Assembly: GCA_963719515.1 (NCBI GenBank)
Contig: CAVRCJ010000001.1
Coordinates: forward strand, 1 to 64,000
Reading direction: 5' to 3'
Origin: an uncultured cyanobacterium
Lineage (GTDB): Bacteria; Cyanobacteriota; Cyanobacteriia; CAKZMO01
DNA: 64,000 nt
Shown in pieces: positions 1-64,000 of this stretch. Within the stretch, counting starts at the first letter, position 1; every line of letters begins with the position of its first letter. Both the position numbers and the translations under genes were made by a program. The notes under the pieces were generated by a model, which worked only from the letters and a program-made list of their open reading frames with translations, was not told the DNA's origin and searched no databases.

Positions 1-1158
1 GAGCAAACGGTTACCATGACCCGATGGCTAGATATGCTTCGGGCACAGTACAACTGGTTGCTGGCTGAGCGCTTCGACTGGTGGGAGATGAACCGCTGTT
101 CGGTCAACGCCTGCCCACTCACCTGTAGCCTTGCGCCACTCAAAGATAATCCTAATTACTACAGCCAGAAGGCTAGCCTAGTACCTCTCAAGCGAGAGCG
201 GCCCTGGTACAAAGATTTGCATTCACAAGCGCTTCAGGAGGTGACGAAGCAGGTAAAGCAGACGTTCGAGCGTTTCATCAAAGGTGATAAAAACGGTAAG
301 CGTAGCGGCAAGCCTCGGTTCAAAGGCGCGGGGCGCTACAGGACGTTCACGTTCCCGCAGATGAAACCTGACTGCATCGATGGAAGTCGTATTACCCTGC
401 CTAAGATTGGCCAGGTGAAGCTAATCCTTCATCGCCCGATACCTGATGGGTTTACTGTCAAAACGGCCAAGGTGACTCGCAAAGCAGATGGTTGGTATGT
501 GAGCCTGTTACTGGAAAACAATGCCGTTCCGATGCTTACTCCGGATGTTGATAGGGCTAAGTCTGTCGGTGTTGACGTTGGGCTGAAGGATTTCTTGGTT
601 ACCAGTGACGGTGAGAGCGTTCCTATCCCTCAGTTCTTTCGACGCTCAGAGCGGCAGCTATCCAAGCTGCAGCGGCAGCTATCGAGACAGAAGAAGGGCT
701 CTAACCGCTGGCGTAAGCAGGTGAATCGCATCGCCAAACTGCATCTGAAAATATCGCGTCAGCGTCGTGATTTCTTTTCTAAGGTGTGGGATTGGCTGTT
801 CTCAAAGTACGATGTTGTCGCTCATGAAAAGCTCAACATCAAAGGACTTGCTCGAACCAGACTGGCAAAGTCAATCGCTGATGCCGCATGGGGTACATTC
901 TTGGAGATAGGCTCTTTCAAAGCCGCGAAAGCTGGAAAGATGACCATCGCTGAGAACCCACGCGGAACCAGCATTGATTGCTCGGGTTGTGGTGAGCGGG
1001 TACCAAAGACGCTGGCCGATCGGGTCCATAGTTGCCCGTCATGCGGCTTAACGATCTGTCGCGACCACAACGCGGCTATCAACCTATTGAATAGGGCTGT
1101 GGGACATCAAGCCCTTAATCTCTCGGGAAATGTCTCAGCAGTAGCTGGGAGTCACTGA
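1..1158 (+). CDS. tnpB: TnpB RNA-guided endonuclease (5' truncated by window edge)
   Basis: RuvC-I GVDVGL, RuvC-II VAHEKL, CxxC..CxxC zinc finger, RuvC-III RDHNAA; all three acidic residues present. Confidence 0.95.
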   Translation, partial: EQTVTMTRWLDMLRAQYNWLLAERFDWWEMNRCSVNACPLTCSLAPLKDNPNYYSQKASLVPLKRERPWYKDLHSQALQEVTKQVKQTFERFIKGDKNGKRSGKPRFKGAGRYRTFTFPQMKPDCIDGSRITLPKIGQVKLILHRPIPDGFTVKTAKVTRKADGWYVSLLLENNAVPMLTPDVDRAKSVGVDVGLKDFLVTSDGESVPIPQFFRRSERQLSKLQRQLSRQKKGSNRWRKQVNRIAKLHLKISRQRRDFFSKVWDWLFSKYDVVAHEKLNIKGLARTRLAKSIADAAWGTFLEIGSFKAAKAGKMTIAENPRGTSIDCSGCGERVPKTLADRVHSCPSCGLTICRDHNAAINLLNRAVGHQALNLSGNVSAVAGSH

Positions 1159-1204
1159 GGAAGCCCGCGCTGTATGCGTAGCATCAGCGTCGGGAGGATG
1201 TCAC
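1..1204 (+). mobile_element. IS200/IS605-family tnpB element, copy 1 (left end outside window)
   Basis: tnpB ORF followed by subterminal hairpin GAAG-CCCGCGCTGTATGCGTAGCATCAGCGTCGGG; ends ...GATGTCAC at 1204, where identity with copy 2 stops. Confidence 0.93.
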
Positions 1205-1220
1205 CCAGCGACTTTAGCCG
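1060..1220 (+). ncRNA. Predicted TnpB omegaRNA (reRNA); guide is the flank CCAGCGACTTTAGCCG; 5' end approximate
   Basis: Established TnpB architecture (scaffold overlaps tnpB 3' end and right end, guide from flank); hairpins TCTCAGC-AGTA-GCTGGGA and ATGC-GTA-GCAT visible. Confidence 0.7.
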
Positions 1221-2074
1221 CGATCGCCAGACGGTTTCTCCTGTCCCTGAAACCAAAACGTGGGGTGAATAAAAGAATATCCCGCCCGCTTGAGCTTCTC
1301 GTTCGCAACCCGCGCGTTATAGGGGCGATGATCGTTTTCGTCGGGGTTCCAGCTTACGGGCGCGAGGTCGTGGGCCTGCATGACGTGGTGGAGCAGCTCT
1401 CCGGTCGTAGGGGGAGTATCCTGCACGAGGTTGTAGACCCCGCTGAGCCGCCGCTGGCGGGCGAAGTCAATGGCCCCTACGATGTCATCCAGGTGAACCC
1501 AGTTGCTCGCGTCATCCCCTGTCCCCGGTCGCGTCGTTCCCGCCGCGTGTTTAAAGATTTTCACCAGCTCTCTCCCCGGACCGTAGATGCCCCCCAGCCG
1601 CAGCACACACACCTGACGCCCTGCGGACCCCAACCCCAGTAGAATTTGCTCCGTCTCAGCCAAGACCTTTCCCTTGGCGCTCGCCGGCGCGAGTGACTCT
1701 GCCTCGGCAACCCAGCCCCCCTGACGATTGCCGTAAACCGAATAGCTCCCGGTGTAGATGACCTGGCTGACTGGGGTGTCGGGGAGCACCGCCGCAAGAG
1801 CTTCTGCGGTCTCCAAATAGGTGCGCCGGTAGGCGTCAGCGCTGGGAGCTCCCACGCTTACCAACAAGACGTCCTGGCTCTGAAGCACTTGAGCCAGGGC
1901 AGGGCGATCGCTTCCTTTGACGAGCATCACCTGCTGCGCCACAGGCTCCAGCAGACCTAGGCGGCTTGGAGTCGTGGTGGTAGCCGTTACGGTCAACCCC
2001 TCATCCTGCCAGCGGCGAGCAACGGCTTGCCCCACGTAGCCGCATCCCAATATGGTCACTGCCGAAGTCGTCAT
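1214..2074 (-). CDS. NAD-dependent epimerase/dehydratase (SDR, YeeZ-like)
   Basis: ILGCGYVG Rossmann motif; LRLGGIYGPGR; NWVHLDD. Confidence 0.85.
   Translation of the reverse strand: MTTSAVTILGCGYVGQAVARRWQDEGLTVTATTTTPSRLGLLEPVAQQVMLVKGSDRPALAQVLQSQDVLLVSVGAPSADAYRRTYLETAEALAAVLPDTPVSQVIYTGSYSVYGNRQGGWVAEAESLAPASAKGKVLAETEQILLGLGSAGRQVCVLRLGGIYGPGRELVKIFKHAAGTTRPGTGDDASNWVHLDDIVGAIDFARQRRLSGVYNLVQDTPPTTGELLHHVMQAHDLAPVSWNPDENDHRPYNARVANEKLKRAGYSFIHPTFWFQGQEKPSGDRG
1220..1227. repeat. HIP1 octamer GCGATCGC (one example; many copies throughout the core genes)
   Basis: Recurrent palindrome typical of cyanobacteria; scarce in 23.2-36.4 kb and in the IS elements. Confidence 0.9.
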
Positions 2075-2249
2075 GGCGATATCCCTAAGCCTGCTTAAAA
2101 ATTCTGACAGATTATCGGCTTACCCAGCGGTGCGAAAGCGTTGCTCTAGAAAATTACTGAAGTTTTGACGGCTGGATAAAGCCAATGCAGCCTGCTTCCG
2201 TGACCTCCCCTTAGCGGTTTTCTGCAGTCTCCTGTCACAGTGTGGAACA

Positions 2250-5200
2250 TTGACATCGAGAAGCGCTGGCTTAAGGCCCAGCCACCAGGGAGCATCGACT
2301 GTGGCCGCAAAGCAATACTCACTCTACTGTCGCTATCGACGGCTCAAGCGAGGCGCGATCGCAACGGCGAGCAGCGCCGCCAAAGGGCTGCTGCGGGTGC
2401 TGTACCGGAGGCAACTCGGTCGGGGTGGGCTGCGTAAAAGACAGCCGTTTGACCTAGGATTCGTGCTGCCAACTACGGCGATGCTGCTGGTGGTGGTCTC
2501 TCTGTCGGTAGGGGCCATGGTGCTGCGGGCCTATGACCAGACGGTGCAGGCCGGAGGCGATCGCCAACAGCAGGCGGTGGTCAACGCCGCTTCCCCAGCA
2601 GTGGACCGAGCTAAAGCAAAGCTGGACTACCTGTTTGACCGCCGCACCGACCCCCGGCTCCCCGCAGGCGTCCCCCATCAAGACCAGCTGCGACGCCTGC
2701 TCTTAAACCGTTCGGAGCCGGTGCTCACTTTGGGGGAGGGAGACAATACAGATCCCTACACCTTTCCCGATGAGACCCGGCTCGACGTTGATGGCGATGG
2801 GGCCTTGGACAATGCCTGGCGCTATCGGATGGCAACTAGCAGCGGCGCTAACGCTACTGTGGCCTACAGCATTTTGCTCCATCAACCCGGCGCAGAGACC
2901 TCTTCAGTCGCGCAGCGGGCCGCTCAGGGCGCTGTGCGCCAGGCTCCTTCGGGTCACCAGACGGAAGGCTGTCGCTCACGCCACGCTGAGCTAGCGGCAG
3001 CCTACGCCGACGCCGGGTGGACAGCCGATTTGGCCCATCCTTCCCGCTACCGCAAAAATATCCAGGTGGATGTCTATGTTCTGCCCGACCGGGCCGGACA
3101 GCCCGTCGCGACCCTAGAGCTGCAGCAGGAGCGGCAGGTCCAGCAGGGGTTTCCCTGGGCCGCTTGGTTCCAAGACGATTTGGAGCTGTCCTCTGAAGAG
3201 CCGCTGGTTTTAAACGGTGCTTTCCACACCGAGGGGAGCCTGATAATGTCTGACGACACCGTGGCGCTACTGCCCGCGAGCGCCCCCGCCTCTTGTCTCT
3301 CTGGTCCCGGTGCGGCGCGGCTAACCACGGGCCACGCAGGCTCTGCAGGGCACTACGAGGGCTACGGCATTGCCGGGAGCCTGGAGCGCGATCGCTTTGG
3401 CGGCAGCACCCGGCTATACGACCAGTCTGGCAGCACCTTAGAGCTATCTACCAGCACCGATACCTTGGGGCATGCCCCGCAAAGACTCAGCGACCTGCTG
3501 CTGGACCCGCTGACGCAGCTGATGGAAGGGCGACAGGGCTACCGCAGCCCGGAGGTCACTCGCCAGGGCTCAGACCGCAGCGCCTCTCCTGATGCCCAGG
3601 GCGTAGGCGATCGCCTCTATGCCAAGGGCGAAGACCTCCCCCCCGCCCGCGATCGCTTTCGGGCCGACGACCGCTACGGCCCTGAAGCTACCGTCGGCGG
3701 GCGACTGATTCCCGGCAAAATTGGGGAGCCTATCGATGGCGATCGCCTGCTGAACGGGCCTGCGCCGCTCTCTGACGAGCGGCTGACCCGCAATGCCCCG
3801 GCTAACACGGGCGTGGATGAAAAAGAGGTGGGTTTAGATGGCTACTGGGAGCGCCGCGCCCGGCTGGAGGGGCTGCGAATCATCGTCGGGCAGCGCCTAG
3901 AGCTGCAGTCTCCCCTGTCGCCCGGGTCCCACTGCCCCAGCAACGCCCACCGCCGTTGCCACGAAGCGCGCCAGCGGCGATCGCTGCGAGACGCCCTCGC
4001 TGCGGTGCAGGCTACGCTTCTCTACCCCGCCCAAGATCCCGACCCCGACCGGCCTGTTGCCTGCCTGCTCTCTGTCGTTCATCCCGGCACCGCCGCCACC
4101 CTGGCCGCCAGCAGCGCCTTTAGCGATCGCTCGATGCTGCTGAGGGACTACCTCCCTACAGGGTTCTACACCGGTAAGCCGATCGTCACCGACCTGTTCA
4201 GCGGCCAGGGCACCAACGGCTGGGAATATGCTGCCCTGCCCGCCGCAGTGGAGACTGAGGCCGATTTTGAAAGGGCGATCGCCGCCCCTGCTCCCTTGGG
4301 TAAAGCGCTGCGAAACCTGGCCCACTTTGCCGGGGATCCCCTCGGCGGCAGTCCGTCCTTCACCCCGCCCAGCGACGGCGCGGCCCAAGTCCACCCCTAC
4401 CCACTGCTGGCCGCCTGGGGCGACTTTTCCCTCCTGCGCCGCATTCTAGAGGGCCTTGACCGGTCTAGAGCGTCCTACCGACAGCTCAGCCCCGCCGATA
4501 AGGCGACGCTGCACTCGGCGGCCTGTAGCCTCGGCGTCTTGGCCTACAACGTGGGCTATCTGACGCAGTTTACCTACCCCGACCCCGCTGCAATGCCCGT
4601 CGCGATGGAGCAGCTCATCGCAGCGCTGCACGAGGCTGACGCCAGCGCATTCGACTCTCCGCAGGCTGTACTAGCTGCCCTGCGCCGCCGCGACGCACCC
4701 CTCTCCCCTGACGTGATCACCCTCGCCGAGACCATTGCCCTAAAAGCTCAGGTCCAGCGCGATCGCCGCTGGGGGTTTGCGCTGGGTACCGTTAACGGCC
4801 CGGAGGTCCTCGACCCCGCGCTGCAGGCTCTCTCCCCCAGAGAGCCTGCTTTTCCGGCGCTGCAATACCTTTTCCCGCCGCTGGGCGGGGCTGTCGAGGA
4901 CAGTCCCACGTCCGGTTCCCCCGCGCCCGGCTCCCCCTGGCGCGACGACTACATTGCTCAGCTCAACCAGGGCTGGCGCTACCAGGCCATTGATGTGGGC
5001 GATGAGGCCACCCTAAAGGCGATCGCCGTTGCCCCTCGCCCCCTAGCACACTGGCGGCTGCCTCACCAGCCTGCGCCTCCCGGACCCTCCCTAAGCGATC
5101 GCGCCCTCTACCTCACCTGCCAAGGCGCGGTTTGCGGCGGCGCTGCGGGGCGGGTGCGACTGGCTATTAAGGAAGCGGCGCTGTTTGACGGACGAGAGAT

Positions 5201-6545
5201 GCTGATGGCGCGGGTGCTTGACTTAGACCTAGACCAGCTGCGTAGCTCTCCGGTGCTGGGACACAGCTGGCTTCCTGACAGCGGCATTGTCTATGGATTT
5301 CGGGAAGACGCTGTGCGAGAAGACGCCATCAACAGACCGGCGCAGCAGCCCTGGTCCGCCTGCGGGCAGTACCGCGCTCTGGTCGCTCCTGCTGGAGGCT
5401 GTGCCACAAACGCGGTCTTCGCGGCCGGTAGCTCCCACGACCCACCCTTAGGCGATCGCGCTATTAGCCCTAAACCCATCGACGGCCTGTCCGACCCCGA
5501 CCGTCGCCCCTATGGCTTTCGTCTGCGCAACGGAGCTCGGTTGTCGAGAGAGTCCTCTCCCCCGGCCTTCCAAGCGCGGGGGCTGTCGTTCGTCACCGAT
5601 AATCCGGTCTACGTCATGGGGCCTTTCAACCTGCACCAGGCGGCGGGGTGCCGGGGGAATTGCCCCTTAGAAGAATTTCGGGAGCTATTGCCAGCCCAGC
5701 GCCCTTACCGCCCCCGCGAGTTCTACCGCCGCCATACCCGCGACCCCCGCTTTGCTGACCCACAGCAGGACGACTGGCGAGCTAGCGAAATTGTGGCAGA
5801 TAGCGTCACGGTGCTGTCTGAGCAGTTTTGTGACGGCAGCGTCGAGGACACCTGGGCCACCGCTGGCATGGCCCAGCCCCGTCTCTCACGAGACACCATG
5901 ACGGCCTATGGCTGCCGCAACCGGGACCGGCGCACCTCGTTTCTCAATCAAAACCGACCGCGATCGCGTCCGCCCACGCCTGGAGATACCACCAGTCCCT
6001 GGCAGCGAGCTATCCCCTCAGACCCGTCATCCCCCATCGTCATCTCTCCCCAGGGCAACCCTGTACTCAAGGATGGAGCAGATTATGCTGGGGCCTATTC
6101 TCAGTTCTCTCACCCTAAGGCCCTCATTCGCGCCCGCCCCCAAACCGTGAATGCCCTTGTGGTTAGCGGCGGCGCGCCGTCCCGCAAGCATCAGTCGTCT
6201 GGCGGGCTCCTGGGGCAGCTGCGGCGGCTAGAGCATTGGGAGTCTCTTACTTTTAATGGAGCCTGGGTACAGCTCGGGGTTAGCCGCTACGCCACTGCCC
6301 CTTTGGACCAAGACGCTTGGGAGCCCAGAAGTCGTCCTCAACGCGCCAAATACAGTCAATACCAGGCTTTAGAGCAGCCCCACTGGCGCTACGATGTTGG
6401 GCTTCAGTACGTCTCTGCCCCGCCCTTTGCCAGGCAGTTTGAGACCGTAGCGGCTAATCCTCGCAGTGAGCTCTACAGCACGCCCGCTGCGAACGATCCC
6501 TATTTACTGCTGCTGTGTCGCGCTGCCACCGATCGCTGCCGCTAG
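2250..6545 (+). CDS. hpsA: HpsA-like large pilin-leader protein (hormogonium polysaccharide / type IV pilus associated); start uncertain
   Basis: G|FVLPTTAMLLVVVSL prepilin-like leader, then NAASPAVDRAKAKL..DPRLP, LDGYWERRAR..GLRIIVGQRLEL, SPKPID..DPDRRPYGFRLRNG, W.YDVGLQ. Confidence 0.8.
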   Translation: MTSRSAGLRPSHQGASTVAAKQYSLYCRYRRLKRGAIATASSAAKGLLRVLYRRQLGRGGLRKRQPFDLGFVLPTTAMLLVVVSLSVGAMVLRAYDQTVQAGGDRQQQAVVNAASPAVDRAKAKLDYLFDRRTDPRLPAGVPHQDQLRRLLLNRSEPVLTLGEGDNTDPYTFPDETRLDVDGDGALDNAWRYRMATSSGANATVAYSILLHQPGAETSSVAQRAAQGAVRQAPSGHQTEGCRSRHAELAAAYADAGWTADLAHPSRYRKNIQVDVYVLPDRAGQPVATLELQQERQVQQGFPWAAWFQDDLELSSEEPLVLNGAFHTEGSLIMSDDTVALLPASAPASCLSGPGAARLTTGHAGSAGHYEGYGIAGSLERDRFGGSTRLYDQSGSTLELSTSTDTLGHAPQRLSDLLLDPLTQLMEGRQGYRSPEVTRQGSDRSASPDAQGVGDRLYAKGEDLPPARDRFRADDRYGPEATVGGRLIPGKIGEPIDGDRLLNGPAPLSDERLTRNAPANTGVDEKEVGLDGYWERRARLEGLRIIVGQRLELQSPLSPGSHCPSNAHRRCHEARQRRSLRDALAAVQATLLYPAQDPDPDRPVACLLSVVHPGTAATLAASSAFSDRSMLLRDYLPTGFYTGKPIVTDLFSGQGTNGWEYAALPAAVETEADFERAIAAPAPLGKALRNLAHFAGDPLGGSPSFTPPSDGAAQVHPYPLLAAWGDFSLLRRILEGLDRSRASYRQLSPADKATLHSAACSLGVLAYNVGYLTQFTYPDPAAMPVAMEQLIAALHEADASAFDSPQAVLAALRRRDAPLSPDVITLAETIALKAQVQRDRRWGFALGTVNGPEVLDPALQALSPREPAFPALQYLFPPLGGAVEDSPTSGSPAPGSPWRDDYIAQLNQGWRYQAIDVGDEATLKAIAVAPRPLAHWRLPHQPAPPGPSLSDRALYLTCQGAVCGGAAGRVRLAIKEAALFDGREMLMARVLDLDLDQLRSSPVLGHSWLPDSGIVYGFREDAVREDAINRPAQQPWSACGQYRALVAPAGGCATNAVFAAGSSHDPPLGDRAISPKPIDGLSDPDRRPYGFRLRNGARLSRESSPPAFQARGLSFVTDNPVYVMGPFNLHQAAGCRGNCPLEEFRELLPAQRPYRPREFYRRHTRDPRFADPQQDDWRASEIVADSVTVLSEQFCDGSVEDTWATAGMAQPRLSRDTMTAYGCRNRDRRTSFLNQNRPRSRPPTPGDTTSPWQRAIPSDPSSPIVISPQGNPVLKDGADYAGAYSQFSHPKALIRARPQTVNALVVSGGAPSRKHQSSGGLLGQLRRLEHWESLTFNGAWVQLGVSRYATAPLDQDAWEPRSRPQRAKYSQYQALEQPHWRYDVGLQYVSAPPFARQFETVAANPRSELYSTPAANDPYLLLLCRAATDRCR

Positions 6546-6554
6546 GGGCTGCCT

Positions 6555-6589
6555 GAGAACTGGCGGTCACTGGGTTAGCGCCAGTTCTC
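6555..6589. terminator. Hairpin between convergent hpsA and FHA genes
   Basis: 11-bp inverted repeat GAGAACTGGCG / CGCCAGTTCTC; no clear U-tract. Confidence 0.45.
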
Positions 6590-6661
6590 CTGAAGACTGG
6601 TAGATTAAGTTTGCGGCGCATCGCCCCGGGCTGAGTCCGATAGAGGGGCTACGGCACCGCT

Positions 6662-7084
6662 CTAGTCAGGAACAGCGATCGCCTCCGGGTCATCCGTAGC
6701 GTAGGGGACGTCCGGTAACGAGGCTGGAGAGCGCAGGCCAGACTGGGCATTGAGCAAATTCTTAGGCAGCTCATTAAGCGCGTCTGACCCTAGCCGAATT
6801 TGAATGTTGGGGCCAGAGCGGGCCAGCCGGATAATCGCACCGTCGTTGATGGGCATCTGGGCGACGCGCTTGCCGTCAACGTAGGTTCCGTTGGTTCCCA
6901 AATTGACCACTTCCCAGCCATCGGCGGCCCGGCGAAGCTCAACGTGGTGACGAGAAACGACAGCGCTATACAAAACGACGTCGTTATCTGTAGAGCGCCC
7001 AATTCGGATGAGCGTTTCGCCCTCGAAAGGCCAAACTTGAACGGCGGTCTGCTTGAGTGGGTGGAGGAGAAGTAGAGTAATCAC
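6662..7084 (-). CDS. FHA domain protein
   Basis: IRIGRSTDN..VSRHH..GTNGTYVDG FHA motifs. Confidence 0.9.
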   Translation of the reverse strand: MITLLLLHPLKQTAVQVWPFEGETLIRIGRSTDNDVVLYSAVVSRHHVELRRAADGWEVVNLGTNGTYVDGKRVAQMPINDGAIIRLARSGPNIQIRLGSDALNELPKNLLNAQSGLRSPASLPDVPYATDDPEAIAVPD

Positions 7085-7103
7085 ACTGACTCAGGGAAAA
7101 CCA

Positions 7104-7547
7104 GTGACATTGTCCCGACGCTCATCTTTGACAGATAAAGCGCGGGCTTCGGGGATCGCTCCCCTGCGATTTCCTGCTTTTTTTGGCCCTGTCTAGCCAC
7201 ACAGCGCGCCATGTAATCCCGATTAGATCCCATCCACAGGCCGTTTTTGCGTCCAGGTGATGACCCACCCCAGCCGCCGAGTATTCGCTCTTTCACCTCA
7301 CATATCCTGATTCGCTGCACTGTTCACCAGCCATAGCTGTACGTCTGTGTCAGAACAGAAAGTCACCACCCATGTTGCCCCTCTAGGCGGTTTATCCGCG
7401 TTGGCAATGAAATTCTAGCATTTGTTCGTCTTGGCACTGCCCCCAACCCCTGCCTTCAGCATCAGATTAGGGGCGCACCTCGACTCACGCGATTGTCATC
7501 CCGACGCTGATGCTTTGCATACAGCGCGGGACTTCCCATCTAAAGTC
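7104..7547 (-). mobile_element. ORF-less IS200/IS605 mini-element (PATE-like); left boundary uncertain within 7539-7547
   Basis: Minus strand: left end AAGT-CCCGCGCTGTATGCAAAGCATCAGCGTCGGGATGACAATCGCG; right end GAAG-CCCGCGCTTTATCTGTCAAAGATGAGCGTCGGGACAATGTCAC; same end architecture as the tnpB copies. Confidence 0.82.
7412..7420 (-). promoter_or_regulatory. Extended -10 element inside the mini-element, facing its right end
   Basis: TGCTAGAAT on minus strand. Confidence 0.5.
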
Positions 7548-8134
7548 TGAAAGAGGAAAGACACTTTGTCTTCTTTGCCAAAGGCAACGCGATCGCCCGG
7601 CCGCAGTCGGTGCCGACTGCCAACTGCTACCGGTAAATTGTTGACGTAGGTTCCGTTAGAGCTACCCGTATCTTCAACGTAGTAAGCTTCTTCCTCCACA
7701 AGGATATCGGCATGGACGCGTGAGACGACCTCAGAGTGGGGAAAGCCGGAAATATCTATATCGGGGGGAACGCGGTCGTTGGGTTTCCCGATATGAATAA
7801 GGGCCTGATTGGCTGGCAGTTCAATAATGGTGTTTGTTGCGATGTGCTGCAGGTGGACCCGCTGCGGCTGGGGTTGAGAGGACGCCATTTCCTGAGCGAC
7901 ATTGTCTTCGTCTAGCGCGGCAAAGCCAACGTCTGCGCGCTCGTCTAGCACCTCAAAAGCAGGCTTAACCGCATCGCCGAGCTGCGCGCCACACTGGCCG
8001 CAAAAGCCAGCGCCGGCTCGAATATCTGCCCCACAGCTCGGGCAATTTACTATTGCAGGAAGGGGACTATAGCACCGGCTACACTGCGCCACTTCACCTG
8101 AGTTAGGGTGCGCGCAGTTGGGGCAGGTCACCAT
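7496..8134 (-). CDS. fraH: FraH-like double zinc-ribbon plus FHA protein; last ~16 codons come from the mini-element left end
   Basis: CPNC..CSRC..CPSC..CGQC; IHIGKPNDRVPPDID..VVSRVHA..SSNGTY; downstream of pgl. Confidence 0.78.
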   Translation of the reverse strand: MVTCPNCAHPNSGEVAQCSRCYSPLPAIVNCPSCGADIRAGAGFCGQCGAQLGDAVKPAFEVLDERADVGFAALDEDNVAQEMASSQPQPQRVHLQHIATNTIIELPANQALIHIGKPNDRVPPDIDISGFPHSEVVSRVHADILVEEEAYYVEDTGSSNGTYVNNLPVAVGSRHRLRPGDRVAFGKEDKVSFLFQTLDGKSRAVCKASASG

Positions 8135-8871
8135 TACGCGCGGCGATTGAGCTGAGCTGCCGCTGCCTCATCAACCAGCCACCATAGCTCTCCCTGCGGC
8201 TTGATCAAGCGGGCCGGATAGAGCGCTGCATCTACAGCGTCATCTTTGCGCAGCACTTGGGCCAGCGCTGGGGCTTTGCTGGCCCCACACACCATAAAGA
8301 TGACGCACTGGGCCCGGTTGATTAAGGGCGCGGTGAAGGAGATGCGGGTCTGACCGCCCTTTTCTCCCCGCGTCACGAGGCGATCGCGTACGTCAAGCGC
8401 CGGGGTGTGGGGAAACAAAGACGCTGTATGACCGTCATCTCCCAGGCCTAGCAACACAACGTCAAATTGGGGAAAGTCTTCCGGGGGAGCGTGAAAGAAC
8501 ATCTGCAGCTCTTTCTCATAGCGGTCTACGCAAGCTTGGGGGTCACCGTCCGTGGGAGCGGAATGGACGTTCTCGGGGGGGATGGGAACGCGATCTAGCC
8601 AAGCCTCCCGCACCATGCGCTGATTGCTGTCGGCGTGGTCTGCCGGAACGTAGCGCTCGTCGCCCCAGAAGACATGCAGGGCATCCCAGGGGAGCGGCTG
8701 CTTGGCGATCGCCTCATATAGCGGCTTCGGAGTGCTGCCTCCGGCGACGGCAAGGCTACAAATATCGTGCTCAGCCACCGCAGAGTAGATGCGCTTGGTA
8801 ACCAAGTCGAGGGCCTGCTCGACTACGACGGCTTTATCGGCAAGTACTTTAATACGAGAAGATATCATCAT
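8134..8871 (-). CDS. pgl: 6-phosphogluconolactonase
   Basis: GGSTP, FWGDERYVP..SN, LGLGDDGHTASLFP. Confidence 0.95.
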   Translation of the reverse strand: MMISSRIKVLADKAVVVEQALDLVTKRIYSAVAEHDICSLAVAGGSTPKPLYEAIAKQPLPWDALHVFWGDERYVPADHADSNQRMVREAWLDRVPIPPENVHSAPTDGDPQACVDRYEKELQMFFHAPPEDFPQFDVVLLGLGDDGHTASLFPHTPALDVRDRLVTRGEKGGQTRISFTAPLINRAQCVIFMVCGASKAPALAQVLRKDDAVDAALYPARLIKPQGELWWLVDEAAAAQLNRRA

Positions 8872-9050
8872 AAATAGATATAGCGGCTTTTATCAGCAGC
8901 TTTTAATAGAAGGCTGGTGCGCTGCGGCATACTCGATACCCTAACACTAGTCGATGGGGCGTTGGTAGGGCTAAGCGTACCTCATGTCCCCTATCGACTC
9001 AGTGCAAAATTTTGTATAAGTGGAGATAGCGCCGTCTCTTGCTGATCCCC

Positions 9051-9551
9051 ATGGCCGATACCTACCGCCAAGACGAAATTCAAGAAATTCTCCAGATTGC
9101 GATCGCCCGCCACGCTACGGTAGACGAACTTTCCCGCCAGCAGCTGTTCGAGATTGCCGAAGAGCTTGGTCTTTCAGACCAAAACATTCAGGCAGCTGAG
9201 CAAGACTGGCTTTTAGGCAAGCAGACCTCCCACGAGCAGCAAGATTTTCAGCGCTATCGCCGGGTGCGGTTTCGGCAGCATTTGATTAAGTACGGGATCG
9301 TCAACGGCTTTTTGATGCTGTTTGACTTTGTCACCTACGGCGATGGCGATTTGACGCTGTCGTTCTCGCTCTACGTTGCCTTAGTCTGGGGCCTATTCTT
9401 GACCCTAGAGGGCTGGAAGGCGGTGCAGACGGAAGGGGCGGACTACGAGCGGGCGTTCCAGCGCTGGAAGCGGCGGCGGTGGATTCAAAAGTCGGCGCGG
9501 CGCCTGCTGGGACAGTGGTGGTCTCCCTCGACGCTGCTCAAAGAGCGGTAA
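9051..9551 (+). CDS. 2TM domain membrane protein
   Basis: Y.Q.EIQEILQIAIAR N-terminus; HL..YGIVNGFL plus two hydrophobic helices. Confidence 0.7.
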   Translation: MADTYRQDEIQEILQIAIARHATVDELSRQQLFEIAEELGLSDQNIQAAEQDWLLGKQTSHEQQDFQRYRRVRFRQHLIKYGIVNGFLMLFDFVTYGDGDLTLSFSLYVALVWGLFLTLEGWKAVQTEGADYERAFQRWKRRRWIQKSARRLLGQWWSPSTLLKER

Positions 9552-9604
9552 TCAGGGTGATCGCACTCTGGTACGGTTAAAGCCTAGAGGTTGAGGCAGA
9601 GCTT

Positions 9605-11284
9605 ATGGCAAATATCGTACTCTCTGGATTAGCTTTGCTAGGTCAGCAGGCAAGAGGGCGGCTACTGCAGCAGACCAAGCAGGCCGATCGCGTTCAAGCT
9701 CAGTTTCTGCGATCGCTCTTGGCCCACCATCAGGGCACGAGCTTTGGCCAGCAGCACCGGTTAAGCGAGCTGCAAACTGTTGATCAGTTTCGCCAGCGGC
9801 TGCCGGTGTCCCCCTACAGCGTCTTCGAGCCTTACATCGAGCGGATGGTGGCTGGGGAACCCAATATACTGACGACAGAATCGCCCATCTTCTTCAATCT
9901 CACCAGTGGCTCGACGGGCAAAAAAAAGATGATTCCGGTGACGGCCCGCTCCCGGCGAGCGCTCGCCAAGGCAAATCAAGCGGCAATCGGGTTTTTAGCA
10001 GAAGCGCTGCGCAGCCGAAAGCAGGCCCTCGGCAAGATGCTGTACGTCAACTCTGCTGTCCCCTTCGGCATCACCGACAGCGGTGTCCCCTACGGTCCGG
10101 TCAGCACCTCTGACCTGAGGCTGACGGGCCTCATCTATCGTCAGGTGTTTGCTTTTCCGTTCGAAGCGCTACAAATTTCAGATGGGGCAACCCGCACCAC
10201 GGTTTGCCTGCTATTTGCCCTGCGGCAGCGGCAGCTCGGGTCCATTAGCGCCACCTTTCCTATTTTGGCCCTCAGCCTAGCCCAGGCTCTCGAAGCTCAA
10301 GGCGATCGCCTCGTCTATGATCTCGCTCAAGAGCAGCTGTCGCCTGACCTCCCCTTGAGCTCCGAGCTGCGATCGCGGCTGCAGCGGCAGTGGCGGCCCT
10401 CCCCAGAGCGGGCGACAGAGCTGCGGCAGGTTCTGGCCTCTCACGGCACCCTTACCCCTCATCTCGCCTGGCCCGAGCTGAAGTTTATCGTCACGGCCCG
10501 AGGCGGCACCTCAAATTTTTACTTCGAGCAGTTCCCTGCTCACTTCGAGCAAACTCCAGTGTTTGGCGGCACCTACGCTTCTGCGGAGGCCACCTTCGGG
10601 GTACACCGTGATTTCAATACCGACAGCGTCATCTTGGCTCTGGAAAGCGGCTTTTTCGAGTTTATCCCTGAGGAGCAGTGGGACTCGGCTCAGCCTCAGA
10701 CCCTCTTGCCCTGGGAGGTCAAGGTGGGCGATCGCTACCGCATCGTGGTGACCAACTACAGCGGGTTCTACCGCTACGATTTGGGAGACGTGGTGGAAAT
10801 CGAGGGGTTTTGCAACCTGGCGCCGCGGTTTACCTTTCGTCATCGGCGGGGTGGCGTAATTTCGGCCTCAACGGAAAAGACGACGGAATTTCACGTCACC
10901 CAGACGATGCAGCGCCTGCAGCAAGAGTTCGGGGTGCAGCTACAAAATTTTTGCATTACCCTGTCCGAGGGCATTCCACCCCACTATTGGGTGAACGTTG
11001 AGCCCGTAGCGGGCCAAAAGCTGGCTAACCCCGCAGCGTTTTTGCAGCGCTTTGACGAAGTGCTGCACGACCTGCATACGTCATACGCCATAAAACGGGG
11101 TGCGAAGCTAGTCCCGCCGCCGCACCTGCGCATTCTTGCGGCAGGTGGCTTTGAGCAACTGCGCCAGCGCATGCTTGCCCGAGGGATTTCGGCAGGTCAA
11201 ATCAAGTTTCCCCTGGTGAGCAACGACAGGCAGTGGGTCGCGGGGCTCCCTGTAGAAAAGGAAGTTCAGCCCCGCGAAAGCTGA
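9605..11284 (+). CDS. GH3 family acyl-adenylate/amide synthetase
   Basis: TSGSTGKKKMIP, YASAE, FFEFIP, GFYRYDLGDVV. Confidence 0.9.
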   Translation: MANIVLSGLALLGQQARGRLLQQTKQADRVQAQFLRSLLAHHQGTSFGQQHRLSELQTVDQFRQRLPVSPYSVFEPYIERMVAGEPNILTTESPIFFNLTSGSTGKKKMIPVTARSRRALAKANQAAIGFLAEALRSRKQALGKMLYVNSAVPFGITDSGVPYGPVSTSDLRLTGLIYRQVFAFPFEALQISDGATRTTVCLLFALRQRQLGSISATFPILALSLAQALEAQGDRLVYDLAQEQLSPDLPLSSELRSRLQRQWRPSPERATELRQVLASHGTLTPHLAWPELKFIVTARGGTSNFYFEQFPAHFEQTPVFGGTYASAEATFGVHRDFNTDSVILALESGFFEFIPEEQWDSAQPQTLLPWEVKVGDRYRIVVTNYSGFYRYDLGDVVEIEGFCNLAPRFTFRHRRGGVISASTEKTTEFHVTQTMQRLQQEFGVQLQNFCITLSEGIPPHYWVNVEPVAGQKLANPAAFLQRFDEVLHDLHTSYAIKRGAKLVPPPHLRILAAGGFEQLRQRMLARGISAGQIKFPLVSNDRQWVAGLPVEKEVQPRES

Positions 11285-11291
11285 CCCAAGC

Positions 11292-11468
11292 TTAACGGAT
11301 GGTCTCTTGCTGAGGCGCTTTGGAAATCACCCAAACGGCGTGAATCAGGCCAGGGACGTAGCCCAGGACCGTCAGCAGCACGTTGATCCAAAATTGAGCC
11401 GTTAACCCAACCTGTAGGAAGACGCCGAGGGGGGGAATTATGGCGGGGATTAAACGTAGTAAACCCAT
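11292..11468 (-). CDS. YqaE/Pmp3 (UPF0057) small membrane protein, 58 aa (not in ORF track)
   Basis: Hand translation MGLLRLIPAIIPPLGVFLQVGLTAQFWINVLLTVLGYVPGLIHAVWVISKAPQQETIR; AGGAG upstream. Confidence 0.88.
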   Translation of the reverse strand: MGLLRLIPAIIPPLGVFLQVGLTAQFWINVLLTVLGYVPGLIHAVWVISKAPQQETIR

Positions 11469-12086
11469 TGTTGTCGCTAGCTCCTATCTGTATAAATGTG
11501 AAAGCGTATCGCCCCGGAAGAGTTGAAGGCTTTGGCCTTCTTTGCTCATTAGCCAAAAGCCACAAGCTTCTCGAGCGAAATTCTAAATCTTACCTCAATG
11601 ATGTCATTAGCCTATTTCTCCAAGCATCTGCCTTAAGGGTGAAGGACTTATGATACTGGGCAGATAGTCCAGAAACGTTAGAACAAGAAATACTAAAACA
11701 AGCCACTTTCTCTTTCTCAGCGTTTCATTATTTTTCTATTGAAATGTTAACTTGTGAGAAGTTCTTGAGGCTTGAGAAAGGGAGTTTCTGAGGCTTTGAT
11801 GAATGATTTTCATCAGCCACATTGAGCTCCAATATCATCCTTGTGAATATGGATTGAACGATCTGACTAGACCTAAGCTTAATCCAGCTTTTTCCGCCGA
11901 AAAGCCGCCGGTACCGCTGCCGCCTAAATTTGGGAAGGCGCTGCTGGAGGACCGATATCTTTCCGAAAACTTATTTTTTGGACTGACTCTCGATCCTCTA
12001 GTTAGAGAGAGCTTAGACAGGGGTCTAAGTCATCCGCTATGATTAGTGCCGAATGGGTCTGCCGCTGACCTCATATATCCATAACT

Positions 12087-13217
12087 ATGGCATCTCCCCC
12101 GATTCCAATTTGCATTATCTTGGGCACTCGCCCAGAAGCCATTAAACTTGCCCCAGTTATCCAGCTCTTTCGGCGATCGCCTGAATTTGACACTCAGGTC
12201 GTGCTAACGGGGCAACACAGAGAGATGGTGTCACAGGTGATGACGCTCTTCGACCTCAAAGCCGATATCGATTTGGAGATTATGCAGCGCCAGCAAACCC
12301 TTACCGACATCACCTGCCGCACCTTGCAGGGGCTTGAAGGTGTGTTTGAGCAGCGTCGGCCTCAGCTGGTTTTGGTGCAGGGCGATACGACAACGGCGTT
12401 TGCGGCGGCGCTAGCGGCCTTCTATCGCAAAATTCCGGTGGGCCATGTAGAGGCAGGCTTGCGCACAGACCAGCTCATGGACCCCTACCCTGAAGAGGCC
12501 AATCGGCGACTCGTGTCGCAGATCGCTCGGCTGCATTTTGCGCCTACTGAGCAGGCCGTAGAAAATCTGTATCGCTCTGGGGTTGCGGAGCAGGTTTATC
12601 AGACGGGCAACACCGTCATTGACGCGCTGCTGACGGTGGCCGATTGCCAACCCGTCTGCGATATTCCTGGGTTGGACTGGTCCCGCTACCGGGTGCTGCT
12701 GGCAACGGTTCATCGGCGCGAAAACTGGGGAGCCCCCCTAGAGGCGATCGCCAAAGGCTTTTTGCGCATCGTCGAAGCGCGAAGCGACGTGGCGCTGCTG
12801 CTGCCCCTGCACCGAAACCCGACGGTGCGGGATCCCCTGCAGGCAATTTTGGGCCAGCATCCCCGCATTTTTCTCACAGAGCCGCTGGACTATGCTGCTT
12901 TAGTGGGGGCGATTCAGCGATGTACCCTGCTGCTCACCGATTCAGGCGGTCTGCAGGAAGAAGCACCTAGCTTGGGCAAGCCCGTACTGGTGCTGCGGGA
13001 AACGACGGAGCGGGGGGAGGCCATTACTGCGGGGACGGCTAAGCTGATCGGCACCAGCGCGGAGCGAATTTTCAAAGAGACGCTAGAGCTGCTTCAGGAC
13101 GATGGCCTTTACAACCAGATGGCGACGGCCATCAATCCTTTTGGTGACGGTCAGTCGGCGCAGCGAATCTTGAAGCTGGTGAAGCAGTTTGTGAGTAGGG
13201 AAGGTATTGGCGATTAG
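12087..13217 (+). CDS. wecB: UDP-N-acetylglucosamine 2-epimerase (non-hydrolysing)
   Basis: GTRPEAIK, QGDT, HVEAGLRT, PEEANR, TDSGGLQEEA. Confidence 0.95.
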   Translation: MASPPIPICIILGTRPEAIKLAPVIQLFRRSPEFDTQVVLTGQHREMVSQVMTLFDLKADIDLEIMQRQQTLTDITCRTLQGLEGVFEQRRPQLVLVQGDTTTAFAAALAAFYRKIPVGHVEAGLRTDQLMDPYPEEANRRLVSQIARLHFAPTEQAVENLYRSGVAEQVYQTGNTVIDALLTVADCQPVCDIPGLDWSRYRVLLATVHRRENWGAPLEAIAKGFLRIVEARSDVALLLPLHRNPTVRDPLQAILGQHPRIFLTEPLDYAALVGAIQRCTLLLTDSGGLQEEAPSLGKPVLVLRETTERGEAITAGTAKLIGTSAERIFKETLELLQDDGLYNQMATAINPFGDGQSAQRILKLVKQFVSREGIGD

Positions 13218-13245
13218 CCTATCGCGCTAGCCTTTTGAATGGTCC

Positions 13246-13539
13246 CTAAGGGGTCTCCTCAGGCGGCAGTTCTACATCCGGTAGCGGCTGGTCTAGCAGC
13301 TCCTTTTTGGAGCGCTTGAGCGCTTTCCAGAGCGCTTTGATGCGCTTGTAGGCATCATCAGACGGAATCTTGCCGCCTGTCTCTAGGTTACAAATAATAG
13401 AAACCTGCTGGGCAAACTCCTGCAAGTTGGCATTGAACGTCAGCGTTTGAGGGGAGAACTCTCCACGATAGCGGCTGCGGGGAGAGAGAAAATTCTCTTT
13501 GGCGCGATTGCGCTCTTCAGACCGTTCTTCAGGAGACAT
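13246..13539 (-). CDS. Conserved cyanobacterial hypothetical protein
   Basis: FL.PRSRY.GEFSP..L.FNANLQEFAQ.VS.ICNLETGGKI motif. Confidence 0.75.
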   Translation of the reverse strand: MSPEERSEERNRAKENFLSPRSRYRGEFSPQTLTFNANLQEFAQQVSIICNLETGGKIPSDDAYKRIKALWKALKRSKKELLDQPLPDVELPPEETP

Positions 13540-13694
13540 TAGAGGATAACCTCACGACATTGGGATGTGGGGCAATAGCGTCGCTTAGTAAACGTCACTC
13601 ATAGGACACCCAGTTATTCATTGTAGGGGTTCATATCGGTTAAGCCCCCGCTTTTGCTCTTCCTAGCAAAACCGGTTTCACTTAGCTGATCGCG

Positions 13695-13978
13695 CTAGCT
13701 GATCGCGCTCAAAAGATTTCTCAAGGTGGCGATCGCTGCTTGAGGCGTTGCGGCCACAAAGGTCGATGACGGCGCAGGCCGTAGAGTTTTCAAGAATGCT
13801 AGGGTTGCCGCTGCTGGGGCTAGAAGCACCGTGGGCTTACCCTGCTTGAGGGCCAAAGCCAGCTCGGACAGTATGCCCAGCCCGCTTCAACGATGCCCGC
13901 CCCCAGCGAGTAGGCGCGATCGCAATCGACGGGAGTCGCCTCTCCGGGTCCCATGACGCCAACAATCTGACGACTCAT
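13695..13978 (-). pseudogene. TIGR00725 / LOG-family protein with large internal deletion and frameshift
   Basis: MSRQIVGVMGPGEATPVDCDRAYSLGAGIVEAGW joined out of frame at ~13878 to GILSELALALKQGKPTVLL...ATPQAAIATLRNLL; GGAG upstream. Confidence 0.75.
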
Positions 13979-14159
13979 GACTTCTCCACCAAGCTTTGTA
14001 GGCCTTGTGCTGAACCGCCGTCGCCGCTGCCGCCACGAGGGCGGCTTTGTCTTAGAAATTTCTCAGGAAAGTTCGCCACAAAGTACAGAGGCATGCGGCA
14101 AAATAGGTAACAGAAACTTGTTTCCTATCGTACTTTAAGGTTTGGCAGAGTATTGACAT

Positions 14160-15089
14160 ATGAGTAGGTCCACAGCTCGACGCCGCCAACAAACGCCGTG
14201 GCTCCATCGCCGATCACGCTACATCCTGGGAGCTATAGCTGCAGTAGGTGCCGTCCTCACCGGATATTTGACGGTGTCGAAGGCGCTGGGCGGTGACGCC
14301 GCCTGTCCGGTTGGCGGCTGTGACGTTGTTCTCTCGAGCCCCTACGCCAGCGTCTTTGGTCTGCCGCTGACGCTGTTCGGCTTTTTGGCCTACACCGCCA
14401 TGATGGTGCTGGCGCTGGCGCCCCTCGCCATCAAAGTAGACGACAATAAAGAGCTGAGAACCAGCCTGGAAGAATGGAGCTGGCTGCTGCTGTTCATGGG
14501 CGCTCTGGCGATGACCCTGTTCAGCGGCTACTTAATGTACGTGCTGACCGCCGATATTCAGGCGGCGTGTCCCTACTGTATTGTCTCCGCGCTCTCTAGC
14601 CTGAGCCTGCTGTTGGTAACGCTGCTGGGGCGCTACTGGGATGATATTGGACAGCTCGCCTTTACTGGGGTGCTGGTGGCTGTGGTAACGCTGGTGGGCA
14701 CGGGCATCGTCTACGCCGACGTCAATCAGCCCGGTGGCGATGCGGCGATCGCGGGCGAGGTGCCGCCGCCCATCGAGACGACCTCAGGTGAGTCGGAGAT
14801 TGCCCTAGCCCAGCACCTGAGCGCCGTTGGGGCCAAGAAATACAGCGCCTACTGGTGCCCCCACTGCCACGATCAGCAGCGCCTGTTCGGCAAGGAAGCC
14901 TTCGAATCCATCGACTACGTCGAGTGCGACCCTAAAGGCTACGACGCCAAGCCTCAGCTGTGCCAAGATGCGGGGGTTACGGGATTCCCCAGCTGGGAGA
15001 TTGACGGCGAGCTTTACTCAGGAACAATTCCCCTAGATCAGCTGGCGGATCTCTCGGGCTACACCGGGCCGCGAGACTTCAAAAACTAG
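14160..15089 (+). CDS. VKOR-thioredoxin fusion (thylakoid disulfide formation, DsbAB/LTO1-like)
   Basis: C..GCD.VL.SPYA, CPYC in membrane domain; AYWCPHC..VEC..C..GFPSW. Confidence 0.9.
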   Translation: MSRSTARRRQQTPWLHRRSRYILGAIAAVGAVLTGYLTVSKALGGDAACPVGGCDVVLSSPYASVFGLPLTLFGFLAYTAMMVLALAPLAIKVDDNKELRTSLEEWSWLLLFMGALAMTLFSGYLMYVLTADIQAACPYCIVSALSSLSLLLVTLLGRYWDDIGQLAFTGVLVAVVTLVGTGIVYADVNQPGGDAAIAGEVPPPIETTSGESEIALAQHLSAVGAKKYSAYWCPHCHDQQRLFGKEAFESIDYVECDPKGYDAKPQLCQDAGVTGFPSWEIDGELYSGTIPLDQLADLSGYTGPRDFKN

Positions 15090-15107
15090 CGCCACGGTTG
15101 CGAGTGG

Positions 15108-15223
15108 GTACGCGTTACGCTAATTGCCGGTATTTATGAGCCTCAGCGCTGCGGCGTCGCCCACTATACTGGCGGTTGCGCCAGCTGCACCAGCGCGGCG
15201 TACAGAGCCCCGTCCTCACGACC
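15108..15223 (+). pseudogene. N-terminal remnant of a GT4-like glycosyltransferase
   Basis: VRVTLIAGIYEPQRCGVAHYT, then in a shifted frame RLRQLHQRGVQSPVLTT; no start codon or continuation. Confidence 0.55.
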
Positions 15224-15369
15224 CAGCCTGCGGCCAGCAAGACGCCCTTCTCGGGTTCGCCCCAGGCCAAAGGCGGCGTCAAGCAGTGGGGCCCCTTCTC
15301 AACTAAGTTGAGGCGGCGATCGCGGCTATCCCTCTGAGAAAATTCTTTGTGATCCAGGCTTTAGGGCAG

Positions 15370-16434
15370 CTATGCCACGGCAGGCCGTAACATCTGAATC
15401 GAGCCACGCGCAGCGTCGATTGCCACCGCTGCCCCTATGGGGACGGTTAAAATCGGCTCCACATGACCGAGCAGTGCCCCTGACCAGGCGGGGATGCCCA
15501 GCGGCTGCAGATGGTCTCGCAGCACCTGCTCTAGGGTCAGTGAGCCGCCTTCGCTCAGGGAACAGCGGGTGCATTGCCCGAAGATAAACCCCGCTAAACC
15601 GTCTAAAGCCCCGGCAAGCTTGAGCTGGGTGATCATGCGGTCGATGCGGTAGACGCTCTCACCCACGTCTTCCAAAAACAAAATCGCGCCGCTGAGGCTG
15701 GGCAAGTAGGGCGACCCTGCAGTGCCGGCGATTACCGACAGGTTGCCGCCAATGAGCCGTCCCTGGGCCTGCCCTGGGGTGATCACCCGGCTTGGGGTGG
15801 GGCGCTGGCTCTCTAGGGTCGGTCTTTGATCATCGCCTGCGGGTAGTCCTGCATTGCTGATGGCAATCGCCTCCCCGTCAAACAGCACGCGCCGAAAAGG
15901 ACCGGTTTGACCAGGAAGCCAGGACGTTACCCCATGGGGGCCATGAAAGGTGACCAGCCCTGTCTGCGCGGTGATGCCCAGCAGCAGGGCCGTGATGTCG
16001 CTGAACCCCACAATGATTTTGGGATTTTGACGAATCATCGCGTAGTCGAGGTAGGGCAGAATGCGGGCGCTGCCCCAGTCGCCCCGAATCGGCATCAGCG
16101 CCTTAATAGAAGGATCGGCAAAAAACTGATTGACATCGGCAGCGCGATCGCGGTCCGTGCCTGCTAAGTAGCCGTAGCGATCGCGGACGTGGGGGCCAAA
16201 CCTGGGGACTAAGCCCAAGCCCTGAACGGCATTGACAGTGATGTCCAAATCTCGCTGACCCGACATCGCCCCGGCGGGACTGATGATACCGATGGCGTCG
16301 CCGGGCTGCAGACGGGGCGGCAGCAGCTCCCCTTTCACGGTAGGGGACTGTCCCCAAGCCGGCTGGCGATGAGCAAGGCTGCTCAAGAGCCCAGCGGCGG
16401 CTGCGGTAGACAGAAACCGGCGGCGCGATGTCAT
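15370..16434 (-). CDS. LD-carboxypeptidase (peptidase S66) with Tat signal
   Basis: SRRRFL leader; RGDWGS, GFSDIT, LIGGNL, FLED, LGH. Confidence 0.9.
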   Translation of the reverse strand: MTSRRRFLSTAAAAGLLSSLAHRQPAWGQSPTVKGELLPPRLQPGDAIGIISPAGAMSGQRDLDITVNAVQGLGLVPRFGPHVRDRYGYLAGTDRDRAADVNQFFADPSIKALMPIRGDWGSARILPYLDYAMIRQNPKIIVGFSDITALLLGITAQTGLVTFHGPHGVTSWLPGQTGPFRRVLFDGEAIAISNAGLPAGDDQRPTLESQRPTPSRVITPGQAQGRLIGGNLSVIAGTAGSPYLPSLSGAILFLEDVGESVYRIDRMITQLKLAGALDGLAGFIFGQCTRCSLSEGGSLTLEQVLRDHLQPLGIPAWSGALLGHVEPILTVPIGAAVAIDAARGSIQMLRPAVA

Positions 16435-16465
16435 AGTGATTTGGCGAGTGGGGAAGACGCTGCCA

Positions 16466-16714
16466 TTATCCACCGCTGACGGGGGGAATCAAAACCACCT
16501 CGTCCCCCTCCTGGAGCAGAGCGTCCGGCTCCACAAACTGGAGATTGACCCCGTAGCGCGTCTGCGATCGCCACTGCTCTAGCTCAGAGTGCTCAGCAAT
16601 TAAGCGATCTGAGATGGCCTGTACCGGCGTATGCTCCGGTAATTCCATCACTAGCTCAGAGCGCCCGTAAGCCTCTTGGTAGGCCGCAAATAGCTTGACG
16701 GTAATGGTGATCAT
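16466..16714 (-). CDS. moaD: Molybdopterin synthase sulfur carrier subunit
   Basis: VKLFA..; C-terminal PPVSGG; start placed at MITITV. Confidence 0.9.
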   Translation of the reverse strand: MITITVKLFAAYQEAYGRSELVMELPEHTPVQAISDRLIAEHSELEQWRSQTRYGVNLQFVEPDALLQEGDEVVLIPPVSGG

Positions 16715-16757
16715 AGGCCGCTGAAAATAGAAGTTCGAGGAAGCCGCGCGGGCAGCG

Positions 16758-16958
16758 TTAGCTCTCGCGCAGCACGACCCACCGACGGCAGGTCTGCAGG
16801 AGATGGGTGTAGTCCTTTTTCGTGGCCTCTTCGGTAAACCGACGAATGTCATTCTCTGGGCACCCGGCGATGCGAAGCTCGCGGCGAACCGTCGCTAGTA
16901 TGGCGTGAGCGCTGTATTTTTGAGCCGTGAGCTGAAGCGTAACGTCGTATTTGACCAT
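16758..16958 (-). CDS. Small hypothetical protein (66 aa)
   Basis: A.AIL..VRR.LR.AG....I..F.EEA...DY.HLLQTC..WV pattern resembles a recurrent small uncharacterised family. Confidence 0.6.
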   Translation of the reverse strand: MVKYDVTLQLTAQKYSAHAILATVRRELRIAGCPENDIRRFTEEATKKDYTHLLQTCRRWVVLRES

Positions 16959-17155
16959 CTTTAAGCGATTGACGACTTATCAGTCTGTGAAAGAGTTAGG
17001 GACTAGAACCAGATTTGTTGAGCAGCAATATCCACTAGATCTCTAGCTGCGGCTCCAATCTAATTGATAACGCCCTGGGTTGGCAACGGGGACGCAGCAC
17101 GGGAAAAGCGCTTTGGGCGATCGCTACTGGCCCGACGTCTACGGCTCTCACGGCG

Positions 17156-17620
17156 TCAACAACATTTCACCCAGCTGTGACTCCCGTCACAGTAGCACTC
17201 TTTCTTCCAGATCGGGGCGCTGTGCTTGAGCGTGTCGATGGCATACTGACAGGCCGCAAATGCCTCCCCTCGGTGGGGACAGCCCACCGCCACCAAAACG
17301 CTGATTTCCCCCACCGTCAGTTTCCCGGTGCGATGATGGACAACAACACAGGTGGTTTCAGGCCAGCGCTCTCGAATTTGCTCGGCGATCTGGCGAAACA
17401 CCTGCAGGGCCATAGGCTCGTAGGCTTGATAGTCCAAAGCCGCCACAGGCTTGCCGCCGGTTTGGTTGCGCACCATGCCGCTCATCACCACAACAGCTCC
17501 GTTGGCGGGGTCGTCTGCGGCCTCATAGACCGCCGCGATCGCCAGCGGAGCTGCCGTAATTACAAAGTGATCTCCGGGATGCTTGGGGGTAAGGGTAGGG
17601 GAGGAGAGGAGGCTAGTCAT
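17156..17620 (-). CDS. moaE: Molybdopterin synthase catalytic subunit
   Basis: GAVV..SG.VRN, HRTGKL.VGE, HRGEAF, LKHSAPIWKKE. Confidence 0.92.
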   Translation of the reverse strand: MTSLLSSPTLTPKHPGDHFVITAAPLAIAAVYEAADDPANGAVVVMSGMVRNQTGGKPVAALDYQAYEPMALQVFRQIAEQIRERWPETTCVVVHHRTGKLTVGEISVLVAVGCPHRGEAFAACQYAIDTLKHSAPIWKKECYCDGSHSWVKCC

Positions 17621-17693
17621 GGTGGATGTCCTGCAGGAGGGGCACAGGCTGTGCCCGTACAAAATCTATTTCCTGGTGCGGCAGCGCCGTCAT

Positions 17694-18710
17694 TTATAGT
17701 AGCTGATATTTCCAAACGGTGATGGCGGTGACCAGCCCTACCAGCAGCAGCAGCCAGCCTGTAAGCGCAATGCCTGTCGCCTTTTGCGCTTTGTCAGCGC
17801 TGCGCTCTTTCCTCGGCTCAACGTCCTGTACCCAAAGCACAATCACAGCAGCCAAGTTGAGGCACACCAAATTCGTCATGACGAGCAGCCCTGAGCCCAG
17901 AAGCCAGGACCACTGCCCCGAGCCAAGGAGCAGCCCAAACACCACCAAAGGTGGCAGCAGCGCCACGGAGACCATTACCCCCACAACGGCGCTGGTCTCT
18001 CCTGCAGTAAGTGCCAGTGAACCCGCCGCCCCCGACGCGAGGGCCAAGAGCACGTCCGTCAGCTGGACATCGGTGCGCATCGAGATCTCAGGGAGGCTGG
18101 GGTCAACCGGAAAGACGTAGCCGATTGCCGCCGAGAGGGCAACGGCGATACTGATTCCAAGGATGCCTGTACTTAAGGTCCGCAGCCCCAAGGATAGATC
18201 CCCCAGGGTGGTGGCAACGGCCAAGGCCATGTTGGGTTTGAGCAGCGGCGCGATTACCATCGCCCCAATGATTACGGTCTGACTATTTTGCAGAAGCCCC
18301 ACCGCCGCAATCAGCGTCGACAGCACCACCATGATGTTTTGCTGCCAAGAAACGCTGATGCTGTCGATGATGTCTAGGTAAAGCTCTTCTCGGTTGATGC
18401 GGGGCAGGATTTGCTGAGCTTCATTCTGCCGCGATCGCTTTTCCTGCGTTCGGGGTCCGAGCAGATCGGGGCGAGGAAGAACGGCCTCAACGGGCAGCAG
18501 CGTGAGGCGGAAGCCCGGACCCGAAAACTGCTCGTCCAACAAATCGATGATCAACTCTACATCTTTGCTGTACAGCAAGATTCTCACCCAGAGGAGCTGC
18601 TGCTCCAAAGGACCCTGCCACGTCCCCAAGCAGGGGTGGTTTTCCAGAAACTGATCTATGCCATGACGCTGGTGCTCAGGAACAACGATCTCAAGCAGTC
18701 GGATACTCAT
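17694..18710 (-). CDS. TIGR00341 / DUF389 membrane protein
   Basis: IIGAMVIAPLL, GVMVSVALLPP, several TM helices. Confidence 0.85.
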   Translation of the reverse strand: MSIRLLEIVVPEHQRHGIDQFLENHPCLGTWQGPLEQQLLWVRILLYSKDVELIIDLLDEQFSGPGFRLTLLPVEAVLPRPDLLGPRTQEKRSRQNEAQQILPRINREELYLDIIDSISVSWQQNIMVVLSTLIAAVGLLQNSQTVIIGAMVIAPLLKPNMALAVATTLGDLSLGLRTLSTGILGISIAVALSAAIGYVFPVDPSLPEISMRTDVQLTDVLLALASGAAGSLALTAGETSAVVGVMVSVALLPPLVVFGLLLGSGQWSWLLGSGLLVMTNLVCLNLAAVIVLWVQDVEPRKERSADKAQKATGIALTGWLLLLVGLVTAITVWKYQLL

Positions 18711-19124
18711 CGATAAACCTCGTCTGGGGAAAGTTAACTTTTCCCACCGGGGGGAACGCCATGCTCCAAAATGGTTTGGGGGTGGTTTAGCTCGTGTGGA
18801 TTGGCCCCACAGCAAGCTACCAGGAGCAAGCTATCAGAAGCGGGCCATCCACAGTCTGGATTTGTTAATTTTTTACAGCATTTGCCGATGGGCTCAGAAC
18901 CCGCTGCTTAGACTTGTGCTGACTCAACGCGCCTCCCTGCTAAATTTTCATCTAGGGCTGATACGACAGTATCTGGCTTGAACAGTGTTCGATATCATCA
19001 AGGCTGTACCGTAAATGCTGCACCGTAGGTGAGCCAGCCACGTTGGGTTACGCAGCAGGTGCCGCCGGTCTAACGTCTACAGTCCATACCACCGGTCTAC
19101 GATACCGGCCTACGCCATCGGTCT

Positions 19125-20486
19125 ATGCCATTCAAGTTCTCAAAGCCGGTTTCCAATGCTATCGGTAAGCAATACCGGCACCTGAAGTCGGGGCGGCTGG
19201 CGCAAAATCGCTGGCTCAAGTGGCTTGCCCCTGGGCTACTCATTAAGCGATGGTTGTTCATCAGCGCCGTCGGCGTGTTCTTTACAGCGCTTGGGGTTGC
19301 CATCTGGACGAAGCGCACACCCATCTTCTACATTACTCGATTTATTGATCAGGCTCTGTCCACCATCACGGATCTAATTCCCAACTACGTCAGCGGTCCG
19401 ATGGTATTGCTGGTGGGCGTTCTGCTTATCTTCCTAGGCCAATCGCGTACCCTCAATTCAATCACTGAGGTGCTGCTGCCCCACGGCGATGAAGATTTGG
19501 TTGACCTCCTCTCGGCGCACCGTCGCCTCTACCGCGGCCCTAAAGTGGTGGTGGTGGGAGGGGGCACGGGCCTCTCGACCCTGCTGCGGGGGCTGAAGCA
19601 CTTTAGTGCAAACATCACTGCTGTCGTGACCGTGGCCGACGACGGCGGCTCGTCGGGGCGGCTGCGGCGGGAAATTGGCGTGCTGCCACCGGGGGATATC
19701 CGCAACTGCCTAGCGGCGTTAGCGGATGAAGAGAAGCTGCTTACCGAGCTGTTCCAATATCGGTTTCAGGCAGGCAATGGGCTAGAAGGCCACAGCTTTG
19801 GTAACCTGTTTTTAACGGCCATGAGCGAGGTGACCGGTGATCTAGAGCAGGCGATCGCCGCTAGCTCCCGCGTTTTGGCGGTGCGAGGCCAGGTGCTTCC
19901 TGCTACCCTCAGCGACGTGCAGCTGTGGGCAGAGATGGCAGACGGGCGACGAATCGAGGGGGAGTCGAATATCGCCAAGGCGCGAGGCAAAGTGGTGCAG
20001 GTGGGCTGCAGCCCGGCGGATCCTCCGGCGCTACCCAAGGCGCTACAGGCAATTCACGAAGCGGACTACATAGTAATTGGCCCCGGCAGCCTCTACACCA
20101 GCATCATCCCCAATTTGCTGGTACCCGATATCGTTGCCGCGATCGCCGCCTCCACTGCTCCTCGGGTTTACGTCTGCAATATCATGACTGAGCCAGGGGA
20201 AACCGACGATTGCACGGTGGCAGATCATATCCGCGCCATTGATGAGGCCTGCGGCGGCCCGCTGTTCGACGCGGTGCTGGTTCAAGGTCGATCCCCCTCA
20301 GCACAGGCCATAGCACGATACCGCAGTGCCGGAGCGGCCCCCGTCGTCCTCGATCGGGAAGCCGTGAGCCGGCTAGGGCGGCGAATCATTATCGCCAACG
20401 TGATGGCGGAGCGTCCCGATGGCCAGGTGCGGCACAACTCTGAGCAGCTGGCAGGGGTGCTCATGCGGTGGTACAGTCGCCATTAG
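19125..20486 (+). CDS. yvcK: YvcK/GlmR (UPF0052) family protein
   Basis: [36 protein letters not shown]. Confidence 0.9.
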
Positions 20487-20508
20487 GATAAACAAGGATG
20501 GATAAGGG

Positions 20509-21102
20509 ATGAGCCAAGAGCTACTGCGATCGCTCGTTTGGATGGATTACCGCTTGGCGGTGTTAGCCACCGTTGTGGTTCCCTTGGTGCTGCTGGTGTG
20601 GGCCTTTGTGCGCAAGCAGGACGCTATGATGCGGCTGCTAATTATCTATTGGCGAGTGCTAAGCCTGCTGGCCGTCACCGTCTATCTAATGATCGGTGGA
20701 TTTCCTTTCAGCTTGCTGACGGGGCTCGCCTCGCGGGTGCTGATTCCCATCTGTCTGTGGTTTTGGGTCGATCTCAACGAGGAAATTGCCGAGCAGCCCA
20801 CCTCTCCCCTGAAGCTAGCCCTGACGAGCTGGCGCTGGGGCGTGAGCGTCTACGGGGCGCTGGGGGCGATCGCCATGGTGCCGTTCTTGCCCTGCGCTTT
20901 TGACCAACAGACCCTCGCGACGCCGTTTTGCCAGGTGTGGTTTGAAGCGCCGCTGCTCTTCCGCGAATACTTTCACGCCAACACGACCCGAGGATTCCTG
21001 GGATTTTTGGGGTTGGTGGGTCTGATTGTCTATCTGCTATGTCTGGGCTACTTTGTGTTTATTCGCCTAGGGAAGCAGGGGCGATCGGCCCTAGAGCGCT
21101 AA
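20509..21102 (+). CDS. DUF3177 membrane protein
   Basis: LVWMDYRLAV..; LWFWVDLNEEI; RLGKQGRSA. Confidence 0.8.
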   Translation: MSQELLRSLVWMDYRLAVLATVVVPLVLLVWAFVRKQDAMMRLLIIYWRVLSLLAVTVYLMIGGFPFSLLTGLASRVLIPICLWFWVDLNEEIAEQPTSPLKLALTSWRWGVSVYGALGAIAMVPFLPCAFDQQTLATPFCQVWFEAPLLFREYFHANTTRGFLGFLGLVGLIVYLLCLGYFVFIRLGKQGRSALER

Positions 21103-21133
21103 AGCGATCCCTAAGCCAAAGGTAAAGTTCCCT

Positions 21134-21427
21134 ATGAATTTCATCACCCGCCTAGAGCAGTACACCCTCAAGCGTCCCCAGGAAGTGCTCCTCGTCAACG
21201 CCCGCGTCGAGGGTGAGGAGGACGCGATTGTCGTTTTTCGCGGCTTCTCCAGCTCCTTGATGCGTCCTACCGCCTTCGACCCCGATGTTCCCGTTCTGCC
21301 TCTAAACGCCGAGATCCTCACCGTCGACCGTTTAGAAGGCCCATACAACCCGACAGCCCCGAAGCTTATTGAAGGCGGCCTTGCCCAAGACCAGGTGGAG
21401 CATCTATTAGCGCAAGTTGGCATTTAG
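21134..21427 (+). CDS. Conserved hypothetical protein (cyanobacteria/plastid)
   Basis: FRGFSSSLMRPTAFDPDVPVLP..DRL.GPYNP. Confidence 0.75.
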   Translation: MNFITRLEQYTLKRPQEVLLVNARVEGEEDAIVVFRGFSSSLMRPTAFDPDVPVLPLNAEILTVDRLEGPYNPTAPKLIEGGLAQDQVEHLLAQVGI

Positions 21428-21578
21428 TTCGGATGGCTGACTCTTGAAGCTGTAAAAGGTAGCTATATTTACATAAACTTCGTGATTGGCTGGGTGCTGC
21501 CAAATTTAGTTCAGGGTCTTTAAGAATTATTTACAGGGGTGATATGCTCCACTGTGTGATGTGTGGAGTGAGATTCCA

Positions 21579-23042
21579 ATGATTTTGTCGCTAAAGCCGC
21601 TTAGTTTACAGCACAAACTGGTAGACACCGAAGCCAATCAGCTTTGGGCACCGCTTCAGCTTCCTAAGGCCCGGCTCTTCGGGACCGACGGGATTCGAGG
21701 TCGCTACGGGGACGTGCTGGCACCGGCGCTAGCGGCCCAGGTTGGGTTCTGGGCAGGGTGCACCCTGCAGGACGAAGCATCAGCTCGCGAGACAAATCCC
21801 GTGATCATTCTTGGGCGCGACTCCCGCAATTCTGGAGACGCCCTATCCACAGCGCTCGCCGCCGGTCTGACCGCAGCGGGGCTTGAGGTCTGGGACTTAG
21901 GGCTTTGCCCTACCCCGGCGGTGGCCTGCCTGACGCAGACTATGAAAGCGCTGGGGGGCGTCATGATTTCGGCGAGCCACAACCCTCCCCAAGACAACGG
22001 GATTAAATTTTTTGGACCGGGAGGCACTAAACTGCCTCCCCATCAGCAGGCTCAGATCGAGACCGCTTTGCGGGCATCAGCCTCAGCAGACGGCGCTCAC
22101 GCTGTGACGCCCCTACCCCAGTGGAGTCACTATAGCCAAAGTCCTCACTTGGTCGATCACTATCTAGCGGCCCTTTGCCGGCCCCTACAGACGCTTAGAG
22201 GACTGAACGTTGTCTTAGATCTGGCCTGGGGTGCGGCGGTCAACACGGCACCAGCTGTCTTTCGTGAGCTAGGGGCGCAGGTCCAATGCCTTCACGCGCA
22301 GGCCGACGGCGATCGCATCAACGTTGACTGCGGCTCTACCCATCCTGCAGCTCTAATGGCCGCCGTGAAGGACACTAAAGCTGATATAGGCTTTGCCTTC
22401 GACGGCGACGCTGACCGGGTGATCGCTGTAGATAACCAAGGGCGCTTAGTGGATGGCGACTACATTCTTTATCTGTGGGGGAATGCCCTACGAAACTCTA
22501 GGCAGCTAGCCGACAACACCATCGTGACCACGGTGATGGCTAACCTTGGGTTTGAGCGGGCCTGGCAGGCTCAGGGCGGTACCTTTGTACGCACAAAGGT
22601 GGGCGACCAGCATGTGCAGGCCGAAATGACGCGGCGGGGAGTTTATTTGGGCGGGGAACAGTCGGGCCATATCCTCTGCCCCCACTTCGGCGTTTCTGGC
22701 GACGGTACGCTGACAGCGCTGCATGTGGCGGCGCTGGTGCAGCAGTCGGGTCAGCCCTTGGCGACGCTGGTAGACGAGAGCTTTCGCACTTACCCCCAGG
22801 TGCTGCAGAACGTGCGCGTGGAGAGCAGCGATCGCCGCCGGACTTGGGGCGAAGATGCGAAATTAAAGCAGGCGATCGCTGAGGCTGAGGCGGCGATGGG
22901 AGATGACGGACGGGTGCTGATTCGCGCTTCGGGCACGGAGCCGGTGATTCGCGTCATGGTGGAGGCGTCCAGCGCTGAGCTGGTGCAGCGCTGGACGGAG
23001 CGGCTAGTGGCTGCGGTGGAGCAGTATGCCAGTGAATCGTAG
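21579..23042 (+). CDS. glmM: Phosphoglucosamine mutase
   Basis: [40 protein letters not shown]. Confidence 0.95.
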
Positions 23043-23382
23043 GGTGCGTCGAGGCGGGTCTCGCTTAAGCGATCACGGATATCGTCGGGGCAGGCTTTAT
23101 CGACTAGGTACGGCAGTGACTGAAATTGCTCAGGCGAAACTTGCTCCTGCGGCATTGGAGACTGTGTCGCAGCTTCGGAGGGATGGAATAACGGGCTGTG
23201 TTGGATTTTCATTCTTGGGTTCTTTCTGTTTTGGGTAAGACACTCAAGACTCTAGTCATCCCTAGGCATTGATATGTTTCGGAATGGTCCCGACGCATGA
23301 GACCAGTAGCCTCTGGGACAAGTCACTCTATCGTTGGGGTTTAGGCGGCGCTCACAGAGTGCATAATGACCGTCGCCGCTGA

Positions 23383-23514
23383 CCGTCAGTGGTAGGCTGC
23401 CCTGGCCAGCGTCAGGTGCTGCCGCTGCCGCCTGAGTTTGTGATGCTGCAAGATGGCCACGATAAGTAAGACTGCGAGAATGCGGTAGCCAAGCAATGGT
23501 TGCTGAATCATGGC
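23383..23514 (+). pseudogene. Transposase fragment (ISNCY-like)
   Basis: VLPLPPEFVMLQDGHDK*DCENAVAKQWL resembles the PEF..QDG..KQDCE.AA.KRW motif; internal TAA at 23467. Confidence 0.55.
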
Positions 23515-23688
23515 GTACATCACACGGCGGTGATCGTCTGGGTGAAGCAAGTTAGCGAACGACTCCCCGATGCTTACGACCCTGAAACAACCCTAGAGGC
23601 CGGCGAACTCGACGAATTGAAGACCCTTGTAGGCTCAAAAAAAAAATTTGGCTGTGGACAGCCGTTGACCACTTCAAAGAGATTTTAG

Positions 23689-24080
23689 CTACTAGACAGG
23701 AAGCCCCGCGCTCTACCCGTCAGGGTGAGCGTCGGGATGAGAGTCGCGCTAGCCGAAGTGCGCCCGCAAAATGATGCACAGCGGATAGTGCGCTCAGCGC
23801 TGAGGCTAGCAGTTGGTATGATAGAGATAGCAAGGTGATACACCCCGCAAAGAGTGTGACGGGCCCGTAGGCGAAAGCTGCAAGTCACCCGTTCCTCAGT
23901 TTGCAAATGTATCTGCGACACATAGTGCGTATCCTCCCTCGCGGAGATGAAAATTCAAAACTCTGCCGTGGGGCATCAGGCGGAGTATAAACCTATCTCA
24001 GGATATGTCTCGGCAATAGCTGGGAGTCACTGAGGAAGCCCGCGCTGTACAGCTTGCTGTCAGCGTCGGGAGGATGTCAC
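23689..24080 (+). mobile_element. ORF-less IS200/IS605 mini-element (392 bp) inserted after TTTAG without target duplication
   Basis: First ~60 bp nearly identical to left end of tnpB copy 2; last ~110 bp homologous to its right end; removal restores the IS1 frame (ATT TTA G|GC TGG GTA). Confidence 0.92.
23814..23822 (+). promoter_or_regulatory. Extended -10 element inside the mini-element
   Basis: TGGTATGAT. Confidence 0.55.
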
Positions 24081-24096
24081 GCTGGGTACTGGGTGA
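23829..24096 (+). ncRNA. Candidate stand-alone omegaRNA; guide GCTGGGTACTGGGTGA
   Basis: Promoter upstream; 3' scaffold homologous to the tnpB-copy scaffold with compensatory changes; no credible ORF. Confidence 0.6.
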
Positions 24097-24390
24097 CCGT
24101 AGTGCCGAGACCTTTGCCTGCTCTGGCATATTGTGGCTTCCTGGAACTACTACTTCTACGTCATGGATGGCTGGTCGGTGTATCCCGGCTTCATCCCGAA
24201 GAGCGCTCAGATTGTCTGCAAGACATCCATGACCCGAGTGGAAGGCGAGAACACTCGACTGCGGCACGAGTTGGCGCGACTGCATCGCAAAACGCTCTGC
24301 TATTCAAAGTCCGTGGATATGCTGGCGCACTCCGTTTGTTTGTTCATCCACATCTCAAGTTTGGCGAGGTCCCTCTACCCGTAATATTGA

Positions 24391-25588
24391 TAAGTACGGC
24401 ATCAGAATTAAACGTAGCGGTGGGTGTATGCTGAAGAGCCGCCTACTGTAGGTCGTTGTAGCGATGTCAACGCCAATCTTACGAGTCGAGCTGAGTGTAG
24501 AAGAAGATGTTACGCTGCAAGCGCTGCGAGTGGCAGCAGGTGTGCCTCAGCGGACAAAAGACCGGGCTGAGGTACTGCGCCTGAGCCACCGAGGATGGAC
24601 GCCAGCCCAGATAGGGGAGTATCTAGGCTGGCGAGTGGCCACTGCCCGCAAGGCCATTCATCGGTGGCAGTAGGACGGACTGTATGGGCTGTGGGATAGT
24701 CCTCGCTCAGGGCGTCGGCCAGCGTACTCGGTAGTAGTGATGGCAGCACTGGAGGAGTACATGGCGGCTGAAGAGCTCACCGTCAATAGTCCTCGGTTAG
24801 CCCTGCATCTTGCTGAGGTGCATGGCGTTTACCTAAGCGGAGGTCACCTGAGGCGATTACTCAAAAAAAAGATATCGATGGAAACGCACTCGTCACAGCC
24901 ATCGCCGCCGTCAGGAACCAGTGCTACGGGTTCAGAAACAGGCTGAGTTGGCCCTGCTGCAACGGGCTGCTGTTGATGGGCACATTCGGCTGAAGTACCT
25001 TGATGAGTCGAGCTTCGATAGCTGGAGTCCAGTCAGCTACAGCTGGTCATTGATGGGGACTCAGAAACGCCAGGAGCAGACACAAAAGCGTACTCGGTGG
25101 TTGAGTATCCTAGGCTTGTGGGAACCAGGAGGCGAGATGAGCTATGGCCTAGCCCTTGGCAGCATCACTAGCGCCACTTACATCAGCTTCATGGACTGGC
25201 AGGTAAGCCTTGCCAACCGGCTGTTGCAGCGTACTGGCATTGCTACCGTTGTTGTCCAAGACAATGCCTCCATCCATACCAGCAAGGCAGTCCGACAGCG
25301 TCTATCAATATGGCATGCTCAAGGCCTAGATTTCTTCCATCTGCCGCCCTATTGCTCTGAGATGAATCTGATTGAGACCGAGTGGCATCAGCTCAAAGCC
25401 CATGAGATTAGAGGTGCGATGAGTAAAGATTCCTATGACCTAGCTATGGGCGTGATTGCTGCACTCAAAATCCGAGCTGCGAAAGCTGGCTATGCTCTTA
25501 AGCGCTTTAGTTTCGCTTCCCGTCGTCTAGCTAATCCAAAATTCCTTACAACCTAGCAGGACTACGTTCATTTATGACCACCTACTTA
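24391..25588 (+). mobile_element. IS630-family element (coordinates include flanking TA duplication)
   Basis: Imperfect TIRs TAAGTACGGCATCAGAATTAAACGTAG / revcomp TAAGTAGGTGGTCATAAATGAACGTAG; inserted in the IS1 3' end. Confidence 0.85.
24464..25556 (+). pseudogene. IS630 transposase (HTH orfA, -1 frameshift, DDE orfB) with premature TAG at 24671-24673
   Basis: A8 slip tract 24863-24870 leading to YRWKRTRHSH; YLDES, VQDNASIH, LPPYCSEMNLIE.EW. Confidence 0.85.
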
Positions 25589-25606
25589 CCTTGATTCAGC
25601 AACGTC

Positions 25607-25697
25607 GCGATTCCCAATCGCGTGAGGTACGGATTTGGGTGTTGGTGGCGCAGTGCGCCACCAACACCCGTACTCTAGCAGCATAGAGAATGCTGTA
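25607..25697. repeat. Short palindromic MITE-like element, left end apparently clipped at the IS1 end
   Basis: Perfect 16-bp inverted repeat GGGTGTTGGTGGCGCA-G-TGCGCCACCAACACCC at 25637-25669 between two GTAC sites; ends GAATGCTGTA. Confidence 0.5.
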
Positions 25698-27405
25698 CTG
25701 GGTTGAGTGATTACTGAGAATCAGCTCACTAAGCAAGGATGTAGTCGTAAAAAAGAGATAGCTATGGCACAGAGCCCAACGCCTACTAGCTACACCGAGA
25801 TTCATTTTCAAGAGCTAATCCGCAAGGTGGAACGTGGGCTCAACCATATTATTCGGTCTAATCGCACAAATCTTCAGTGGCAAATTCATGAAATCTTTAC
25901 TATAAATTGAAGAAATCTCTTTCAAAAGGTCCGGCTTTAGGCTTTATCATTCAAGTATAGGATTTATCAGGTATGAGCTAGTTTATACAGCTCTAGAGCA
26001 TCTAAATGAAGTGCAGACATTCGCCCAACGTAATGAAAATCTGATATCCAAAATGTAGATTTTTATTAAGGGCTACATCTCTTAAAAGCTTGCAGGAATG
26101 ATATTTTAACAAGCTTCAGATGGCGAGCTTATCGCATTAATACTAGTGCAATAAATATCAGTACTTAAGTATTTGATTAAGCATTCTTTTTAGTTCAATT
26201 TGCTTGGACTATTCTGCTGGCTTGGGCAATCATAATGCTGATAAATTTAGCATGCGAATTTCTAATAGCTTTAGCTCTTCATTCTTCAATTTCAGTTAGC
26301 TTAACAAGTTCCAGTTTTTCTCCTTAGTCTACCAAACCACGTAAAAATCATTATGCCTATCTCATTTAATCAAGTCGGGGCCTTCTTGGGGCCCAATGGT
26401 GGTTCTAGCGTTCTCAATAATCCAACTTCTCTTCAGTTTGGTCCTGATGGTCGGCTCTACGTTTCAGAACAAAATGGGACAATAAACGTATTTACAATCG
26501 CTGTTCAAAACGGCTCTTACGTTGCGTCAGCAGTCGAAGAGATAAATCTTGTCAAAGACATTCAAAATCATAATGACGATGGCTCACTTGATAGCAGTAA
26601 CAATCGACAGCTAACAGGTATTTTAGCTGTTGGAACAAGCGAAAATCCAGTTGTATATGCTTCGTCTAGTGATTCGCGAATTGCCAAAAATGGTGAGAAG
26701 AACCTTGACACTAATTCAGGAGTTGTGACTCGGCTAACTTGGAATGGAAGTTCTTGGGATGCGGTAGATATTATTCGTGGACTACCCCGATCAGAAGAAA
26801 ATCATGCAAACAATGGTATGGTGCTCAGTCCTGATGGAACGAAGCTTTACCTTACCGTTGGGGGCAATACGAATAACGGTGCACCATCTAAGTTTTTTTC
26901 TTATACCGGTGAGTATGCGCTCTCAGGAACGGTACTTGAGATTGATTTAGCAGATATCAACAACCGACCTACCTTGGTTGACAATGCTCCTGGGCAGAAT
27001 GGTCGGCAGTACATTTATGACTTGCCAACTTTAGATGACCCAAACATCGAGAACGTTACGGACGGCGTTGGAGAAGACCAATTTGGTATGGATGAAGCTG
27101 GCCCATGGGGCGGAAACGATGGTCTTAACATGGCAATTTTGCCTGCAGATGCACCATTACGGATCTACGCCGATGGTTTTCGAAATTCATACGATCTAGT
27201 ATTGGCAGAATCCGGTAAGCTATACACCGTAGATAATGGATCAAACAGCAATCTTGGAGGAAACCCTGTACCAAGCGCTGATGGTGAAGCAACCAATCAG
27301 CCAAATGACGGAGGAACTGGTGCTTCGGAACCATTATTTCTTATCGAAGAGGGCGGGTATTATGGCCATCCAGCACCAGCCCGCTCAAATCAAGACCTAG
27401 CATGG

Positions 27406-28721
27406 CTTAGTGGTGCAGAAATCTCAAAGGATGCTTAAGCGGACTCATCATGAGAAGACGACCACCCTTGAGAACTCAATTTGGCAGTCTAAAGCGGCTC
27501 GCTTGCGCCTCGAGGCACAGGCTTTAGGTGGACTTTGGGGCGGTAGGGCAATCAGCGTTGGCAGTAGCACTCGCCTGTAGCAGCACCGTCCTATATTTCT
27601 CAGACCAAGCTGCAGAAAACTCAGTCCCCTATCGCCATGCCAGTCGAGCTTTGAGCGTTGACCGCTCTGAACAAGGATCATGCCAACAATCAGCGCAATC
27701 AGATAGGCCGTGTCCAACAGCATGAATAGACACGTCAGGGCTTGAGCATCCCTTAGACCGGAAGCGACAACATTGAAGGCCGCCGACTTGTAATCTTTGA
27801 AGTGCGGCTCTATGCCGCCAAAGCGCTTGCCGTAGAGCGCAAAGGTTTGCAGGGAGGGGGGCGTGCTTGATAGAACCGCCCAGGGCTCGCTGGCGTTGGG
27901 AAGGTGGCCTGTGACTAGGTGTGCCTCAATGTCCTCTAAGACAGTGACATTGTGCAATAGATAAGCTTGCTGCTCTGGGGGGAATAGATATTGCACCGAA
28001 CGAGTCGCTCCGGTAGCAAGGCGGACGTGCATGTCACACTTGACCCGAATCGCCCACTGCCACTGGCACTCCTCGAGCCAGACCAGCAGTTCTCTGTGGG
28101 CAAAGCCTCGGTCAGCCAACAGCGTCACCCCGCAACCGGAGGGCACCAGCGCTTTGGCTGCCTCAAGAACGGGTTTGTAGTCCTTGAAGGCGACACTAGC
28201 ACTCTTGTGCTCTAGCACCACCTGAGCCAAGGCAAACGAGCGCCCACCCCACACCAGACAGACTTCCACCAAACAGAACTGCTCCCACAGCATGCTGGTG
28301 TCTAAAGTCAGGGTAATCTCGCTGCCGTCAAATGCTTGCAGAGCATGGCGTAGGAGCGGTACGTAGAAGCGCTCAGCGCTGATGTGCTGGTTGTGAACCA
28401 AGTAGCTTAGGCGCTCCATGTGGGATCTAGCCTCGCAGTTTCGATGGCTCAGGTAGGTGACCCATTTCCCCAGACAGGCGCTTTGAGATTGCAGGATAGC
28501 AGCGACTGCTTCTGCAACGCCTTGCAGGTGACGCTCGTCTTTTGGGTTGACCCATTGACGTAGTTGGTCCATCAGCTGACGATAAAGCAGGGGTGTTTCC
28601 ATTGATTTAGCTTTGAGTTGGGGAACTTAAGCTTCTCATGGAACACCCCTACCGTTAACCCCTGTCCTAGGCTGAGACTTTATGTATACCAATACTTTCA
28701 GGACTTCCCTGCACCACTAAG
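27406..28721 (-). mobile_element. IS4-family insertion sequence, 1316 bp
   Basis: 13-bp perfect TIR CTTAGTGGTGCAG; 10-bp target duplication CCTAGCATGG at 27396-27405 and 28722-28731. Confidence 0.95.
27448..28602 (-). CDS. IS4-family DDE transposase
   Basis: LTLDTS, LLADRGF, YGKRFGGIEPHFKDYK (YREK-like); uninterrupted ORF. Confidence 0.88.
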   Translation of the reverse strand: METPLLYRQLMDQLRQWVNPKDERHLQGVAEAVAAILQSQSACLGKWVTYLSHRNCEARSHMERLSYLVHNQHISAERFYVPLLRHALQAFDGSEITLTLDTSMLWEQFCLVEVCLVWGGRSFALAQVVLEHKSASVAFKDYKPVLEAAKALVPSGCGVTLLADRGFAHRELLVWLEECQWQWAIRVKCDMHVRLATGATRSVQYLFPPEQQAYLLHNVTVLEDIEAHLVTGHLPNASEPWAVLSSTPPSLQTFALYGKRFGGIEPHFKDYKSAAFNVVASGLRDAQALTCLFMLLDTAYLIALIVGMILVQSGQRSKLDWHGDRGLSFLQLGLRNIGRCCYRRVLLPTLIALPPQSPPKACASRRKRAALDCQIEFSRVVVFS

Positions 28722-31042
28722 CCTAGCATGGAGTGTTTACGACGATAGCGGCAACCCAGATGCGACGTTAACGACTAATAGTGTCCCGAATTTAGCTGCT
28801 CTAGTTCCAGATGCAGTGAATATCGCTGATGGGTTTATTATTGATCCTAGTAAGTTTACTGGCGATCCTACACGCCTTTTAGAAAGCGGTATCCGAGTGC
28901 CAAACGGCAGCGCAGAGAGTAAGAGTCTTATCAATGTTGGGTCATCTAGTAACGGTCTAATTGAATATACTGCTGATGCCTTTGGGGGTGAGCTTAAGGG
29001 CGATTTGCTCGTCGCGCAATTCAATGGCAATATTGGCCGACTCGATTTGAGCGCTAATGGGACCGCCGCGTCCTATTCGACTATTGATGGTCTGAGCGGT
29101 CTATCTACGCCGCTAGATGTGACAACTGGTCCAGATGGAACAGTATGGGTCGCTGAAATTGGGGGTGACTTTATCAAGGTGTTTGCACCATCGGACGTTA
29201 TCTTGCCCGATGACCCAGACTTTGATAACGATGGCATCTTAAACGTCAACGATCCGTTTATCCGTGACGCAACTAATGGAGGCTCGGTCGTTCTCTTCCC
29301 AGGTCAAACCTTACTATGGGATTTTGATCCGAACCAAGATAACAACCAGCCTGGCCCTCAAGGTCTTGATGGCTACGGAACCGGCTTGACGGGAGTTATG
29401 GTCGATGGAAATACTGATTTTGAGCAGTTCTTCCAAGAACCATCAACCCTAGATGGTCAAAATATTAAGCTCGACAACGTGAAGTTTGCTACGGCAGCAG
29501 GTGGTGGCGCAACTGTAATTGAGAATGTCTCGAGCGGTGATGCATCTCAAACGTCAAACAACGGTGAATATCTTTTCCATACGGGTGTCACGATTTCGCC
29601 TACAGTCGAAACGTTTACAGTCAAATGGAGTACGTTCAATCCAGGAAGCGCGTTTACAGGACCCTCGCAACAGATTGGTGGCTACATCGGCACTGGCGAT
29701 CAGAGCAATTACCTGAAGATTGTTGCCATCCAAGATGGTAGTGGCGAGATTCAGATGGTCCTAGAAGATAACGATGTCGTGGCAGCTAGCTCGTTCATTC
29801 AAGCCGACGACATATTCAATGTCTTGGAGTCTGATAGCAAAAAGATTTTCTTTGAGCTGACGGTTGACCCAACGGCGGAGACAGCGACACCTAAGGTAAC
29901 TTACGAGACAGCCACGGGCAGCGCGACGGTTAGTGGTGATCCGATAAGCTTGTCTGGGACGAATGTCCTAGAGGCGATTAACGGCAACTATACCGTCGAA
30001 GGGCAGAGCAGCGATCTTGCTGTTGGCCTGTACTCTTCGAACGCAGGTCAATTGGCGGCAGATACCTTCCAGGCTGTCTTCGATGATATCGAGATCACAG
30101 GTACTGGGGATCCTTCATCAGCTTCATCAGTTCTCTATCGTGTGAACGCTGGTGGTGCTGAAATTACTGCTACCGATGATGGTCCCAACTGGTCGGCTGA
30201 TACTGGTGCAAATGCAAGCCCATTTTTAATCGCTGGTGGTGGTAGGACGGCGTCCTTTGATGTTCAGTCTGGCAGTACTGTTATCGACACGACACCTACT
30301 ACGATCTTTCAGACAGAGCGTTGGGATCCATCTGCAGCGCCTGAGATGCAGTGGGCATTTGACATCTCTACTGCCGGTCTGTACGAGGTCCGCTTATTTA
30401 TGGGTAACGGCTTCTCTGGCACGAGTAACCCTGGTGAGCGAATCTTCGACGTGGCACTTGAGGGCGATGTTCTGACCACCCTCGACGACGTTGATCTATC
30501 TGATCAATTTGGCCATCTCGTTGGCGGCATGATTAGCAACACTGTAGAAGTTACGGATGGAACTCTCAACATTGAGTTCCTGAACTTCACTAATAATCCG
30601 CTCATCAATGGAATTGAAATCTTGCAGCTCGATGGCGATACAACGCCGCAAATACCAACTGTATCTATTATTAGCGGCTCTCCGACAGTTGGCGAGGAAA
30701 GTGGGCAGGTTCAAGTTTCACTTACGACTGATATTACAGTACCTAGCAACGAGACTGTCAGCGTCACCTTTGAGATTGTCCCGAATACAGCGATGCCTGA
30801 GCAAGACTACATCTACTCATCATCAACTGCAAGCTTCGTCGCTGAAACGGGAGTTTACACAGATACAGTAGTCATCGCAGGCAGCTCCTCGGATGCCACA
30901 TTCTTGATTGATATTCTGCAGGATGAGCTAGAGGAAAGTAGCGAAGCGTTTACCGTCAACCTCATCAGCGTTAGCTCAAATGCGCAGTTGGGCGTGGCGT
31001 CTTCTGCGTCTATTACCATCGAAGATGACGACACAGCGCCAA

Positions 31043-32821
31043 GTGGCACGAATAGCTCAACAGTGTCAATTGCTTCACCTTCGCCTGATGCTGTACAAGA
31101 AACAGGCGACACCGGTGTCACTACCCTTGAGTTCCCAGTCAGCTTCGATACCCCACCTGATAGTGCGGTGACGATTGAGTACTCGCTTGATATCGACGGT
31201 AGCCTTATCACCGGACTGACCCAGCAGATAGACCCGGCAGGTGGCCTCATCAGCGTTGATGTCGCCAATGATGACCTCGACAATGGGGCAGAATCGGTCG
31301 CTGTGACGCTGACCAACGTCACTAGCACAGATGACGTCACGCTTGGCACCAATCAGGCGATCGCCACCGTCACCGAAGATGACACAGCGCCAACGACAGG
31401 AGGAGAAGTTGTTGTTGCTATCAATGCAGGTGGACCAGCTCTGACACAAGGCGGCATCAACTTCATATCAGATGCCTTCTTCACGAATAGCAAAGCCTAC
31501 ACAGACGATACCAAAGGCAATGGCCTTCAGCCCATCTTCGACGGCACTGTCTATGAAACCGAACGCTATGGCGGTGAAATAGGTAAAACGCCTTTCAGCT
31601 ACTCTATTCCAGTAGCAACAGGAGCTGACTATTCGGTCGAGCTATACTTTGCCGAAATATACCAGGACAACATCGGCAGTCGGGTATTCGACGTTCAAGT
31701 TGAAGGCCAGCTTGTGCTCGACGACTTCGATATCCTTGCCCAAACTGGAGGCGACTTCAATCAGCCCGTCATTGTTCCAGTTTCTGGCGCTTTTGCACCT
31801 GAGACCTCTGGCGCAGCGGATGCAATCGATATCTCGTTTGGTGCATCTGTCAACAGCGCAAAAATTAGCGGCATCGTCATTCGCAGCGCCGATGGAACGG
31901 TAAGTGGGGGCGGTACTGGTGGTGGCACGAATAGCTCAACAGTGTCAATTGCTTCACCTTCGCCTGATGCTGTACAAGAAACAGGCGACACCGGTGTCAC
32001 TACCCTTGAGTTCCCAGTCAGCTTCGACACCCCACCTGATAGTGCGGTGACGATTGAGTACTCGCTTGATATCGACGGTAGCCTTATCACCGGACTGACT
32101 CAGCAGATAGACCCGGCAGGTGGCCTCATCAGCGTTGATGTCGCCAATGATGACCTCGACAATGGGGCAGAATCGGTCGCTGTGACGCTGACCAACGTCA
32201 CTAGCACAGATGACGTCACGCTTGGCACCAATCAGGCGATCGCCACCGTCACCGAAGATGACACAGCGCCAACGACAGGAGGAGAAGTTGTTGTTGCTAT
32301 CAATGCAGGTGGACCAGCTCTGACACAAGGCGGCATCAACTTCATATCAGATGCCTTCTTCACGAATAGCAAAGCCTACACAGACGATACCAAAGGCAAT
32401 GGCCTTCAGCCCATCTTCGACGGCACTGTCTATGAAACCGAACGCTATGGCGGTGAAATAGGTAAAACGCCTTTCAGCTACTCTATTCCAGTAGCAACAG
32501 GAGCCGACTATTCGGTCGAGCTATACTTTGCCGAAATATACCAGGACAACATCGGCAGTCGGGTATTCGACGTTCAAGTTGAAGGCCAGCTTGTGCTCGA
32601 CGACTTCGATATCCTCGCCCAAACTGGAGGCGACTTCAATCAGCCCGTCATTGTTCCAGTTTCTGGCGCTTTTGCACCTGAGACCTCTGGCGCAGCGGAT
32701 GCAATCGATATCTCGTTTGGTGCATCTGTCAACAGCGCGAAAATTAGCGGCATCGTCATTCGCAGCGCCGATGGAACGGTAAGTGGGGGCGGTACTGGTG
32801 GTGGCACGAATAGCTCAACAG
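31043..32821 (+). repeat. Tandem 879-bp in-frame duplication (31043-31921, 31922-32800) plus 21-bp partial third copy
   Basis: Units start GTGGCACGAATAGCTCAACAG at 31043, 31922 and 32801; identical 293-aa translation. Confidence 0.95.
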
Positions 32822-33524
32822 GTACAGAACCTTCTGATCTCGATATCGGCATCTATGATGCTAGCAGTGACACCCTAATCGCTACCATCAAGGATGGTGA
32901 TGAAATTTCAGAAAGCTCATTTGAGCAGGGAGACATTACCGTTGCAGCTTTTGTACCGGGCGATAGCCTATTCTCCGGACAGGCTGAAAGCATGTCGCTC
33001 GACCTCAACAATGGTCAAGCCACACAGGTTGACGATACTGAACCCTACGCGCTGTTTGGCGATCTGAACGGAGACTTCACAGGGGGTTCTCTCCCATTAG
33101 GGCAGAATACTATTACCTTCGATATCTACTCGCAAGATAGTCTTCAAGGGGAGCTACTAGGTATAGTTTCACGTACATTTACAGTCATCAATGACGTTAT
33201 GTAAATGAGCTGACTTCAGCACTTGTTTGGACTTGCCCTACTCCAATCGGGTGAAGCATCCTTGAATTAGGTGAGATCCTAAGGGATAACTTAAAAGCAC
33301 AAGACCTATCAGAAACATCGAATGCTCCTTCATAATTGATAGAGAGCATTCGATGTTTCTTGATTGAGAAGGCAGCTCTTGGCTCTGAATTTTGTAGCGC
33401 AAATGTACTAGTTTTAAGTGCATTTGCGCACCGCATTGCCTATCCCATGTAGGGGTTTGAGCCCGTGACATTGTCCTAAGAAATGCGGCCAAAGCTATAC
33501 CTATAGCTAAGTTTTACCTACCGG

Positions 33525-35825
33525 CTAGACTATAGGATTAAAGACCTCACCTGCTGAGGCAATTAGCGGTTGGGCACTCACATCTTCAATCTGAGCAAAC
33601 AATGCTTCTGTAGACCGCACGCCTGCAAGGGGCACATCATCTATATGTGGGATAGAGAGGCTATCAATACTTAGGCCGTCGCCAGACTTAAAGCTATCTA
33701 TAGCGGTGATAATATCGCTCTGACCAATCTCGAATAGGTCGTGCTTTGCTGCCACCGCAAGGGCACCGCCCTCGCCAGTCACTGAATCAACTGTGTCACC
33801 ATTGGGCACGTCCGTACGCTCATTTTGAGTGCCGCCCACTACCGTAACAATATCTGCCGCTGGACGAAACTCGATGTAGTCAACGCGAGCATGCTCAGCC
33901 GTACTCCGGCTACCGTCTTCTATACCCGTCAACGTAAACCGATCGCCCTGAGAAATTGTAATGCCTTGAATCTCTGTTGTTACTAGGGTTTTGCTATTGG
34001 CCAATCGACTGCCAAGCTGCTGGTCCATTACGACTTCTGTAAGCTGCTTACCGTTTTTGCTGAGGTTTAGCTGACCAATACCATCGTTCTCATCGAAGTA
34101 GGCCATGGTGACATCATATTTGCCGTCAGCGCCGCTGAACTCTATAACGGCTGAGCCAGTGTCAGTATTCGCGCCACCGCGAAGGCTGATGACTTTGTTG
34201 CCAGAAGCCGCATTGATTGACTCTACACGATAAGCACCCAACAGCTCCATATCTTCTGCTTCAACCTGAATAGCGGTAGGAATAGGGGCAGAAGTTGGTG
34301 CTGAATCTAGGTCAGGCGAGGTAGATGGATCGGCTGTATCAACGGCGGTATCGATTTCAAGCTGAACGACCCCTGTATTACTACGTTCACTGCCCTCAGT
34401 ATCTGAGACGGTGTAAGTAAAGTAGTCAAAACCAGTTTGATCAGCATCTGGAATATAAGCAAAACGGCCTGTTTCCGCATCTAGTAATTGAAGCTTACCA
34501 ATGCGAGCAGGCGTAAACCGCCCTATCTCAATCGCATCGCCATCAATATCAGTATCGTTATCTAAAACCGTAAAAATAACTGGGATGTTACTTCGTACTC
34601 TTACGGTATCATCGACTGCAGTAGCCGCACTATTCGTTTCCCAGATTCCATCACTATTGTCATCCTGAGCCTCGAGCGTTCCAAGGAACGGAAGGTCATC
34701 GGTAATCAAGCTATTATCCAATGTTAAAACGATATCCTTAACCGCTGAGGTCCCTAAAGCTCTATCGACTACTAGCTCAGATAGGATAATGGCGCTTTGA
34801 CCATTCGGTAGCGTGTAATATCCTTGGCGGACTATGCCCTCAAGGTCGATATTGACATTGTTCTGCAGCTCTAAGTTACTGTTGTAGGTCCCTAAACTGT
34901 CTGTCCGTTGCCCCCGTAAAGTAACGTATTCAAAATCATCAAAGGAATTAATGCTGAGATCTGATGATAAGCCGAGATCTAGCGCCAAAGACGACTTAGC
35001 TAGAGGCGACATATTTAGCAGCACCTCACTAGCAGTATCGTCTTGATGAGATTGGATAGTGTCAATGTCCATGACGTTAAGCTGCACGGTCCCCGTTCTA
35101 CTGCGGCCACTACCGTTGGAATCCGAAATGGCGTAAGTGAAGTAGTCAAAGTTTGGCTGGTCACTATTTGGGGTATAGCTGAACGTACCAGTTCCGGCGT
35201 CTACAAGCTTCAGGTCACCAATACGGGCTGGCGTGAAACTCTCTAACTGGATTGCATCACCGTCAATGTCGACATCGTTCTCGAGCACGCTAAATGTAAC
35301 TGCGCTATCGCCCTGCACGTTTACGAAATCGGACGCTGCACTTGCTGCACTATTTATTTCCCAAATTCCGTCATTGTCATCGTCTTGAGCCTTGAGTGAT
35401 CCGAGGAACGGGAGGTCATCAGTAATCAAGCTGCTATCTAACGTTAGAACAATATCCTTGACCGCTGAGACTCCTGAAGCTCTATCGACTACTAGCTCAG
35501 ATAGGATAATGGCGTTTTGACTGTTGGGCAATGTGTAATATCCCTGGTGGGCTATGCCCTTGAGGTCAATATTGACGTTGCCCTGCAGCTCTAAGTTACT
35601 GTCGTAAGTTCCTAGACTGTCTGTCCGTTGCCCACGCAGGGTAATGAATTCAAAATCATCAAAGGAATTGATGCTGAGGTCTGATGACAAGTCAAGGTCA
35701 AGAGCTATGAGGTTCTGCAAGAGACTTATAGCGGTAGAGTCGAGCTCGGTGGCGTCAAAGATTAAAGGTTGATTGTTCAATAACATCGCTAAGTGTGTGA
35801 AGTTGGGACAATTGCTGTTTTGCAC
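33525..35825 (-). CDS. Cadherin-like/Ig repeat protein with a diverged ~240-aa duplication and a CBM-like C-terminal domain
   Basis: VL.ND.DIDGD..F.Y.P..FDYFTY..SD twice, ~720 bp apart; IQVEAEDMEL..YFDENDG..ARVDYIEF. Confidence 0.75.
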   Translation of the reverse strand: MQNSNCPNFTHLAMLLNNQPLIFDATELDSTAISLLQNLIALDLDLSSDLSINSFDDFEFITLRGQRTDSLGTYDSNLELQGNVNIDLKGIAHQGYYTLPNSQNAIILSELVVDRASGVSAVKDIVLTLDSSLITDDLPFLGSLKAQDDDNDGIWEINSAASAASDFVNVQGDSAVTFSVLENDVDIDGDAIQLESFTPARIGDLKLVDAGTGTFSYTPNSDQPNFDYFTYAISDSNGSGRSRTGTVQLNVMDIDTIQSHQDDTASEVLLNMSPLAKSSLALDLGLSSDLSINSFDDFEYVTLRGQRTDSLGTYNSNLELQNNVNIDLEGIVRQGYYTLPNGQSAIILSELVVDRALGTSAVKDIVLTLDNSLITDDLPFLGTLEAQDDNSDGIWETNSAATAVDDTVRVRSNIPVIFTVLDNDTDIDGDAIEIGRFTPARIGKLQLLDAETGRFAYIPDADQTGFDYFTYTVSDTEGSERSNTGVVQLEIDTAVDTADPSTSPDLDSAPTSAPIPTAIQVEAEDMELLGAYRVESINAASGNKVISLRGGANTDTGSAVIEFSGADGKYDVTMAYFDENDGIGQLNLSKNGKQLTEVVMDQQLGSRLANSKTLVTTEIQGITISQGDRFTLTGIEDGSRSTAEHARVDYIEFRPAADIVTVVGGTQNERTDVPNGDTVDSVTGEGGALAVAAKHDLFEIGQSDIITAIDSFKSGDGLSIDSLSIPHIDDVPLAGVRSTEALFAQIEDVSAQPLIASAGEVFNPIV

Positions 35826-36470
35826 TTTGCTGCTATCTCAGTGAGAGATATCGGCACAGCGCAATGGTAGATGGCCCCTCATTCCAATGGACTCTGGTGG
35901 GAGTAAGCCGTTAGACGTAGCTAATGTGACACGCAGCAGTCCAAAAGACTTTTATGTCTAGCTACAAGGATACAACGTCGATTCTACGAAAGCATAAAAA
36001 ACTTTAAATGGCAAGAGAGTTGGGCCTCTTGACAGAGCTGACCGATCAAAAGGCGTTTTGCCAAGAACTTGATCAACAGAAAAGTAACACAATATGCAGC
36101 TTGGATAGCTAGGAAAGCCTCACTAGTGAAGCATTGATCATTCTGATGAGGTACAGAGGCACAGTAGCAGCAACGGTAACAAACCCGATATATCGCTTAA
36201 GGAAACTTTGCTAAACGCTTGATCAACGGCTTTGGACAAAGCATCACAAGACGCGACAGATAGGCTTCATTTGAGCAGATGGGGCCCATCAGACACTTAA
36301 AGAGCTGCCGCGTCAAGTTCGATTTATGTCGTGTCTTCCTACGTACTCATCAGCTCGCCTATCTTGAGCTAGACAAGCGTTACCCTACAAAGCTCTTTGA
36401 GTGTCATGCGGTGGAACCTTTTACTGGATCTCATCGGTCTGCGGTGCTTGGCCTTTGTCCGAGTAGGTCA

Positions 36471-37454
36471 CTACAGCACTGCTTTATTGTCTGGCCCACT
36501 CTCAAAGCGATCCTCCGGCTCCACCTCCTCAGGAATAGGTAAAGGCGATCGCTCCCGCCACCACCCCAGCAGCGTACTGGCAATAAAGATGCTGGAATAA
36601 GCGCCCAGTAAAAAGCCAATAATCAGCGCCAGGGCAAAATACTTCAGCGTCTCACCGCCAAACAGGAAGATCGCCACCAGCGCCAGCGTCGTCGTCAACG
36701 TCGTGTTGATAGACCGCGTCAACGTTTGGTTTACCGCACTGTCCACAATCCGGTCGAAATCTTCGTGGGGATTGAGCTTGTTCGTTTCCCGAATGCGGTC
36801 ATAAATGACCACCGTGTCGTTCACCGAGAAGCCCACAATCGTTAGCAGCGCCACGATAAACAGGCTATCTACCTCTACCCCCAGCACCAGACCCAGCACC
36901 GCGAACACCCCTAGAGTGATAAACACATCGTGGAACAGGGCCACTAGGGCGAAAACTGCGTAGTCGAGCCGGAAGCGAATGCTGAGGTAGACCGTGATGC
37001 CCAAAAACGACATCAGCAGCGCCGTCAGGCCAGAGCGAAAGATTTGCCGACCAATGGTGGGGCCGACCGTGTCAATTTGCAGAGCCGACGGATCGATGGC
37101 CCCTACCGCCTCCCCCAACGCCTCCAGGAGCGCTGTCCGCTCGTCTACGTCCAGCTCGGCGGTGCGGATCGATAACGCCCCGCGATCGCTCCCCAAAAGC
37201 TGCAGTGAACTGTTGGCCAGCCCCTGGTCCGCCAGCACGTCCCGGACAATGCCTAAGTCGATGGGCGCTTCGCAGGCGGCCACCTCACAGTCGCGCTCAA
37301 TTTGCAGCCGAGTGCCGCCAACAAAATCGAGGCTGGGGCGTAGGGGAGCGCCCACCGTCCGCCAAGACACCAGCATCGCCACCAGGCTAGCGACGATTAA
37401 GGCTAGCGAGATGGACCACCAAAGGGACCGCCGTTGCGAAATCTGAAGCTTCAT
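36471..37454 (-). CDS. secF: Protein translocase subunit SecF
   Basis: [43 protein letters not shown]. Confidence 0.95.
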
Positions 37455-37489
37455 GAATTGCAGAGGTAAGGGTGCATGCGAGGGTGAAT

Positions 37490-38896
37490 TTAGGGGGTAG
37501 GCGTGTCTTTGGAGAGGTCGGGGGACGAGAGACTAGAGGACAAATTGGGGCAGAACAGCTCCGGCTTGCGGAGACTGGGCACGCTGAGCACCAGCAGCAG
37601 CAGCGTCCGGCTGCAGGTCAGGGCCGTGAACATACTGATGGCGACCCCAAGCCCCAGCGTAACGGCAAATCCTCTCACCAAACCGGTCCCCTGCCAAATC
37701 AGGGCGCTGCAGACGATGAGGGTGGTGACGTTGCTGTCGAGAATGCTCGAAAAGGCGCGGGAAAACCCCGACTCCACAGAGCGGTAGAGGGTGCGGCCGG
37801 CCCGCAGCTCTTCGCGGATGCGCTCAAAGATCAGCACGTTGGCGTCTACCGCCATGCCGATACTGAGGATAAAGCCGGCAATCCCCGGCAGGGTGAGGGT
37901 GACGCTCAGCAGCGCAAATGCCGCAAACACAAGAATGGCATAGATGACCAGCGCCACATCAGCAATCAGCCCCGGCAGGCGATAGTAAAGGCCCACAAAC
38001 ACCAGCACCAGCACCAGCCCGCCGATGCCGGCATAGAGACTTTGACGAATGCTGTCTTGCCCTAGGGTGGCCCCGACGGTGCGATTCTCAACAATTTCTA
38101 CCGGTACGGGAAGTGAGCCGCCCCGCAGCTGAATCGCCAGCTCGTTGGCCTCCTCGGTGGTAAACCGCCCCGTGACGCTGGCCCGCCCTCCGGTAATGCC
38201 GTTTTCGGCGTAGCGCACTTCGACCACCGGGGAGCTGAGCAGCTGGTTGTCCAAAAAGATTCCCAGGGTGCGTCCGGTGCCCGCCACGCTTTTTGTCAGG
38301 TCAGCAAACAGCTGGCCGCCCCGGTCATTAAAGGTCAGCACCACCTCCCAGTTGTTCCCGCCGGGGACGGGGGCGGCGTAGGCGTCGGTGAGCATCTCTC
38401 CCGTCAGCTCAGTTTTCGTAAACAGGGCGGCGATCGCCTCATCGGCAGAGGCCAGGTCCGCCTGCTTTTCCGCCGGTTCACTCTCGTCGTTGAGCTCAAT
38501 GGCGCTCCGGCTGTTAATTAAAGTGCCCAGCACCTGGGCCGAGGTGCCGCGCTGCTGCTCGCGAAAATCCAGCTGGGCGGTTCCCCCCAGCACGCGCTCC
38601 GCTTGCTCCGGGTCGCTGACGCCGGGCAGCTGCACAATGAGCTGGTCTTCCCCAGCGGTTTGCACTACCGCTTCCGATACCCCCAGGCCGTTGATGCGGT
38701 TTTCCACCACGCTCTGCACCGCGGCCAGCTTTTCTGGGGTGATGGTAGGGACGGCGTCGGTAGCTTTGACCTGGAGCGTCAGCTGAGACCCCCCGCGAAG
38801 ATCTAGCCCCAGCCGCGCCGGGGTCTGGGCAATCAGCACCGCTGCCACCAACGTGAGCCCTAAGATCAGTGCCAGAAGCGATCGCTGTCTACCCAT
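37490..38896 (-). CDS. secD: Protein translocase subunit SecD
   Basis: [34 protein letters not shown]. Confidence 0.95.
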
Positions 38897-39167
38897 AATT
38901 TGCCGTTTGTTTTACCGTTTGCTGTGCTGCGATGCCTTCAGCGTAAACTTCCATAGCGCTAAAGCCACGCTTAAACCCACTGTATCAAAGGCCATGATAG
39001 CGGCATTTAAGGGGCAAATGCTGACGGCGGTGGCATCGACGTAGCCCAAGGCTTAATCTTCGCTTTCTGTAGATCCGCTACCCTATAAACTATCAACCTC
39101 GTTTTACTTCAAAACTTGGGCCGCGTAGCTCCCGCCCTTGGGCTGTCATCTCACCTTCATTGTCGCC

Positions 39168-41537
39168 ATGTCCCATCCCAAGCCTCAGTCCAACAGCAAA
39201 TCTAACTCGCAGCAGGATGGCCGCGGGGCCAGCGCCAAAGGTACGGCTGAGACGAAGGCAAAAAGCGAGGCAAAGGCCAAGAGCGAGGCCAAGACCAGCG
39301 CCAAGTCTAAAGGGTCCGAGGCGTCTGGCCGCACTGACGGTAAAAATTCAGATGCGGTGAGCCCGGCTCAAGCCAGAGCAGTTCAGTCTCCTGGCCCATC
39401 AGATTCACTCAGTAACCCGAACTTCTTCTTCAACCGAGAGCTGAGCTGGCTTGAGTTCAACTACCGTGTGCTCTACGAAGCGTTTGATGAGCGCACGCCT
39501 TTGCTAGAGCGGCTGAAGTTTATGGCGATCGTCAGCTCTAACCTGGACGAATTCTTTATGGTGCGGGTGGCGGGCCTGCAGCAGCAGGTGGAAGCTGGCG
39601 TCGAGACCATCACCCCCGACGGGCGCACGCCGCGACAGCAGCTCAGCGACATTGGCGATCGCCTCCATCCAATGATGGCCCAGCAGCACGACTGTTTTGA
39701 AAACGTCTTGCGCCCCCAGATGGCAGAGCAGGGAATTTTCCTGCTGTCCTACAGCGAGCTCAGCTATAGCGACCTCAACGAGGACCAAAAGCAGTATCTG
39801 CGACGTCACTTTGAAGAGCAAATCTTTCCGGTGCTGACGCCGCTGGCGGTTGATCCGGGTCATCCCTTCCCCTACATCTCAAACTTGAGCTTGAACCTCG
39901 CTGTGCTGATGCGAGATCCGAAAACTAAAGCAGAGCGCTTTGCTCGGGTTAAAGTACCGCCGTCTCGCTTTGTTGTATTTCCCCCTGGGCTGTGCAGACA
40001 CCTCACACCCGATAAGCCAGTGATTTGGGCCGGCATTTTGCTTGAGGAGGTGATTGCCCACAATCTGGATATTCTCTTTCGCGGTATGGAGATTCAGCAG
40101 TACTGCTTCTTCCGCCTGACGCGCAATGCCGACCTAGAGGTTGAAGAAGACGAGGCGGACGATTTACTTTTGGCTATTGAGAAAGAGCTGCGCAAGCGGC
40201 GGCTCGGCGGTTCAGCCGTTCGGCTGGAGATTCAGGCAGACGCGCCGAGGTTTGTGCGTGAAACGCTGATCCGCGAGCTAGAGCTGCCGGAGAACGCCAT
40301 CTACGCTATACAGGGCATGATCGGGCTTGGGCATCTCATGGAGCTGCTCGGACTACCGCTACCCGAGCTTAAGGACGCGCCGTGGCAGCCGGTGGTGCCG
40401 TCTCGCCTACAAAATAACGGCAGCCTGTTTGAGGAAAACGCCGCCGAAGACAGCCGCAGCTTGTTTTCAGAAATTCGGCATCAGGATTTAATGGTGCACC
40501 ATCCCTATCATTCCTTCCCCGCGACGGTGCAGCGGTTTGTGACCCAGTCAGCCCTCGACCCCAACGTACTGGCGATCAAAATGACCCTCTACCGGACCTC
40601 TGGCGATTCTCCCATCGTCAACGCGCTAATTCGAGCTGCGGAGCACGGCAAGCAGGTTGTGGCCTTGGTGGAGCTGAAGGCCCGATTTGACGAGGAGAAT
40701 AATATTGTCTGGGCCCGGAAGCTAGAGCGCTCTGGCGTGCATGTGGTCTATGGCCTAGTGGGCCTGAAAACCCACACCAAAATTGTGCTGGTCGTCCGTA
40801 AAAAAGACGATCGCATTCGGCGCTACGTCCACATCGGAACGGGAAACTATAATCCTAAAACGGCTCGCCTCTATACTGACCTAGGACTATTTACCTGTGA
40901 TCAAGAACTAGGAGCTGACCTTTCGGAGCTGTTTAACCACCTCACCGGCTACTCCCGGCAAGAAAACTACCGCAAGCTCCTCGTTGCCCCCGTAAGCTTG
41001 CGCAAGCGGATGATGAAGATGATCGAAGAGGAGGCTGAGCACGCTCGGGCGGGGAAAACTGCCGTTATTCAGGCCAAGATGAACGCCCTGGTGGATCCTG
41101 AAATTATTCAGGCGCTCTATCGGGCCTCCCAGGCAGGAGTGCAAATTGACTTAGTGGTGCGGGGTATCTGCTGCCTGCGTCCTGGAATTGAGGGCCTCAG
41201 CGCCACCATCCGCGTCGTCAGCGTTGTGGGCCGCTTTTTAGAGCACTCTCGCATTTTCTATTTTTATAATCAAGGAGAGGAGCGCTTTTACTTAGGCAGC
41301 GCAGACTGGATGCCGCGTAACCTCGATCGTCGCGTCGAAGCCGTAACGCCCATTGAGGATCCAGACATTGCGGCTCAGCTCAAACAAGTCCTTACGATCA
41401 TGCTAGAGGACAATCGCCACGCCTGGGAGCTGCAGTCCGATGGGTCGTACCAGCAGCGCAGACCGGCGGAGGGAGAGCCAAGTCGCAGCTCTCAGCATAT
41501 CTTTATGCAAAAGGCGCTCGCGGGTCAGCTCGACTAA
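39168..41537 (+). CDS. ppk1: Polyphosphate kinase 1 with low-complexity N-terminal extension
   Basis: NRELSWLEFN, SNLDEFFMVRV, HHPYHSF, ELKARFDE, RFLEHSRI, SADWMPRNL. Confidence 0.96.
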   Translation: MSHPKPQSNSKSNSQQDGRGASAKGTAETKAKSEAKAKSEAKTSAKSKGSEASGRTDGKNSDAVSPAQARAVQSPGPSDSLSNPNFFFNRELSWLEFNYRVLYEAFDERTPLLERLKFMAIVSSNLDEFFMVRVAGLQQQVEAGVETITPDGRTPRQQLSDIGDRLHPMMAQQHDCFENVLRPQMAEQGIFLLSYSELSYSDLNEDQKQYLRRHFEEQIFPVLTPLAVDPGHPFPYISNLSLNLAVLMRDPKTKAERFARVKVPPSRFVVFPPGLCRHLTPDKPVIWAGILLEEVIAHNLDILFRGMEIQQYCFFRLTRNADLEVEEDEADDLLLAIEKELRKRRLGGSAVRLEIQADAPRFVRETLIRELELPENAIYAIQGMIGLGHLMELLGLPLPELKDAPWQPVVPSRLQNNGSLFEENAAEDSRSLFSEIRHQDLMVHHPYHSFPATVQRFVTQSALDPNVLAIKMTLYRTSGDSPIVNALIRAAEHGKQVVALVELKARFDEENNIVWARKLERSGVHVVYGLVGLKTHTKIVLVVRKKDDRIRRYVHIGTGNYNPKTARLYTDLGLFTCDQELGADLSELFNHLTGYSRQENYRKLLVAPVSLRKRMMKMIEEEAEHARAGKTAVIQAKMNALVDPEIIQALYRASQAGVQIDLVVRGICCLRPGIEGLSATIRVVSVVGRFLEHSRIFYFYNQGEERFYLGSADWMPRNLDRRVEAVTPIEDPDIAAQLKQVLTIMLEDNRHAWELQSDGSYQQRRPAEGEPSRSSQHIFMQKALAGQLD

Positions 41538-41935
41538 ACCACCCCCAGGCCTCGGCGAGCTCTAGCCGCCTGTAGGATTGAGGTGAATACCTCCTCATCT
41601 AGCGGCTCGACCAAGCAGCCGTCGAGCATCGAGTCATTGGGTTGGAGAAACATTTCAGAGGCCTGCTCTCCAGTGTTCTCAGACAGCGCCAGGACAGTCC
41701 CTCCAAACTCATTGACGAGCTTTCCAACTCGAGAAGAAAAGTCGATAGGCCACCCTTGGCAAGGACCGACCAAAATAACGAGATAGGGATGCAGCTGCGT
41801 GAGATGATCGAAAAACTGGTCTGGAGAATTGGTAATTAGCATGCGGCAGCTCCACATTTCAAGCAATGGCTCGAACCGCCTTATCTCGTTTTCCTGCTGT
41901 TCGAGAACCAAAATACAATCATAGGAAGGAGTCAT
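41534..41935 (-). CDS. Atypical single receiver-like domain protein
   Basis: CheY-like pattern (ILVLE.., HPYLVIL, VLALS, DGCLVEPL) lacking the phospho-acceptor Asp and conserved Lys. Confidence 0.55.
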   Translation of the reverse strand: MTPSYDCILVLEQQENEIRRFEPLLEMWSCRMLITNSPDQFFDHLTQLHPYLVILVGPCQGWPIDFSSRVGKLVNEFGGTVLALSENTGEQASEMFLQPNDSMLDGCLVEPLDEEVFTSILQAARARRGLGVV

Positions 41936-42567
41936 TATGCTTCTGTATTACACCTAGATAGAGCTCAACAAGCCAGACTCAGTGCTTGCTTGAATTTAGT
42001 ATTTAACGCATCAGCCTCATGGTATCGCTGTTCAGGCGAGGCTAAATTCAATCAGGTAGGGACAAGAGGTTATACAATGCAAGCGTTCTATGGCTGCTGC
42101 TGCAAGGTTTCTAACTCGCTCAGCTTTGAGTTGATTTAAGATTTAGGTTACGTTACTTAATAAGTAATTGGTGAAAAATTGCCCAGGTAGAGCACTTTTT
42201 TTTAGGCGCTTTCAAAGCCTCTATACATGGGAGCCTGTTACCTTTGCAAAGGAGGCAGAAGGGCCCACTCTTCGAGAAGAGCAGAGCTCTATATCCCCCA
42301 GTCCCTTTGCCAAAATCTAATACTGCTGGCGAAATATTTCGTCATGGTATTTGACGTTTTGGAGACTCCCTCCACCCCCAATCCTAGAGAGACTCAGAGA
42401 AGCCCGATCTCCCTGATATCATTTGCTTCTGGGAATCCGAGATTCAGCTCCTGCTCCCTCAAGCCTGGGGTCGTGGTGGCCGCTTCGAGCGGAAAACATC
42501 AGGCATATTGCGGGAAATGAACCTCGCCAGCAGTCTCAAATCTGAGAGAAGGAGGCCCAAGAAGTTC

Positions 42568-42599
42568 AAAGCCCTCCTCTAACCCTGAGAGAGGGCTTT
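42568..42599. terminator. Intergenic hairpin
   Basis: AAAGCCCTC...GAGGGCTTT inverted repeat. Confidence 0.4.
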
Positions 42600-42923
42600 A
42601 GGATAAGAGCTCAAAAGCGGCAGGCTCCCCTCTATACTTCTGATTCAGGGCGGGACTTATTTATGCATTCAGTCCGATAGACTTTTGAGAGATTGTATGC
42701 GGTTTAGAGCAGTAAACCTCAAAACTCAGCTAAAGCCTTTGAATCAGAACTTTAGGCCCAGAACCCCAAGCTAGGCGGGCTGAGCGGGAATAGCTTAAAC
42801 CCCACAAAGCTTCTCCGATCCCAACAGGCGCGATCGCGGACGGCATCCGCAATTTTCCGGATATCTGCTAGGGTTCGATGAAAAGTTTTGGGAAACGATC
42901 GCTAGCTCTGTATAACCTGTACC

Positions 42924-43631
42924 ATGCTGTTCGCCACTGAAAATTTGCCGTACTGGATATTTCTGGGACTAGGCAGCGCACTATTCCTGATTACCTTTTT
43001 TGGCAGCAAGACTCACGACGCGTCCGCTGACGCTACCCGTAACCCTAGCTCCGGACCAAATCGTGCCGAAGTATTGCCGAACGATGTAGTGCCGCGCGCT
43101 AACAACGCGACTCAGTCTGTGCTGCCAAGCAAACCTCGCAGGCCCTACAGCCCCCTCGTGCTGAGACTAGCCCTCAATCTGACGCTTTGGGGGCTGATTG
43201 GCTGGATAGTGAACGTCATCTTTGGCCTGCTCCAAGGCTCCCTGCCTCAGAATCTGCTCCAGGTTGGCATTTTGAGCATCACTCTGATTGCAGCATTAGC
43301 GCTCAGCCAGTCGCTGATGTCGCCTATTGGCTGGGTCATCACCTCTCGCCGCAAGACGGACAATCTGGATCACCTTGTGGGCTGTACGGGCACGGTCAGC
43401 TCTGACTCTCTCCGCCGGCTTCAGGAGGGAACGGCTCAGATCAACGTCGTCGACCCGACGGGCAGCGCGTTAACCGTCAACGCTGCGCTTCCGGACTGGG
43501 CTACGATTGCCCCCCAGCAGGGGGACTCCGTGACGCTTATTGAGCGACTGCCTGATGCCCACCTTTACTATGCCGTTGCGACGGACAGCGCAGACCAGGA
43601 TCACTGGCTTAAGCAGACCGCCGCAATATAA
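42924..43631 (+). CDS. YqiJ/NfeD-like membrane protein with C-terminal OB fold
   Basis: NLPYWIFLG.G N-terminus, TM helices, LVGCTGTV..AQINV.D..G. Confidence 0.65.
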   Translation: MLFATENLPYWIFLGLGSALFLITFFGSKTHDASADATRNPSSGPNRAEVLPNDVVPRANNATQSVLPSKPRRPYSPLVLRLALNLTLWGLIGWIVNVIFGLLQGSLPQNLLQVGILSITLIAALALSQSLMSPIGWVITSRRKTDNLDHLVGCTGTVSSDSLRRLQEGTAQINVVDPTGSALTVNAALPDWATIAPQQGDSVTLIERLPDAHLYYAVATDSADQDHWLKQTAAI

Positions 43632-43817
43632 CCGTAGCCTGACGCTGTTGGTAAATTAGAAGAATTGCTGTATTTGTGTCTTAGGGCTATTTGCGATCGC
43701 CTGTATTAGCATATACTTGTACTGCAAAATCAAAGCCATGCTGGAAAACTTTGTTTGGCCAAGGCAAGGTTTAATGCACTCGCGTATACCTATACTCTGT
43801 TATCGCCCTGCTGCCCA

Positions 43818-46800
43818 GTGATTCCACTGCGCCTCACCCTCACCAATTTTTTGAGCTACCGGCAGGCTACCTTAGATTTCGGTGGTCTCCATGTGGCCTG
43901 CGTGTGCGGGGCCAACGGAGCGGGAAAGTCGTCCCTACTGGAGGCGATCGCCTGGGCGGTGTGGGGGCAAAGCCGCGCTTCCTCAGAGGACAACGTTATC
44001 CATCTGGGTGAAGCTGAGGCTCGGGTAGACTTCACCTTTCGCTGCCACGAGCACACCTACCGCATTGTCCGCGCCCGCTACCGCGCCCAGGCCAGCTCTC
44101 TTGAGTTCCAAATTCAGACCTCAAGCGGCTATCGGGTATTGACGGGTAGAGGGCTGCGGGCCACCCAGCAGCTCATTCAGCAGCACATCCGTCTCGACTA
44201 CGACACGTTTGTCAATTCGTCATACCTCCGTCAGGGGCGAGCAGACGAGTTTATGCTCAAGCGCCCCAGCGAGCGGAAGCGTATTCTAGCCGACCTCCTG
44301 AAGCTTGAGCAATATGATCAGCTCTCAGAACGGGCCAGGGACAAAGTCCGTCAGCTCAGGGCAGAGGCGGCCGTGCTAGAGCAATCGATTGAGCAGATGA
44401 CGCAGCACCTGAACCAAGAAGCGATCGCCAGCCAGCAGCTACAGCTACAGCAGGCCCATGATGCCCTGCAGCAAAGCTTTTTTGAGGTGGCTCAGCAGAT
44501 CCAGACTTTACAGCAGCAGGCCCAGCAGCGGGCCGCTTGGCAACAAGAATACGCGCTGCGACGCCAGGCCCGAGAGCAGCTAGAGGCAGACTGCGATCGG
44601 TTAGAGATAGAGCTGCGGCGGCTGGAGGCGCAGGTGCAAGAGCGGCGGCTAGTGGTTGACGACGCTGCGGCGATCGTCGCTGCCTACGCCCAATATAAAG
44701 CGCTGCAGAGCGAAGAGGCTGACCAAACCTGCCGTATGCAGGCTCATCAAATGGCGCTGCAGGAGCAGCGCGCCCGTCAGGATGAGCAGCGCGCCCTAGT
44801 GCAGACCTTCACCGATCGGCTTCAGCGAGTCCAGATGCAGCTCGAAGCGGTGGCCCAGCAAACCGAGGACCTTGCCCCTATCTTTGCGAAAGCCGAGCGC
44901 ATTGAAGTCGGTCTAGAGCGGCTGGTTCAGGCCCGCGCCAAGCTAGCAGCTCTAGACCAGAGGCAGCTCGAGGTGGACCCCCTGCTGCAGCGGCGACGGC
45001 AAATTCAGGGGCAGCTCGACCAGCAGCGTGTCCGGCTGGCCACCCGCTTGGAAGAGCTGCAGCAGGCACTAGCCCAAACTCAGCAGCAGGCCCAGCAAAC
45101 CCAGCTTCAAGAGGCAATTCAGCAAACCCAGCAGCACCTTCAGCACCTTCAGCAGCGGCGGGCCTACCAAGAGCGGGTGCGCGAGCGAGGCCTAGAGCGG
45201 CGGCGCTTCATGGATAGGCTTCAGGAGCAGCAGCGGGATGTCGAGCGACAGATGGGGTTGCTAGAGCAAAAGATGGGTTTTTTGCTGCCAGCGGGGAAGC
45301 CAGCAGAGGGGCTGCCAAACGGCCTAGAGCAGGAACCCGTAGATGGGCTCAATGTCCCTTGTCCCCTGTGCGATCGCCCCTTGGATGAACCCCATCGCCA
45401 GCAGCTGCTAGCTCAGCACCAAGAGGAACAGCGCGATTTGTTGGCCCAACTGTGGACCACGCGGGAGCAGCTCTCAGCGTCGGACCGAGAAATTCAGGTA
45501 ATGCGGCAGGAGTACCGGCAGGTAGAAAAAGAGCTGGAGGCCTATGAAGAGGTAATTGAGCACAGCGGTCAGCTCAAGGCCCGCATCCTCAGCGCCACCG
45601 ACGCGGAAGCGCGGCTCAACGCCCTACGCCATGAGCAGCAGCAGCTCCAGCAACAGCTGCAAACCCAGGCTTACGGCACTGACCTCATTGACGAGCTACA
45701 GGCCATCGATCAGCAGCTGCAGGCGGTAAACTACGACGATCGCTCCCACGCGCTTGCCCGTGGTGAGGTCGACCGCTGGCGCTGGGCCGACGTCAAGCAG
45801 GCAGAACTGCGTCGGGCGGAGCGGCAGCGGCAGCAGCTGAGCGAGCGGCAGCAGCAGCTGTCGGCTCAGGCAGACGCCCTGTCGACGGCGCTAGAAGCGC
45901 AGGCCGCCTCCGAGCTCCAGCAGGCCATCGACCAACTGGCCCAGAAAGTGGCTGCGATCGCCTATGATGCCCAGCACCACAGGAACCTGCGGCAGCCGCT
46001 GACCCAGCTCCAGCCCTGGGTTTTGCGCCATCAGGCCCTGCAGCAAGCCCAAGCCGAGCTCCCGGATCTGCAGGCCCGCTACCAGGCGCTGATGACAGAG
46101 CAAGAGCGCCGCATCTGCGCCCTGCAGGACGCCCACAATCAGGTGGAACAGCTGGGCCAACTGCTGCAGCGGCCCGACAGCTCAGAAGAGCTGCAGGCTC
46201 TAGAGCAGGGGCAGCGGCAGCGCCGTCAGCAGCTTGATACTCAGCTGGCGCAGCTCGGTCAACTGCAGGCGCAACTACAGCAGCAGGCCCAGCTGCAGCG
46301 GCGTTACGAGGAAGCGGTGGTCCAACAGCAAATCCAGCGGCATCAGGTCTGGGTCTATGATGAGCTGGCCCACGCCTTTGGCAAAAACGGCATTCAGGCG
46401 CTGATGATCGAAAATGTACTGCCCCAGCTGGAGGCGGACGCTAACCGAATTCTGGGGCGGCTGAGCGCCAATCAGCTGCATTTGCAGTTTGTCACTCAGC
46501 GCGCCAGCAAGACAAAAACCCGAGGACAGGCCAAGCTCATCGATACCCTCGATATCCTAATTGCCGATACCCAAGGTACTCGGCCCTACGAGACCTACTC
46601 CGGGGGGGAGACCTTTCGGGTCAATTTCGCCATTCGGCTGGCGATCGCCCGTCTGCTGGCCCAGCGCTCAGGAACGCCGCTGCAAATGCTGATTATCGAT
46701 GAGGGGTTTGGCACTCAAGACGCAGCGGGCTGCGATCGCTTAATTGGTGCTATCAATGCGATCGCAGCTGACTTTTCCTGCGTGTTGACCGTCACCCACG

Positions 46801-46883
46801 TGCCCTACCTCAAGGAAGCGTTTCAGGCGCGGATTGAGGTGAGTAAGACGGGGCAGGGATCACAGCTGCAGCTGGTGACCTGA
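43818..46883 (+). CDS. sbcC: SbcC/Rad50 SMC-family ATPase
   Basis: GANGAGKSS Walker A, CPLC zinc hook, long coiled coil, YSGGE signature, IIDEGFG. Confidence 0.93.
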   Translation: MIPLRLTLTNFLSYRQATLDFGGLHVACVCGANGAGKSSLLEAIAWAVWGQSRASSEDNVIHLGEAEARVDFTFRCHEHTYRIVRARYRAQASSLEFQIQTSSGYRVLTGRGLRATQQLIQQHIRLDYDTFVNSSYLRQGRADEFMLKRPSERKRILADLLKLEQYDQLSERARDKVRQLRAEAAVLEQSIEQMTQHLNQEAIASQQLQLQQAHDALQQSFFEVAQQIQTLQQQAQQRAAWQQEYALRRQAREQLEADCDRLEIELRRLEAQVQERRLVVDDAAAIVAAYAQYKALQSEEADQTCRMQAHQMALQEQRARQDEQRALVQTFTDRLQRVQMQLEAVAQQTEDLAPIFAKAERIEVGLERLVQARAKLAALDQRQLEVDPLLQRRRQIQGQLDQQRVRLATRLEELQQALAQTQQQAQQTQLQEAIQQTQQHLQHLQQRRAYQERVRERGLERRRFMDRLQEQQRDVERQMGLLEQKMGFLLPAGKPAEGLPNGLEQEPVDGLNVPCPLCDRPLDEPHRQQLLAQHQEEQRDLLAQLWTTREQLSASDREIQVMRQEYRQVEKELEAYEEVIEHSGQLKARILSATDAEARLNALRHEQQQLQQQLQTQAYGTDLIDELQAIDQQLQAVNYDDRSHALARGEVDRWRWADVKQAELRRAERQRQQLSERQQQLSAQADALSTALEAQAASELQQAIDQLAQKVAAIAYDAQHHRNLRQPLTQLQPWVLRHQALQQAQAELPDLQARYQALMTEQERRICALQDAHNQVEQLGQLLQRPDSSEELQALEQGQRQRRQQLDTQLAQLGQLQAQLQQQAQLQRRYEEAVVQQQIQRHQVWVYDELAHAFGKNGIQALMIENVLPQLEADANRILGRLSANQLHLQFVTQRASKTKTRGQAKLIDTLDILIADTQGTRPYETYSGGETFRVNFAIRLAIARLLAQRSGTPLQMLIIDEGFGTQDAAGCDRLIGAINAIAADFSCVLTVTHVPYLKEAFQARIEVSKTGQGSQLQLVT

Positions 46884-46884
46884 G

Positions 46885-47355
46885 CTAACCTACCGGCTTG
46901 ACCCGCATCAGCGGCTGATCAAATTCGATTGGCTCACCGTTCTCCACCAAAATCTCCACCACCTCGCCGCTGATTTCGGCCTCTAGCTCATTCATGAGCT
47001 TCATCGCTTCAATGATGCAGATGGTCTGACCTTTGGTAATGCGATCGCCAACGCTGACAAACGGCGGTTCATCGGGGGCAGGAGAGCGATAAAAGGTTCC
47101 CACCATCGGGGAAGAGACCTCTGCTAGGTCTGACTCTAGGCGCGAGGGGGGAGCAGCAGGCGGGATAGACGCAGTCAGAGGCTCTATCGGCCGCATCACG
47201 GTAGGAATAACGCTATCGCTTGGAAGGCTAGAGGTTGTTCCTATACCCCGACGTACCGTCAGCTCAAAGTCACCGCTTTTGAGCGTCAGCTCCTCGATAT
47301 CCGTTTGATTGAGTGCTGCTAGCAGCTCGCTCAGCTCAGTAATATTCAAATCCAC
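46885..47355 (-). CDS. accB: Acetyl-CoA carboxylase biotin carboxyl carrier protein
   Basis: SPMVGTFYR, EAMKLMNE. Confidence 0.96.
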   Translation of the reverse strand: MDLNITELSELLAALNQTDIEELTLKSGDFELTVRRGIGTTSSLPSDSVIPTVMRPIEPLTASIPPAAPPSRLESDLAEVSSPMVGTFYRSPAPDEPPFVSVGDRITKGQTICIIEAMKLMNELEAEISGEVVEILVENGEPIEFDQPLMRVKPVG

Positions 47356-47433
47356 AGCTTCTTTCCAAACTAACGCTCACCCCATCTGCCCGCTATCGCC
47401 AGGGCTATTCACCCTTGCGTCAGAGCCTCGAAA

Positions 47434-47994
47434 CTAAGTCTCGCGACCTAGGTAGGAATCATTTCGCGTGTCGATCTTGATTCGCTCTCCTCTGGAGATA
47501 AACAGCGGCACCATAACCTGGGCCCCCGTTTCGACAGTGGCGGGCTTAGTGCCTCCCGTTGCCGTATCGCCCTTGACGCCTGGGTCAGTTTCAGTAACTT
47601 CGAGAACGACTGAGTTGGGCAGCTCGACTTCGATTACCTGCTCGTTCCAGCGCACCACGTTCACCTCCATACCCTCATTGAGGTACTTAACGCGATCGCC
47701 AATTTGGTCAACCGATAGGCGATTTTCTTCGTAGGTTTCCATGTCCATAAAGACAAACTGGTCGCCCTCTTTGTAAGTGTGCTGCATGACGCTCTTGTCG
47801 ATGATGGCCTGCGGCACCGTCTCACCCGCTCGAAAGGTTCGCTCGACCACGCTGCCCGTCTGAGCATTTTTGAGCTTGGTCCGCACGAAGGCGGAGCCTT
47901 TTCCGGGTTTGACGTGGAGAAACTCTACGACTCGCCAGACTGCGCCATCCAGCTCAATGCTGGTACCGGTACGAAAGTCGTTGCTGGAGATCAT
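47434..47994 (-). CDS. efp: Elongation factor P
   Basis: [20 protein letters not shown]. Confidence 0.97.
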
Positions 47995-48228
47995 GAATCT
48001 TTCGGAGGAGTAATCGGCAATTCATTTTACCTCTGTTGGGGCCGGTGCTTCATCTTTCAGTCCAACGGATTTTGGGGAGTGCCACCCTCGCCATCTTGTT
48101 TCGGACCAGAGGCCAAGCCTGTGGGAAGATAAGAGACATCCACTCCAACGGTGTTCGCCCTAACCTGTGCTGATAGGGCCGTACTCAAATAGACAAAATT
48201 ATCTGGCGTGTCGCTCGAAACTATTCCC

Positions 48229-49431
48229 ATGGTAGAGAACCCTAAAACTGTCCAGGCTACGTCTTCCCCAGACGCCCTGCAGAAGCGTTGGCTCAAGGCT
48301 TACCTGAGCTGGGCTGTGTCGCTGTGTGTTGTCCTTTTTGGGTGTAGCGCCCCTGCGATCGCATCAGAGCTGTCTGGTCCAAACTTTTTTGATCTAAGTT
48401 CCAGTCTGGGCTCTAGTCTGGTGGTCGGTGCCCTACCGCCGGGGGATGCTATTACCGACGGCAAGGCGCTGCTCCGCTATGCCCTGCCTATCGACAATCA
48501 GCCCATTCGCGAGGTTCAGCGGGAGATCGAAAGCATCTCCGAGCGACTGCGAATTCAGGGAACGCGGTCTGTCGCAGGCCTCAAGCGCAACGTCAAGCGA
48601 GCCAAAAACGCCATGCGGAGACCCGAGCGCATCTTAGCGGCGGTGCCTGCCGAGAGTGAGCTGGAGGCTAAGCAGCTGCTAGATAAGGTGCGCACCGGAC
48701 TTGCTGACCTAGAAACCTATGCGGAGGAGCGGGACAAAGAGGCGATCTGGCTTAAGCGCGCCGAAATGCTGGGACAGATTGGGCAAATTGAACAGCTGAT
48801 GGTCGCTAAAGAGCCCTTTGAGGTGCCGGAAGAGTATGACGGCCTGCCTCAGCTTCACGGACGCGCCACCGTGAAGCTGGTGACCAATAAAGGCCCAATG
48901 CTAATCACCGTGGATGGATACAACGCCCCCGTCACTGCCGGAAACTTTATTGATCTGGTGCAGCGGGGATTCTACGACGGTCTTCCAGTAGTCCGTGAAG
49001 AAGAGTTTTACGTCGTGCAGATGGGCGATCCCGATGGCCCAGACGATGGTTTCGTTGACCCCGACACGGGCGAGGCGCGCACTGTCCCCATGGAAATTGC
49101 CGTTAAGGACGGCGAGCCAGTCTATGGCATGACCCTGGAGCAGGCGGGTCTATACCTCGCAGACCCGGTATTGCCCTTTGCCGCCTATGGGACCCTGGCC
49201 ATGGCTCGTCCCGATAGCGACCCTAATGGCGGCTCGTCTCAGTTTTTCTTTCTTCGATTTGAGTCGGAGCTGACGCCCGCTGGCATCAATCTACTGGACG
49301 GACGCTATGCGGTATTTGGCTACGTCACCGAGAACAGCGAGGTGCTCGACGGGCTGCGGGTCGGCGATCGCATCGAGTCGATTACGGTCGTTGACGGGGC
49401 GGAAAATCTCCTGCAGCCTCAGGCGGCCTAA
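48229..49431 (+). CDS. Cyclophilin-type PPIase, TLP40/CYP38-like; start uncertain
   Basis: ALLRYALPI helical domain; DGYNAPVTAGNF, GTLAMAR, SSQFF, LDGRYAVFGYV. Confidence 0.88.
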   Translation: MVENPKTVQATSSPDALQKRWLKAYLSWAVSLCVVLFGCSAPAIASELSGPNFFDLSSSLGSSLVVGALPPGDAITDGKALLRYALPIDNQPIREVQREIESISERLRIQGTRSVAGLKRNVKRAKNAMRRPERILAAVPAESELEAKQLLDKVRTGLADLETYAEERDKEAIWLKRAEMLGQIGQIEQLMVAKEPFEVPEEYDGLPQLHGRATVKLVTNKGPMLITVDGYNAPVTAGNFIDLVQRGFYDGLPVVREEEFYVVQMGDPDGPDDGFVDPDTGEARTVPMEIAVKDGEPVYGMTLEQAGLYLADPVLPFAAYGTLAMARPDSDPNGGSSQFFFLRFESELTPAGINLLDGRYAVFGYVTENSEVLDGLRVGDRIESITVVDGAENLLQPQAA

Positions 49432-49452
49432 CTTCTGTCGCATCTGGGCGTC

Positions 49453-50439
49453 GTGCGGGTCGCCGACTTAGGGGAACAGGCGCTTCTGCGCCGGCTGCAC
49501 CGCTTCTGTCCGGCGTCGGTGGTGGGAGACGACGCTGCCCTGCTGTCCGTTCCCGCAGGGCAAACCCTTGTGGTTACCACCGACGCCCTCGTCGATGGGG
49601 TCCACTTTGCCCTAGGCCGAGTCTCAGACCTAGTGACCATGACCGCAGTAGATGCAGGCTGGCGGGCCATGGCGGCCAATCTGTCGGACTTAGCGGCCAT
49701 GGGGGCAGCCCCCCTCGGCGTCACCGTAGGGCTAGGCCTACCGGCTGACCTGCCGGTGGCGGCAGTGGAAGAAATCTACCAGGGGCTCACCCAATGTCTC
49801 GCGCCTCACGGCGGAGTCATTTTGGGGGGCGACCTGCATCGCTCCCCTGTAGTGTCCCTGTGCATCACTGCCTTAGGATCGGTTCAGCCCTGTCAGGCTA
49901 TCCGTCGCTCCGGAGCTCAGGTCGGCGATGCCATTGTCGTTACAGGAAGCCATGGGCGATCGCGGGTAGGGCTGGAGCTGCTGCTCAACCCGAAGCTACG
50001 GACCAGGGCGCAGGCGGACGCTGACCCCTATCTTCAGGCTCACCGACGACCAATCCCGCGCCTGGATGCGGTGCCCATCCTGCATCAGCTCGCGGTTCGC
50101 ACCGGTATGGACAGCAGCGATGGCCTTGCTGATGCTGTCCTGCAGCTTTGCCGCAGCAGCGGCGTGGGGGCCCAGCTCGAGCAAGCCGCTATTCCCTATC
50201 CGAAGGCGAGCTGGCTATCAGACGAGCAGGCGCTTTACTGGGCGCTCTACGGCGGGGAAGACTTTGAGCTGGTGCTCTGCCTCTCTCCCGAAAAGGCAGA
50301 GCAGCTCACCCAGTCGCTCGACGAGGCCGTAGTGGTTGGTAAAGTTGTCGCAGGCGCTGAAGTTTTTCTGACTAACGAGCGGGGACAGCCGGTTCAGCAA
50401 CTGTCACTGGAGCAAGGATTTCAGCACTTCTCCAAATAA
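49453..50439 (+). CDS. thiL: Thiamine-monophosphate kinase
   Basis: GDDAA, NLSDLAAMG, DSSDGL, GGEDFEL. Confidence 0.93.
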   Translation: MRVADLGEQALLRRLHRFCPASVVGDDAALLSVPAGQTLVVTTDALVDGVHFALGRVSDLVTMTAVDAGWRAMAANLSDLAAMGAAPLGVTVGLGLPADLPVAAVEEIYQGLTQCLAPHGGVILGGDLHRSPVVSLCITALGSVQPCQAIRRSGAQVGDAIVVTGSHGRSRVGLELLLNPKLRTRAQADADPYLQAHRRPIPRLDAVPILHQLAVRTGMDSSDGLADAVLQLCRSSGVGAQLEQAAIPYPKASWLSDEQALYWALYGGEDFELVLCLSPEKAEQLTQSLDEAVVVGKVVAGAEVFLTNERGQPVQQLSLEQGFQHFSK

Positions 50440-50611
50440 ATCTCCTAGAAGCCTCATGTACAAAGAGAAAGCCATAGAGAGAGCCGCCCTTTTCACCTCT
50501 AGCGTCAGGATGCCGTGGCCAGCGCCTCTAGGCAGAAGATTTAACAGAAAATCTATAAGCTTATGCCTTAAGCTCATCGATTAAGGTATCAAAATATCTT
50601 ATGATGGGAGT

Positions 50612-50745
50612 AACCCCACAGGGGTTCTACCCACCGGCATAGGCGTAATTCCTGACGAGTTAAATTTTAGGTTCCAGTATCTCGGTTCCGTTAGATAAGA
50701 TTTCGGCTTCTTCAGTCTCCGCAACTGTCTCGCTCACAGGTCAAC
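50612..50745 (+). ncRNA. Candidate small RNA, PsrR1 (SyR1)-like
   Basis: TATGAT at 50600-50605; 5' hairpin AACCCC-ACA-GGGGTT; core GGTTCCAGTATCTCGGTTCCGT..TAAGATTTCGGCTTCTTCAG resembles PsrR1 homologues as I recall them (unverified). Confidence 0.4.
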
Positions 50746-50865
50746 CTCAACCCCATCCAGATTGGGAACTAAAGCTTTCCCTCCGCGAGGACTCTGGTTC
50801 CCAGAATGGTTTTGGTTTGGTAAGCGTTCGGCGCTGGTGGCCATACAAAACTGACGGGAGCACCC

Positions 50866-51060
50866 ATGACACAGCTTCGACGTTCTCTTGAAGCCCTTCT
50901 TACTGCGATCGCACTTACAGCGGCAGTTGCAACTCAGCCCATGGCAGAAGATTCGTTCAAGCAACTGATTTCCAGTTTGGATACGACAGTTTGCTATGCA
51001 GAATCGGGGGGCTGTTCACCCAAGATCGCCTCTACCTGGCAGTTCTTGAAGCTGTTTTGA
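50866..51060 (+). CDS. Small hypothetical protein with signal-peptide-like N-terminus
   Basis: GGGAG RBS; basic then hydrophobic leader; two Cys. Confidence 0.45.
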   Translation: MTQLRRSLEALLTAIALTAAVATQPMAEDSFKQLISSLDTTVCYAESGGCSPKIASTWQFLKLF

Positions 51061-51181
51061 GCTGGCTCAGGTCAACTCAACAGATGAAGCGACTGCCCAG
51101 AGTTTGACTTTTTCTGAACCTCAAATCTATTAACGAGAGCGATCCCAGCACAAAACTTTTACGCTGAGATCGCTTTTTCGC

Positions 51182-51364
51182 TTATGAATAGCTCTTGGCA
51201 GGGTCTTTCCAAGCGGCAGTTTTTTGCAGAAATTCTCGAGCCTTAGGGCAGGCTAGCACCTGTCCCTGCTCTGTTAGCACGAAATGCTGTTCCGGGTAAA
51301 AGCCAGCGATGACTAGTTTGATGACGACGACGCCAACTTCAGCGGGGGTTAAAACTCGTTTCAT
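51182..51364 (-). CDS. Small hypothetical protein (60 aa)
   Basis: ATG with AGGA upstream; ends at hairpin 51138-51178. Confidence 0.45.
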   Translation of the reverse strand: MKRVLTPAEVGVVVIKLVIAGFYPEQHFVLTEQGQVLACPKAREFLQKTAAWKDPAKSYS

Positions 51365-51694
51365 TATTGATAGTCCTGAATTCCAGTAGTGATGGGGAGC
51401 TTTGGCAGCATAGACAATCTGTGGAGAATGCCAAATAGCTCACTTGAAGAGAGAGGTAAAGCGCTGAACTGCTTCAGTCGATAGAGTGTATTTAGCGCTG
51501 CTTCAACTTTATCGAACTGAGGTCTATGCTGAGGCGGAGCCTGTGCAGGTTCGCGTAATGGTCTGAATCAACTGCGGAGTCGATACTTCCAAACTTAATA
51601 GAGACCTACCTTATGCTAGCCGAGTTTTCCGCATTGATTTGGAAAATTTGGCATCTTTATAAAGGCTTCGAATTGCCTCTACGGCGATAGGTGA

Positions 51695-52861
<1,167 letters not shown>

Positions 52862-52920
52862 CCCTCTAAAATAGACCTGCTATTATAGAATCGGTTTCGG
52901 CCATAGCGGCCAAGCCGTCC

Positions 52921-52994
52921 GGGGCTGTGGCTCAGCTGGATAGAGCAAGCGCCTCCTAAGCGCTAGGTCGCGCGTTCGAATCGCGCCAGTCCCG
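52921..52994 (+). tRNA. tRNA-Arg (anticodon CCT), CCA not encoded
   Basis: Acceptor GGGGCTG/CAGTCCC; D arm GCTC..GAGC; anticodon arm AGCGC-CTCCTAA-GCGCT; GTTCGAATC T loop. Confidence 0.96.
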
Positions 52995-53201
52995 TTTACA
53001 CCTTAGGGCTACTGCCCGTGTCACCCTGTCACTGCAGCAACGGGAGACCTCTGTGCGTGGCCTCTTTACGGGAGGCTTGTGGAAAGAAGGGCGCTGACTA
53101 ATAAGGCAGGGGCGATCGCCCCGTGGGATATGCCCAGGCTCAAGACTCTGCCACAATAGAAGCTGCTCAAAGTCTGTGCGCTACTGCCCCCCTGATCCAC
53201 C

Positions 53202-54673
53202 ATGCCACTCACCCTCTACAACACGCTGACCCGCCGTAAAGAGCCCTTCGAGCCCCTCACCGCGGGCCGGGTGAGCCTGTACTGCTGCGGCGTCACCGTC
53301 TACGACTACTGCCATTTGGGCCATGCCCGCTCCTACATCGTTTGGGACACCGTGCGGCGCTACCTAGAGTGGCGGGGCTACGCCGTCCGCTACGTGCAAA
53401 ACTTTACCGACATCGACGATAAAATTTTGCGGCGGGCGGTGCAGGAAGGCTCCTCTATGACCGCCGTTTCTGAAAAGTACATCCAGGCCTACTTTGAGGA
53501 TATGGCGCGGCTCAACGTGCGGGAGGCCGACGAGTATCCCCGCGCTACCCACACCATGGACGGCATTCAGCGGCTGATTCACGAGCTAGAGCAAAAGGGT
53601 GCTGCCTACGCCGCCGCAGGAGATGTCTACTACGCGGTGCAGACGTTTCCTGAATACGGCAAGCTTTCGGGGCGGCGCTTAGAAGATCTTCAGGCTGGGG
53701 CCAGCGGTCGGGTAGAGGCCAGCCCCAATGCCCCAAAGAAGGCCTACCCCTTTGACTTTGCCCTCTGGAAAAGCGCCAAGCCAGATGAGCCGAGCTGGGA
53801 CTCGCCTTGGGGCCCCGGACGACCGGGATGGCACATCGAATGCTCTGCGATGGTGCGCGATCGCCTTGGGGAGTCCATCGACATTCACGTCGGGGGAGGA
53901 GATTTGGTGTTTCCTCACCACGAGAACGAAATTGCCCAGTCGGAAGCGGCCACCGGCAAACCCCTAGCCCGCTACTGGATGCATAACGGCATGGTGAACG
54001 TGGGGGGGGAAAAGATGTCCAAGTCTTTGGGCAACTTCACCACCATTCGTCAGCTGCTGGAGACAGGGATAGACCCGAGGGTGCTGCGGCTGTTTGTGCT
54101 TCAGGCCCAGTACCGCAAGCCCATCGATTTTACCGATGAGGCGATCGCCTCCGCCCGCAACGGCTGGGAGACGCTGCGGGATGGCCTGACCTTTGGCTAC
54201 CGGCACGGCAAGGATTTGGGATGGTCTGACGGTGGAGACGAGTCTGAGTCCGAGCTGCAGCGCCCCTGCCTGACAGCGATGCCGTAGCCCAGTTCCAGCA
54301 GGCCATGGATGACGACTTCAACACCTCGGGGGCGCTAGTGCCCTTGTTCGAATTGGCCAAAGCGCTGAAGCGGGCCAGCAACCTAATCGTTCACGCGGGG
54401 CAGGCCGACAGCGATGCGGTTCCGCTGCGTCAGCAGTGGCAGTCGCTGGTTGCTCTGGCGCAGGTGTTGGGGCTGGAGGTGTCTGCGGCAGACGCCAGGA
54501 CACCGGCCCTCGCCCTAGATGCTGCCGATATTGAGACCAAAATTCAGCAGCGGCGAGAGGCCAAGCAGGCCAAGAAATACGCCGAGGCCGACCAAATTCG
54601 CGAGCAGCTCAGCGCCCAGGGGGTGGTGCTCGTAGACAAGCCGGGGGGCGTAACGGAGTGGCATCGGGCCTGA
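53202..54673 (+). CDS. cysS: Cysteine-tRNA ligase, split by an apparent 1-nt frameshift within 54248-54284
   Basis: CG.TVYD..HLGH, GWHIECS, FPHHENE, KMSKS in first [11 protein letters not shown] and [11 protein letters not shown] in second frame. Confidence 0.92.
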
Positions 54674-54805
54674 ACCATCAAGGCGCGAGCACTTCGATAC
54701 CGACAGGCGGGCACAAAGGTCAGGAATTCTAACGAATCGTAAATTGTCAGGACGGCTAGGTCGCAGCTTCGAAAAGTAGATTACCCCCATCTACGCCACC
54801 TAGCT

Positions 54806-55960
54806 ATGACCCAGTCCACCCTACTCCGCCACGCCAAACAGGGTAACCCCACCGCCATCGCCACCCTCATCAATCGCCATGCCCGACACCAAGGCGTGGT
54901 CGCCCACGTCAGTCTACAAGGGGACTGTCTGCACGTCATTCTGGAAGGGCAAGAGCCCCCCCTCCAGACCTTTTGGAGTCACTACCTAGAGCGGGCGCTC
55001 AGCCAGCTCGGCACAACGGCAGTTAGGCAACTTCAAGTTTATGGACGGTGCTATGGCGCAAAGCATTCGGCCTGGAGTGAAACCATAGCGCTGGGGGACA
55101 ATACGCTTGTAACTGCCCCAGCCGCCTCTGTTCCCAGCGCTTCTATGCCTACCGTCTCTATTGCCGTGCCGCCCAGCAGACCGTCTAGTAGTGCTGTACC
55201 CGACAACAGCAGCGCTTGGACTTTCAGGACCACGGCAGTACCGGTGACGAAGCCGCAACCGAGTGCTTGGTTGACAGCGGGCGCTAAAGCCGACTGTCAA
55301 CGGCAATCGCCGGCGCCCTCTCGCCGCAGTTCTTCAAAACCTAGCGTCGGCTTAGAAACAGGCCGCTGGCGATCGCTCCTGCAAACGCTGACTCACCTTA
55401 ATCTAGCGCTGGCGCTACAGTGGCTGGGCTCCATGCTGCTGGTGGGGGGCGGTGCGGCTGGGCTCCACGCCTGGGGCAGGTCGAGCGGCGTTTTAGCTGG
55501 GCTTGGGGGCCAAGTTCCCCAGTTTGCCCTGATAGCGCTGGGCCTTGGCGCTCTGGGCTGGCTGAGCGGCCAGATACAGGCCACCCTATTGAACGGCTGG
55601 GTCGTGTCCAGCGATCGCTGGACGGTGGTGACGGTTTTGGGCGCGGTTTTAGGCTGGGCTGCAGGACTGCTTACGGGAGCGCCGGTCCTAGCGCTACCGA
55701 TTTTGGCCGTCTTTCAATGGACGGCGCTGCGTCAGTGGCAATCTCAGGCCTACGGCTGGATAGTGGTCCATAGCGCGACGGCGATCGCCGCGTTGATGCT
55801 GATGCCGCTGCTGCGGCCTGCCGCAGTGGGATGGGGCAATACGCTTTCCGCAGGTTATTTTGAGACGGGCCATGGGCTCACCGCCGACGTTGCGCTGCTG
55901 TGGCTGTTCTACAGCGGGGGGGGCGCGCTCGCGGCAGGAAAGGTTTTTTATCGCCCTTAA
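54806..55960 (+). CDS. Hypothetical membrane protein
   Basis: AKQGNPTAIATLIN cyanobacterial N-terminal module, Pro/Ser linker, several TM helices. Confidence 0.65.
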   Translation: MTQSTLLRHAKQGNPTAIATLINRHARHQGVVAHVSLQGDCLHVILEGQEPPLQTFWSHYLERALSQLGTTAVRQLQVYGRCYGAKHSAWSETIALGDNTLVTAPAASVPSASMPTVSIAVPPSRPSSSAVPDNSSAWTFRTTAVPVTKPQPSAWLTAGAKADCQRQSPAPSRRSSSKPSVGLETGRWRSLLQTLTHLNLALALQWLGSMLLVGGGAAGLHAWGRSSGVLAGLGGQVPQFALIALGLGALGWLSGQIQATLLNGWVVSSDRWTVVTVLGAVLGWAAGLLTGAPVLALPILAVFQWTALRQWQSQAYGWIVVHSATAIAALMLMPLLRPAAVGWGNTLSAGYFETGHGLTADVALLWLFYSGGGALAAGKVFYRP

Positions 55961-56652
55961 GGCCTGATTTGCAGGTCGCGAACGGGCTTTTCTATAAGGC
56001 AGCGCCAGTGGCAGACAAACAGGTCGGGAGACTGACGTCCTTGGCTGGCTAGGGCAGGGGCGGCGGGGAAGGGCCACAGCCGATCAAAGGTGATGCGATC
56101 GCCCTGACAAGCCGCCTGCAGTAAGTAAACGGCGGGCGGTGCCGTTAGGGCAGTGAGCAGCCAACGGCCCAGCCGGTACAGCGGCTGTCGCTGCGCATCC
56201 GACAGGTAAACGGGCTGCTGAAAGCTCTGCCCGATGCTGCCGGATGGCCCAGTTAAGGGATCTTGACCAATCGCTTCACCGTATAAAGGCCCTTTGGCGG
56301 TTAGCACTAAAGGAATCCATAGATTGCCCTCCCCAACGCTGTAGCCCTCGGCGGAAACGCGCTGCCTCAGCCCCGCCACGTCGCGGCAGGCGTTGTAGAG
56401 CTGCTGCCGGGGGAAGGAAACGTCTGGAACAAGGGTTAGAGGGCAAAGGATATCGGCTTTAAGAGGGCGCGAGGGCTGTCGCTCGCTCTCCGCTGTGGCA
56501 ACGTTGATCGTTACGTCGCCCTGCGCCGAGGTCGCGGGCAGCGGAGAGCTTGAATCGGCTGCCTCATCAGCCAAGATAGCCCGCTCCATCGCAGCTGCGA
56601 TGGCGACGCTGCCGGGCTCAGACGTCGACGTTATCAGGGTAATGGCAACCAC
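55957..56652 (-). CDS. Conserved cyanobacterial hypothetical protein
   Basis: W.P.VLTAKGPLYGE.I, FDRLWPFPAAPALAS..PDLF.CHW. Confidence 0.7.
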   Translation of the reverse strand: MVAITLITSTSEPGSVAIAAAMERAILADEAADSSSPLPATSAQGDVTINVATAESERQPSRPLKADILCPLTLVPDVSFPRQQLYNACRDVAGLRQRVSAEGYSVGEGNLWIPLVLTAKGPLYGEAIGQDPLTGPSGSIGQSFQQPVYLSDAQRQPLYRLGRWLLTALTAPPAVYLLQAACQGDRITFDRLWPFPAAPALASQGRQSPDLFVCHWRCLIEKPVRDLQIRP

Positions 56653-56664
56653 GCGGGGCTCGGG

Positions 56665-57210
56665 TTAAGACGCGTAGCGCGCGTCGGAGACCGCACTCAA
56701 GCGAGGAAACGTTGGCAAGTCGAGCTGGGCAATCTGGCGATCGCGCACGGCTAGGCGATAGCTGACGCTGTTGAGCTCTGTCTGTAGGCTGCGGTTGGTC
56801 TGCTGCAGCTTGAGAATCTTGGCCTTTACGGGCACCATGCGCTCGGCAAACTTCTGCTTGTAAATCTGGGGCATCTCCCGCAGCGCGGTTTCTAGCAGCT
56901 GGACACGGGAGTTGAGCTGAGTAACGGACTGCTGCAGGTGGACAAGTTCAGCCTCACGCTGCTGCAGACGAGTGCGGTAGTCAGCCGTTCTGTGCTTCTC
57001 GCTTTGGAGCTGCTGCTTAAGGGACTTTAGCTCGGTGGGGGTGGTGCGGCTAGCCGTTGGCACCTGTTCCCGGACCAGCCGAAACAGCTCTTGGGAGAGC
57101 TGCTGCACCAGCTGGTCCCGCAGCCGCAGCTCCGATTGAAGACGAACGAGCTCGGCCTGAGCTTCGGATTGCTTATTGGACCGTCTTAGAGGTGAAGAAA
57201 GAAGGGTCAC
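56665..57210 (-). CDS. Coiled-coil protein, Npun_F5560-like
   Basis: LRDQLVQQLSQELFRLV, PQIY.QKF, EL.SVSYRLA. Confidence 0.7.
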   Translation of the reverse strand: MTLLSSPLRRSNKQSEAQAELVRLQSELRLRDQLVQQLSQELFRLVREQVPTASRTTPTELKSLKQQLQSEKHRTADYRTRLQQREAELVHLQQSVTQLNSRVQLLETALREMPQIYKQKFAERMVPVKAKILKLQQTNRSLQTELNSVSYRLAVRDRQIAQLDLPTFPRLSAVSDARYAS

Positions 57211-57358
57211 ATTCCCGCTCCAGGAGAGTAACGTTTTCAGGCGGCGAGTATAGTGCAGCTTTGTCTACTGATCCGCTATAGGCACCATCTAGCCACCTAT
57301 TGTATTAGCGAGGCACATTTGTTACAAGTCCTGGAGACGAATTCCTCAACAAGCGAGC

Positions 57359-57685
57359 CTATTGAGCGGCCGCTTCCTCGGCCTCTTCAGCCTCTTCAAC
57401 TAGCTCTTGCTTGATGGTTAAGAAGCGCAAAACAGCCTCGCTCAGCCGCATGGCGCGCTGCATGATGGCGATCGCTTCCCCAGGAGCGCGGTAGTTCATC
57501 TGGATGTAGATGCCTTCTCGCTGCCGGTCAATCTCGTAGGAGAGGCGGCGCTTGCCCCGGTGCTGGATATCGATGTCCTGGGCACCGTTTTCTAGCAGAA
57601 TGTTTTGGTAGGTGGCAATGACCTGGTCAGCATCCTCTTCACCCAGGCTGGGGCGGAGGATGTACATGGTTTCGTAGGTGTTCAT
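57359..57685 (-). CDS. rpsF: 30S ribosomal protein S6
   Basis: [25 protein letters not shown]. Confidence 0.96.
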
Positions 57686-57698
57686 AGCAGCTTTAGGT

Positions 57699-57768
57699 TC
57701 CTTATGGACAATAGGGCTGCGCGTTTCAAGGGGGCAACATTGGGCCTTTACCTTTACCGCAGCAAGGA
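57699..57768 (-). promoter_or_regulatory. rpsF leader resembling the S6:S18-binding RNA motif
   Basis: Minus strand TCCTT-GCTGCG...CGCAGC-CCTATTGTCCAT-AAGGA; outer helix sequesters SD; TATGAT at 57775-57780. Confidence 0.6.
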
Positions 57769-57837
57769 TTTTCCATCATATCCTAAATTGTTGATGGAAC
57801 AATACGAGAATTGACTCTGAATCTACGTCAGCTAACT

Positions 57838-58323
57838 ATGCCAACTAACCTCACGCTACGACCGGCAGAGGCCCAAGACGTGCCCCTGATTTTACAGTTC
57901 ATCCATGAGCTTGCAGACTACGAAAAGCTGCGCCATGAGTCTGTCGCCACCGAAACGCTGCTGCAGGAGCACCTGTTTGGTCCCACGCCTAGCGCTGCCG
58001 TCTTGCTTGCCGAGTGGGACAGCGCACCTGCAGGCATGGCCCTGTACTTCCGCACCTTTTCCACTTTCCTAGGTCTTCCCGGCCTCTACCTCGAAGATCT
58101 CTACGTTAGACCCGAATTTCGCGGACGGGGCATTGGGCGATCGCTGCTGGTGAAGCTGGCCCAGCTCGCCGTGGAGCGGGGCTACGGGCGGTTGGAGTGG
58201 TCAGTGCTCAACTGGAACGAGCCTGCCATTGGATTCTATAAAGGGTTAGGGGCGAAGCCCTTAGACGAGTGGACGGGATACCGGCTCACCGGGGATGCCC
58301 TGACTCAGGTCGCGGCGGAATAG
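57838..58323 (+). CDS. GNAT N-acetyltransferase (diamine acetyltransferase-like)
   Basis: ELADYEK, FSTF.G..GLYLEDLYV..RGRGIG, WSVLNWNEPAI.FY. Confidence 0.88.
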   Translation: MPTNLTLRPAEAQDVPLILQFIHELADYEKLRHESVATETLLQEHLFGPTPSAAVLLAEWDSAPAGMALYFRTFSTFLGLPGLYLEDLYVRPEFRGRGIGRSLLVKLAQLAVERGYGRLEWSVLNWNEPAIGFYKGLGAKPLDEWTGYRLTGDALTQVAAE

Positions 58324-58358
58324 GGCTCGGCGGCGGTCGGCTCGCCCCTGAGGCAGGG

Positions 58359-59033
58359 TTAGATGTCGGCTTTAGACAATCGCTGCAGCGAGAGCACTGC
58401 CGACGCCGCCACGTGACGGTGGTCGTCTTTGGCCAGGTACCGCAGCGCCGACAGGCTCTTCTCCGTCGGCAGCTGACCCAAGGCCTCTGCTAGGCGCTGC
58501 CGCACCAGCCAGTCTTCGGATTGGGCAAAGGTCAGAATTTTGTCCACCGAGTCAATCGCCTTAATTTCCCCCAGGGCAGCGATCGCCGCTTGGTGAATCA
58601 CCACCTCAGGGCTATCGAGCGCCTGCATCAGCGCGTCGTAGGCACGGGGATCCTTGAGGTTTCCCAGGGCAACGGCGGCGCTAAAGCGTACTAGCCAGTC
58701 CACATCTTCGTACAGCGCCCGGTTCAGCACCTCAAAGGCGCGGGGGTCTTCGAGATAGCCCAACGCCCCCGCCGCGTCAGCTCGAATGCCGTAGTCGGGG
58801 TCACCCTCTAAAAGCCGAACTAGCGTAGGATAGCTGTCGTCGTTAGGCTTCACCCCTAGGGCAAAGACCGCCATAGAGCGAACCTGCAGGTTCTCATCGT
58901 CGATCACTTTTTTGATCAGGGGAGCGGCTTCCTCAGCAGAATAATGTCTGAGGTTGGCCAGCGCCACCATGCGATCGCCCGACTTCTCGCTCTCCAGTTT
59001 CTCGGCAATCTGCTCCAGGGTCATCGGCGTCAT
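58359..59033 (-). CDS. PBS-lyase HEAT-repeat protein (NblB-like)
   Basis: Repeated VR..A..ALG units; DWLVRFSAAVALGNL. Confidence 0.8.
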   Translation of the reverse strand: MTPMTLEQIAEKLESEKSGDRMVALANLRHYSAEEAAPLIKKVIDDENLQVRSMAVFALGVKPNDDSYPTLVRLLEGDPDYGIRADAAGALGYLEDPRAFEVLNRALYEDVDWLVRFSAAVALGNLKDPRAYDALMQALDSPEVVIHQAAIAALGEIKAIDSVDKILTFAQSEDWLVRQRLAEALGQLPTEKSLSALRYLAKDDHRHVAASAVLSLQRLSKADI

Positions 59034-59114
59034 TCAGCGTCTCTCATGTTTGAAACTTATCTTAATGTTATCGAAAACTTTCAGGTCTTGAATCCGACTC
59101 AAGAATGAGACGCT

Positions 59115-61001
59115 TCAATCGCCCCCCTGCTGGAGCGCATAGACGGAGACCCGCTGCAAACGGCCTTTGAGCTTAAAGCTACCTACGCGACGACAGGGAT
59201 AAGTATTGCCTAAGGCCTGGCGCGTTGCCTCCGTCAGCAGCAGCGAGTAGGGATTCTCAGCCACTACGACCTTGTTGAGTTCCTCTAGCCGCGCCGCCAC
59301 GTTGACCGTGTCTCCAACGATGGAGTAGTTTAGCCGCTGGCGATTGCCCACGCTCCCTGCGGTCACCGCGCCCGTATGAATGCCGGTCCCGATATTTATT
59401 GGGGCATAGCCATCCTGCAAAAGCTTTTGATTCAGCCGCTGCACCTGCTCGTGAATTTTGAGGCAGGCTTCTATCGCCCGAGTCGCATCTCCCCCAATCG
59501 CGGCGGCGTCTGCCTGTTCTGTCGGGGTGCCGAAGTAGGCCATCACCTCATCTCCAATAAACTTATCAACCCTGCCCCCCTGAATAGTGATCTGCTCGGT
59601 TATGGCGTTTAGATATTGGTTCAGCCAGTGCATGAGGGTCTTAGAGGAAAGCTGTTCGGCCACGGTGGTAAATCCGCGAATATCGATGAACAGCACCGTG
59701 GCAACTAGGTCTTGAAGGGGCAGCTCGCCGTTTTGGAGGATGTGGTCCCGCTGCTGCCAGAGCAGCTTTGCGGTAGTGGGATCAACGTGAATTGAAAATA
59801 GCTCCATCAGCTGCTGTTTTTCCCACTGGGCGCTGGCTTGGGTGCCAGCTGCCGCGAGAAGAATTGTTCCGATAGGGGCCGCGACGGGCAGCCAAACATG
59901 GGCGAGGAGGCCGAGAAACGCCAACAGTCCCCAGGCCAGCGGGAGGCCGAGAGCTAGACGAAGTCGGGAGGAGTTGATGAGGCCAACGGTTCCCAGGCCG
60001 GCCAGCACCACAATAGGAATTAGCCCCCAGTCTGGTAAGCGCGTGAGCGATCGCCCAGCGATTAAATTGTCGATAACGGCGGCGTGGAGATAGACGTTGG
60101 CGGTGGGCGGCAATAGATCGAACGGGGTCCGCAGGGAGTCGATTGCGGTTGCCGTAACCCCTATCAAGACGATGCGATTCCTAAAGGCATCGGGCGAGAC
60201 CTGACCCGATAGGACGCAGTCCATAGAGTAGACAGAAAGCTGATCGGGACCGGGCGTAGCGCAGCTTACCGGCGCTTGAACCGGTGCGGGCCAGTTGAGC
60301 CAGAGGGTTTGCGGTATGGGCTGTGGGCCTTTCGCGATCGCCGGGAGGTTTAGGGCGTCATCCGCCGCCGTCGCTGTCTGACTTTCTCGGTAGGTTTGCA
60401 GCAGCGCCAGACCAAAGGCAGGTACATCCCCCTGGTGCGTTTCGACAGAGCGCGTGATGCCGTCTCTATCGGGGGTGACCAGCACATGCCCTTGACCCGC
60501 CGCTGCTGCCGCAAGCAGCGGTACCGGGGGCAGCGTGTTGCCTTGGGCATTTGCGGTCACGGGCAGAATGACGGTCCACTGCCGGTTGATCGCCTCCGCG
60601 AAAGCCTGATCGTAGGGAGACGGATCGGCAAACAATAGGTCGAATCCGACGGCGGCGGGCTGCGCCACAATGAGATAGTCGAGCAGATCGATGTAGTATC
60701 GCCGGCTGACAGGAAATTGTCCGTAGCGGCTCAGGGTGTGATCGTCAATGGCAATTACGGCAACGCGAGAGTCCCACTGAAGGGGCGCTATTGTCTGCCG
60801 GGCTCGAAATAGCAGCACATAGCTGGCATTGTCGAACAGTCGCCATCCTCCCACCGCTTGAATGCCTAAAGCGATCGCTGCCGTCAGTAGCCCAACTGCG
60901 CTCAGCCTCAGCCGTTTGAAACGGCGAATTCGCTTCAGCAGCTTGGGCTGACTAGGCGGCTCCTCAGCCAATGGAGTTGATGGGTCTGTGGTGGTCGCCA
61001 T
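59115..61001 (-). CDS. CHASE2-domain class III adenylate cyclase
   Basis: IAIDD..L.RYG.FP..R, VGFDLLF, IVLIG.TA; three TM; FIDIRGFT, DKFIGDEVMA, GDTVNVAARLE. Confidence 0.9.
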   Translation of the reverse strand: MATTTDPSTPLAEEPPSQPKLLKRIRRFKRLRLSAVGLLTAAIALGIQAVGGWRLFDNASYVLLFRARQTIAPLQWDSRVAVIAIDDHTLSRYGQFPVSRRYYIDLLDYLIVAQPAAVGFDLLFADPSPYDQAFAEAINRQWTVILPVTANAQGNTLPPVPLLAAAAAGQGHVLVTPDRDGITRSVETHQGDVPAFGLALLQTYRESQTATAADDALNLPAIAKGPQPIPQTLWLNWPAPVQAPVSCATPGPDQLSVYSMDCVLSGQVSPDAFRNRIVLIGVTATAIDSLRTPFDLLPPTANVYLHAAVIDNLIAGRSLTRLPDWGLIPIVVLAGLGTVGLINSSRLRLALGLPLAWGLLAFLGLLAHVWLPVAAPIGTILLAAAGTQASAQWEKQQLMELFSIHVDPTTAKLLWQQRDHILQNGELPLQDLVATVLFIDIRGFTTVAEQLSSKTLMHWLNQYLNAITEQITIQGGRVDKFIGDEVMAYFGTPTEQADAAAIGGDATRAIEACLKIHEQVQRLNQKLLQDGYAPINIGTGIHTGAVTAGSVGNRQRLNYSIVGDTVNVAARLEELNKVVVAENPYSLLLTEATRQALGNTYPCRRVGSFKLKGRLQRVSVYALQQGGD

Positions 61002-61015
61002 CGCGTCTTTATCGG

Positions 61016-61936
61016 CTACCGCCGCTCGCTTCGTAACGCTACTGAATAGTCGCGGCGATCGCCCAGAGGATTTTGGACTGAGAAGCGCGCTATCCGTCGG
61101 CGCGACAGCGGAGGGACCGAGATTCGAAATCTGCCGTTGAGGCGAGTTTCGACAATATCGCCATTGACCAGCAGGGTGTTGGAGGGGGCGATACGCCCAA
61201 CAAGAACAACACGCCCGCCGTTTGACCTCAAAGAGCGAACCTGCAGCTGCAGCGCCCTATCGAGCCGCGTCGGTAGGGAGGGTGGCTCCCCCGGCAAAAT
61301 GACGCTAGCAAAGCCGGGGTTAACCAGCACGCTGACGCCCTGGGCTCTCGCTTCTACAGCGCCGCTCTCAGTCCCAATGCTTGTTTTACCCCCTGGGGTG
61401 ACGGCAACGCCAAACTCGGTACCCCGCACTGCCGCTGTGCCTGCGGGCGTTTCTATCTCTAGGTTGGAGTTGGGATTGTTAAAGCGGCGGATCTGCAGTC
61501 GCGCTTGACCTTCCTCAATCCGCAGTGCAGTGATCCGGGCACCGTCCCGCAATGCCTGCAGACTATCGACCCTCAGACTCGTGTTTTCCGCTACCTGCAC
61601 CACGCCAATGTTGCTGTCGAGCTCTAGCGTTGACGCCGATAGGGCTGCTGTTGTCAGCCCGCTACCTCGGCGCTGCAGACGATCGCCGACCTGCGCTGGG
61701 CGCTGTCTCTGGTCTTCTCGAAACGTGACGGTTCCCTGCATTTGCTGGACCTCTAGCCACCGCTCTCCCTGGGGTAGCGATAGCCACTGGGCACGGGCAG
61801 GGGGCAGCATAATAGCCGCAGTTGTCCCTATCGTCATGAGAGTAACGCCGGTAAGCCAGATGCGCTGCGGCCTAGCACCTATGAGATGGGCCAGCATTTT
61901 GAACGTCGTCTTATCCTGTAGCTGTAGAATAGCCAT
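61016..61936 (-). CDS. FecR-domain protein
   Basis: Signal-like leader; IETPAGTAAVRGTEFGV. Confidence 0.85.
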   Translation of the reverse strand: MAILQLQDKTTFKMLAHLIGARPQRIWLTGVTLMTIGTTAAIMLPPARAQWLSLPQGERWLEVQQMQGTVTFREDQRQRPAQVGDRLQRRGSGLTTAALSASTLELDSNIGVVQVAENTSLRVDSLQALRDGARITALRIEEGQARLQIRRFNNPNSNLEIETPAGTAAVRGTEFGVAVTPGGKTSIGTESGAVEARAQGVSVLVNPGFASVILPGEPPSLPTRLDRALQLQVRSLRSNGGRVVLVGRIAPSNTLLVNGDIVETRLNGRFRISVPPLSRRRIARFSVQNPLGDRRDYSVALRSERR

Positions 61937-62138
61937 GTGAAGGAACGCTATAGTTTCTCTGACCCTTGTATGCCCAATGTCAGCGGTATACCCAATGTCG
62001 TCTGGGCGTACTCACAGGCAATAAACCACGTTTTGGCAACTCCAGTTTCCAACCTAGACGAAGTTTGTCTGAAGGCGTAACTAGAGCAGCTAATTGATGG
62101 GTATGCCTTAGCCAGTGCTGCAAATATCGCTGAGGACA

Positions 62139-62300
62139 CTGCATAGTTCCAATGGTGACATCCTCCCGACGCTGATGCTACGCATACAGCGCGGGCTTCC
62201 TCAGTGACTCCCAGCTACTGCTGAGACATTTCCTGAGAGATTAAGGGCTTGATGTCCCACAGCCCTATTCAATAGGTTGATAGCCGCGTTGTGGTCGCGA
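62139..62300 (-). ncRNA. Predicted omegaRNA of copy 2; guide CATTGGAACTATGCAG; 5' end approximate
   Basis: Same scaffold as copy 1, different flank. Confidence 0.7.
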
Positions 62301-63397
62301 CAGATCGTTAAGCCGCATGACGGGCAACTATGGACCCGATCGGCCAGCGTCTTTGGTACCCGCTCACCACAACCCGAGCAATCAATGCTGGTTCCGCGTG
62401 GGTTCTCAGCGATGGTCATCTTTCCAGCTTTCGCGGCTTTGAAAGAGCCTATCTCCAAGAATGTACCCCATGCGGCATCAGCGATTGACTTTGCCAGTCT
62501 GGTTCGAGCAAGTCCTTTGATGTTGAGCTTTTCATGAGCGACAACATCGTACTTTGAGAACAGCCAATCCCACACCTTAGAAAAGAAATCACGACGCTGA
62601 CGCGATATCTTTAGGTGTAGTTTGGCGATGCGATTCACCTGCTTACGCCAGCGGTTAGAGCCCTTCTTCTGTCTCGATAGCTGCCGCTGCAGCTTGGATA
62701 GCTGCCGCTCTGAGCGTCGAAAGAACTGAGGGATAGGAACGCTCTCACCGTCACTGGTAACCAAGAAATCCTTCAGCCCAACGTCAACACCGACAGACTT
62801 AGCCCTATCGACATCCGGAGTAAGCATCGGAACGGCATTGTTTTCCAGTAACAGGCTCACATACCAACCATCTGCTTTGCGAGTCACCTTGGCCGTTTTG
62901 ACAGTAAACCCATCAGGTATCGGGCGATGAAGGATTAGCTTCACCTGACCAATCTTAGGCAGGGTAATACGACTTCCATCGATGCAGTCAGGTTTCATCT
63001 GCGGGAACGTGAACGTCCTGTAGCGCCCCGCGCCTTTGAACCGAGGCTTGCCGCTACGCTTACCATTCCTATCACCTTTGATGAAACGCTCGAACGTCTG
63101 CTTTACCTGCTTCGTCACCTCCTGAAGCGCTTGTGAGTGCAAATCCTTGTACCAGGGTCGCTCTCGCTTGAGAGGTACTAGGCTAGCCTTCTGGCTGTAG
63201 TAATTAGGATTATCTTTGAGTGGCGCAAGGCTACAGGTGAGTGGGCAGGCGTTGACCGAACAGCGGTTCATCTCCCACCAGTCGAAGCGCTCAGCCAGCA
63301 ACCAGTTGTACTGTGCCCGAAGCATATCTAGCCATCGGGTCATGGTAACCGTTTGCTCAGCCGCTGGACGCAACTTGTACTGATAAGTGACTTTCAT
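62201..63397 (-). CDS. tnpB: TnpB RNA-guided endonuclease (398 aa from MKVTYQYKLRP)
   Basis: Y.YKLRP N-terminus; RuvC D/E/D and zinc finger intact; one K/R difference from copy 1 over the shared part. Confidence 0.95.
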   Translation of the reverse strand: MKVTYQYKLRPAAEQTVTMTRWLDMLRAQYNWLLAERFDWWEMNRCSVNACPLTCSLAPLKDNPNYYSQKASLVPLKRERPWYKDLHSQALQEVTKQVKQTFERFIKGDRNGKRSGKPRFKGAGRYRTFTFPQMKPDCIDGSRITLPKIGQVKLILHRPIPDGFTVKTAKVTRKADGWYVSLLLENNAVPMLTPDVDRAKSVGVDVGLKDFLVTSDGESVPIPQFFRRSERQLSKLQRQLSRQKKGSNRWRKQVNRIAKLHLKISRQRRDFFSKVWDWLFSKYDVVAHEKLNIKGLARTRLAKSIADAAWGTFLEIGSFKAAKAGKMTIAENPRGTSIDCSGCGERVPKTLADRVHSCPSCGLTICRDHNAAINLLNRAVGHQALNLSGNVSAVAGSH

Positions 63398-63430
63398 GCA
63401 ATAATGATAGCATATTGACATCAGAATGAC

Positions 63431-63613
63431 ATGCAGCAAATAACTATTAGAGCCGCTGACAGAGAAAAGCAGCATCTTGACAAGTATTGTGAGATGACTA
63501 AAAGAACTATCAACGATGTCCTTAGGGAGTACATCCGAAGTTTGGCCGTCTCCGGGGCATTGAGCCCCATCGACGACCGCGACTCTCATCCCGACGCTCA
63601 CCCTGACGGGTAG
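63431..63613 (+). CDS. Small CopG/ribbon-helix-helix protein, divergent from tnpB
   Basis: QITIR strand then EKQHLDKYC..RTINDVLREYIRSL helices. Confidence 0.7.
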   Translation: MQQITIRAADREKQHLDKYCEMTKRTINDVLREYIRSLAVSGALSPIDDRDSHPDAHPDG

Positions 63614-63951
63614 AGCGCGGGGCTTCCCGTCTAGTAGCTAAAGCGGCCTCTCAGGAAATACACGCAATACGTCGGCGTGCTGCGGCATCTTTATGCGAAA
63701 TTCAAACGTATTTAAAGTCGTCCCCGAGAGAATTTTGACCTAGCCATCGATGAGCAGCACTAGACGCTCCTACACCATACAAGATGTAGAAAAGCCCAAC
63801 TCAGCCCAAGGGGCGATTAAGGCGAATAGTTAACTCTGTTACTTTTCGTTGCAGACGGTAGTCGTCAACAGTTTTCTGCAGGGTGCATCGGGCATGAGCT
63901 TGCAGACCACCCTGACTTGCAGCTACCGCTAACGATACACAAGAGAATCAC

Positions 63952-64000
63952 ATGGCTAATCCTGACCAAATCATCAATCAGATCAAACAGCTCGACGTCG
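63952..64000 (+). CDS. Possible start of a CDS running off the window
   Basis: ATG GCT AAT CCT GAC CAA... open to the edge; purine-rich upstream. Confidence 0.35.
   Translation, partial: MANPDQIINQIKQLDV

What the first reader, a model, noticed from the sequence alone, without database searches (positions are those of the whole stretch)
23684..24096. ORF-less IS605 mini-element that looks like a stand-alone omegaRNA gene whose guide matches IS1 transposase
Seen: a 392-bp element with the same left end as tnpB copy 2, no credible ORF, an internal TGGTATGAT, and a 3' scaffold homologous to the tnpB copies. Its changes preserve pairing (ATGC-GTA-GCAT becomes ACAGC-TT-GCTGT; TCTCAGC/GCTGGGA becomes TCTCGGC/GCTGGGA). 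It follows TTTAG, and removing it restores IS1 codons ILG|WVLGDR. Known: TnpB takes its guide from the right-end flank and cuts TAM+target sites, and its TAM matches the insertion motif. Inference: loaded in trans on TnpB from the full copies, this RNA would cut TTTAG+GCTGGGTACTGGGTGA, i.e. uninterrupted members of that IS1 family. That would give homing through, or suppression of, another multicopy transposon.
Basis: partly seen in the sequence, partly recalled or inferred. Interest (0 to 1): 0.85.

Follow-up and report, generated by a model that had tools for sequence, protein, structure and literature searches.

The report
Gene-less guide-RNA mini-transposon, 53 copies
This 392-base stretch is one of 53 near-identical copies of a protein-less miniature of a TnpB "jumping gene" that still carries the guide-RNA part; it happens to sit in the dead remains of another transposon, so it is a clean example of a known kind and not a weapon against that transposon.

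Summary
Window 23689-24080 is a 392-bp ORF-less IS200/IS605 element inserted after TTTAG. It keeps both ends of the tnpB elements in the window and splits an IS1-family transposase exactly at ILG|WVLGDR.

It is not a one-off. The genome holds 53 full-length copies at 96-100% identity, 14 of them identical to this one. All 53 follow TTAG and each has a different 3' flank. Its bases 178-342 are a decayed relic of the last 53 tnpB codons. The last ~120 nt keep the parent's RNA helices, and one helix has 5 of 8 pairs changed on both sides. A TGnTAnnnT box survives in two sister species. No RNA data exist.

So it is a PATE-type "stand-alone omegaRNA" element, a kind already in print (Meers 2023; Altae-Tran 2023).

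The IS1 reading fails in this genome. The host IS1 is a single relic, 5'-truncated and frameshifted. No other TTAG+target site exists within 3 mismatches. None of the other 52 copies has this 3' flank, which occurs only once in the genome. Vacant IS1 copies with a perfect TTTAG+25-nt match do exist, but in 2 of 400 other cyanobacterial genomes.

This scan has found the same kind of element before on other DNA.

The parts
23684..23688 (+). TTTAG: insertion motif of the family and presumed TAM
   Evidence: All 53 mini copies follow TTAG: 47 TTTAG, 3 GTTAG, 3 CTTAG. Of 18 full-length left ends, 13 follow TTTAG, 3 GTTAG, 1 CTTAG, and 1 lies at a contig edge.
23689..24080 (+). The 392-bp ORF-less mini-element (PATE/MITE of an IS200/IS605 family)
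   Evidence: 53 full-length copies in the genome at 96.4-100% identity; 14 are identical to this one and there are 33 distinct sequences.
23705..23736 (+). Left-end imperfect palindrome (CCCGCGCTCTACCC / GTCA / GGGTGAGCGTCGGG)
   Evidence: Read directly. It lies within the 68 nt shared with the tnpB elements. Variation among the 53 copies here includes loop bases 32-33, alongside stem positions.
23814..23822 (+). TGGTATGAT, an extended -10-like box; the inferred start of the RNA is near 23829
   Evidence: Sister-species copies read TGCTATACT (G002) and TGGTATAAT (G004). Two own-genome variants read TATAAT and TATGCT. There is no -35 box, and the strict scan does not call it.
23866..24030 (+). 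Decayed relic of the last 53 codons of tnpB, with a stop inside
   Evidence: blastx: mini 178-342 against TnpB residues 346-398, 42% identity, E 9.4e-6 against a database of 15 proteins.
23960..23986 (+). Helix 1, with loop GUGGGGCAUCA
   Evidence: 5 of 8 pairs are changed on both sides between the mini and tnpB lineages.
23972..23977 (+). Loop GGCAUC, proposed pseudoknot partner of the tail GAUGUC (24073-24078)
   Evidence: 6 proposed pairs: 4 never vary, 1 varies A-U/G-U, 1 is unpaired in 2 of 5 rows. The geometry resembles the ISDra2 pseudoknot, -5..-3 with -103..-105 (PMC10097598, passage read). Inference.
23997..24034 (+). Helices 3 and 4 (CUCAGGA.../...UCACUGAG around UCUCGGC-AAUA-GCUGGGA)
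   Evidence: Helix 3: 7 of 7 pairs invariant. Helix 4: A-U becomes G-U against the tnpB copies, and U-G becomes C-G in 9 of the 53 copies.
24039..24070 (+). Right-end hairpin (CCCGCGCUG...CAGCGUCGGG with one bulged U), apex ACAGC-UU-GCUGU
   Evidence: The apex differs but always pairs in the tnpB copies (AUGC-GUA-GCAU) and in other families of the genome.
24081..24096 (+). 3' flank that would be read as the guide (GCTGGGTACTGGGTGA)
   Evidence: It occurs once in the genome. No TTAG site elsewhere is within 3 mismatches.
23512..23688 (+). IS1-family relic, left part
   Evidence: 81% identical to the IS1 of G101 from here on. The first ~330 bp of that IS1 have no counterpart, and the relic shows 2-nt and 3-nt deletions relative to it.
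24081..24373 (+). IS1-family relic, right part (DDE domain)
   Evidence: Pfam PF03400, E 6.6e-13. 80% identical to the G101 IS1, with a 1-nt deletion near 24119 that shifts the frame.
62155..63637 (-). Full 1483-bp tnpB element (copy 2), after TTTAG at 63642-63638; tnpB CDS 62201-63397
   Evidence: Pfam OrfB_IS605, Cas12f1-like_TNB and HTH_OrfB_IS605. ISDra2 TnpB structures match at E 1.3e-43. 17 uninterrupted copies at 98-100% identity in the genome.
1..1204 (+). tnpB element copy 1, cut by the start of the contig
   Evidence: 99% inverted repeat of copy 2 over 1205 nt. TnpB residues 14-398 at 100% identity.

Best explanation
It is a non-autonomous, protein-less derivative (PATE/MITE) of an IS200/IS605-family element.

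Shown:
- It keeps the left and right ends of the family, with their imperfect palindromes.
- It inserts after (T)TTAG without a target duplication.
- It has spread to 53 near-identical copies.
- Three elements with related ends carry an intact Y1 transposase gene (tnpA).
- Its last ~215 nt are what is left of the tnpB 3' end plus the right end, which is the place where TnpB elements encode their omegaRNA.
- The helices of the last ~120 nt are kept through compensatory changes.

Inferred:
- TnpA from the three autonomous copies moves it in trans.
- An RNA starts about 7 nt after the TGGTATGAT box (near 23829), runs through the scaffold and reads the first ~16 nt of whatever flank follows.
- That RNA loads in trans onto TnpB from the 17 intact sister genes.
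- Its use is the ordinary one: to re-cut this copy's own emptied donor site (TTTAG+flank), so that repair from a sister chromosome puts the element back.

The IS1 location is incidental. The mini landed on a TTTAG inside a conserved motif of an already broken IS1.
For: Copy number, identity and TTAG specificity.

Shared ends and three tnpA+tnpB elements with related ends and open tnpA frames (C10:312171-313970, C1:303800-305600, C5:98448-100227).

tnpB relic.

Structure:
- 39 proposed pairs are 93.8% paired, against 32-46% when partners are slid.
- 8 pairs change on both sides, 5 of them in helix 1, which lies outside the terminal hairpin that TnpA needs.
- G-U pairs such as UG at columns 21/39 and 67/80 fit RNA better than DNA.

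The -10-like box is kept as TATGAT, TATACT and TATAAT in three species.

17 uninterrupted TnpB genes at 98-100% identity. They are homologous to ISDra2 TnpB, with the GVDVG, HEKLN and RDHNAA motifs aligned.

Among the 53 copies, 31 of 38 variable columns lie in bases 1-215 and 7 in 216-392.

Printed precedent:
- Stand-alone omegaRNAs are mobilised and 'shown to function in trans' (PMC10691335, passages read).
Against: - No transcript has been seen.
- The box has no -35 partner, and a strict promoter scan does not call it.
- The covariation rests on 5 sequences from about 3 lineages, and the structure was derived from these same sequences.
- The scaffold upstream of helix 1 is barely alignable with that of the tnpB copies, so TnpB compatibility is not assured.
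- The lower variability of the 3' part is significant only with a cut chosen after looking: p 0.0005 at base 215, but 0.03 at 257 and 0.10 at 271.
- Near-identity of the copies may only reflect a recent burst.
- Rfam has no matching family for either the mini or the full element.
- The TAM is inferred from the insertion motif and was not tested.
Confidence: 0.65

Rival explanations
1. One reading: this copy works as a trans-acting guide against the IS1 family. It would either home into uninterrupted IS1 copies or suppress them.
For: The flank is a conserved IS1 motif. G018 (2 sites) and G101 (1 site) carry vacant IS1 copies with TTTAG plus an identical 25-nt stretch. The genome has no IS1 copy carrying the site, which is what suppression would also leave.
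Against: - The 16-nt flank that an IS1 copy filled at this site would carry occurs once in the genome, and the 53 copies all have different 3' flanks, so IS1 has not been targeted repeatedly.
- No second occupied IS1 exists, so there is no sign of homing.
- The host IS1 is 5'-truncated and frameshifted, while the mini copy is identical to the 14-copy master sequence. This fits a recent landing in an old wreck.
- IS1-family DNA is nearly absent here: 4 PF03400 matches, namely this relic, one different intact gene and two pieces of a broken one.
- The same-genus genomes G001-G004 show no match to this IS1.
Confidence: 0.04
2. A pure DNA parasite. The element is moved by TnpA, but its RNA is not made or not used. 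The kept helices reflect recent descent and the needs of single-stranded DNA recognition.
For: No RNA data exist. There is no -35 box. The copies are so alike that selection is hard to read. The right-end hairpin is needed by TnpA anyway.
Against: - Helix 1 lies 95-121 nt inside the right end, beyond what TnpA is known to need, yet it changed 5 of 8 pairs on both sides after coding was lost.
- G-U pairs are tolerated.
- The -10-like box keeps the TAnnnT form in three species and in 2 variant copies.
- The deletion that made the mini removed nearly all of tnpB but kept exactly the omegaRNA-coding end.
Confidence: 0.25
3. The RNA is made but serves another end. For example, it could compete with the tnpB-linked omegaRNAs for TnpB (a parasite of the parent element), or its extra 5' ~130 nt could carry a separate function.
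For: 53 minis stand against 17 intact tnpB genes. The predicted RNA is about 250 nt, roughly twice the conserved ~120-nt scaffold. Bases 216-297 show no variation among the 53 copies. Earlier notes of this scan report 5' leader domains on similar elements; these are leads only.
Against: Nothing here points to a specific second function. The 5' half shows no match outside the genus and is explained as a tnpB relic.
Confidence: 0.06

Closest known systems
PATEs (palindrome-associated transposable elements) of IS200/IS605, including the PATE-like elements of Geobacillus stearothermophilus (Meers et al. 2023 preprint, PMC10055086, passages read; the term is cited there from the Haloquadratum work, PMC3119063, seen only in the search listing)
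   Same: No protein gene. Parent-type left and right ends with subterminal palindromes. Motif-specific insertion without duplication. Many copies. An omegaRNA-coding right part that would need TnpB from other elements.
   Different: Another host (a cyanobacterium) and another sequence family. It has a high copy number (53) and its own extended -10-like box kept across three species. Nothing differs in kind.
Stand-alone omegaRNAs of OMEGA systems (summarised in Altae-Tran et al. 2023, PMC10691335, passages read; the original 2021 Science paper is not held and is recalled only)
   Same: A mobilised guide-RNA locus without an effector or transposase, in the same genome as effector-bearing copies.
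   Different: Function in trans was shown there by experiment. Here it is inferred from sequence only.
ISDra2 TnpB-omegaRNA (Karvelis et al. 2021, PMC8612924, abstract start in the search listing; Nakagawa et al. 2023, PMC10097598, passages read)
   Same: The TnpB is homologous (E 1.3e-43). The guide RNA is encoded at the tnpB 3' end and right end. The scaffold is about 116-120 nt. A proposed pseudoknot joins the bases just 5' of the guide to a loop about 100 nt upstream.
   Different: The insertion motif is TTTAG, not TTGAT (the ISDra2 motif is recalled). There is no sequence similarity between the RNAs. The pseudoknot here is an inference.
Nested IS605-type insertion in a dead mobile element of the same genome
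   Same: A guide that points at a transposon family with no sister copy left to cut.
   Different: A different locus and a full tnpB element. Not re-examined here.

Membership tests
PATE / MITE of IS200/IS605 | No protein-coding gene inside | tested here: met
   The only ORF of 40 aa or more lying mainly within the element is a 78-aa minus-strand GTG frame with no Pfam match. It is broken by indels in the G002 copy.
PATE / MITE of IS200/IS605 | Left and right ends with subterminal imperfect palindromes like those of protein-coding relatives | tested here: met
   Left end 94-96% and right end 85-88% identical to the tnpB elements. Both hairpins are present.
PATE / MITE of IS200/IS605 | Insertion 3' of a fixed short motif, with no target duplication | tested here: met
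   53 of 53 copies follow TTAG. The flanks rejoin into an unbroken IS1 reading frame, and the vacant form of the site is seen in G018 and G101.
PATE / MITE of IS200/IS605 | A Y1 transposase available in trans with matching ends | tested here: met
   14 PF01797 matches. 3 lie in elements whose ends match this family, all with open frames. Activity was not tested.
Stand-alone TnpB omegaRNA | Scaffold homologous to that of an effector-linked omegaRNA in the same genome | tested here: met
   tnpB 3' relic. Five helices shared with the tnpB copies, 93.8% of cells paired.
Stand-alone TnpB omegaRNA | It is transcribed | not testable with these tools
   No RNA run is on record for this DNA. There is only a conserved -10-like box.
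Stand-alone TnpB omegaRNA | It guides TnpB in trans to TAM+target | not testable with these tools
   Needs RIP-seq or an interference assay.
Rfam omegaRNA-type families | Match to a curated covariance model | tested here: not met
   0 matches at E up to 10 for the mini and for the full element. This speaks to the library, not to the function.
   The target 16-mer occurs once. No TTAG site is within 3 mismatches. There is no second copy of this IS1.

The most novel reading that the evidence does not exclude
Because the mini landed on a TTTAG inside the conserved WVLGDRS motif of an IS1 transposase, its guide matches TTTAG plus 25 nt of intact IS1 elements perfectly. Those elements sit in cyanobacteria of another family (G018, G101). 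If the RNA is made and loaded on TnpB, this cell would cut any such IS1 that arrives by gene transfer. It would then either destroy the carrier or copy the mini into the newcomer. More broadly, the 53 promoter-bearing minis would form a guide library three times larger than the set of TnpB genes that feeds it, with the mini living as a parasite on the parent's nuclease.
Probability: 0.06. Interest if true: 0.6.

Novelty: new member of a known kind. Interest (0 to 1): 0.25.

Why it matters
It adds a well-resolved cyanobacterial example to the known class of gene-less IS200/IS605 elements that keep only the ends and the guide RNA. One genome holds a three-tier family: 3 tnpA+tnpB copies, about 20 tnpB-only copies and 53 RNA-only copies.

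Helix-by-helix evidence shows that the guide scaffold stayed under constraint after the nuclease gene was lost. This makes it a convenient natural system for asking whether such minis depend on TnpB for retention.

It does not show one transposon policing another. The genome holds no target for that.

Tried and rejected
- Rfam at E up to 10 on the mini and on the full element: no family.
- Search for public RNA runs: no RNA holder listed, only 13 DNA metagenome runs.
- Laying the contigs of X1, X2, X3 and X5: no contig joins 23688 to 24081, so no vacant site was seen. The only joint is the full tnpB element.
- blastn of mini bases 70-330 with short words: no match in the genome other than the mini copies and the right-end tail. 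The relic was found only at protein level.
- Exact 22-mer scan of genome contigs: 0 hits, although genome search later found the site in G018 and G101. The two collections evidently differ.
- Census of self-targets over 97 right ends of this and related families: none has TTAG+16-mer elsewhere with 1 mismatch or fewer, and one has 2 mismatches. With 24,460 TTAG sites this is what chance predicts, so it says nothing about activity.
- The variability contrast along the element depends on where the cut is placed.
- The strict promoter scan calls nothing on the + strand.
- Searches were unfiltered versions and add nothing.
- Considered and dropped: that the poly-A frameshift in the IS1 relic is a decay mark. 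It lies at the slippery run where IS1 elements shift frame (recalled), so I do not count it. The truncation and the 1-nt deletion near 24119 are the decay marks.

Full report
**What is at the coordinates**

Window 23689-24080 is a 392-bp element. It begins right after TTTAG (23684-23688) and ends in ...GGATGTCAC.
- Its first 68 nt match the left end of the tnpB element on the minus strand (63637-63570) at 94%.
- Its last 85 nt match the right ends of both tnpB elements of the window (1121-1204 and 62238-62155) at 87-88%.
- The only ORF of 40 aa or more that lies mainly within it is a 78-aa GTG frame on the minus strand. That frame has no Pfam match, and two single-base indels in the orthologue of a sister species fall inside it.
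- The flanks read ...KKIWLWTAVDHFKEIL and WVLGDRSAETF, with one Gly codon split as G|GC.
- The downstream frame matches Pfam DDE_Tnp_IS1 at E 6.6e-13.

**It is one of many**

The assembly has 5.28 Mb in 21 contigs. blastn finds 53 full-length copies of the 392 bp at 96.4-100% identity.
- 14 copies are identical to the window copy, and there are 33 distinct sequences.
- All 53 follow TTAG: 47 TTTAG, 3 GTTAG and 3 CTTAG.
- All 53 have different 3' flanks, and the flank of the window copy occurs nowhere else in the genome.

The same genome holds:
- 17 uninterrupted TnpB genes at 98-100% identity to the window's, one more cut by the contig start, and a few broken ones, among 96 TnpB-like matches of many families;
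- 14 matches to the Y1 transposase family PF01797. Three of these sit, with open frames, in 1.8-kb tnpA+tnpB elements whose ends match this family: C10:312171-313970, C1:303800-305600 and C5:98448-100227.

The tnpB-only elements (1483 bp; window 62155-63637) and the autonomous ones use the same motif. Of 18 tnpB-only left ends, 13 follow TTTAG, 3 GTTAG, 1 CTTAG, and 1 lies at a contig edge. The 3 autonomous elements all follow TTTAG.

So the family has three tiers: autonomous, nuclease-only and RNA-only.

**What the mini is made of**

Its bases 70-177 match nothing else in the genome. This stretch holds TGGTATGAT at 23814-23822.

Bases 178-342 translate, through one stop, into a 55-residue string that aligns with the last 53 residues of TnpB. 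Identity is 42% and E is 9.4e-6 against a database of 15 TnpB proteins. The rest is the right end.

The deletion that created the mini thus removed nearly all of tnpB. It kept the segment where TnpB elements encode their omegaRNA.

**Is the RNA scaffold kept?**

I aligned the last ~135 nt of five sequences: the window mini, the G002 mini, the window tnpB element, the autonomous C10 element and a related 427-bp mini of another genus, G008. I then counted a five-helix structure on that alignment.
- 93.8% of 194 cells pair, against 32-46% when the 3' partners are slid by 1-3 columns.
- 8 of 39 pairs change on both sides.
- Five of those eight are in helix 1 (window 23960-23986). In the tnpB copies this helix lies inside coding sequence (NRAVGHQAL). 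It sits 95-121 nt from the right end, beyond the terminal hairpin that TnpA uses.

The loop of helix 1 (GGCAUC, 23972-23977) can pair with GAUGUC at -8 to -3 from the guide (24073-24078). In the ISDra2 structure a pseudoknot joins -5..-3 to -103..-105 of a 116-nt scaffold (PMC10097598, passage read). The geometry here is the same, but this pairing is an inference: 4 of its 6 pairs never vary.

Limits:
- There are only five sequences, from about three lineages.
- The structure was derived from these same sequences.
- The region upstream of helix 1 is hardly alignable between mini and tnpB.
- MFE folds of the 252-nt RNA are only modestly better than shuffles: z -2.08 for the mini and -2.49 for the tnpB end.

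**Is it transcribed?**

This is unknown. No RNA run holds this DNA.

The box has no -35 partner, and a strict scan does not call it. Still, the sister-species copies read TGCTATACT (G002) and TGGTATAAT (G004). Two variant copies in this genome read TATAAT and TATGCT. All keep the TAnnnT form.

Among the 53 copies, 31 of 38 variable columns fall in bases 1-215 and 7 in 216-392. The contrast is strong only with a cut chosen after looking: p 0.0005 at 215, 0.03 at 257 and 0.10 at 271.

**The IS1 claim**

The host IS1 is a wreck. Against the IS1 of G101 (80-81% identity) it lacks the first ~330 bp. It also has a 1-nt deletion near 24119 that shifts the DDE frame, and further small deletions.
- Neither flank has a second copy in the genome.
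- PF03400 finds only this relic, one intact but different IS1-family gene on C18, and two pieces of a broken one on C15.
- The C18 gene reads GAAATCATCGGG|TGCTACATCGGC at the homologous place, with no TAM and no target.
- The 16-nt target occurs once. No TTAG site elsewhere is within 3 mismatches of it.

So nothing in this cell can be cut by this guide except its own donor site after excision.

Among 401 genomes of the class (the window's own and 400 others), the 20-mer (1 mismatch or fewer) occurs in G000, G018 (2 sites) and G101 (1 site). All three foreign sites are vacant and read TTTAG|GCTGGGTACTGGGTGACCGTAGTGC.

More distant IS1 relatives, G015 and G032, have CCTAG or TCTAG and several mismatches. 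The same-genus genomes G001-G004 show no match to this IS1.

The mini copy carries no private mutation, while the IS1 is heavily decayed. This fits a recent landing in an old relic, though it does not prove the order of events.

**How it most likely works**

The steps, each marked as shown or inferred:
- TnpA from the three autonomous copies excises and inserts the mini at TTTAG (inferred from shared ends and motif).
- The mini makes a ~250-nt RNA from its own box (inferred).
- The last ~120 nt fold like the parent omegaRNA (supported).
- TnpB from sister elements binds the RNA and uses the flank as guide (inferred; the principle is in print).
- The target is the copy's own emptied site, which restores the element by repair. 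This is the model of PMC10055086 (passages read).

[quoted passage not shown] PMC10691335 (passages read) states that stand-alone omegaRNAs are mobilised and were shown to work in trans, with their biological role unknown.

The kind is therefore known, and this is a new, well-documented member. Earlier notes of this scan describe the same kind in this genome and in others. I used them as leads only.

**Verdict**
- Observation: confirmed.
- Interpretation: partly supported. It is a stand-alone guide-RNA element, but not an anti-IS1 device in this genome.
- Novelty: new member of a known kind.
- Interest: 0.25.

Noticed in passing
window 23529-23688, run X1; G000 C1:100235-100634: One low-depth contig (2.9x, 187 nt) of metagenome run X1 follows the IS1 left flank up to the same TTTAG. 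It then continues for 26 letters that match, 26 of 26, the start of a different ~340-400-bp element of this genome. That element has few copies (C1:100634, C6:1, C16:67478), and the C1:100634 copy, the exact match, also follows TTTAG. A related strain may therefore carry another TTTAG-seeking element at this very site.
   Followed up: partly
window 63431-63613 (+ strand), inside the tnpB element 62155-63637: A 60-aa ORF divergent from tnpB, where tnpA would sit. It gives weak ribbon-helix-helix hits below the Pfam cut-offs (DUF6290 E 0.0032, RHH_1 E 0.032).
   Followed up: partly
G000, 23 right ends listed (e.g. C3:567363, C10:332545, C4:87746): Two or three further element families share the right-end tail ...GAGCGTCGGGAGTATGTCAC. 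They have other hairpin apices that still pair (ATCT-AAA-AGAT, ATTC-GTA-GAAT) and a different upstream scaffold.
   Followed up: no
window 24464-25556: Just downstream of the IS1 relic lies a broken IS630/Tc1-like transposase. It consists of an HTH_23 piece (24464-24670), a stop, then a DDE_3 domain (24921-25553). The region is a small graveyard of mobile elements.
   Followed up: no
window 7459-7542 (minus strand): A stretch 74-80% similar to the mini's left end overlaps the 3' end of an FHA/zinc-ribbon gene (7496-8134). It is probably the left end of another IS605-type family.
   Followed up: no
the 53 mini copies, bases 2 and 10 of the element: There are two left-tip subtypes, CTACTAGACA (31 copies with T at base 2) and CGACTAGACG-like (22 with G). 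Both insert after TTTAG.
   Followed up: no
G008 C230:4496-4922 (locus L024): A 427-bp gene-less relative in another genus follows TTGAG, not TTTAG. It keeps helix 1 with further compensatory changes and has a different middle.
   Followed up: partly
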